A stretch of DNA of 30,589 bases from Patescibacteria group bacterium (GTDB taxonomy: Bacteria; Patescibacteriota; Patescibacteriia; UBA9934), in assembly GCA_018818445.1 (NCBI GenBank), contig JAHISC010000083.1:1-30589 (forward strand), written 5' to 3'. The translations under genes were made by a program, and so were the position numbers. The notes beneath the pieces were generated by a model, which saw only the letters and a program-made list of their open reading frames with translations, was not told where the DNA came from and did not search any database. Of this stretch, positions 1 through 30,589 are shown piece by piece. Positions within the stretch are counted from its first letter, which is position 1. The number at the start of each line of letters is the position of its first letter.

Positions 1-1
1 A

Positions 2-505
2 ATGATGATCATCTCATTTGTTTTGGCATCTTTCGGACTTTCATTTTTAGTTGGAGCGCCGTTTGTGGCAACGCCAAAGAAAATTGCCAGAGAAATGCTC
101 GAGTTTGCTGAATTTAAACCAGGTGAAACAATTATCGATTTAGGCTCGGGCGATGGTTCAATTTTATTTGTTGCAGCCGAAGAGTTTGGTGCTGATAGAG
201 CCATCGGTTATGAGATTAACCCAATCCTTGTCATAATTTCAAATTTAAGGACTAAATGGAGAAAGAATATACATATTAAAACTATTAGGGCTAATTTTTT
301 TTCACGGCCAGTAGAACAGGTTGATGTTATTGCTACTTATTTGTGGCCAAGTACCATGGATAGGCTAGTAGATAAGCTGAGGTCAGAACTTTCACCTGAG
401 ACCAGGGTTATTTCAAGAGGATTCCAGTTTAAGCAGTCTAAGCCTGAAAAAGAGCTTATTGGAAGCAAATCGAGGTTATATTTGTACCGAGTAGGGGATT
501 TATAA
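2..505 (+). CDS. Class I SAM-dependent methyltransferase with N-terminal hydrophobic segment (may be 5'-partial)
   Basis: APFVATP motif, SAM-binding IIDLGSGDG, GYEINP, VIATYL; begins at the window edge. Confidence 0.8.
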   Translation: MMIISFVLASFGLSFLVGAPFVATPKKIAREMLEFAEFKPGETIIDLGSGDGSILFVAAEEFGADRAIGYEINPILVIISNLRTKWRKNIHIKTIRANFFSRPVEQVDVIATYLWPSTMDRLVDKLRSELSPETRVISRGFQFKQSKPEKELIGSKSRLYLYRVGDL

Positions 506-642
506 ATTAAAATTTATTTTCACACAAACAAAGATTAAAGTTTTGTTTTTTTATTTTTAAAAATCGACACTATACCTAAATAAGCTAATCTTATTTATTA
601 TTCTTATTTGTCTTAAATACATCCTTTAATTTATCTAATATT

Positions 643-678
643 TATGACTAATCTATGACTAATCTATGACTAATCTAT
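643..678 (+). repeat. 11-bp tandem repeat (TATGACTAATC) x3 plus partial
   Basis: Exact units at 643-653, 654-664, 665-675, then TAT. Confidence 0.95.
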
Positions 679-752
679 CTCTATATTCGTTTCTCATATC
701 TTCTCTACAGTATAGCTGGATAATTTTTAGTTCATTTAAAATATATTTTGGC

Positions 753-776
753 TTTTACATCCGATCGGATGTAAAA
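753..776. promoter_or_regulatory. Perfect 24-bp palindrome TTTTACATCCGATCGGATGTAAAA, probable operator or element end
   Basis: Self-complementary; ends 7 nt before ATG 784 and overlaps a TAAAAT -10-like hexamer (772-777). Confidence 0.8.
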
Positions 777-783
777 TTAAGGA

Positions 784-1308
784 ATGAAAAAACACCAGAA
801 ACAAAATAATAGAACCATTGCTTTTACCCAGCAAGTTCTGTTGGACATGCTTTTAATAGTTGGAGAATTATACGAAACAGGCATGAAAACCTATCGCGGT
901 CCTTTTTCTAGACCACGTGAGAAAGTTGGTGATAGATTTGCAAAAAAACAATGCCAAGGTATCAACGAACTAAAGAAACGAGGACGTATCAGGATAATAA
1001 AAAATGGTGAAAAGCAGTTTTTTGAATTAACTCAAAAAGGCTATCAAGAAGCCTTAAAATCGAGGATAATTACAAAAAGCAAGATGATGCCAGATGGAGA
1101 TTTTTGTCTTGTCGTATTCGATGTTCCTGAGGATATAAGAAAGGTTAGATGGGCCTTTAGAAGATTACTTAAGAAGGCTGATTTTTATCAGGTTCAAAAA
1201 AGTGTTTGGGAAAGCGACAGAGAAGTTGTGGAGGAGTTAAGAGAACTGGTCAAACAACTAAAGGCTGAGCAGTATATCAGAGTTTATCGCGCTAACGGTG
1301 AGCGATAG
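784..1308 (+). CDS. PaaX-like protein (wHTH-like N-terminus + Cas2-like ferredoxin-fold domain), copy 1
   Basis: FELTQKG at the end of the wing, then LVVFDVPEDIRKVR...LKKADFYQVQKSVW, the PaaX-central/Cas2-like signature. Confidence 0.8.
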   Translation: MKKHQKQNNRTIAFTQQVLLDMLLIVGELYETGMKTYRGPFSRPREKVGDRFAKKQCQGINELKKRGRIRIIKNGEKQFFELTQKGYQEALKSRIITKSKMMPDGDFCLVVFDVPEDIRKVRWAFRRLLKKADFYQVQKSVWESDREVVEELRELVKQLKAEQYIRVYRANGER

Positions 1309-1322
1309 CATTCCTTAATAAC

Positions 1323-1343
1323 ACATCCGATCGGATGTAAAAT
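1323..1343. repeat. Second copy of the palindrome (ACATCCGATCGGATGT-AAAAT) downstream of PaaX-like copy 1
   Basis: 21 nt identical to 757-777; starts 14 nt after the stop codon. Confidence 0.9.
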
Positions 1344-1380
1344 CAAGGATTGGTGTTATTGGTTGGGTTTGCAAGATGTG

Positions 1381-1450
1381 TATTCCATATTCCATATTTT
1401 ATATTCCATACGTTATGTTTCAGGTTCTATATTCTAGGTTCTATATTCCA
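1381..1450 (+). repeat. Degenerate heptamer tandem array (TATTCCA-like x10)
   Basis: TATTCCA TATTCCA TATTTTA TATTCCA TACGTTA TGTTTCA GGTTCTA TATTCTA GGTTCTA TATTCCA. Confidence 0.85.
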
Positions 1451-1563
1451 GGTTTGACCATCAGACTTGGTTGGTTTCAACATTACACATTCAACATACT
1501 ATGCCCCAAATTCCTAGTTACAGGAGACATCTTGTGTGGGCATAGATTATACGAAAATTGATT

Positions 1564-1591
1564 TTGCACACTTGAAAGAATCTGATACAAT
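1564..1591 (+). promoter_or_regulatory. Putative sigma70 promoter TTGCAC-N16-TACAAT with extended -10 TG
   Basis: TGaTACAAT at 1583-1591, 10 nt before ATG 1602. Confidence 0.5.
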
Positions 1592-1601
1592 ACCACCCGT
1601 T

Positions 1602-2177
1602 ATGAACAATGAAGTTGTACTCGATATTGAGACTCAAAATACTTTTCAAGAAGTAGGTGGCTATCATACAGATAAACTTAAAGTTTCTGTGGTAGTCGCT
1701 TATTTTTATGAGACAGATGAATTTGTTGCTTACGAAGAGCAGCAATTACCACAACTTTTTCAACGTCTGGAGCAAAGCGGACGGATTATTGGTTACAATA
1801 ACATCGGTTTTGATATTCCGGTTCTAAATAATTACTACGTCGGTGATTTACTGCAGCTTCCACAGCTGGACATGTTAGCCAAAATTCACAGCTCCCTTGG
1901 GTATAGGATTAAACTCGATGATGTAGCTGCTGCAACTATTGGTATGGGCAAATCGGCTCACGGACTGCAAGCGGTGCAGTGGTGGAAAGAGGGTAAAGTG
2001 AGAGAAATTATCGATTATTGTACTCAGGATGTCAGAGTGACCAGAGATGTTTACGAATTTGGTAAAGAAAATGGCTTTATTCTGTTTGACGACAGGATGG
2101 GGGAACGCAGGCAGGTGAATATAGATTTTCATCCTTCAGAGGAAAAAGCTCAGATAAATCTTTCTATGGGATTTTGA
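1602..2177 (+). CDS. RNase H-like/DEDD 3'-5' exonuclease domain protein (YprB/RNase_H_2-like)
   Basis: VVLDIETQ (Exo I), IIGYNNIGFDIPVL (Exo II), YCTQDV (Exo III); ATG 1602 preferred to GTG 1536 because of the promoter position. Confidence 0.8.
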   Translation: MNNEVVLDIETQNTFQEVGGYHTDKLKVSVVVAYFYETDEFVAYEEQQLPQLFQRLEQSGRIIGYNNIGFDIPVLNNYYVGDLLQLPQLDMLAKIHSSLGYRIKLDDVAAATIGMGKSAHGLQAVQWWKEGKVREIIDYCTQDVRVTRDVYEFGKENGFILFDDRMGERRQVNIDFHPSEEKAQINLSMGF

Positions 2178-2196
2178 TGATTTTGCGACACATTTC

Positions 2197-2205
2197 TGTG
2201 GATAA
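2197..2205 (-). promoter_or_regulatory. Perfect DnaA box (TTATCCACA on minus strand) upstream of nrdJ
   Basis: TGTGGATAA at 2197-2205. Confidence 0.65.
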
Positions 2206-2218
2206 CATAAAAATTCAG

Positions 2219-2266
2219 CCACAACATCTTGTGGTACAATAGCCCTGGTGACACAACATGTTGTGT
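2219..2266. promoter_or_regulatory. Tandem NrdR boxes
   Basis: CCACAACATCTTGTGG (2219-2234) and perfect palindrome ACACAACATGTTGTGT (2251-2266), starts 32 bp apart, flanking an extended -10 TGgTACAAT (2232-2240); matches the known 16-bp NrdR box pairing upstream of RNR genes. Confidence 0.8.
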
Positions 2267-2352
2267 TGCTCGCCGTCAGGGAAAACATTGGGTCCCCAAA
2301 TCAGGGATCTTTTTCTTCCCTAAATTTCATTCAATTTTTTGATGCTCGACCT

Positions 2353-5300
2353 ATGAACGAACAAATTTCTCCATCGTCTCAGAATTTAGGTGTTGAAAAG
2401 AAGGCAGACCATCTTTCCAATGCAGTTTGGCAATACATCACTGCTATCAAATCAATAACTAAAAGATCTGGAGAGGAACAAGCTTTTGAGGTGGAAAAGC
2501 TTCATCACTCGATTTATAGTGCTTTAGAAGAGGCTGGAATTAAAAGTGAAGGTCGAGCTGAGCAAATTGCAGCCCAGGTTACATCTAGACTTCAGAGAAT
2601 TTTCAATGGTCATAGTATTCCCAGTACAGCTGATGTTCGAGAGGTAGTTTCCATGACTTTTATCGACAATAATTTGGTTCATGTTGCAAAAAAGTATATT
2701 GCATTTAGACAATCGTTAGCTCCAGAGACAACAGGTGAACCGGTTTATGGACGAGGTATAACTTTTGAAAGATTTTTTACTAAAGAAGGCTTGCATCCAT
2801 TCGACGAGATTGAATGGGAAATGCGTACTGCTTCTATTAAGGATTCCAAGGGTAGCGTTGTTTTTGAACAAACTGGCATCGAAACACCAAAATCATGGTC
2901 ACAAACAGCAACTAATATTGTGGCTCAGAAGTATTTTAGAGGCAAAGTCGGTGCATCAGACAGAGAATCATCAATGAAGCAACTAGTAAGCCGAGTAGCT
3001 ACAACTATTGCTAACTGGGGAAGGACTAACGGTTATTTTGAAGCAGTTTATGATGCACAGACCTTTGAAGATGAGCTTACTCACCTCCTGATTCATCAGA
3101 AAGCTGCTTTTAATAGTCCTGTTTGGTTTAATGTTGGTGTTAGTCCACATCCTCAGTGTTCTGCTTGTTTTATCAACTCAGTAGCCGATGATATGCGCTC
3201 TATTATGCATTTGGCTACCACTGAGAGTATGCTTTTTAAAGGCGGATCCGGCACTGGTTCGAATCTGTCCACACTAAGATCGTCAAAGGAGTTTTTAGGT
3301 CATTCCAATGGCAAGTCTTCTGGACCGATTTCATTCATGAAAGGTTTTGATGCTTTTGCCGGAGTAGTCAAGTCAGGCGGAAAAACGCGTCGAGCTGCAA
3401 AAATGGTCATTCTAAACATCGATCATCCTGATATTGAAGAATTTATTTTGTGTAAAGTAAAAGAAGAGAAAAAAGCCTGGGCTTTAATTGATGCTGGTTA
3501 TGACGCTTCCATGGACGGAGATGCTTATGGGTCCATTTTCTTCCAAAATGCTAACAACTCTGTACGCGTTACAGATGATTTTATGCAGGCAGTCGAAAAC
3601 GGTGCAAAATGGACAACCAAAGAAGTTACCTCTGGAAAACCATCAGATACTTACGAAGCACGTGATTTAATGAACAAGATGGCAGATGCTGCTTGGACTT
3701 GCGGTGATCCTGGAATTCAATACGACACAACTGTTAATCGTTGGCATACTTGTAAAAATTCAGGCCGCATAAATGCTTCCAATCCATGTTCTGAATACAT
3801 GTTTTTAGATGACTCTGCGTGCAACCTAGCTTCCTTGAACTTGATGAAATTCAGAAAAGAAGTAAATGGACTGATGGAATTTGACGCCGAGGCCTTTAAG
3901 CGTGCTTCAGCAGTCATCATTACAGCCATGGAAATTATTATTAGCAGTTCTAGTTATCCAACGCCAGCTATTGAGCACAACAGTAACGATTTCCGACCAT
4001 TGGGAATAGGTTTTGCTAATCTTGGTGCTTTACTGATGAGCTTTGGGTTGGCTTATGATTCGGATAAAGGGCGTAACTTAGCAGGTTCGATTATGTCTTT
4101 GCTCTCTGGGCATTGTTACTATCAGTCAGCCAAGATTGCAGAGAAGGTGGGACCATTTAATCGTTATAAAGAAAATGAAGAACCAATGCTCGAGGTTATG
4201 CACATGCATCGTGAAGCCGCGTATAATATTCCGGCCGAAGGTGTTGCTTCTGATTTGCTTTTTGAAGCACGCAAAGCCTGGGATGAAGCTGTTCGTCATG
4301 GAGAAGAACATGGTTTTAGAAATGCACAAATTTCAGTTTTGGCACCGACCGGTACAATTGGATTTTTGATGGACTGTGACACTACCGGAATTGAGCCAGA
4401 CATTGCTTTGGTAAAATATAAATGGTTGGTTGGTGGCGGTATGGTTAAAATCGTCAACAGTACCGTTCCAGAGGCTCTGGCTCGTTTGGGCTATGGGGAT
4501 AGCGAGGTAAAGGATATCTTGGCTTATATTGACGCTAAAGACACAATAGAGGGTGCACCATTTTTGAAAGACGAGCATTTATCAGTATTTGATTGTGCTT
4601 TTAAAGCCAAGAACGGAACTCGTACTATTCATTACATGGGACATTTGCGTATGATGGCCGCTGTGCAGCCTTTTATCTCAGGAGCGATCAGTAAAACAGT
4701 CAACATGCCGCACAATGCCACCATAGAAGATATTCAAGAGGTTTACATGGAAGGTTGGAAAATGGGAGTGAAAGCAATCGCCATTTATCGCGACGGTTCC
4801 AAGAGACAACAGGCTCTTACTACATCCAAGTCAAGTACTGAGAAAAAAGAAGTTAAAGAAGAAGAGGCACCAGTACAGACTCACGTCGAGACTAGGACAG
4901 TTGCACACACAGCCGATTTTACTCCACGTCGTCGTCGTTTACCTGATGAGCGTCGCTCAATTACTCACCGATTCATGATTGGAAGCCACAAAGGTTATAT
5001 TACTGTTGGCCTCTATGATGATGGCAAGCCAGGTGAAATATTCGTGACCATGGCTAAAGAAGGTTCAGTTATTAGTGGTCTAATGGATAGTTTTGCTACG
5101 GCTGTCTCTATAGCTTTGCAGTATGGTGTGCCGTTGCAGATTTTAGTTAACAAGTTTGTCCACAAGCGTTTTGAACCATCAGGTTTCACTAATAATCCAA
5201 ATATACGAGTAGCTAAATCAATTGTTGACTACCTTTCACGCTGGCTGGCTTTAAAGTTTTTATCGGAAGAAGAACAGAGAATGGTAGGGATCAATAATAT

Positions 5301-5571
5301 GAGCTCACTACCAGAGAATAAGTTAAGTCTTGGTTCTGCGCCGTCGAAAGGTGAAGAACAGGCACAAAAGAACTTATTTAATGGTGATGGAGAAGAAAAA
5401 GAAGAAAGTGAATTAGCCACAGCTCCAACTAGCTCGAGCATCGCTTCTCATACAGCCACATTTGATAATTCAGCAGATGCACCGCCTTGTGACACTTGTG
5501 GCTCGATCATGGTGCGCAACGGAGCTTGTTATAAGTGTCTGAATTGTGGCGGAACAAGCGGATGTTCGTAG
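2353..5571 (+). CDS. nrdJ: Class II (adenosylcobalamin-dependent) ribonucleotide reductase with N-terminal ATP cone and C-terminal TSCPD/Zn-ribbon domain
   Basis: ATP cone (TKRSGEEQAFEVEKL), PQCSACFI, NPCSEY, APTGTI, SKTVNMP, C-terminal CDTC...CLNCGGTSGCS; ATG 2353 preferred because GTG 2248 lies directly beside NrdR box 2. Confidence 0.95.
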   Translation: MNEQISPSSQNLGVEKKADHLSNAVWQYITAIKSITKRSGEEQAFEVEKLHHSIYSALEEAGIKSEGRAEQIAAQVTSRLQRIFNGHSIPSTADVREVVSMTFIDNNLVHVAKKYIAFRQSLAPETTGEPVYGRGITFERFFTKEGLHPFDEIEWEMRTASIKDSKGSVVFEQTGIETPKSWSQTATNIVAQKYFRGKVGASDRESSMKQLVSRVATTIANWGRTNGYFEAVYDAQTFEDELTHLLIHQKAAFNSPVWFNVGVSPHPQCSACFINSVADDMRSIMHLATTESMLFKGGSGTGSNLSTLRSSKEFLGHSNGKSSGPISFMKGFDAFAGVVKSGGKTRRAAKMVILNIDHPDIEEFILCKVKEEKKAWALIDAGYDASMDGDAYGSIFFQNANNSVRVTDDFMQAVENGAKWTTKEVTSGKPSDTYEARDLMNKMADAAWTCGDPGIQYDTTVNRWHTCKNSGRINASNPCSEYMFLDDSACNLASLNLMKFRKEVNGLMEFDAEAFKRASAVIITAMEIIISSSSYPTPAIEHNSNDFRPLGIGFANLGALLMSFGLAYDSDKGRNLAGSIMSLLSGHCYYQSAKIAEKVGPFNRYKENEEPMLEVMHMHREAAYNIPAEGVASDLLFEARKAWDEAVRHGEEHGFRNAQISVLAPTGTIGFLMDCDTTGIEPDIALVKYKWLVGGGMVKIVNSTVPEALARLGYGDSEVKDILAYIDAKDTIEGAPFLKDEHLSVFDCAFKAKNGTRTIHYMGHLRMMAAVQPFISGAISKTVNMPHNATIEDIQEVYMEGWKMGVKAIAIYRDGSKRQQALTTSKSSTEKKEVKEEEAPVQTHVETRTVAHTADFTPRRRRLPDERRSITHRFMIGSHKGYITVGLYDDGKPGEIFVTMAKEGSVISGLMDSFATAVSIALQYGVPLQILVNKFVHKRFEPSGFTNNPNIRVAKSIVDYLSRWLALKFLSEEEQRMVGINNMSSLPENKLSLGSAPSKGEEQAQKNLFNGDGEEKEESELATAPTSSSIASHTATFDNSADAPPCDTCGSIMVRNGACYKCLNCGGTSGCS

Positions 5572-5593
5572 GGTTTAACGATTGTTTTGAAAG

Positions 5594-5622
5594 AAAAGCA
5601 GATCCAAGAGGGTCTGCTTTTT
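5594..5622 (+). terminator. Intrinsic terminator after nrdJ
   Basis: AAAAGCAGATCC-AAGA-GGGTCTGCTTTT(T) stem-loop with T run. Confidence 0.8.
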
Positions 5623-5645
5623 GTTTTCTGCTATAATACTTATGT

Positions 5646-5981
5646 ATGCATAAAACAAATCGCGTTTGGGACGTTTTAGTCCTTTGGCCCTTTATATATT
5701 TAATCTTGGCAATCATTTTTACTGTTGTTATATCTTTTATAACAACTGATGCTTCTATTCCAGAAGAAGTAATGGGTGCTTTAGTGGCACTTGGCTCACT
5801 CTTCTTTCTGATCCATATCACCAGCATAGTGCTCATGATTGTAGTTTACATCTATGCCATTCATCGTTTGTACACGCAAACCAGGCTGCCAGATGATGAG
5901 AAAAAGAAGTGGCTAATTTTGATTATTCTTTTCAACTTTATTGCTATTCCGTTTCTACACTTTATGTACTTGCGAAAATAG
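5646..5981 (+). CDS. Small membrane protein with PLDc_N-like C-terminus
   Basis: Three hydrophobic segments; DEKKKWLILIILFNFIAIPF; extended -10 TGcTATAAT at 5629-5637. Confidence 0.6.
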   Translation: MHKTNRVWDVLVLWPFIYLILAIIFTVVISFITTDASIPEEVMGALVALGSLFFLIHITSIVLMIVVYIYAIHRLYTQTRLPDDEKKKWLILIILFNFIAIPFLHFMYLRK

Positions 5982-6013
5982 TGATAGTATTGGAACAACT
6001 TCTAGGGTTTAAG

Positions 6014-6041
6014 AAGGGCAGGCCAGAGTGCTTGTCCTTTT
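6014..6041 (+). terminator. Possible intrinsic terminator
   Basis: AAGGGCAGGC-CAGAGT-GCTTGTCCTT(TT), stem with G-U pairs. Confidence 0.45.
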
Positions 6042-6083
6042 GCATCTTGAACATCTCAACATTTGAACGTAAGATATTGTTAT

Positions 6084-6662
6084 ATGACACCTCCGGAATT
6101 GGATGAACGAATTAAGGGGCACAAGGGCTATGGTTTGATTCAACTAATCCATGGTCCAGGCAAGGGAAAGAGTACAGCTGCTCTTGGACAGGTAGTGAGA
6201 TGTGCGGGCGCTGGAAGGCGGGCTATAATTATTTATTTTGATAAAGGCGGCCAAGATCACTACTCAGAAAGAGGCTCATTGGACAAATTTGATAATATAG
6301 AATACCTTGCAACCGGTCGTGATCGAATCGATCCAGATAGTGGTAGATTTGATTTTTCGGTGACTGAACTTGATCGGCAAGAGGCAGAAAAGGGATTAGC
6401 CTTGGCTCGTGAAGTTTTGACATCCGGTGTTTACGATCTCGTAGTGCTCGATGAAATCAACTCAACTGTTCAGCTGAAAATGTTGGCTGTCGAAGATGTC
6501 ATAAGTGCATTGGAAAATAAAGATCCAGAAACCGAGGTTATTTTGACTGGCCGAAATCCTAAAGAAGAACTAATTAAGATAGCTCATCTAATTTCAAAAG
6601 TTGAAATGGAACGTCACTATTTTTACTCTGGTGTTCCAGCACGTGAAGGCCTAGATTACTAA
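6084..6662 (+). CDS. btuR: ATP:cob(I)alamin adenosyltransferase, BtuR/CobO (CobA-type) family
   Basis: GLIQLIHGPGKGKSTAALG short P-loop, YDLVVLDEIN, EVILTGR, final GLDY; promoter TTGAAC-N17-TAAGAT (6047-6075) supports ATG 6084. Confidence 0.85.
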   Translation: MTPPELDERIKGHKGYGLIQLIHGPGKGKSTAALGQVVRCAGAGRRAIIIYFDKGGQDHYSERGSLDKFDNIEYLATGRDRIDPDSGRFDFSVTELDRQEAEKGLALAREVLTSGVYDLVVLDEINSTVQLKMLAVEDVISALENKDPETEVILTGRNPKEELIKIAHLISKVEMERHYFYSGVPAREGLDY

Positions 6663-6724
6663 CTGTGGATATCATTGCAAAATGATGTTTACAGCTAGCG
6701 CAGGCTTTTCTATAATCCTTTCGT

Positions 6725-7156
6725 ATGCAAGTTGAAAAAGCAATTGAAAAATTTCTTGAGGGTGAGTCGATTATTGTGGCTGGCAAAACTTTTGATACAG
6801 ACACAGTAGAAGAAATTCGCCTAGAAACCGGTGATAAGATTTATTGGGTACGCGATGGCGGAGATTTGTGGCTGTCAGTAGATCCAGAATCAGAAGAAAT
6901 TATTTTATTTCATACCGTTGAAGAAGAAATTGATTCATCCGGGGATACGGTTTATTTCAAAGGAGAGGATTATGAATTCGAGTTTGAGGGTATAGGACGA
7001 ATTTTAGACGACGGTGAAGAAACTGATGAGATTATTTTTCGAGATTTTTCTGGTCCAGACGGCGAAGTACTCAGGGCAGCCGAGAATACCGTTAGCAATG
7101 AAATTGAGACTTCTATAGGAACAAAGATTACTGATGAAGATTTGCAAGAGGCATAA
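6725..7156 (+). CDS. Acidic hypothetical protein, possibly DUF4178-like
   Basis: Very Glu/Asp-rich beta-type ORF; promoter TTTACA-N17-TATAAT (6688-6716); the family call is only a weak resemblance. Confidence 0.55.
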   Translation: MQVEKAIEKFLEGESIIVAGKTFDTDTVEEIRLETGDKIYWVRDGGDLWLSVDPESEEIILFHTVEEEIDSSGDTVYFKGEDYEFEFEGIGRILDDGEETDEIIFRDFSGPDGEVLRAAENTVSNEIETSIGTKITDEDLQEA

Positions 7157-7171
7157 TTGGTAGATTGTAGA

Positions 7172-7212
7172 CAACTTATCCACAGTAAACTTAGTTTACT
7201 GTGGATAAGTTG
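7172..7212. promoter_or_regulatory. 41-bp palindrome: two inverted perfect DnaA boxes flanking AAACTTAGTTT
   Basis: 20-bp perfect arms around a 1-nt centre; TTATCCACA 7176-7184, TGTGGATAA 7200-7208. Confidence 0.85.
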
Positions 7213-7300
7213 GTTGAGGAAAAATACAAGAATTAACAGCGGAGTTTTATCTGTACCATAAATATTTCGGCTTTGAGCTGAATTGCGGTAAAATGGGCTG

Positions 7301-9217
7301 ATGATTGCCTCCAGTTTTAAAAAAAATAAACGAAAAAGCACTCATGCCTGGCGAATGAAGGCATTACGTTTATTATTCGTTGTTTTTACTGGGATTATTA
7401 TTTTTCGTCTATTTTCTTTACAAATTTTAAACGCCAATTTTTACGAAGCTTTAGCCTCTGGTCAGCACTCCTTTTATCAAGAGCTTTTTGCCGAGCGTGG
7501 CAGTATTTTTGTTCGTGATTGGAAGAGTAAAGAGGAATATGTTGTGGCTACCAATGAACCGCGTGGTTTTGTTTTTGCTGACCCGCGGCGTATTGAAAAT
7601 CCGGAAGAGACAACTCGCAAGTTATGCGAATTATTAGGTCACGAAGTGCCGGCAGTCACGGAGACTAGTACCGAGGCCGCAGACGGTTCTGATATTATGG
7701 CTGGCTTGGAAGATGAGGTTGTTACCGCAGAGGAAACAGTAAGTATTGATGTCTCGGTTGCAGATGAGTCAGCAGAAACAAATGGTGAAGAAGATCCGTA
7801 TGCGACATATAAGACGCTCCTTGAGCGTCTTTCCAAACAAGATGATCCTTATGAACCTGTCGAACGTGGGGTTAGCCAGACTATTCTCGATAAACTTGAT
7901 GCCGCTTCTCTTGCTGGTATCGATTATGTTCTCGAGGAATCCAGATCGTATCCAGAAGCGGGTCTTGGTGGTCATATTTTTGGCTTTGTTCGTCCTGGTG
8001 GGGAAGATCGGGCTGCTGGTCAATATGGATTAGAAGGATATTTTGATGAATTTTTAGCAGGCACAAACGGTTTCCTAGATACGCAGACAGATGCCTCAGG
8101 TAGATGGATTGCTGTAGGCTCACGGGAGTTTCAACCAGCTGTTGATGGCGGTGATCTACTATTAACTATAGATAGGACTGTGCAATACATTGCTTGCAAA
8201 AAGCTGAGTGAAGCCGTAGCAGCACATCAAGCTGACGGCGGCTCAGTGGTTATCATGCATCCACAGACTGGGAAAATAATTGCTATGTGCAATGTGCCAG
8301 ATTTTGATCCAAACGCTTATCAGGATGTTGAAGATATATCAGTTTACAATAACATAGCAATTTTTGAAGCTTATGAGCCTGGTTCCGTTTTTAAACCATT
8401 AGTAATGGCAGCAGCTATTGACATGAATGTCGTTGAACCAACAACCACTTATGTTGACGAAGGTGAGGTAAAGGTTGACGATCGAACTATCCGAAACTCT
8501 GATTTACTAGCGCACGGTTTGCAAACTATGACTGGTGTTTTAGAACTGTCATTGAACACTGGAATGGTTTTTGTTTCTCGTCGTTTGGGCGCTGAATCGA
8601 TGCGTAGCTATATTGAAAAGTTTGGTTTTGCTACTGCTTCTGGAATCGAGTTGGATACAGAATCATCTGGTAATACGGAAACCATCTATAAAAGTTCGGA
8701 GATTTATCAAGCAACAGCCAGCTACGGACAAGGTATTACAGTAACTTTACTGCAATTAACTACTGCATATGGTGCTATTGCAAACGGAGGTATGTTGATG
8801 GAGCCGTATATTGTTCAGGAAAGAAGACATGCCAACGGTACGGTTGAAGAGTTTAAGCCAAAGACTGTGCGCCAAGTTATTTCAAAAAAAACAGCCACCA
8901 CGATTGGTGCTATGATGGTTTCAGTGGTCGAAAACGGACATGCTGAAAAAGCGGCAGTGCCGGGCTACTATGTAGCGGGTAAAACTGGTACAGCTCAAGT
9001 TGCTCGCAAAGATGGACGTGGTTATGAAACGAATATAACAAAAGCGACGTTTGCTGGTTTTGGACCAGTTAGTGATCCAGTTTTTGTTATGGCAGTTTAT
9101 ATTGATCATCCACGCACTATTGGCTGGGCATCTGATACGGCTGCACCTGTTTGGGGGGATATCGCTGAATTTTTACTTCAATATTTTGAGGTTGCTCCAA
9201 CGCGAGCGCTCGAGTAA
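7301..9217 (+). CDS. ftsI: Class B penicillin-binding protein (FtsI/PBP2-like transpeptidase)
   Basis: N-terminal TM helix, RGSIF, GGHIFG, YGLEGYF, EPGSVFK (SxxK), SLN (SxN), KTGTAQ; upstream of murF. Confidence 0.85.
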   Translation: MIASSFKKNKRKSTHAWRMKALRLLFVVFTGIIIFRLFSLQILNANFYEALASGQHSFYQELFAERGSIFVRDWKSKEEYVVATNEPRGFVFADPRRIENPEETTRKLCELLGHEVPAVTETSTEAADGSDIMAGLEDEVVTAEETVSIDVSVADESAETNGEEDPYATYKTLLERLSKQDDPYEPVERGVSQTILDKLDAASLAGIDYVLEESRSYPEAGLGGHIFGFVRPGGEDRAAGQYGLEGYFDEFLAGTNGFLDTQTDASGRWIAVGSREFQPAVDGGDLLLTIDRTVQYIACKKLSEAVAAHQADGGSVVIMHPQTGKIIAMCNVPDFDPNAYQDVEDISVYNNIAIFEAYEPGSVFKPLVMAAAIDMNVVEPTTTYVDEGEVKVDDRTIRNSDLLAHGLQTMTGVLELSLNTGMVFVSRRLGAESMRSYIEKFGFATASGIELDTESSGNTETIYKSSEIYQATASYGQGITVTLLQLTTAYGAIANGGMLMEPYIVQERRHANGTVEEFKPKTVRQVISKKTATTIGAMMVSVVENGHAEKAAVPGYYVAGKTGTAQVARKDGRGYETNITKATFAGFGPVSDPVFVMAVYIDHPRTIGWASDTAAPVWGDIAEFLLQYFEVAPTRALE

Positions 9218-9228
9218 TATTAAGATGT

Positions 9229-10521
9229 ATGAAAAAACTTATTACTAAGATGCTCCAGCAGCGTGCAAAAAAAGTATTAAAGAAATTTGATCCACAGGTC
9301 ATTGCAATTACTGGTTCAGTGGGTAAAACTTCTGCAAAGCAGGCCATTATCACTGCTATTCTAGATGACTTTACTGTTCGTACTGGTCTGAAAAATTATA
9401 ACAATGAAATTGGGGTACCCTTGGCTATTTTGGGTGAAAAAAGTCCAGGTAAATCGATTTTTGGTTGGTTGGGTCTTTTATGGCGTAGCTATCATATAAA
9501 AACATTTCCTGAGATTTTAGTATTGGAGTTTGGCATTGATCATCCTGGAGATATGGCTGTTCTTTGTGATATTGCCGAGCCAAGTATCGCAGTGGTGACT
9601 GGAATTTCTCCTGTTCATGCTGAATATTTCAAAGATATCGATGACCTAGCGAGGGAAAAGGGTGAGATTGTTACTTATGTCAAAGATATTGGTCACGTTA
9701 TTCTTAATGCTGATGATGAACGTATTAGGTCAATGCAAGATAGAACTATAGCGCCTGTAATTTTTTACGGCTCAAATTCCACTAATATTTCGTTTAAGAA
9801 TTTACAGATTACGACTCTTCGTGATGAAGAGTTTGATCCTGGTGAAGTTTTTGTTAGAACTCAAGCTGAAATTTATGAAGGAATGGAGATGGTTGGTGAG
9901 CTTGATCTAACTAATTTGATTGGCTATGCACCAGCAATGGCAGCTTTGGCAGGATTAGCTGTTGCAAAAGCATTAGATCTTGATTTAGCGACAGTTGTGA
10001 ACAGGTTGAATAATGGAATGACTCCGGTTTCGGGCAGACTCAGGCCTATACCAGGAATCAAGGGCACATTAGTGATCGACGACTCATACAATGCGGCGCC
10101 AGCAGCTATGCAAAATGGCTTAGAGATCTTGCGATTGTTTTCACCTGGCGAAGAAAAAGATCGACGTATTGCAGTTTTAGGTCAGATGATGGAACTCGGC
10201 AGTTACAGTGAGGATGAGCATCGAATGATCGGAATGAAAGTGGCGGAAGTGGCAGATTTGTTTATTGCTGTGGGTGAGAGGATGTTACCGGCCGTAGCAG
10301 CCGCGAAAGAAGCCGGAATGGATCCGGAGCATGTTGAATGGTTTAAAAATTCAGAAGAAGCCGGACGTTATCTCGATTTGATTTTACAAACAGGCGATGT
10401 GGTTTATGTAAAGGGTTCACAATCATCACGAATGGAAAAGGTGGTCAAAGATATTATGGCCGAGCCACTACGCGCTCAAGAGCTCCTGGTGCGTCAAGAC
10501 GAAGGCTGGTTGAAGGAATAG
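9229..10521 (+). CDS. murF: UDP-N-acetylmuramoyl-tripeptide--D-alanyl-D-alanine ligase
   Basis: ITGSVGKTSAK P-loop, NYNNEIGVPL, IDDSYNAAP, LGQMMELG, VKGSQ. Confidence 0.93.
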   Translation: MKKLITKMLQQRAKKVLKKFDPQVIAITGSVGKTSAKQAIITAILDDFTVRTGLKNYNNEIGVPLAILGEKSPGKSIFGWLGLLWRSYHIKTFPEILVLEFGIDHPGDMAVLCDIAEPSIAVVTGISPVHAEYFKDIDDLAREKGEIVTYVKDIGHVILNADDERIRSMQDRTIAPVIFYGSNSTNISFKNLQITTLRDEEFDPGEVFVRTQAEIYEGMEMVGELDLTNLIGYAPAMAALAGLAVAKALDLDLATVVNRLNNGMTPVSGRLRPIPGIKGTLVIDDSYNAAPAAMQNGLEILRLFSPGEEKDRRIAVLGQMMELGSYSEDEHRMIGMKVAEVADLFIAVGERMLPAVAAAKEAGMDPEHVEWFKNSEEAGRYLDLILQTGDVVYVKGSQSSRMEKVVKDIMAEPLRAQELLVRQDEGWLKE

Positions 10522-10565
10522 AATACGGCATCGAGGAGTTTATTCAAAAATTCAATAGTTAATCT

Positions 10566-10934
10566 ATGAATGATCTGATCGAAATTGCTAAAGAGGTAAT
10601 TGAAAATCATTATCAAAAAGGACGACACTCCACCGGTGCGGCAATGCGTACTAAGTCAGGAAAAGTCTATACTGGAATTTCGATTAACGCGCAGAAATTA
10701 CATTTATGTTCGGAATGGGGAGCTTTACACCAGGCTTTTTTAGCAGGTGAAAGTGAGATTGAGATGATTGTTGCGGTTCATCGAACTTGTGAAGGTGATT
10801 TTGAAATTTATTCACCTTGCGGGTTGTGTCGAGAATTATTTATAACTTATTGCCCAGACGCTGAAGTAATTTTGTCTGATAAAACGTCAGTTAGAGCTAA
10901 AGATCTTTTACCAAATGCCTGGCAGAAAAAATAA
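10566..10934 (+). CDS. cdd: Cytidine deaminase-like Zn deaminase (Cys-type)
   Basis: GKVYTGI, CSE motif, SPCGLCRE, LLPNAW. Confidence 0.75.
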   Translation: MNDLIEIAKEVIENHYQKGRHSTGAAMRTKSGKVYTGISINAQKLHLCSEWGALHQAFLAGESEIEMIVAVHRTCEGDFEIYSPCGLCRELFITYCPDAEVILSDKTSVRAKDLLPNAWQKK

Positions 10935-10961
10935 TTTACACACTTATGATCCGGCCGGATC
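10935..10961. promoter_or_regulatory. Upstream motif TTTACACACTTAT-GATCCGGCCGGATC with 14-bp palindrome
   Basis: GATCCGGCCGGATC at 10948-10961, 4 nt before ATG 10966; 22/27 identical to 11524-11550. Confidence 0.8.
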
Positions 10962-10965
10962 TAAT

Positions 10966-11487
10966 ATGCGTAAAAAATCATTGAAATCAAATTCACGACA
11001 AGCGAAACTTTTACTTGAGCTAGATGAAGCACTAGATTTTTGGTTTACCATGGCAACTCAACAAACTGCTGTTTTAAAGTACGGCATGGATGGCGTTCGA
11101 TATTATCGTTCAGTCAGAGAAAGAGCTTATCAAAGACAGGCAATGAGGCGGCTTGAAGAAGCAAAAATTCTCGCAATAAAAAGAGTAGGAGATCAATATG
11201 CAGCAGAATTAACTTGTGATGGAGTCGAAGAATTGTTTAGATTAAAGGCACAAATAGCACAAAAGCTGCCAGAAGGTGAGATATGCATGGTTGTTTTCGA
11301 TATACCGGAATCAAATAGAAAATTACGCAGTCTATTACGTCGATTTCTTAAGAAAGCAGGATTTACTATGTTGCAACAAAGTGTTTGGATTATTAAAAAG
11401 GATCTGTATGAGGATTTAGCTATGCTTTTCACGATAAATGGAGCAATACAATGGGTAAAAGTTTTCAAATCGACAGAGGTAAATTAA
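10966..11487 (+). CDS. PaaX-like protein (wHTH-like + Cas2-like domain), copy 2
   Basis: AELTCDG then MVVFDIPESNRKLR...LKKAGFTMLQQSVW; clearly homologous to 784-1308; ATG 10966 preferred to 10915, which overlaps cdd. Confidence 0.8.
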   Translation: MRKKSLKSNSRQAKLLLELDEALDFWFTMATQQTAVLKYGMDGVRYYRSVRERAYQRQAMRRLEEAKILAIKRVGDQYAAELTCDGVEELFRLKAQIAQKLPEGEICMVVFDIPESNRKLRSLLRRFLKKAGFTMLQQSVWIIKKDLYEDLAMLFTINGAIQWVKVFKSTEVN

Positions 11488-11520
11488 TTTTTATACATCA
11501 GAAAATAATGTATTTTAAAT

Positions 11521-11566
11521 ATCTTTACACAAATAAGGTCCGGCCGGACCTTATTTGTGTAAAGAT
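11521..11566. repeat. Perfect 46-bp palindrome without a loop
   Basis: ATCTTTACACAAATAAGGTCCGG|CCGGACCTTATTTGTGTAAAGAT; all 23 pairs checked. Confidence 0.95.
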
Positions 11567-11655
11567 TAGTAACTACTCAAAATATTAGATTATAACAATT
11601 GAAGATCTTGAAGATCTCTAATAATTGTTATCAATGATTCATTGAAGCAGATGAA

Positions 11656-13482
11656 TTAATCCACTGTTACAGCTTTAGCAAGATTACGGGGTTTGTCTGG
11701 ATTATGACCACGCAGGACTGCTAGTTCATAAGCAATTAACTGCATAGGGACAACTGCTAACAGTGCAGTCAGAGGTCCATTGGTTGGTATTTCAATAACA
11801 GCATTAGCTATACCGTCAGCTAACTCTTTTTTATTAGTAATAACTATAGTGTAGGCACCGCGAGCGCGTACTTCTTCTGCAGCAGTGCGCATAAAGTGAG
11901 CATGATTGTCGTCTAAAATCGTCATTATAATCGGCGTACCTTCTTCAATTAGAGCAAATGGACCATGCTTCAAAGCACCACCTGGATAACCTTCAGCGTG
12001 TAAATATGTGATTTCTTTAATTTTGAGCGCACCTTCTCTGGCAATTGGTTCAGCATAACCTTTACCGAGCACAAAGCAATGCTCAGCATCAATCAGATTA
12101 CCAGCTATCTCCCTGCATTGCTCTTCAACATGCAAACTCATACCAACGCTGGTAGGCAGCCGATGTAATGATTCTATTAAGTTACGGCGTGCTTGATTTT
12201 CTAGATTCCTATTTTGAGCGAACCAATTTGCTACCAAGGAAAGCACAGTTACCTGAGTTGTGAATGCCTTGGTTGAGGCTACGGCGTGTTCTCGGCCAGC
12301 ATTAAGATAAACTCCGCAGCGAGTAGTTCGTGGAATCAGTGAACCAACAGCATTGATAATTGAAAATACTGGGATACCAGATTTTTGCGCGTTAGCGACT
12401 GCTCTATGAACATCTTTAGTTTCACCCGATTGTGATATTACTAGTAGGCCGCCATTTTCTTTTGGAAAAATGTCTCGGTTCATCTCAGCAGCGTCGATAA
12501 CTTGAACAGTTTCAAATGCTCTCAATGATCTCATTAATTGAGCGCCGTAGAGCGCAGCAAAGAATGAAGTTCCGCAAGCAGCAATAATTAGGTGTTTGAT
12601 GTTCAGAAGATTTTCTCTTTGCTCCTCCAAACCTCCGAGCTTAACATTAGCTTCATCAAAAATTCGTCCACCATAGTTTAAGGAACGCGAAATTGCTTCT
12701 GGTTGCTCTGATATTTCTTTAATTGTCCAGTGCGGATAAGGAGCTGGAGAGAGCTCGATTTTTTCATCCGGCGCCTGTTCTATACGAGCTAGGTCGAGTG
12801 AATGCCCGTCTGCCTTAATAATAGCGATTTCATCATTTTCGAGAGCAATAAATTCTTTGGTTTGCTGACTAAAAGCGGCCGGTTCACTGGCAATAAACAT
12901 ATTGCCTTTGCCAACTCCAATAACAATTGGACTTCCATTTCTGGCAGCAATAATTTGATCTGGTGCATCTTTAGAAATAATCGCTAACCCCCAAGTGCCT
13001 TCAAGCCGGTTAAGTGTCTTTTTGATAGCACTCATAAGATCTAGACCTTGGTCGAGAAAGACTCCGATGAGCTGAGCAATCACTTCTGTATCAGTTTCAG
13101 ATCTAAATTTAATGCCTGTAGCTTGTAATTCTTCACGTAGTTTTAGCGAATTTTCAATTACGCCATTGTGGACAAGAGCAATTCTATCTTTTTGATCATG
13201 ATGCGGGTGAGCATTGGCATCAGTTTTACCTCCATGTGTTGCCCAGCGAGTGTGAGCAATACCGGTAGGGTGAGCCTCGTGAGCGTCTTTTACTTCACGT
13301 AGCTGTTCGATCGCATCTGACGTTGAGCCAATACTAGCGAATTTCGTAGTCACTAATGCTCCGCCTGGAGATATCGAAGAGATTCCAGCCGAATCATAGC
13401 CACGATTTTCCAAAATCGTGAGACCTGTTAATAAATGAGGTGCGGCCGCTTCGCGACCGACGAATCCAACAATTCCACACAT
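11656..13482 (-). CDS. glmS: Glutamine--fructose-6-phosphate aminotransferase
   Basis: MCGIVG, NRGYDSAG, HTRWATHG, SQSGET, VASTKAF, LKHGP, NLAKAVTVD. Confidence 0.97.
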   Translation of the reverse strand: MCGIVGFVGREAAAPHLLTGLTILENRGYDSAGISSISPGGALVTTKFASIGSTSDAIEQLREVKDAHEAHPTGIAHTRWATHGGKTDANAHPHHDQKDRIALVHNGVIENSLKLREELQATGIKFRSETDTEVIAQLIGVFLDQGLDLMSAIKKTLNRLEGTWGLAIISKDAPDQIIAARNGSPIVIGVGKGNMFIASEPAAFSQQTKEFIALENDEIAIIKADGHSLDLARIEQAPDEKIELSPAPYPHWTIKEISEQPEAISRSLNYGGRIFDEANVKLGGLEEQRENLLNIKHLIIAACGTSFFAALYGAQLMRSLRAFETVQVIDAAEMNRDIFPKENGGLLVISQSGETKDVHRAVANAQKSGIPVFSIINAVGSLIPRTTRCGVYLNAGREHAVASTKAFTTQVTVLSLVANWFAQNRNLENQARRNLIESLHRLPTSVGMSLHVEEQCREIAGNLIDAEHCFVLGKGYAEPIAREGALKIKEITYLHAEGYPGGALKHGPFALIEEGTPIIMTILDDNHAHFMRTAAEEVRARGAYTIVITNKKELADGIANAVIEIPTNGPLTALLAVVPMQLIAYELAVLRGHNPDKPRNLAKAVTVD

Positions 13483-13552
13483 AGTGATGTTATTCTAATT
13501 GACTTAACAAAAAATGGCAAAGTCTATTCAAGATGCCTTGGTTTAGGTACAC

Positions 13553-13561
13553 TGTGGATAA
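13553..13561 (-). promoter_or_regulatory. Perfect DnaA box in the glmS divergent intergenic region
   Basis: TGTGGATAA, 16 nt before ATG 13578. Confidence 0.55.
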
Positions 13562-13577
13562 CTTAAAAATATACTTT

Positions 13578-14120
13578 ATGGAAACACAAAATAGTGAGTT
13601 CGATGACATGAGCCAGGTAGACCTGGAGAATTTTCGGCTCGATAAAACGACCCAAGAGGTTGAAGATGAAGCAGTGCGTAGGAGGGCAGAGCAACTTGCT
13701 GAAAGATTAAGAGAGAAGAATGCCTTGCAGGAAGAGGCTTTTGCCGAGGCCGACAAGGTAATCATCGGGCAAGCCGAAATGGAGGCACGACGCCAGACAG
13801 CTAAGCAGGAAGGTAAAGAAGATGAGTTTAAAAAATATGAAGCTGCAAAAGATCAGCTGCCTTCGCTTGAAGGAAAGATTGAGTCGCTACAGCGCGAGAT
13901 TCAAAAGGCTGAAGCAGAATTAGAAGAAGCTGAAAAGATTTTTACACAATGGAGTGAATCTGGTGGTACGCTAAAGAAATTTTGGAATCGAATTCGTGGT
14001 AATACTGATTTGCAGAAAACAATTGATTTAGAAAAAGAGAAATTAGCAGCCAAGGAATACGCATTAGATGAGGCTAATATAGCGTATCAAGAGATGCGAG
14101 AAATTATAGATAAGTTTTAA
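13578..14120 (+). CDS. Hypothetical coiled-coil protein
   Basis: Glu/Lys/Ala-rich helical ORF; ATG 13578 preferred to 13533. Confidence 0.7.
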   Translation: METQNSEFDDMSQVDLENFRLDKTTQEVEDEAVRRRAEQLAERLREKNALQEEAFAEADKVIIGQAEMEARRQTAKQEGKEDEFKKYEAAKDQLPSLEGKIESLQREIQKAEAELEEAEKIFTQWSESGGTLKKFWNRIRGNTDLQKTIDLEKEKLAAKEYALDEANIAYQEMREIIDKF

Positions 14121-14139
14121 AAAAAACTAGTTAAGCAAG

Positions 14140-14167
14140 AGCGGCGTCCACGAGTGTGGGCGCCGCT
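14140..14167. terminator. GC-rich hairpin between convergent genes
   Basis: AGCGGCGTCCAC-GAGT-GTGGGCGCCGCT, 12-bp stem with one G-U on the plus strand. Confidence 0.6.
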
Positions 14168-14173
14168 GGGGTG

Positions 14174-14467
14174 TTAGGCCTCAATCTTCTCTTGGCAGAG
14201 CTTCTCAGCCAGCCAGAGATGATGGGCCTCGTCGACCATGGTGAGACGGATACGGCGCCTCTCTTCGTCGCTGACGAAGAGAAATTGCAGCAGGTCTTGC
14301 CAGGTCTTCAGGTGTCGGAGTGTTGGCTCGTTGCTGGTTTTCTCAGCAATTAGCCGTGAGTTACCCCGGGTCACCTTCAGGTTGTAGTAAACGAACCGGA
14401 GGCGGAGCCTGAAGCTACGCCAGCGGAGAGACAACTGGACAACCCAGTCTATTAAAACGCGCTTCAT
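14174..14467 (-). CDS. GC-rich orphan hypothetical protein (97 aa)
   Basis: ATG 14467 preceded by GGAGGT; promoter TTGACA(14517-14512)-N17-TAAGGT(14494-14489); about 70% of codons end in G/C by hand count. Confidence 0.6.
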   Translation of the reverse strand: MKRVLIDWVVQLSLRWRSFRLRLRFVYYNLKVTRGNSRLIAEKTSNEPTLRHLKTWQDLLQFLFVSDEERRRIRLTMVDEAHHLWLAEKLCQEKIEA

Positions 14468-14539
14468 TGCACCTCCAAGCGACCGCAAACCTTAGCCTAT
14501 TTTATTCTTTCTGTCAAGTTTAAGACAATAATAATTCCA

Positions 14540-14575
14540 TTGACGTTTGTGACAATAACGGGTATAGTTCACAAA
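14540..14575 (+). promoter_or_regulatory. Sigma70 promoter TTGACG-N17-TATAGT overlapped by inverted repeat TTTGTGA-N16-TCACAAA
   Basis: -35 at 14540-14545, -10 at 14563-14568; repeat arms 14546-14552 and 14569-14575. Confidence 0.65.
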
Positions 14576-14589
14576 ATTTATCGCAAACT

Positions 14590-14982
14590 ATGGCAAGGAA
14601 AGAAAAACAATTTTCCGGCCCGGTCGTGCGGGGCGAAGGCATTGCAGCGAGAGACTTCGATTTTCCAACGGCTAATCTTGATTTGGGCCACCAGCCAGAT
14701 TTGGAGCATGGTATATTCGCAGCTAAGGTCTATTTTGATGGCTGGGAGTTTCCTGGGGCGCTTTGCTATGGTTCGGGAGATCCACCGAAATTTGAAGTAC
14801 ATTTACTCGGCTTTGAAGGTGATCTAATCGGCAAAGAACTTGATGTGATTATTATGCAAAAGGTTAGTGAATTGATCGGTTATGATTCAAAAGAACGTCT
14901 GCGCCAGAAAATCCAGCACGACGTTCAATTAGTTGAAGAATTTTTTAGAAATTTAAACCAAACTCCACCAGAAGAAAAATAA
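14590..14982 (+). CDS. Monofunctional riboflavin kinase (RibF C-terminal domain only)
   Basis: GPVVRG, FPTAN, FEVHLLGFEGDL, QKIQHDV; no FAD-synthetase domain. Confidence 0.85.
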   Translation: MARKEKQFSGPVVRGEGIAARDFDFPTANLDLGHQPDLEHGIFAAKVYFDGWEFPGALCYGSGDPPKFEVHLLGFEGDLIGKELDVIIMQKVSELIGYDSKERLRQKIQHDVQLVEEFFRNLNQTPPEEK

Positions 14983-15003
14983 CCGGTTTGAACCGGTTAT
15001 TTT
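14976..15003. terminator. Bidirectional terminator-like inverted repeat
   Basis: AAAATAACCGGTT-TG-AACCGGTTATTTT between convergent stop codons. Confidence 0.7.
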
Positions 15004-15004
15004 G

Positions 15005-15949
15005 TTACTCTATCATTTTTCTTCTTGGCAATGGGCGTTTTCTGATGGTGCCAAACTTTTCAACTCTGTGTTCTATGAAGTGAACCATTTTTTCGGCAAT
15101 ATTCACGCCCGAGGCTTTACTAATACCTTCCAGTCCTGGGTTGGAATTAACTTCAATAATTTTTGGTCCTTTATTAGTTCTGAGGATATCTACACCGGCA
15201 ATGTCTAGATTTAAAACCTGAGTTGCCTTGATTGCAATTTTCTTTTCTTCAGGTGATAAGTCAGCTACTCCAACACTCCCGCCTTTGTGGAAGTTAGCTC
15301 TAAATTCTCCGCTCTTAGCAACACGTTCCATAGTGGCCAAAACCTTCTTTCCAACTACAAAAACACGTAAGTCCTTACCTTTGGCTTCTTTGATATATTC
15401 CTGTAGCGATACTGGACCATGTTCTGCGGTGGTCAAGTATTCAACGATTGGCTTGAGTGAGCGTTCCGATTCAGCTAAAAAGACACCACGTCCATGAGTA
15501 CCGTAAATAGATTTGATAATTACTGGAAAACGAAATTCTCGTGCCGCTTCTTCTAAAATAGCCGGATCTTCGACTACAACGGTTTTTGGTACCGGTATGC
15601 CAAAGTGATCCAACATTTGCAAAGTTCTAATTTTGTTTTTTGCACGGAAGACTCCGATATAGCCATTCAGGACATAGAAGCCGGCCAACTGAAACTGTTT
15701 AATGATTGAAGCATTAACACTTGGATCTTTTGTAAAACCTGGACGAACTAGCAAGACATCGTAATCATTTGGATCTAGGGCCTTACCTTTGTAGGTTAAG
15801 GTTTTGTCATTGCCAAAAACAAGACCAACATATGGGCTAAAGAAAACTTTAACTTTATGGCCACGTTCCTTAGCTTCTTTGATAATACTTTTGGTTCCCA
15901 CGGCCAACTGTTTGTTGGACTTAACAAAGGTGAGTATAGCGATGTTCAT
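15005..15949 (-). CDS. rimK: RimK-family ATP-grasp alpha-L-glutamate ligase
   Basis: NKIRTLQML, GIPVPKT, GTHGRGV, LQEYI, DLRVFVVG, FRANFHKGG, AGVDIL, EVNSNPG. Confidence 0.85.
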   Translation of the reverse strand: MNIAILTFVKSNKQLAVGTKSIIKEAKERGHKVKVFFSPYVGLVFGNDKTLTYKGKALDPNDYDVLLVRPGFTKDPSVNASIIKQFQLAGFYVLNGYIGVFRAKNKIRTLQMLDHFGIPVPKTVVVEDPAILEEAAREFRFPVIIKSIYGTHGRGVFLAESERSLKPIVEYLTTAEHGPVSLQEYIKEAKGKDLRVFVVGKKVLATMERVAKSGEFRANFHKGGSVGVADLSPEEKKIAIKATQVLNLDIAGVDILRTNKGPKIIEVNSNPGLEGISKASGVNIAEKMVHFIEHRVEKFGTIRKRPLPRRKMIE

Positions 15950-15983
15950 ATCGATGGAAGTGTAGAATTAATTTTGCTCTAGG

Positions 15984-16934
15984 TCAAGAGAGTTGCTCAA
16001 ATATCTTTTCAAGGGCAGTTCTGTCATTAGCTGTCATCAGCTCTTGCTTAAACTGTTTAATACCAGGAATACCTTTAAAATACCAAGCTAAATGTTTGCG
16101 GAATGTAGGGATAGATTGCAGACCATAATGCAGAATATGGAGATCAAGATGTTTATTGATAATCTCGATACGCTCTTGCATGGAAACAGTTTGAATAGCT
16201 CGGCCATTGATTTTATCTTCAATGTCTCTGAATATCCAAGGATTACCAAGTGCACCTCGGCCGATTAAGGCACCGTCACATTTCGTTTCCTCGATTGCAC
16301 TAAAAAAATCATCTGCCGAAGTAATATCACCATTGTACAAAACAGGAATGGAAACCGCTTTTTTTGCTTTTCGCACAACATCACGATTTGCTAGGCCAGT
16401 ATAGGCTTGAATTTTTGTTCGGCCGTGGATTGAGATTAAGTCAGCGCCGGCAGCTTCGATAATCTTTGCAAACTCGATGCATTCTTCTGGATTAGACCAA
16501 CCAGCTCGCATTTTCACAGAAACCGGAACAGTTACCACAGCTTTAACTGCTTTGACAATTTTTTCAGCTAAGGCAGAATCTTTCATTAAAGCTGCGCCAT
16601 TAAAATTTGAAGTTATTTTGTAGACGGGACATCCCATGTTGATATCAATACCTTCTGGTGAATTTTGTTCGACAATAATTTTTGCAGCCTCGGCCATAGT
16701 TGCTGGATCAGCACCAAAGATTTGTTGGATCAGCGGTCGTTCGTTTATATGAATTTCAGCCATGTTGAGAGTCTTTTTATTTTCTCTTACAACAGCTTCT
16801 GCGGATACCATCTCTCGCCAAACAATTGGTGATGCTAAGGATTTTACTATTCTACAAAAGGGCGAATCAGTCATATCCGCCATTGGTGCCAAACCAACAA
16901 TAGGTTTTGTGGATGAACTCCAAGAAAAGGTCAT
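15984..16934 (-). CDS. dusB: tRNA-dihydrouridine synthase (DusB-like)
   Basis: LAPMADMTD, IDINMGCP, KMRAG, IHGRT, NGDI, IGRGALGNPW. Confidence 0.92.
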   Translation of the reverse strand: MTFSWSSSTKPIVGLAPMADMTDSPFCRIVKSLASPIVWREMVSAEAVVRENKKTLNMAEIHINERPLIQQIFGADPATMAEAAKIIVEQNSPEGIDINMGCPVYKITSNFNGAALMKDSALAEKIVKAVKAVVTVPVSVKMRAGWSNPEECIEFAKIIEAAGADLISIHGRTKIQAYTGLANRDVVRKAKKAVSIPVLYNGDITSADDFFSAIEETKCDGALIGRGALGNPWIFRDIEDKINGRAIQTVSMQERIEIINKHLDLHILHYGLQSIPTFRKHLAWYFKGIPGIKQFKQELMTANDRTALEKIFEQLS

Positions 16935-17019
16935 AATGGCCGCATTGTTAGTTAATTTTATTCTATTGTCAATTCCTGAGGTTTACCGTATTATATCAAG
17001 GAATAAGTAAACTTTCATT

Positions 17020-17391
17020 ATGAAATTGAATTCAACGATTGGTTTTGTCTTGCTTGGCGTAGCCATGATGGCCGCGATCATTGTTTATGCGGTAATAAAA
17101 GGCAACGCACCATCGATTTATGACGATTTTGCTCAGTGTATTACTGATAAAGGTGGTCAGATGTACGGTGCCTATTGGTGTCATAATTGTGCAAATACTA
17201 AGAAACGATTTGGCAATGCTTTCGATAACATAAATTATATTGAGTGTTCATCTCCAGGGTCCAATACATTTGACTTGTGTCCTGAAATTGATGCAGTGCC
17301 AAAGTGGGTGCGTGAAGATGGAGAGTCTTTAGTTGGGGATGTTCCGTTTTTAAATCTATCAGAGTTTTACGAGTGTGAATTGCCGCAATAA
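17020..17391 (+). CDS. Membrane-anchored thioredoxin-fold protein (VKOR partner type)
   Basis: N-terminal TM, MYGAYWCHNC, YIECS, second Cys pair, VPKW; resembles the Trx domain of cyanobacterial VKOR-Trx fusions. Confidence 0.75.
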   Translation: MKLNSTIGFVLLGVAMMAAIIVYAVIKGNAPSIYDDFAQCITDKGGQMYGAYWCHNCANTKKRFGNAFDNINYIECSSPGSNTFDLCPEIDAVPKWVREDGESLVGDVPFLNLSEFYECELPQ

Positions 17392-17393
17392 AT

Positions 17394-17864
17394 ATGAATA
17401 AACAAAAAATCTTAACCATTGTTTTTCTCTTTGCAGCTGCAATTGGTGTTTTGGTTTCATCTTATTCTACTTGGGCTCACTACGATCCATCAGTACATGA
17501 GATTTGTAGCATTAATGACACTTTTAATTGCGACATCGTAAATAAGAGTGTTTATTCTGAAATTCTAGGAGTACCGGTTGCTCTGATGGGGTTGGTTGCT
17601 TATGTATTTTTCTTTGTTGGTTTGTTGGTTTATTTACGATCAAAAAATTCAACGCTCGAGAGCGTATTAAAGGCCGGAATGATTTTAGGCGTACTATTTA
17701 GTTTGTATCTCACCTTTATAGAAGCATTTGTTTTGTATACTTGGTGTATCCTTTGTTTAACGCAACAGTTAGCGATTATTGTGATGTTGATCTGTATGTT
17801 TATGCTTGCCGCTTCCGATAAGGTGCGACCAGTAGAAAAACAAGAAACATCAACAGATTTATAA
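17394..17864 (+). CDS. Vitamin K epoxide reductase (VKOR) family protein
   Basis: CSINDTFNCDIV loop cysteines, SEILGVPVA, WCILC CxxC, four TM segments. Confidence 0.88.
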   Translation: MNKQKILTIVFLFAAAIGVLVSSYSTWAHYDPSVHEICSINDTFNCDIVNKSVYSEILGVPVALMGLVAYVFFFVGLLVYLRSKNSTLESVLKAGMILGVLFSLYLTFIEAFVLYTWCILCLTQQLAIIVMLICMFMLAASDKVRPVEKQETSTDL

Positions 17865-17870
17865 ATTTTT

Positions 17871-18101
17871 ATGGAGAATCTATCTTTCAATGAACAGGAA
17901 TTTTTCGAAGAAGTTGTAGCTCGAGCGCTGGAAGAAGGTGTTGCTAATAAGGAAGCCTTTGATGAATATGTAGATCAGGCTGTTAGGGAACATGAAAGGT
18001 GGGGAGAATTGCATGATGACAATGATCTTGATGGTATAGTGACCCAGGTTCAAGCACGTTGGGGAGAATATCAAGAGATATTAGACAATAAAACAATTTA
18101 G
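17871..18101 (+). CDS. Small acidic hypothetical protein
   Basis: 76-aa ORF tightly packed between VKOR and the MBL gene. Confidence 0.65.
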   Translation: MENLSFNEQEFFEEVVARALEEGVANKEAFDEYVDQAVREHERWGELHDDNDLDGIVTQVQARWGEYQEILDNKTI

Positions 18102-18104
18102 TTT

Positions 18105-19478
18105 ATGCAGATCCTGTTTCTCGGAGGTGTTGATGAAGTGACAGGATCTTGTTTTTTGATTAAAACATCAAGGGGGAAACTACTGATTGACTGTGGCATG
18201 TTTCAAGGTGAGAAGGAAGAAGCTAAGCATAATTTTGATCAGTTTAGTTTTGATCCAAAGTCACTTGATGCTGTTTTGGTTACTCATGCGCATGTAGATC
18301 ACACTGGACGTTTGCCATTGCTTGTTAAGGAAGGTTTTGGAGGGCTAGTTTATTTCACTCCACCCACGAAAACAGTTGCCATGTTGATTTTGGAAGATGC
18401 TCAACGAGTCATGGCAGAAAATGCGGAAAAGCACGGGGACAAAATTCTTTATTTACCAGAAGATATTAGTCGACTCAAGACTAGGTCGCGTGGAATTAAC
18501 TATCACACTGAATTTGAACCAATCCCTGGTATCAAAGCCATGTTTCATAATGCTGGGCATATTTTAGGTTCAGCTTATTTAAGTTTAGATATTCCGGCTG
18601 AGGAGATGACATCTGGCCAAGCAACACGATTTATTTTTAGCGGTGATATTGGAAATGACGCTGTGCCAATTTTGCCAGAGACTGAGCCAATTGATCACGC
18701 TGATTACGTTATAGTTGAATCAACTTATGGTAATCGTGAGCATGAACCAGTCGCTGTTCGGCAAGAAAAGTTACAAGAAATGATCAGCAAAGTCATTGGC
18801 CGAGGCGGCAGTCTTTTAATTCCGGCTTTTTCTGTTGAACGAACGCAAGAGCTTTTGTATGCTTTGGACGAATTATTTGATCAAAAGAAATTACCTAAAG
18901 TACCTATTTATCTCGACAGTCCATTAGCGATTCATACAACTGAGGCATACAGACAATATAAAGATTACCTTCAATTTGATAGGAAGATCTTATCCAGTCC
19001 TGATGCTGATTTTTTCTCTTTCCCAAATTTAAAGTTGACACTAACACAGCAAGAATCAAAAACGATCAATAATGACCACCGTCCGAAAATAATTATTGCC
19101 GGAAGCGGAATGATGACTGGAGGTAGGATCTTACATCATTTAAAACGCTATCTTAATGACGAAAAGAGTGGCTTGCTCATTATTGGTTATCAGGCAGAGG
19201 GTACGCTTGGTCGGCGGATTTTTGACGGTGCTTCCAAGGTAATGATTTATGGTGATGAAGTAGACGTGCGAGCCAGTGTTGAGGCAATCGGAGCATTCTC
19301 CGCTCATGGTGATAGAAATAAATTGGCACGTTGGTTAGTTCCGAAGAGTGGGGAAGTGAAGAAGATTTTTTTGGTCCATGGTGAAGAAGTCGTAAAAGTA
19401 GATTTCAAATCATTTTTACAAGACAAAGTTAGCTCAGAGGTTATTATCCCGAAATTCGCCGAGAATTTTGAGTTTTAG
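18105..19478 (+). CDS. Metallo-beta-lactamase/beta-CASP ribonuclease (YSH1/TTHA0252-like)
   Basis: VTGSC, IDCG, THAHVDHTG, AGHILGS, SGDIG, ESTYG, FSAHGD, LVHGE. Confidence 0.92.
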   Translation: MQILFLGGVDEVTGSCFLIKTSRGKLLIDCGMFQGEKEEAKHNFDQFSFDPKSLDAVLVTHAHVDHTGRLPLLVKEGFGGLVYFTPPTKTVAMLILEDAQRVMAENAEKHGDKILYLPEDISRLKTRSRGINYHTEFEPIPGIKAMFHNAGHILGSAYLSLDIPAEEMTSGQATRFIFSGDIGNDAVPILPETEPIDHADYVIVESTYGNREHEPVAVRQEKLQEMISKVIGRGGSLLIPAFSVERTQELLYALDELFDQKKLPKVPIYLDSPLAIHTTEAYRQYKDYLQFDRKILSSPDADFFSFPNLKLTLTQQESKTINNDHRPKIIIAGSGMMTGGRILHHLKRYLNDEKSGLLIIGYQAEGTLGRRIFDGASKVMIYGDEVDVRASVEAIGAFSAHGDRNKLARWLVPKSGEVKKIFLVHGEEVVKVDFKSFLQDKVSSEVIIPKFAENFEF

Positions 19479-19572
19479 TTAGAGAATTTTCTAATCTTAG
19501 CCAAGCGGTTGTTACATCTATGTAATTTTGGCTATATTCTTGTACCAAAATTAAATCAAAGCTTATAAATCA

Positions 19573-19682
19573 AAGCTTAGCTTTGGAAAGCTTAGCTTCC
19601 TGTGGATAAGGCATTGACAGAGTTTGCTGAAAACTTTTTTTCAAACTAAGTTTGCAGTAAACTAAGTTTGCTGTGGATAAGT
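19573..19682. promoter_or_regulatory. Two composite units: (11-bp palindrome)x2 followed by a DnaA box
   Basis: AAGCTTAGCTT 19573 and 19588, TGTGGATAA 19601; AAACTAAGTTT 19643 and 19659, TGTGGATAA 19672. Confidence 0.8.
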
Positions 19683-19683
19683 A

Positions 19684-20346
19684 TTAGAAACAAACATCAA
19701 GCGTTTGACAGGCTGCTGTGTAAAATTCAGAAGCGGAGGAGGAATTTGTATCAAAATTTATGGTTTCTGGGTTATGTGGAGACAATGTTGAGAGTGTAAT
19801 AGCCTTATTTTCGAGAACTTCGGCTATTTCATCAGCTTCTGATACGTAGACATTAATTGTTCCAGAACTGTTTGCGAGATCAATTCGATCTAACCAGCCG
19901 TAGTGAACAATAGATGTAAGTCCATTTATATTTGTTTGGATATCTCGCGTAAATACGCTTAAATCACCTTTAACAATTATTCTGCCTTGAATAAGCTGAA
20001 TTGTTTCCCGGCCTTCTCGACCATCGAGAATTTTTACTTCTGTGTTTTCGTCTAGAATAATCATTGAATCACCAAGATGAAGCAGCAAAGGAATTTCAAA
20101 GTTTGAAGCCATTTGTCCAGAATCACCATGAACAAAAAACGGCTGAATCAGTTCACTGTTTGGCATAGTGCTAACAATTTCGCCACGAGAAAATGTCCAA
20201 GGTTTGACATTCGTATATAACCAAGCTTCCTGATGCTTTTGGTATCCCTCGCCGCCAGCCCAGCGGTAGCCAACACGGTTGCCAACAAGCAACAGTGTGG
20301 AAAGAATAGCTACGAAGAAAATAAGTAGCGTGGTAAACTTAGGCAT
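19684..20346 (-). CDS. Membrane-anchored hypothetical protein with FecR-like beta domain
   Basis: N-terminal hydrophobic segment; LGDSMIILDENTEVKI...IQLIQGRI resembles FecR; start ATG 20346 or GTG 20358. Confidence 0.55.
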   Translation of the reverse strand: MPKFTTLLIFFVAILSTLLLVGNRVGYRWAGGEGYQKHQEAWLYTNVKPWTFSRGEIVSTMPNSELIQPFFVHGDSGQMASNFEIPLLLHLGDSMIILDENTEVKILDGREGRETIQLIQGRIIVKGDLSVFTRDIQTNINGLTSIVHYGWLDRIDLANSSGTINVYVSEADEIAEVLENKAITLSTLSPHNPETINFDTNSSSASEFYTAACQTLDVCF

Positions 20347-20369
20347 AGATAATTTCACTAATGCTTTTT

Positions 20370-20630
20370 ATGGCTTTACTAGAATTCTTTGGCGAAACCT
20401 GTCCTCATTGTATTGAGATGCATCCGTTAGTAGAAAAACTTGAGAAAGAGTTAGGTGTGCAGTTTGAGAAAAATGAGGTCTGGAATAATGAAGAAAATGC
20501 AGCAAAAATGTCAGAGTATGATAAGGGCATCTGTGGTGGCGTGCCATTTTTCTTTAATACAGAAACTAAAGAGCATATTTGTGGCGCTACCAGTTACGAG
20601 AATCTTAAAAAGTGGGTCAAAGGCGAATAA
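20370..20630 (+). CDS. Small thioredoxin/glutaredoxin-fold protein
   Basis: FFGETCPHC, GGVPFF; start ATG 20370 or 20361. Confidence 0.8.
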   Translation: MALLEFFGETCPHCIEMHPLVEKLEKELGVQFEKNEVWNNEENAAKMSEYDKGICGGVPFFFNTETKEHICGATSYENLKKWVKGE

Positions 20631-21485
20631 TTATATTCTATCAACCCAATGTTTATCTACTTCGACATTAAGCTCGAGGTAGATTTTTCTTTGAGTCACT
20701 GTTTCTAATTCATTGCGAGTAGCTTGACCAATTTCTTTAATTCCACGTCCGCCCTTGCCAATGATCATTCTTTTATAGCGCTCCTCGGTAGTAAAGATAG
20801 TGGCGGAAATATATAGAGTACCACTTTTGCGTTCCTCAATTTCATCAACAACTACGTGCACTGTATAAGGTACTTCATCGCGCAGACGAAGGAAAAGTTT
20901 TTCTCGGATGAGTTCTGAAAGTTGTTCTTCTTTACTGATATTGGAAACCTGGTGAGCCGGATAAAGAAATTCGCCCTCTGGAAGTTCATTGAAAATCCAT
21001 CGCTTTAATCGATCGAGGTTGCTGCCGTTTAATGCAGATACTTCTATTGCTTCGTCAAAACCATGCTGGTCGACCAGATCGCGATAAAATTCCAAATAGC
21101 GTTTGGATTTCTTGTTATCAATTTTATTAATGACTAAAAGTTTTGGTTTAGTAGATAGCTCAATTAATTTAAGAGTTTGCTTTTCTTCACTGCCAATTGC
21201 TCGCGTAGGATCGACTACATAAAGAATAACATCAATATCCTGCAGCGAGTCGTGAACATAACGCATTAATTTTTTCGTTAGTTCGTCTTTAGCCTTTTGC
21301 ATGATGCCTGGAGTATCTACAAAAACTGCCTGACCTTCATCGGACGTCAAAACTCCTTGCAACGGTTGACGCGTTGTTTGAGGTTTTGGAGTAGTTATTG
21401 CGACCTTAGTACCAACGAGGGCATTCAACAAAGTTGATTTACCAACGTTAGAACGCCCGATCATGACGACAAATCCTGATTTCAT
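20631..21485 (-). CDS. era: GTPase Era
   Basis: GRSNVGKST, PQTTR, DTPG, NKID, SAL, EVPY, KH domain IIGKGG. Confidence 0.96.
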   Translation of the reverse strand: MKSGFVVMIGRSNVGKSTLLNALVGTKVAITTPKPQTTRQPLQGVLTSDEGQAVFVDTPGIMQKAKDELTKKLMRYVHDSLQDIDVILYVVDPTRAIGSEEKQTLKLIELSTKPKLLVINKIDNKKSKRYLEFYRDLVDQHGFDEAIEVSALNGSNLDRLKRWIFNELPEGEFLYPAHQVSNISKEEQLSELIREKLFLRLRDEVPYTVHVVVDEIEERKSGTLYISATIFTTEERYKRMIIGKGGRGIKEIGQATRNELETVTQRKIYLELNVEVDKHWVDRI

Positions 21486-21501
21486 ATGATAGAATACTAA
21501 C

Positions 21502-22197
21502 ATGACTAGCCAAAGAAAACCAAATTTTATCTCTTTTTTCCCTCACGGCCTCTTTGTTGAAGCACTTTTGAAGAAAAGACCAGTAAAACGCGCTTTTTGC
21601 AGAGGTGAGGAAGGAGAGTTTGTTTTTCATCTCCTAGCTGATACTGATTTGGCAGAAATTCATGTTGCAGAACCTGACCACGAATCCATTGTAACTCTTC
21701 AATTAAAGCTTGATTTACTTCGACGATTTACCTGGAATGAATTTGCTGAGTTTTTTGGTGGCAAGAGTATTCACGAAAGACTGGAGAAATCAGAACGTTG
21801 GTTTGCGGATAGTTTTAGTTGGCATCGCAAGCGTCGTACGCACGCCAGATATCTTCGTGACATCGAAAGTTTGCATCGACTAAAAAAACGTTTATCGTTC
21901 CTAACACTGCACGGTGAAGATTATTTTCATTCTTTAGCAAACTATTTACCCAAGTCATTTGATTTAATTTATTTAGGCAGACTTTTAGATGAACCAGCGC
22001 TCCTCAAACATGAAAGTTGGACAGAAGCAATTCGTTCGCGTTTGAGCGAGAACGGCAGGTTAGTTCTTTTGACCGATCAAGATGAAGATTTTGTTGCGGA
22101 TAGAATGCGAGCTTGTGGATTTCAGATCGATGAACGATATAATTTTGATCCACAGATTAGCGCCCTTGTATTTTCTTCTATGTTAGTAGAAGATTGA
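21502..22197 (+). CDS. Hypothetical protein resembling a shortened DUF3419/BtaA SAM-fold protein
   Basis: LQLKLDLLRRFTWNEFAEFFG and RLKKRLSFLTLHGED...SFDLIYL...NGRLVL recall DUF3419; recognised by eye only. Confidence 0.45.
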   Translation: MTSQRKPNFISFFPHGLFVEALLKKRPVKRAFCRGEEGEFVFHLLADTDLAEIHVAEPDHESIVTLQLKLDLLRRFTWNEFAEFFGGKSIHERLEKSERWFADSFSWHRKRRTHARYLRDIESLHRLKKRLSFLTLHGEDYFHSLANYLPKSFDLIYLGRLLDEPALLKHESWTEAIRSRLSENGRLVLLTDQDEDFVADRMRACGFQIDERYNFDPQISALVFSSMLVED

Positions 22198-22202
22198 TTA
22201 GT

Positions 22203-22709
22203 ATGAAAGAAATCGAAGCAAAAATTTTAGACATTGATGTCACCGATACCATGAGCAGAATTCTGGAGGCCGGAGCAGAGAAGACGTTCGATGGAAATGT
22301 TGACGTTGTTTTTTATGATTATCCTGACGATAAACTCCGATCTGAAGGCAGACGATTACGTTTAAGGTCGTTTGGTGATCGCGTGGAGCTAACTTATAAA
22401 AAAAATCTTAGCAAGGAAACCGTTAAGATCGCTGAGGAGCTTCAAGTTAATGTTTCTAACTTTGATGAAACAAAACAGATCTTGGAAGGTATAGGTTTGG
22501 TCCCAGTGTATAGCTATACTAAGCACAGAGTTTCATTTTGTATTAAAGATGCTTGTTTTGAAGTCGATTCAATTCCAGGTTGCCCACCATTTTTGGAAAT
22601 CGAAGCAGTTACAGAGGAAAAAGTCTTCGAATGGGTGAAAAAGTTGGGCTTTAGTGCCGAAAGTGCGCTTCCTTGGTCTGGAAACGAAGTGATTGAATAT
22701 TATTCATAA
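22203..22709 (+). CDS. CYTH-domain protein (class IV adenylate cyclase/triphosphatase, CyaB-like)
   Basis: KEIEAK ExExK motif, LRLR, LTYK, KHRVSF, FLEIE. Confidence 0.88.
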   Translation: MKEIEAKILDIDVTDTMSRILEAGAEKTFDGNVDVVFYDYPDDKLRSEGRRLRLRSFGDRVELTYKKNLSKETVKIAEELQVNVSNFDETKQILEGIGLVPVYSYTKHRVSFCIKDACFEVDSIPGCPPFLEIEAVTEEKVFEWVKKLGFSAESALPWSGNEVIEYYS

Positions 22710-22790
22710 CCCGGTTTAGACAAGGCACAGGCTACCCTTTATTATTTTTAATAGTTCGTGTATACTTCTGCACGAATTATTTATTTCAAT

Positions 22791-24170
22791 ATGTCTAAGA
22801 GAAAACAAGTGTATATTTACGCCCTGATCTTACTAGGTCTTGTCGGCGTACCAGTGGCAGTTTTTGCCGAAGAAGCAGCTGAAGGAGGTCATGGAGGCTT
22901 TGGAATGACCTTTCTTTGGATCGCGGTTATCTTGATTGCGGCTAAGCTTTCAAGTTTGGTTGAGAAATTTGGTCAGCCATCAGTGCTTGGTGAGTTGGTC
23001 ATGGGTGTTATTTTAGGAAACCTAGTTTTGATTGGTATCGATCTTTTTGAGCCAATCAAACATGACTCAATTATTGAGTTCTTAGCTGAACTTGGTGTAG
23101 TCATTCTTCTTTTCCAAATTGGATTAGAATCAAATATCAAGGAAATGAAAAAGGTAGGTGTAAATGCTTTCTTGGTAGCAATGATTGGTGTTGTTCTGCC
23201 ATTTGTTCTTGGAACGTACATCGTTGGTCCTTGGCTTTTACCAGGCCTTGATTCAACAGCTTATCTCTTCTTAGGAGCTTCGCTAACAGCTACGTCTGTA
23301 GGAATTACTGCTCGTGTTTTCCAGGAACTTAAGAAATTACAAATCAGGGAAGCTCAAATAGTTCTTGGCGCCGCTGTTATTGATGACGTTTTAGGACTAA
23401 TTATCTTGGCCGTTGTTTCAGCCATTGCTACAGGCGGTGCTGTGACAGCTGGAGTAATAGGAGTGATCACTGCAAAAGCTATTCTTTTCTTGGTTGGCGC
23501 GATTGTTCTAGGACAATTAGCTGCTCCATTCCTCAGTAAGTATTTGGCAAAAATTCAGGCTGGCGTGGGTATGAAATTCACCTTAGCTATTGCTTTTGCT
23601 TTGCTTTTTGCCTGGGGAGCTTCGGAAATTGGTTTGGCTGCTATTGTCGGAGCTTTTGCTGCCGGTTTGGTGCTTGACCCTGTTCATTTCCGTTATTTCA
23701 AAGATGCAAAAGTTGTTCGTGACGTTAAGAAGGCTCTAAAAGACGCGGATGCCCAGGACAAGGTTGTGTCTGAGGTTTCCAAAGCAATTGAGGAGCATGC
23801 TCATCGTCACATTGAAGATTTGATTGAGCCAGTTTCATTTTTCTTAGTTCCAATCTTCTTTGTGTTTACTGGTATGGCTGTTAATCTGGAGACAATGTTT
23901 GATCCAAAGATTTTAGGCGTGGCTCTAGCCATCACTGTAGTTGCTGTATTTGGAAAGGTCTTAGCAGGAGTTGCAGCAGGGAAGGTAAATAAGGTATTGG
24001 TAGGCTTTGGAATGGTGCCGCGTGGTGAAGTTGGATTGATTTTTGCTGCTATTGGTAAAGGTCTTGGTGTTGTTTCGGATGAAGTTTTCTCAATCATTGT
24101 GATAATGGTGATTTTGACCACTTTGATGACCCCACCGATTCTAGTTGCACTACTTAAGAGACAAAAATAA
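22791..24170 (+). CDS. Cation:proton antiporter (CPA2, NapA/KefB-like)
   Basis: QPSVLGE, LFQIGLES, ATSVGIT, AAVIDDVLG, MVPRGEV; many TM segments. Confidence 0.92.
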   Translation: MSKRKQVYIYALILLGLVGVPVAVFAEEAAEGGHGGFGMTFLWIAVILIAAKLSSLVEKFGQPSVLGELVMGVILGNLVLIGIDLFEPIKHDSIIEFLAELGVVILLFQIGLESNIKEMKKVGVNAFLVAMIGVVLPFVLGTYIVGPWLLPGLDSTAYLFLGASLTATSVGITARVFQELKKLQIREAQIVLGAAVIDDVLGLIILAVVSAIATGGAVTAGVIGVITAKAILFLVGAIVLGQLAAPFLSKYLAKIQAGVGMKFTLAIAFALLFAWGASEIGLAAIVGAFAAGLVLDPVHFRYFKDAKVVRDVKKALKDADAQDKVVSEVSKAIEEHAHRHIEDLIEPVSFFLVPIFFVFTGMAVNLETMFDPKILGVALAITVVAVFGKVLAGVAAGKVNKVLVGFGMVPRGEVGLIFAAIGKGLGVVSDEVFSIIVIMVILTTLMTPPILVALLKRQK

Positions 24171-24184
24171 GGATGCGAGGTAAG

Positions 24185-24214
24185 ATAAGGGTGTTAATCG
24201 CCCTTATTTTATTT
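24185..24214 (+). terminator. Intrinsic terminator
   Basis: ATAAGGGTG-TTAAT-CGCCCTTAT followed by a T-rich tract. Confidence 0.7.
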
Positions 24215-24215
24215 T

Positions 24216-24737
24216 ATGAAAATAAACGGTTTATATCTTCTTGGTATAGTTTTGGTCGTTGCTGCTATGGTCATTACAGTGTTTTGGATTAAAAGCGCGC
24301 AAGAAAGAGTCGGATTAACAACTACTGTTGGTGAAGAAGATTTATATCTTGATCGAGACTTAGAGGAAGCAATTTTATCAACTGAAAAAGAAATTGATAC
24401 CGCGACATTGGGCGATGCAGTTTATGTGGATAAAATAATGTTTAATTATGGCGAACCTGCCGGCAATAATCTTTGGAAGTACTCAGGAGTAATATTTATA
24501 GTCAACGAGCAAAGCATTGGTATCAAAGATGCTAAGATTTCTATTGAAATAAGAACATCGCTCGAAACCGAGAGATTGACTCTTATTACCGACGAATTTG
24601 GAAAGGTGGAGTTTGATGTTGAGGTTGAAAATGGTTCAGGTGAGTGGTTTGTGGAGATTGTGGATATTTTGGGTGATGGTTTGCATTATGCTCCAGAATT
24701 GAATAACATTCGTGTATACAATGGAATCAACCAATAA
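24216..24737 (+). CDS. Membrane-anchored hypothetical protein with possible Ig-like domain
   Basis: N-terminal TM; IGIKDAKISIEI...ITDEFGKVEF beta-sandwich-like segment. Confidence 0.6.
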   Translation: MKINGLYLLGIVLVVAAMVITVFWIKSAQERVGLTTTVGEEDLYLDRDLEEAILSTEKEIDTATLGDAVYVDKIMFNYGEPAGNNLWKYSGVIFIVNEQSIGIKDAKISIEIRTSLETERLTLITDEFGKVEFDVEVENGSGEWFVEIVDILGDGLHYAPELNNIRVYNGINQ

Positions 24738-24739
24738 AT

Positions 24740-26200
24740 ATGTTTCATCCAGATGAGAAGCGGCCGAAAGTGGGGGTGGCAGCAGTAATTATTAAGGAGG
24801 GAAAGGTGCTCATGGGGCAGCGATTGAATGCTCATGGAGCCGATATGTGGAGTTTTCCAAGTGGACACTTAGAGTGGAATGAAAGTTGGGAAGAGTGTGC
24901 GATACGCGAAACTCAAGAGGAGGCGGGCGTGGAGATAAGAAACGTCCGTTTTTTGACTGCTACAAATGATGTTATGTATGCGGATAGTACGCACTACATT
25001 ACCATTTTTATGCTGGCTGATTGGGCAGATAAGGAGCCACAGGTTACAGAACCGGACAAAATGGTTAACTGGCGCTGGTTTGATTGGGACGATTTGCCCG
25101 AGCCCTTGTTTTACTCAGTGGCGAATTTGATTGATTCCGGAGTCTCACCATTGCCAGATGCTTTAGCTCAACAAGAACGTCAAATCGTGAATGCTACAAA
25201 AGAGTATGTTAGCGCTCGGTTAACAGGTGAATCTTCAGGCCATGATTGGTGGCACAGTTATCGAGTTTGGAAAATTACCAAGCAAATAATAAAACACGAG
25301 GAGTGCGATCAGTTTGTTGCAGAGCTAGCTGCTTTGTTGCACGATATTTCTGATTACAAATTGAATGGTGGAGACATGGATGCGGGCCCTGATTTAGCTA
25401 AAGAATGGCTGGAACATCAAAAGGTTGAGAGTATCAGAATTAATCAGGTAGCAGAAATTATTCGTACCATGGCTTTTAAAGGCGCGGCTGAGGTCGATGA
25501 AATGAAGACAATTGAAGGAAAAATTGTACAAGATGCCGATCGACTGGAAGCGATTGGAGCAGTAGGAATTGCGCGTTGTTTTGCTTTTGGTGGAGCAGTT
25601 AACCAGACTTTGTATGATCCAAATATAAATCCCGCGCAGCAGCAAGATTTTATTGCCTATAAAAATAAGGGTAAAACTACATCAATTAATCATTTTTACG
25701 AAAAACTTCTATTAGTTAAAGACAGAATGAAGACCGAAACTGGAAAAAGACTGGCACAAGATCGTCACCAGTTCATGGAAGCATTCTTGGAGCAGTTTTA
25801 TATGGAAGTAACGGATGGCATGGATAAAAACACAGATAGCACGGATATAGGTACGGATTGCATAGATAAAGATAGACAGTTTCACGAAAGGCCCAATTAT
25901 GAAGCAAAATTAGTGCGTGATAAAATTCCTGAGATTATTGAAAGAAATGGTGAGCGACCAATGATCCGTATTGCCGACCAAGAAGAGTATCGAGATGTTT
26001 TGAAAGAAAAACTTCTTGAGGAGGCAGCAGAATTTAAGCGCGATGAAACGCCGGAAGAAATTGCTGATATTTTTGAAGTAATAGATGCGATTTGTAAAGA
26101 GTTTGGTTTTGCAAAGCCAATAGTTGAAAATTTACAACGCGAAAAAAAAGAAAAACGTGGCGGTTTTGAGGAAAAGATTATTTTGGAGGATGTAGAATAA
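24740..26200 (+). CDS. Triple fusion: NUDIX hydrolase + HD-domain phosphohydrolase + MazG-like NTP pyrophosphohydrolase
   Basis: Nudix box G42-x5-E-x7-RETQEEAG; GHDWWH, LLHD, QDADRL (YpgQ/YedJ-type HD); KLVRDKIPEII, KLLEEAAE, EEIADIFE (MazG-like). Confidence 0.88.
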   Translation: MFHPDEKRPKVGVAAVIIKEGKVLMGQRLNAHGADMWSFPSGHLEWNESWEECAIRETQEEAGVEIRNVRFLTATNDVMYADSTHYITIFMLADWADKEPQVTEPDKMVNWRWFDWDDLPEPLFYSVANLIDSGVSPLPDALAQQERQIVNATKEYVSARLTGESSGHDWWHSYRVWKITKQIIKHEECDQFVAELAALLHDISDYKLNGGDMDAGPDLAKEWLEHQKVESIRINQVAEIIRTMAFKGAAEVDEMKTIEGKIVQDADRLEAIGAVGIARCFAFGGAVNQTLYDPNINPAQQQDFIAYKNKGKTTSINHFYEKLLLVKDRMKTETGKRLAQDRHQFMEAFLEQFYMEVTDGMDKNTDSTDIGTDCIDKDRQFHERPNYEAKLVRDKIPEIIERNGERPMIRIADQEEYRDVLKEKLLEEAAEFKRDETPEEIADIFEVIDAICKEFGFAKPIVENLQREKKEKRGGFEEKIILEDVE

Positions 26201-26221
26201 AAGAAAGCCCGGAGGATTTCT

Positions 26222-27352
26222 TTATTTTTTAACAAGTTTTGTTACTAGTTCAACATGCGGTGTGTGTGGGAACATATCAATAGCTCGAATAGCCTCCACT
26301 TGATAAAATTCTTGTAATTGGACTAGCTCGCGAGCAAAGTTTTTGTAGTTGCAAGAAACGTAAACGATTGTAGCTGGCTTAGCTTCAAGGATGTCGGCCA
26401 GAGCTTTATCGTGCATGCCGCTGCGAGGCGGATCGAGAATGACTACATCGGCTCCAATTGACTGCCAGTCAAATTCTTCAGTTTTAGCATCATGAAACTC
26501 GATGTTTACAGCATTGAGTTCAGCATTAACTCGCGCGTCGCGGATCGCTTCTGGTACCAACTCTACACCGACCGTTTGAGCTGCTTCAGGAGCAAGTGCG
26601 ATTGAGAAAAAACCAGAGCCACAATAAAGGTCGAGCAAAGTTTTTTCACTCAAGTCACCACAAAACTCACGAACTGTTTGTAATAACAACTCGGCGCCAG
26701 CGGAGTTTGTTTGGAAAAAAGCGTTGGGTGTGATGCGGTAGGTGTGGCCGTCAATAAGTTCTTCAATAAATCCAGAGCCGCAAATTACGCGTAATTCATC
26801 GCCAAAAGAGACGTCGGTAACGGTATGATTTATGGACCAAATTAGAGTTGTTGGTTGAGTAATTTCAGCGAGTTGTTCGAGAGAGGCTTGTACGGCTAAT
26901 TCTTCGATTTTATCGACTGGAGCACTACTTACGACGGTGATCATGCTTTCACCTTTTTTTGTCGCCCGAATTACAGCATACCGTAAAAGTCCGGTATGAG
27001 CTTTGCGATCATAAAATGATAAACCAGCAGACTTTGTCCAGTCGCGTACTTGGTGAAAAAGTTCTTCAATTTTTTCGTCTGCCAAAAAGCAGGTGTGATC
27101 ATCGATTACCTTCCACCACTTACCTTTTTCACGCATGCCAACTCTTCCTTCAAAATCAATCACAAAGTCCATGCGGTTACGATAGTGATCAGTGACTGGT
27201 GCCGCTACAATTTCTTTAACTCGCGTATCCAACTTTTTCAACTTAAAAGAACCGTTGATGTCACTCAATTTTTGATCAAGTTGTTTTTGGTATGGAATAT
27301 GTGACCAGCCACAAGAGCCACAGAGTTCTTTGTTGGGACAGAGGTCTTTCAT
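26222..27352 (-). CDS. rlmD: 23S rRNA (uracil-C5)-methyltransferase, RlmD/TrmA family, without TRAM domain
   Basis: CxxxxxCGSC cluster motif, YRNRM, FFQTN, LDLYCGSG, LDPPRSG, YVSCN, DMFPHTPHVE. Confidence 0.88.
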   Translation of the reverse strand: MKDLCPNKELCGSCGWSHIPYQKQLDQKLSDINGSFKLKKLDTRVKEIVAAPVTDHYRNRMDFVIDFEGRVGMREKGKWWKVIDDHTCFLADEKIEELFHQVRDWTKSAGLSFYDRKAHTGLLRYAVIRATKKGESMITVVSSAPVDKIEELAVQASLEQLAEITQPTTLIWSINHTVTDVSFGDELRVICGSGFIEELIDGHTYRITPNAFFQTNSAGAELLLQTVREFCGDLSEKTLLDLYCGSGFFSIALAPEAAQTVGVELVPEAIRDARVNAELNAVNIEFHDAKTEEFDWQSIGADVVILDPPRSGMHDKALADILEAKPATIVYVSCNYKNFARELVQLQEFYQVEAIRAIDMFPHTPHVELVTKLVKK

Positions 27353-27394
27353 AATGCTTGATCATAGTCACAATTTCGGGTATGGTCAAGTATT

Positions 27395-27841
27395 ATGATT
27401 ATCATCGCACACAATATTCGCAGCATGTATAACGTTGGTTCAATATTTCGTAATGCCGCCGCCTTTAATATAGAAAAGTTATATTTAACCGGAATTAGTG
27501 CAATTCCACCTAGAAAAGAGATCGCTAAGGTGGCACTGGGAGCGGTTGATTTAGTTAACTGGGAAGCAGGTGAGATCGAGGAAGTCATCACTCGGCTCAA
27601 AACTGAAGGTTATCATGTTTACGGTCTGGAACAGGGTAAAGGATCGATATCTCTGGACGTGGTTGTGGGTGGCTTACAAAATAAAAAAATTGCATTAGTT
27701 TTAGGAAATGAAGTTGAAGGTATTGATAAAGAGACTATTAAATTACTTGATGGTCTGATTGAAATTCCTATGGGCAAAAAACGCTCTCTCAATGTTTCTG
27801 TAGCGAGTGGAATTGCCATGTTTGTTTTGGGAAGTAAATAA
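27395..27841 (+). CDS. SpoU/TrmH-family RNA methyltransferase
   Basis: NIRSMYNVGSIFR, LVLGNEVEG, SLNVSVASGI. Confidence 0.9.
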   Translation: MIIIAHNIRSMYNVGSIFRNAAAFNIEKLYLTGISAIPPRKEIAKVALGAVDLVNWEAGEIEEVITRLKTEGYHVYGLEQGKGSISLDVVVGGLQNKKIALVLGNEVEGIDKETIKLLDGLIEIPMGKKRSLNVSVASGIAMFVLGSK

Positions 27842-27912
27842 GTTTTTATACACCACAGCTCAACAACTCCAGAACTAAATAACTCCTAACTTGTGCTATA
27901 ATAACAAAAGGT

Positions 27913-28638
27913 ATGACACTATCAATTGTTATTCCAACAAAAAACGAAGAGACATGTCTTCCACAGCTTTTTAGTTCTATCAAACTACAGAGCCTACAAC
28001 CAGATCAAGTTATAATTGCTGATGCTCAATCAGACGACGAAACTCGTTGTGTGGCAGAGCAGTTTGGTGCGATTATAGTTAATGGTGGCATGCCAGGGGA
28101 GGGAAGAAACCTTGGGGCTGCAGTTGCGACTTCGGAGCTGATTCTTTTTCTTGATGCTGACGTTGTTTTGGAAGACAAACAATTACTACAAAAAGCTGTA
28201 GGTGAATTTGAGCAAAAGAATCTAGACATTGCTACGGCCGATATACTACCAATTGCTGGAAACTTGTACGACCAATTCTCGCATGAGGTGTATAATTTGT
28301 ATGTACGTCTTTGGGGAAAAACTCATCCACATGCACCTGGTTTTTTCATCCTAGTGAAACGCTCACTGCATAAGCAAATTAATGGTTTTGATGAAACAGT
28401 TGTATTTGCTGAAGATCATGATTATGTGCGACGTGCAGGTAAGGTTGGCAAATTTGGTTTTTTGGACAGTGTTAAGATATCAGTTTCAGTGCGACGGCAA
28501 GATCGTGACGGTAGATTATCCATGGGTGTTAAGTATGTGCTGGCTGAATTGCACATTTTGTTCATAGGGCCAATTAGACATAATAAATTTAATTATACTT
28601 TTGGTCATCCAAAGAAAGATTATGCAGGAGAAGAATAA
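27913..28638 (+). CDS. Glycosyltransferase family 2
   Basis: SIVIPTKNEE, ADAQSDD, GRNLGA, FLDAD, GFDE, AEDHD; extended -10 TGcTATAAT at 27894-27902. Confidence 0.9.
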   Translation: MTLSIVIPTKNEETCLPQLFSSIKLQSLQPDQVIIADAQSDDETRCVAEQFGAIIVNGGMPGEGRNLGAAVATSELILFLDADVVLEDKQLLQKAVGEFEQKNLDIATADILPIAGNLYDQFSHEVYNLYVRLWGKTHPHAPGFFILVKRSLHKQINGFDETVVFAEDHDYVRRAGKVGKFGFLDSVKISVSVRRQDRDGRLSMGVKYVLAELHILFIGPIRHNKFNYTFGHPKKDYAGEE

Positions 28639-29302
28639 ACTTTTTGATCCAAGTGTTGTTGATCATACAGCTGTGATCATACATTTGGTTTCGGAAAGTT
28701 CACCTCGAAAAGTTTTTTTGATGATGGTAATAATTTCGAGCATTATCGCTACACTTGGTTTACTTAATAATAATTTAGCCATCGTCATCGGCGCCATGTT
28801 AGTTGCTCCATTACTTTGGCCAATTTTGGGTATTAGCATGGGTTTGCTGGTTCGTGATTTCAGAATGATTAAGCTAGCGGTTATCAGTATTTTTCTGGCA
28901 TTAGTACTAGCTATCGGTACTGCAATGTTGATTACTTTCTTATATATTCCTCTTGGTGCCACACATAGTATCTTCAACTATGCTAACTATGGGTTTATGT
29001 TGCCGGTGTCTATTGCAGCCGGAGCCGCAGCCGCTTTTGCAGTTTCCTATACGAGCATCAAAGAAACTGTAGCCGGTGTAGCTATTACCGTAGCTTTACT
29101 TCCGCCAATAGTAAGTATAGGCATTGGTCTTGGAGCAACGAATTGGGATTTATTATTTGACTCAGTTAAGATTTTTGCTATTAACCTCACTGGTATTATT
29201 ACTACTACATTTTTTGTTTTTTTAGCTTTAGGATTTCATAAATATACACGATCCGCTGAAACTGCGGCAGTAAAGGAAGAGAAGATTTTGAAAAATTCGT
29301 AA
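28622..29302 (+). CDS. DUF389/TIGR00341-family membrane protein
   Basis: IATLGLL, IGAMLVAPLL, GVAITVALLPP, FAINL. Confidence 0.85.
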   Translation: MQEKNKLFDPSVVDHTAVIIHLVSESSPRKVFLMMVIISSIIATLGLLNNNLAIVIGAMLVAPLLWPILGISMGLLVRDFRMIKLAVISIFLALVLAIGTAMLITFLYIPLGATHSIFNYANYGFMLPVSIAAGAAAAFAVSYTSIKETVAGVAITVALLPPIVSIGIGLGATNWDLLFDSVKIFAINLTGIITTTFFVFLALGFHKYTRSAETAAVKEEKILKNS

Positions 29303-29317
29303 ATAATTAAGGAGGGT

Positions 29318-30232
29318 ATGCGTCACAAACCGATTAAAGGCAAGACATTTACATGGCATCATTTTAGCGATCTTGATGAGCTAGATTTTGACTTCATGCA
29401 CAAAAATTTCCAATTTCATCCTCTTGATTTTGATGACTTGCGTGAAGCTGTTGAACTTCCAAAGGTTGATGTTTATAAGCATTATGTTTTTGCAGTTTTT
29501 GTTGTGCCGGTTTTAGACAAGAATGGCAATCGAGTTGGCAAAACGAATTTACCGGTATTTATTGGTAAAGATTACATAGTTACTGCAACTCTCAAACCAA
29601 TCGACTCAGTAGAGCGTATCTTTGTTAGAATGCAACGGAATCGTAGCTTGAAACAAGAGGCCATGAATAAATCTACGGGTTTCTTTTTGTACAAATTACT
29701 CGATTATGTTTTTAGAGATGTGAATGTTGTTTTGCAAGAGTTAGTAAAGGAGACTCAGAATATGGAAAAGCTGGTTTATGATAAGCGCACTGACGTCACA
29801 ACTAAACGTCTCGGGATCCTTAGAGGAAATATTTTATACTTTAATCATTTAGTTGATCCGCAAAGAATTCTGTTAGCTCATTTCATGAACGCCAAAAAGA
29901 CTTTTTTTGGAAGAGATCTTGATCCGTATTTCGATGACATAAAAGATACGTTGGACGCTCAATGGATTGTCAGCAATAACCTACGTGGAATGGTAGATGG
30001 TCTGTTTAGTGTCAATGAAGCATTTCTAACCCACAAAACAAACAAGATCATTCGCATTCTTACGATTATTTCTGTTGTTTTGATGCCACCAACTTTAATC
30101 AGCAGTTATTATGGCATGAATGTTAACGGTTTGCCTTACGCGCATGATATCGGAATCGTCTCTGCTATTGTTATATTTTCTTTGTTAGTATTTTTAATTT
30201 TTGTTTTCTATCTTGATAAGAAGCGTGATTAA
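29318..30232 (+). CDS. corA: CorA-family Mg2+/Co2+ transporter
   Basis: FHPLDFDD, NKIIRILT, PPTLISSYYGMN signature; SD AAGGAGG at 29309-29315. Confidence 0.92.
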   Translation: MRHKPIKGKTFTWHHFSDLDELDFDFMHKNFQFHPLDFDDLREAVELPKVDVYKHYVFAVFVVPVLDKNGNRVGKTNLPVFIGKDYIVTATLKPIDSVERIFVRMQRNRSLKQEAMNKSTGFFLYKLLDYVFRDVNVVLQELVKETQNMEKLVYDKRTDVTTKRLGILRGNILYFNHLVDPQRILLAHFMNAKKTFFGRDLDPYFDDIKDTLDAQWIVSNNLRGMVDGLFSVNEAFLTHKTNKIIRILTIISVVLMPPTLISSYYGMNVNGLPYAHDIGIVSAIVIFSLLVFLIFVFYLDKKRD

Positions 30233-30233
30233 T

Positions 30234-30589
30234 ATGCGCCCAATTCCAGTCGACGTTATTCCATCACACATATATTTATCGCAAGAGGATCAGGCGACTT
30301 TGTTTGGTATTGGTAGGCCAATGACGATTTTTAAAGAGCACTCGCAGGCCGGCCAACTGGTGTATGAAGAAACTTTAGAGGTTCAGGGTGGACTTAAACG
30401 AGTTTTACAATTGCGAATAATGGGTCCTAATTGGGAGCAGAGTCAAGTTTATTTGACACCAACCGAGGCAATTTATTTGGGACTAAAATTGCAAGACGAA
30501 TCTAGAGCCGGCGACTTATCGCAAGCTGCTGCTTGTACGTTGTTTGGTCCTAAAGACAAAGTTTTTCTTAAAAATGGCGCAATAATTCC
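30234..30589 (+). CDS. PduL-like phosphate acyltransferase homolog, 3'-truncated by the window edge (not in the ORF track)
   Basis: Hand translation MRPIPVDVIPSHIYLSQEDQATLFG...HSQAGQLVYEETL...RIMGPNWEQSQVYLTPTEA...AGDL...LFGPKD...GAIIP follows the PduL N-terminal pattern; no stop before the edge. Confidence 0.75.
   Translation, partial: MRPIPVDVIPSHIYLSQEDQATLFGIGRPMTIFKEHSQAGQLVYEETLEVQGGLKRVLQLRIMGPNWEQSQVYLTPTEAIYLGLKLQDESRAGDLSQAAACTLFGPKDKVFLKNGAII

Follow-up and report, generated by a model that had tools for sequence, protein, structure and literature searches.

A winged-helix/Cas2-fold gene family of CPR bacteria bracketed by its own palindromes, and its probable role as a palindrome binder paired with REP-like repeats

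Two small genes encoding a winged helix fused to a Cas2-like fold, here called mini-PaaX, each lie between two copies of their own palindrome in the window analyzed, a 30,589-nucleotide stretch of a contig from a Patescibacteria group bacterium, and the same arrangement is found across CPR relatives, where a single residue of the protein predicts the central base step of the palindrome. Judging from sequence comparison, we consider it somewhat more probable than not that mini-PaaX is a sequence-specific palindrome binder, probably self-repressing, paired with REP-like repeats capable of forming hairpins. No description of this gene-and-palindrome module was found in full-text literature searches.

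Both genes are on the forward strand. Paralog a (784-1308) encodes 174 amino acids, with an N-terminal winged helix, a C-terminal Cas2 fold, the invariant D113, and K139, while paralog b (10966-11487) encodes 173 amino acids with the same two domains and Q139. The first-pass annotation had called them homologous wHTH and Cas2-like ORFs, and this holds: they share 36% identity over 118 amino acids (E 9e-21), and both match PaaX_M (PF20803; 53.7 and 56.3 bits, cut-off 24) and exceed the family cut-off of CRISPR_Cas2 (PF09827). The longer ORF 10915-11487 given earlier for paralog b is superfluous, since alignment of the paralogs favors the ATG at 10966. Gene neighbors in the window are a methyltransferase, an exonuclease, a class II RNR, cdd, and glmS, and no paa genes adjoin either mini-PaaX gene. 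The genes are also solo, as had been stated, with no Cas1 found in the 88.7%-complete genome and no repeat array within the window; the sole interspaced array seen is on another contig.

The window has four copies of the motif TCCGRYCGGA (at 760, 1326, 10950, and 11539) versus 0.03 expected, and four copies were reached in 0 of 100 shuffles. All four closely precede the start or follow the stop of the two ORFs, reproducing the earlier observations of a palindrome before the start and after the stop of each gene, of centre-to-centre distances of 566 and 589 bp, and of a separate core variant for each locus, TCCGATCGGA twice at locus 1 and TCCGGCCGGA twice at locus 2. The palindromes extend beyond this core (24-, 44-, 46-, and 14-mers). 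Upstream of locus 1 there is a perfect 24-mer (753-776) with the core TCCGATCGGA at 760-769, and downstream an imperfect 44-mer (1309-1352) that begins directly after the stop codon; positions 1323-1352 match 757-786 at 28 of 30 nucleotides. The locus 2 upstream site (10935-10961) has the class A left arm TTTACACA...TCCGGCCGGA and ends 4 nt 5′ of the ATG. Only GATCCGGCCGGATC is symmetric in it (a 14-mer, 10948-10961), and its left arm matches that of the downstream palindrome, a perfect 46-mer (11521-11566) with the core TCCGGCCGGA at 11539-11548 and convergent genes on either side. Contigs assembled from three groundwater DNA runs of the source metagenome break inside this 46-bp palindrome. 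Among downstream copies in general, the palindrome often includes the stop codon, and some copies carry terminator-like T runs or resemble bidirectional terminators.

This bracketing extends across the family and is not due to chance. All four mini-PaaX paralogs of the genome are bracketed, taking up 8 of the 19 TCCGNNCGGA sites in its 693 kb. Among 99 non-redundant CPR loci, 68 had an identical word of 10 nt or more in their upstream and downstream flanks, compared with 6 in shuffled flank pairings, and at a word length of at least 12 nt the counts were 55 and 2. The remaining 11 sites of the genome are solo intergenic copies, whose arms belong to the three classes also seen at the paralogs, and a six-frame search of the genome found no more diverged paralogs beside them at E <0.7. 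Solo sites adjoin unrelated housekeeping genes, which may be convergent, tandem, or divergent. No GC-rich 10-mer palindromes are more over-represented in the genome than TCCGGCCGGA and TCCGATCGGA. Genomes with the gene have a mean of 8.0 TCCGRYCGGA sites versus 3.2 in those without it, although genomes with no homolog by profile still keep some excess of the 10-mer (3.2 versus 1.1 for a control pattern).

The arms of the solo copies evolve symmetrically. Their inner-arm positions change in pairs, with no asymmetric cells in full class A and class B copies, and the compensatory double-change pattern was replicated in the 17 sites of another genome (G034), which has 15 further solo copies. Stem symmetry kept through compensatory changes indicates that intrastrand pairing matters at some stage. 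By these sequence features the palindromes are REP-like: they lie between genes of any relative orientation, have symmetric stems, and are gained and lost between congeners either together with the gene or on their own. The RAYT/REP precedent invoked by the first-pass annotation is therefore apt, given the dispersed solo copies and a gain or loss of cassettes among congeners that once left a single palindrome.

Protein and palindrome are linked through residue 139. In 46 of 46 loci K, R, L, or W at this position goes with an A|T central step (CGA|TCG), and in 13 of 13 Q goes with a G|C step (CGG|CCG); the three clean CGT|ACG loci all have R139. Paralog and palindrome thus co-vary without exception at the central base step. 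The earlier expectation that the palindrome core would co-vary with a recognition residue is borne out, except that the residue tracking the RY core is not in the wHTH: in the AF2 model it occupies the turn that joins strands 135-138 and 141-144 of the Cas2-like domain. Residue and centre have switched together independently at least 3 times on well-supported branches and up to 10 times on the best tree, which is poorly resolved and offers only 3 contrasts on supported branches. A comparison of paralog a with the C90 paralog separates the two halves of the protein. The Cas2 halves are 81% identical and the wHTH halves 33%, and the palindromes of the two paralogs are 100% identical over a 22-nt core but differ in their outer arms. 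Recent gene conversion as the source of the common core was considered and rejected, because the coding DNA is merely 65-75% identical.

We propose that mini-PaaX, probably as a dimer, would bind the two palindrome copies that bracket its own gene, with the Cas2-like domain reading the palindrome centre via residue 139 (K, R, or L for CGA|TCG and Q for CGG|CCG) and the winged-helix half most likely reading the outer arms, which are specific to each paralog. As the upstream copy would overlap or adjoin the putative core promoter, bound protein would repress its own gene, and the downstream and solo copies may be extra sites of the same protein. At locus 1, a promoter-like sequence on the forward strand (748-777; TTGGCT, 18 nt, TAAAAT) encloses the upstream palindrome, being a consensus match of a kind whose count is not above shuffled expectation. 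Its -10-like hexamer, likewise a consensus match, ends 6 nt 5′ of the ATG, and the C90 and C83 paralogs have an identical hexamer 6-7 nt 5′ of theirs. With promoter-like hexamers flanking the palindrome, and with the covariation as the evidence for specific recognition, gene and upstream site may form an autoregulated repressor-operator pair. A duplex-reading dimer alone, however, leaves the symmetry of uncontacted inner-arm positions unexplained, and the outer boxes, about 30 bp apart, are far for a 174-amino-acid dimer on straight DNA.

A selfish or mobile partnership of the REP/RAYT or IS200 type, in which the Cas2 fold would nick or process hairpins, spreading the palindromes and moving or deleting the cassette, is possible but seems doubtful to us. 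D113, P115, R122, and S140 are invariant among 53 sequences, and D113 aligns with the catalytic Asp of Cas2, as would suit a processing enzyme; the mini-PaaX copy number is patchy (0-8 per genome), and the compensatory evolution of the stems points the same way. The genome also contains three Y1_Tnp genes, and the one with detectable flanking hairpins (C85) has the same layout, being bracketed by hairpins of its own (family AARCTWAGYTT), which gives a known hairpin-acting enzyme as a parallel in the same genome. Mobilization of the palindromes by these transposases in its simple form was rejected, as the Y1_Tnp contigs have no CGRYCG-centred site and the C85 hairpins differ. Between genomes, the C83 cassette is missing in the same-genus genome G001, and in the same genome the position of the C90 cassette holds one solo palindrome. 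The first-pass annotation had looked to empty sites carrying one palindrome, and such a site was found there once, while the methyltransferase/exonuclease junction it named, empty in a genome of another genus (G006), carries none. This junction and the gene X/dprA site in the same genus are two clean empty sites with no palindrome or scar, and at both the extra DNA reaches 80-240 bp past the palindromes, which are thus not demonstrated as the ends of a mobile unit. Also against mobility, the protein has no HUH or Tyr chemistry and no other strand-transfer domain, solo copies are few (2-5 per class in this genome), and no joint skipping a cassette was present among contigs from the three groundwater DNA runs. 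Divergence at synonymous sites marks paralogs a and C90 as old and gives no hint of recent transposition. At the locus 2 site, between cdd and glmS, the same-genus genome is rearranged or has a contig break, and in G015 cdd is located elsewhere. A solo palindrome in G001 is lacking at the syntenic site of G000, but the intergenic sequences have diverged beyond alignment, and the difference is given no weight here.

We regard it as unlikely that mini-PaaX is a plain dimeric repressor acting on duplex operators at its own promoter, the next promoter, and a regulon, with neither hairpin nor mobility. The position of the upstream site between -35-like and -10-like hexamers would fit such a repressor, as would the locus 1 downstream copy, which also carries a -10-like TAAAAT, directed at the exonuclease and RNR genes. 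The closest two-domain fold, PaaX, is a repressor, and the mismatches of imperfect palindromes have neither G.T excess nor strand bias, as expected for duplex recognition. Yet convergent genes flank three of the four downstream copies as well as some solo copies, and downstream copies so placed cannot serve as operators of a downstream gene. No common function was found among the genes neighboring solo sites, the variable inner-arm positions are perfectly symmetric within a single genome that has one protein per class, and both cassettes and solo copies vary among congeners.

An RNA module, with palindrome hairpins at the mRNA ends bound or cut by the Cas2-like domain for post-transcriptional autoregulation or stabilization, appears improbable. 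Some Cas2 and VapD proteins are RNases, and the hairpins adjoin start and stop codons, with the stop codon often inside the palindrome and T runs at some downstream copies; moreover, a 34-nt stretch at the 5′ end of locus 1, RBS and ATG included, is 91% complementary to the 3′ end. However, G.U-compatible mismatches are not enriched on the sense strand (G.T versus A.C, 15 versus 13 upstream and 22 versus 16 downstream), the palindromes have no Rfam match, and some solo copies lie in divergent promoter regions. In three of the four paralogs the -10-like hexamer follows the palindrome, which would therefore stay untranscribed. A coincidence, with the palindromes being mere terminators or repeats of the lineage unconnected to the protein, is scarcely credible despite the bidirectional-terminator look of some copies, and is strongly disfavored by the bracket counts for the four paralogs and the wider family, by the covariation of the palindrome centre with residue 139, and by upstream copies sitting directly 5′ of start codons.

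Returning to the palindrome binder that we favor, a broader idea, which we put forward tentatively and think rather less likely than otherwise, is that this widespread CPR wHTH-Cas2 family would be a base reader, and maybe an Asp-dependent processor, of repeats that can form hairpins, border its own gene, and spread through the genome as REP/RAYT repeats do. In the CRISPR integrase the Cas2 fold is a structural subunit and in PaaX a dimerization or ligand module, and it is also known as a weak nuclease; we know of no case in which it acts as a DNA sequence reader. If the idea is true, mini-PaaX would be a free-living, repeat-recognizing relative of a CRISPR adaptation protein and would bear on the origin of the association of Cas2 with palindromic repeats. 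A single residue in a Cas2-type beta-hairpin turn predicting the central base pair in about 60 loci amounts to a testable recognition rule, by which replacing K with Q is predicted to make CGGCCG preferred over CGATCG. Many CPR bacteria, a group in which regulation and repeats have hardly been explored, carry the module, which provides a second kind of partnership between a gene and its own palindromes, independent of HUH transposases. It also accounts for those GC-rich palindromes that are most over-represented in these tiny genomes and for some of the assembly breaks.

In comparison with known systems, the mini-PaaX protein belongs neither to CRISPR systems nor to PaaX proper. PaaX, a phenylacetyl-CoA-responsive repressor that binds palindromic operators, has the same domain order of a winged helix followed by a Cas2-like ferredoxin fold, and the E. 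coli W structure (PDB 8A39) is the top PDB match and best whole-chain match of the AF2 model (pLDDT 86). Unlike PaaX, mini-PaaX has only 174 amino acids, no PaaX_C match, and no paa operon context, and scores 14-27 bits against the PaaX equivalog TIGR02277 (cut-off 264.55); it retains two motifs of Cas2, FDxPE and QxSVW, with the invariant Asp, its gene is bracketed on both sides, and its site is also dispersed as solo copies. The C-terminal half matches Cas2 structures in the model and resembles Cas2 motif for motif, including the beta-1 Asp, with scores above cut-offs in three of the four paralogs (TIGR01573, cut-off 24.5: 30.8, 31.8, and 26.2 bits, and 23.9 for the C83 paralog). In Cas1-Cas2-prespacer complexes the Cas2 dimer sits mid-duplex, the structures named for comparison being of type II-A (PDB 5XVN, 5XVO, and 6QXF), and to our knowledge no Cas2 residue tracks base identity. 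Unlike CRISPR Cas2, mini-PaaX has no Cas1 in the genome and no adjacent array, and is fused to a winged helix. The N-terminal half is weakly AspA-like in sequence and fold, and AspA itself has a palindromic binding site next to its gene; unlike AspA/ParB-type centromere binders, mini-PaaX has no adjoining ParA or ParB and occurs as several paralogs with distinct sites across the chromosome. REP/RAYT systems (REPtrons and REPINs) and IS200/IS605 elements differ from mini-PaaX, which has no match to the Y1 HUH transposase (PF01797), loopless palindromes with a conserved CGRYCG centre, copies in the tens instead of hundreds, and no evident mobility mechanism, but they share with it a small single gene between its own palindromes, copies dispersed between genes, stems maintained by compensatory change, and a presence that differs among related genomes.

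The two window ORFs at 784-1308 (paralog a, 174 aa) and 10966-11487 (paralog b, 173 aa) are homologous (36% identity over 118 aa, E 9e-21), and both match the Pfam family PaaX_M ("PaaX central Cas2-like domain") at 54-56 bits (cut-off 24) and exceed the cut-off for CRISPR_Cas2. TCCGRYCGGA occurs at four sites in the 30.6 kb (760, 1326, 10950 and 11539) vs 0.03 expected from shuffles, 24 and 16 nt ahead of the ATG and 18 and 52 nt past the stop codon at loci 1 and 2, respectively, confirming two homologous Cas2/PaaX-like ORFs each bracketed by palindromes. The first-pass annotation placed the palindrome cores correctly, but the real elements extend beyond them. At locus 1, the upstream palindrome (753-776) is a perfect 24-mer, and the downstream one (1309-1352) is an imperfect 44-mer that starts directly after the stop codon and whose right arm copies the upstream right arm, including an RBS-like AAGGA, at 28/30 positions. 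Locus 2 has a perfect 46-mer downstream (11521-11566) and a 14-mer upstream (10948-10961), whose left arm (TTTACACA...) matches that of the 46-mer. The neighbouring genes are ordinary (methyltransferase, 3'-5' exonuclease, class II RNR, cobalamin adenosyltransferase, PBP, Mur ligase, cdd and glmS), and the window has no Rfam match. A separate inverted repeat at 11590-11632 (ATAACAATT...AATTGTTAT), between the 46-bp palindrome and the glmS stop, is probably the terminator of glmS itself; in a same-genus genome (G001), this position is occupied by a terminator of the conventional GC-rich kind.

An AF2 model built from a 53-sequence alignment (pLDDT 86) has helices and a two-stranded wing at residues 14-97 and a beta-alpha-beta-beta-alpha-beta domain at residues 106-171. 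Foldseek gave PaaX (8A39) as the best whole-chain match, many Cas2 structures for the C-terminal half (22-25% identity) and AspA for the N-terminal half. In three paralogs of this genome, the C-terminal half scores above the NCBIfam equivalog cut-off for Cas2, and the paralogs score 14-27 bits for NCBIfam PaaX vs a 264-bit cut-off. In a profile alignment to type II-A Cas2, FDxPE aligns with the beta-1 aspartate and QxSVW with the QxSV motif, and D113, P115, R122, S140 and G86 are invariant in the 53 sequences. Taken together, the structure, fold matches, family scores and conservation indicate that the protein is a short winged-helix-Cas2 fusion, here called mini-PaaX, distinct from both true PaaX and CRISPR Cas2.

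A profile search found exactly four mini-PaaX paralogs in the genome (693 kb, 41% GC, 109 contigs, 88.7% complete) and no further ones below E = 0.7; the other two lie on contigs C83 and C90. Among GC-rich palindromic 10-mers of this assembly, TCCGGCCGGA (10 copies) and TCCGATCGGA (6 copies) are the most strongly over-represented, and TCCGNNCGGA occurs 19 times. Eight of these sites bracket the four paralogs, 15-25 nt ahead of the ATG and 18-52 nt past the stop codon; the remaining 11 are intergenic and carry the same arm classes. Class A (TACACA, a variable stretch and TCCGGCCGGA) comprises paralog b and five solo copies (palindromes with no mini-PaaX gene) whose arms are 19-23 nt long; class B (ATATGTTTAA, a variable stretch and TCCGGCCGGA) comprises the C83 paralog and 2-3 solo copies; and the short ACATCCGATCGGATGT palindrome of class C, whose flank is asymmetric, goes with paralogs a and C90 and with two solo copies. 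Solo copies lie in convergent, tandem and divergent settings beside unrelated housekeeping genes (ychF, a T4SS-coupling-like ATPase, holB, a P-type ATPase, murG, rpsU, MFS transporters, infA, HD/maf and cysS). Outside the window, contig C39 (2300-2520) carries an interspaced array reaching the contig end, with at least three copies of a ~43-nt GC-rich repeat, a 72-nt period and unique 29-nt spacers, ~190 nt from two TCCGRYCGGA palindromes; it is possibly a CRISPR-like or TIGR-like array, in an assembly (88.7% complete) where Cas1 is absent.

A profile of the four sequences matched 36 of 61 same-order relatives, with 0-8 copies per genome, and 185 stretches among one-genome-per-species contigs of CPR lineages. 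The flanks read at 29 loci of relatives repeatedly held near-identical long palindromes ahead of the ATG and again at the stop codon or beyond it, and the palindrome often takes in the stop codon; the arms are wholly different between loci, and with few exceptions CGATCG or CGGCCG forms the centre. At 68 of 99 non-redundant loci, the upstream and downstream flanks contain an identical word of 10 nt or more, vs 6 when randomly paired (for 12 nt or more, 55 vs 2), so it is not the case that most paralogs lack paired palindromes. TCCGRYCGGA averages 8.0 sites in relatives with the gene vs 3.2 in those without (Mann-Whitney p 6e-5, related genomes not being independent samples), and a control pattern averages 1.7 and 1.1, respectively. 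In one relative (G034), TCCGATCGGA palindromes also form two paralogous doublets with a spacing of 86-87 nt and no intervening gene (C4:5871/5957 and C11:83565/83652); these could represent composite repeat units or cassettes that have collapsed.

After giving each locus a palindrome centre, we compared all columns of the alignment with it, and a single column was informative, the residue between invariant Q138 and S140. A central A|T step (CGA|TCG, CAT|ATG) pairs with K, R, L or W at 46/46 loci, a central G|C step (CGG|CCG, CAG|CTG) with Q at 13/13, and the clean CGT|ACG loci have R in 3/3. The window's two paralogs, separated by 10 kb, differ in specification: a has K139 and CGATCG, and b has Q139 and CGGCCG. 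In the AF2 model, residue 139 is part of the turn that joins strand 135-138 to strand 141-144, an exposed tip that could contact a groove or loop. On a tree built without this column, the centre type switches at least 10 times, and the three contrasts on well-supported branches are all concordant; because the tree is weak, independence of the association is only partly shown. Identity between paralogs a and C90 is 81% over the Cas2 half, 33% over the wHTH half, 65-75% for the coding DNA and 100% for the 22-nt core palindrome, and the outer arms differ. This pattern indicates, at the level of sequence, that the core is under selection and that the Cas2 half maps to the site centre and the wHTH half to the arms. 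The co-variation of palindrome and protein raised in the first-pass annotation is present, but the residue that tracks the core, 139, sits in a Cas2-half motif and not in the wHTH. We consider it likely that the encoded protein specifically recognises its flanking palindromes.

At locus 1, the palindrome lies within a TTGGCT-18-TAAAAT match whose end is 6 nt upstream of the ATG; TAAAAT and TAAACT stand equally far from the start codons of the C90 and C83 paralogs, respectively. This geometry would put the palindrome in the classical repressor position and make the mRNA leaderless or near-leaderless. Since promoter-type matches were not above shuffled expectation in number and locus 2 fits the geometry poorly, autorepression of the mini-PaaX gene is something we only infer; we consider it plausible, with about even odds.

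As to the bound form, two tests, of mismatch types and of arm symmetry within a class, point different ways. In imperfect palindromes, sense-strand G.T vs A.C mismatches numbered 15 vs 13 upstream and 22 vs 16 downstream, wobble types were not above chance among non-Watson-Crick mismatches, and a sense-strand RNA hairpin finds no support in these counts. Among copies of the same arm class in the same genome, for which there is one protein, inner-arm positions vary yet stay perfectly complementary: in the six full copies of class A, positions 5, 7, 8, 10 and 11 (counted from the dyad) take two or three kinds of Watson-Crick pair and no cell is asymmetric, and 17 TCCGATCGGA sites in G034 repeat the pattern across 20-nt arms. 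Uncontacted positions would not need symmetry under a dimer on duplex DNA, which argues that intrastrand pairing (hairpin, cruciform, or copying or repair by fold-back) must play a part at some point. The data fit DNA able to pair on either strand, and the protein may bind either the duplex or the hairpin form.

The cassette, the gene with both palindromes, is patchily distributed. Cassette 1 is present at the same place in G001 (contig C14, vs window 1-2400), with 47% identity for mini-PaaX vs 92% for the exonuclease, 89% for RNR and 60% for the methyltransferase, suggesting that the gene is either fast-evolving or replaced between congeners. The annotation had anticipated empty sites carrying one palindrome. 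The C90 cassette is missing in G001, where one same-class solo palindrome remains 48 nt upstream of uvrD, but no palindrome is found at the locus 1 site in another genus (G006), with ~40 nt from methyltransferase stop to exonuclease ATG, or at the C83 site in G001, where the flanking genes abut within 2 nt; G006 also lacks the C83 cassette, and G015 has an unrelated 0.98-kb insert at the locus 1 site. In the two clean empty-site cases, the extra DNA of the present genome runs 80-240 nt past the palindromes, so these are not established as ends of an inserted unit, and source-metagenome contigs held no cassette-skipping joints. A putative nuclease or mobility role is possible, and we regard it as rather improbable. 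Around cassette 1, the extra DNA consists of AT-rich short tandem repeats (640-680, AATCTATGACT; 1383-1450, TTCCATATT / TTCTATATTC), missing from the G006 empty site. Directly past the uvrD-upstream palindrome, the G001 contig (C19, from ~3060) turns GC-rich with a GC-rich hairpin, a change that could reflect foreign DNA or a chimeric join.

The genome has three Y1_Tnp genes, one of which (IS200/RAYT-like, contig C85) provides a within-genome example of the classic gene-between-own-hairpins layout, with AARCTWAGYTT doublets at 5081-5107 and 5812-5838. This dispersed family has 31 hits in the genome, usually doublets followed by CTGTGGATAA, with members in the window (7172-7212 and 19573-19682) and on contigs C13, C49, C60, C64, C71, C85 and C86. 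As two doublets bracket the C85 gene, the "DnaA-box modules" of the first-pass annotation may be REP-like elements of this transposase. Its own, different hairpins argue against CGRYCG palindromes as Y1_Tnp substrates. In the full-text literature searched, we found no published description of the mini-PaaX/palindrome module. Mini-PaaX differs from PaaX in having no PaaX_C domain, equivalog score or paa context, from CRISPR Cas2 in having no cas1 or array, and from RAYT in having no Y1 HUH domain. Its PaaX-like build resembles a repressor with its operator, and the gene between its own palindromes, the dispersed copies, the compensatory stems and the patchy presence resemble REP/RAYT; by analogy, the module would work most like a repressor-operator pair and a REP/RAYT partnership at once.

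Follow-up and report, generated by a model that had tools for sequence, protein, structure and literature searches.

A dispersed hairpin repeat carrying a DnaA box, and a RAYT-like transposase gene bracketed by its copies, in a Patescibacteria genome

The stretch of DNA analysed here, referred to throughout as the window, comprises 30,589 nucleotides and is contig C4 of a 693-kb (0.69-Mb) CPR/Patescibacteria assembly that originates from groundwater metagenomes (109 contigs, 41% G+C, 89% complete). Two of its genes converge on a gap of 205 bp, a length given in the initial annotation and in agreement with the ORF coordinates. The product of the upstream gene matches Pfam Beta-Casp (6e-41), Lactamase_B and RMMBL, and the ORF facing it had zero matches in a family search. 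Between them lie two parallel units, spaced 70 nt from start to start, each consisting of two 11-mers of the form AARCTWAGYTT and the 9-mer TGTGGATAA, which is the exact DnaA-box consensus. Both units, read again from the sequence, are present exactly as originally described. The features of the locus, together with a related palindrome elsewhere in the window, are listed below.

18105-19478, forward strand: gene for a metallo-beta-lactamase / beta-CASP RNA-processing nuclease, its 3' end towards the repeats
19553-19565, forward strand: partial duplicate of the left end of the repeat (AAATCAAAGCTTA, 13 nt), directly 5' of unit A and identical to 19567-19579
19567-19610, forward strand: REP-type copy A, G/C subfamily, with left flank AAATCA, first 11-mer (P1) at 19573-19583, loop TGGA, second 11-mer (P2) at 19588-19598, CC, and TGTGGATAA at 19601-19609
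19614-19619, forward strand: TTGACA hexamer, -35-like, 4 nt past the box of copy A
19635-19681, forward strand: REP-type copy B, A/T subfamily, with P1 at 19643-19653, loop GCAGT, P2 at 19659-19669, GC, and TGTGGATAA at 19672-19680
19684-20358, reverse strand: convergent neighbouring ORF of 224 aa, its stop 3 nt from the box of copy B
7172-7212, no strand assigned: single-11-mer version of the repeat, a perfect 41-bp palindrome

Copies A and B form hairpins of -7.5 kcal/mol (as DNA) and -7.2 kcal/mol, whose centres are mismatched (T-T in A, A-A in B), and the stability of either is only modestly greater than that of shuffled sequences (z -1.9 to -2.7). The palindrome at 7172-7212, in which inverted DnaA boxes (7176-7184 and 7200-7208) flank AAACTTAGTTT at 7187-7197, reaches -19.5 kcal/mol (z -11.8). 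The kinship between the two places had been noticed as a match of 19655-19682 to 7183-7210, and these segments are indeed identical at 26 of 28 positions. Across the window, TGTGGATAAG with at most one mismatch was counted 10 times, against 1.95 expected, and none of 100 shuffles reached 10. The TTGACA behind copy A is a -35-like passenger: no usable -10 follows it, and a promoter scan at this hexamer called no promoter. A search of sequencing runs found the locus in no RNA run.

A genome-wide scan placed the two units in a family of about 17 hairpin copies, which are spread over 9 contigs, intergenic without exception, and found in either orientation beside unrelated genes. The paired 11-mer pattern was met 14 times per strand, versus 0 for a reversed control, a much clearer excess over chance than in the window alone. 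When all copies are aligned in one orientation, AAATC is common to their left ends and NC-TGTGGATAA to their right ends, and because their similarity stops at these two points, we set the size of the unit at about 47 bp. The layout is AAATC, 11-mer, a loop of 3-5 nt, second 11-mer, 2 nt and TGTGGATAA, and two 11-mers, each self-complementary and with CTWAG conserved at its centre, make up the hairpin core. The copies form three subfamilies (AAGCT/AGCTT, AAACT/AGTTT and AAGTT/AACTT), among which paired changes preserve the stem. Sixteen copies were aligned: at pair 10-32, AU and GC occur in 7 copies each, and at pair 16-26 there are 8 copies with CG and 7 with UA. Covariation scored 0.182 (0.114 in shuffles), a value attained by 0 of 500 shuffles. 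The A/G and T/C differences between units A and B, which had been taken for compensatory changes, are thus upheld as such by stem covariation across these 16 copies, the central W of the stem being paired in only 7 of them.

The spacing bias between the 11-mer and the DnaA box, first seen in the window, is also present in the whole genome. The interval from 11-mer to TGTGGATAA is exactly 2 nt in 9 cases, and the only other spacings of up to 40 nt are those of 17-18 nt that belong to the first 11-mers of the same modules. Of the 31 perfect DnaA boxes in the genome, 10 have an 11-mer-like sequence no more than 16 nt before them, and judging from their contexts a few more fall in degenerate copies. 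In the source sample and in two further studies, metagenome contigs end within 19571-19680, and their loose ends match other copies of the repeat or, in some cases, flanks that are absent from the assembly; one such flank that had been mapped to contig C64 was rejected as a spurious fuzzy match. The reads contain copies in addition to those assembled. The module is a dispersed hairpin repeat of the REP type, and it is not confined to 19573-19682.

Individual copies elsewhere in the genome have features of their own. At C49:852-973 (L003) lies a box-less copy with a symmetric A-run and T-run (AAAATC...GATTTT), and about 40 nt beyond it a tandem array of four G/C-type 11-mers; the hairpin can therefore exist and multiply without a DnaA box. 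The segment C60:15600-18100 (L001:3600-6100) is rich in repeats: the hairpin repeat is there five times, along with members of a second REP family, a GC-rich terminator that occurs twice (CGCCTGGC...GCCAGGCG) and G+C-rich ORFs unlike the surroundings, and the segment may represent a foreign or rearranged island. At C86:5350-5420 (L002:1851-1920), TTGACA-N16-TGcTATAGT comes after a copy of the G/C subfamily whose box has decayed, and a structured leader of about 215 nt separates this promoter-like sequence from nusA. The succession box-N4-TTGACA is common to this copy and to copy A, and the promoter of nusA may owe its -35 to the C86 repeat. Only three unrelated tRNAs came out of Rfam and tRNA scans covering the window and nine repeat-bearing loci, and an RNA gene or a riboswitch was rejected as a reading of the repeat.

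Hairpins behind genes could also be terminators or mRNA-stabilising structures, kept alike by selection or gene conversion without any transposase. Such roles are known for the REPs of E. coli, which terminate and stabilise transcripts (PMC6006769), and the positions are suggestive: all copies with two known neighbours follow at least one gene 3' end, the palindrome at 7172-7212 sits where a congener has a canonical terminator, and GATTTT comes after the hairpin on one strand. However, a terminator scan of 19300-19900, which called stems with at least three G-C pairs and a T run after them, found no site, and relative to the upstream gene the copies face both ways, about 4 having their T-rich side downstream and 4 lying against it. 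In the form of a canonical intrinsic terminator this explanation was rejected, given the mixed orientations and the lack of a G+C-rich stem with a T run. In its wider form it leaves unexplained why the 9-mer is conserved, why unrelated loci have identical sequence, and why a transposase gene is bracketed as described below, and we judge it improbable.

The congener just mentioned (G001, about 70-75% DNA identity) has the same convergent genes about 3 nt apart and, at the place of the 7172-7212 palindrome, an ordinary GC-rich terminator upstream of an ftsI-like gene. Its genome as a whole holds a single hairpin copy, without a box. Conservation of the locus in relatives, which the initial annotation had put forward as a check, was accordingly not borne out in the orthologous spacers of G001, and because the module is missing there, a locus of the datA or DARS kind is unsupported. 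The difference between the two genomes could reflect a deletion in G001 rather than an insertion here.

Three genes of the genome encode Y1/HUH proteins (Pfam Y1_Tnp), and only one of these, P0001, is of the type that lies among the repeats.

C85:5209-5829: P0001, RAYT-like Y1/HUH transposase gene, 206 aa from ATG
C85:5081-5118 and C85:5812-5850: hairpin copies flanking P0001, in direct and not inverted orientation

The stop codon of P0001 falls in the loop of the downstream hairpin copy. The protein matches Pfam Y1_Tnp (9e-9) and NCBIfam REP_Tyr_transpos (1.5e-12; 47.6 bits, below the 80-bit cut-off), and its HUH motif (N60 H61 x H63) and Y121 are invariant across 26 homologues. A sequence search of the PDB with P0001 gave no match. 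The AlphaFold model of the protein (pLDDT 91.5) has its best PDB fold match in 4ER8, a REP hairpin complex of the E. coli RAYT (E 3e-7, TM 0.66), and the matches that come next are IS608 TnpA and ISDra2 TnpA. P0001 and its two bracketing copies have the layout of a REPtron, in which a RAYT gene is bracketed by its repeats (PMC6006769). The G/C subfamily, which includes unit A, has no transposase gene adjacent in this 89%-complete assembly. Between the -10 of P0001 and its start lies CCCcgATTGT...ACAATtGGG followed by T6. A shared family of neighbouring proteins was considered as the binder of the repeat and discarded, because an all-against-all BLAST of 53 flanking ORFs found no paralogues.

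The two other Y1 transposase-like genes, at C56:3683-4543 (L020) and C74:6213-7067 (L019), encode 286 and 284 aa and each lie between inverted copies of their own GGGGTCAGGTC... repeat, one of which recurs on C60. Their products, P0002 and P0003, which show only about 35% identity, bear a C-terminal tail of the HTH type, and their flanks, which are GGGGTCAG-type inverted repeats without boxes, differ from those of P0001. P0002 and P0003 match the TIRYT or subclass 2.1 pattern (Quentin et al. 2018; PMC6006769), as a system separate from P0001. The idea that a DnaA_C-like tail on these proteins reads the box was dropped, since pairwise BLAST against the DnaA of the genome gave no match; Pfam found only a weak HTH_23 in the tails.

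Of the 162 genomes of the order, 87 have homologues of P0001, frequently in the form of several divergent paralogues. At 28 of 29 homologue loci, a genome-specific repeat of 12 nt or more (median 21) is shared by the flanks on either side of the gene, compared to 1.7% of mismatched-control flank pairs, and many of these repeats carry the CTWAG core inside differing, co-varying arms. In the 200 nt before the start codon, 17 of 70 homologue loci have a perfect DnaA box and 29 of 70 a box with no more than one mismatch, counts that overstate the number of independent events because the loci are related. The perfect-box loci span at least five genera. Box density upstream of the homologues amounts to 1.36 per kb versus 0.09 per kb elsewhere in the same loci, and 15 of the 17 perfect-box loci have TTATCCACA pointing to the gene. 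In most loci with a recognisable -35-like hexamer, the box stands 0-11 nt before TTGACx, between the upstream hairpin and the promoter. Among L022-L096, most homologues also have, from the -10 to the start codon, a conserved CTCCCC...GGGGAG leader hairpin with a T run, which looks like an attenuator or a blocker of read-through, as in IS200.

In the genome under study, the box stands 2 nt from the hairpin, in the opposite orientation. The perfect form of box plus TTGACN occurs once, in unit A, and was on that ground rejected as a general promoter form here, though it is common in the relatives. In each of the 41 relatives checked, perfect boxes outnumbered a reversed control several-fold (5-10 times), and the DnaA of this genome has the canonical domain IV signature GGRDHTT. 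The sequences suggest that DnaA boxes are a common promoter-proximal element in the order. We regard the 9-mer as most likely a true DnaA site belonging to a lineage-wide promoter form, a view that gains support because the 9-mer recurs beside unrelated hairpins and promoters of homologous transposases in other genera.

Alternatively, the repeat would be of the REP type but its 9-mer a recognition or guide sequence of the transposase, or the site of some other protein, so that its likeness to a DnaA box would be coincidental. Canonical REPs have a conserved flanking tetranucleotide, GTAG or GTGG, which is read by the RAYT (PMC6006769); GTGG is contained in TGTGGATAA, and at one locus of a relative (L026) box-like sequences make up the stem of the hairpin itself. 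A sequence read by the transposase does not account, however, for the behaviour of the 9-mer across genera, where its orientation and its distance from the hairpin vary (2 to ~13 nt) and the proximity to the -35 is kept. The hairpins differ among genomes while the 9-mer stays constant, with conservation confined within its edges, and in relatives it precedes the -35 of many hairpin-free promoters, as do about one third of the boxes listed for G034. A non-DnaA role of the 9-mer is therefore rather unlikely in our view, although it keeps some weight.

Perfect boxes also occur outside the repeat family and in other arrangements. In the present genome they include those at 2197-2205 and 13553-13561 of the window and an inverted pair 19 nt apart at C77:12151-12195; among the non-repeat boxes, one lies about 50 nt upstream of a class II ribonucleotide reductase gene and one just upstream of the gene at 11656-13482 on the reverse strand. 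In G034, G016 and G022, many perfect boxes precede a TTGAC -35 by 1-15 nt and have no hairpin in their vicinity. G022 has two families of box-bearing modules, one made of CAAGGTTWAACCTTG, 1 nt and TGTGGATAA and often in tandem, the other of inverted box pairs about 19 nt apart around AAGTCGGAC. Its genome (99% complete) has no P0001-type gene and only an IS200-like Y1, so that such modules can persist, or perhaps arise, without the enzyme.

Besides a small dispersed repeat element, the initial annotation had proposed an unrecognised DNA-binding partner of DnaA or a locus of DnaA titration or reactivation. The module would then be a dedicated DnaA-control element, be it a datA-like site of titration, a DARS-like site of reactivation, or an operator at which a dimeric protein on the 11-mers works together with DnaA on the box beside them. 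The exact consensus of the 9-mer, the retained signature of DnaA and the excess of perfect boxes across the 41 related genomes are in keeping with this, and the roughly one third of the 31 perfect boxes that lie in modules could matter for titration. But each unit has one box, and the locus has only two, in direct orientation and 71 bp apart, which is not a cluster of the datA or DARS type. The module is missing from the orthologous spacers of the congener, its copies lie in both orientations beside unrelated genes, two of them bracket a transposase gene, and the covariation in the stem fits base pairing and not base-specific reading by a protein. The dnaA gene is on a different contig, with imperfect boxes only upstream and no module, which also led us to reject an origin of replication. 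We consider dedicated DnaA control very unlikely. Titration or reactivation is not supported as the reason for the module, given a single box per unit and a position that is not conserved, and neither is an operator for an unrecognised partner of DnaA, because the 2-nt spacing is constant through the copying of one unit and not through selection site by site. The small dispersed repeat element is the proposal that survives: the module is multi-copy and intergenic, brackets a RAYT-like gene and is absent from the orthologous spacers of the congener.

Taken together, we think it probable that units A and B are REP-type copies spread by the RAYT-like P0001, with the DnaA box hitch-hiking. A dimer of P0001 would bind the hairpin in single-stranded DNA, for example on the lagging-strand template, and would cut and rejoin it, so that new copies are seeded in intergenic DNA; the binding and cutting steps are drawn from known Y1/HUH enzymes (PMC6006769; 4ER8). 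The 9-mer would be unselected at this locus and would derive from the box just before the -35 of transposase genes. Because it stands only 2 nt from the foot of the hairpin, it would be copied along with it, sometimes together with the -35 TTGACA. Locally, the by-products would be a convergent spacer that widened from some 3 nt to 205 nt, a pair of hairpins with perhaps a weak stabilising or terminating effect on transcripts, and two sites to which DnaA could bind with high affinity. The support for spread by P0001 consists of sequence and predicted structure, and no cutting, joining or movement was observed.

Whether DnaA goes beyond the part of a passenger and is a working host partner of the RAYT/REP system in CPR bacteria is a more tentative matter, and we see this as possible though somewhat doubtful. 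If it were true, box-bound DnaA would set the transcription of the transposase by replication state and might help the A+T-rich hairpin to open, and wherever the box is fused to the hairpin, spread of the repeat would scatter high-affinity DnaA sites and half-promoters. With about one third of the perfect boxes of the genome coming from one family, the repeats could then feed back on the availability of DnaA and could affect neighbouring genes as well, nusA at the C86 copy being an example. Since many perfect intergenic DnaA boxes in these genomes ride on repeats, such boxes should not be read as evidence of an origin or of a DnaA regulon.

In a full-text literature search, no publication was met that connects REP/RAYT systems to DnaA boxes or describes such systems in CPR bacteria. 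REP/RAYT systems are known mainly from Proteobacteria, and their role for the host is debated. The present case would place a REP/RAYT-like system in ultra-small, host-dependent CPR bacteria, whose genomes are otherwise poor in repeats and regulators, and its physical link to a replication-initiator site offers a testable tie between replication state and a single-strand-DNA transposase.

Compared to the REPtrons of E. coli (yafM/4ER8) and Pseudomonas (REPIN-RAYT), the system has in common a single-copy Y1/HUH gene between copies of a dispersed intergenic hairpin and a repeat that is species-specific and co-varies with the enzyme. The predicted fold of P0001 matches 4ER8 best, and its NCBIfam score lies under the RAYT cut-off. 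It differs in its A+T-rich stems of two self-palindromic 11-mers with a CTWAG centre, and in the absence of both a G+C-rich stem base and a GT[AG]G tetranucleotide 5' of the hairpin foot. The 5' flank here is AAATC, or CCACAG on the other strand, and GTGG stands 3' of the hairpin, inside the box; because the GT[AG]G tetranucleotide is absent, we class the repeats as atypical REPs. Further differences are the number of copies, about 17 here and hundreds in Proteobacteria, the direct orientation of the flanking copies, the consensus DnaA box fused 2 nt from the hairpin, and the host, an ultra-small CPR/Patescibacteria genome.

Among the TnpA-Y1 proteins, subclass 2.6 and class 3 have weak, non-GTAG flanking structures with copies elsewhere in the genome (PMC6006769), and the flanks of P0001 are likewise weak, non-GTAG and recurrent. 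The comparison extends to flank features alone; PMC6006769 reports no DnaA box, and DnaA comes up there solely in connection with subclass 2.1, whose proteins have a DnaA_C-like tail. With the IS200/IS605 family (IS608, ISDra2 and the PATE derivatives) the system shares a Y1/HUH enzyme with sub-terminal hairpins that it would recognise on single-stranded DNA, hairpins of the same orientation at both ends, as at C85, and a leader hairpin before the start codon. In contrast to that family, the genome has one P0001-type gene and not several near-identical units of gene plus ends, and solo hairpins far outnumber the gene. Relatives hold divergent paralogues, each with its own repeat, and the fold match of P0001 to IS608 and ISDra2 TnpA is weaker than that to the RAYT.

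A precedent for a box on a repeat may be seen in Tn5/IS50, whose outside end, according to PMC3347997, which cites Yin and Reznikoff 1987, carries a DnaA site, DnaA acting as a host factor for transposition. As a mobile-element end with a DnaA site it resembles the present repeat, but Tn5 has a DDE transposase and double-stranded ends without a hairpin, and a role of DnaA here would be by analogy. The datA and DARS1/2 loci of E. coli are clusters of several DnaA boxes with IHF/Fis sites, a set geometry and conserved positions. They resemble the present repeats as non-origin intergenic DNA with consensus DnaA boxes, and differ from them in that here each mobile unit carries one box and positions are not conserved. 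We take the RAYT/REP hairpin system with its DnaA box to be a new form of an already known kind of repeat system, the reading as a replication-control locus being unsupported.
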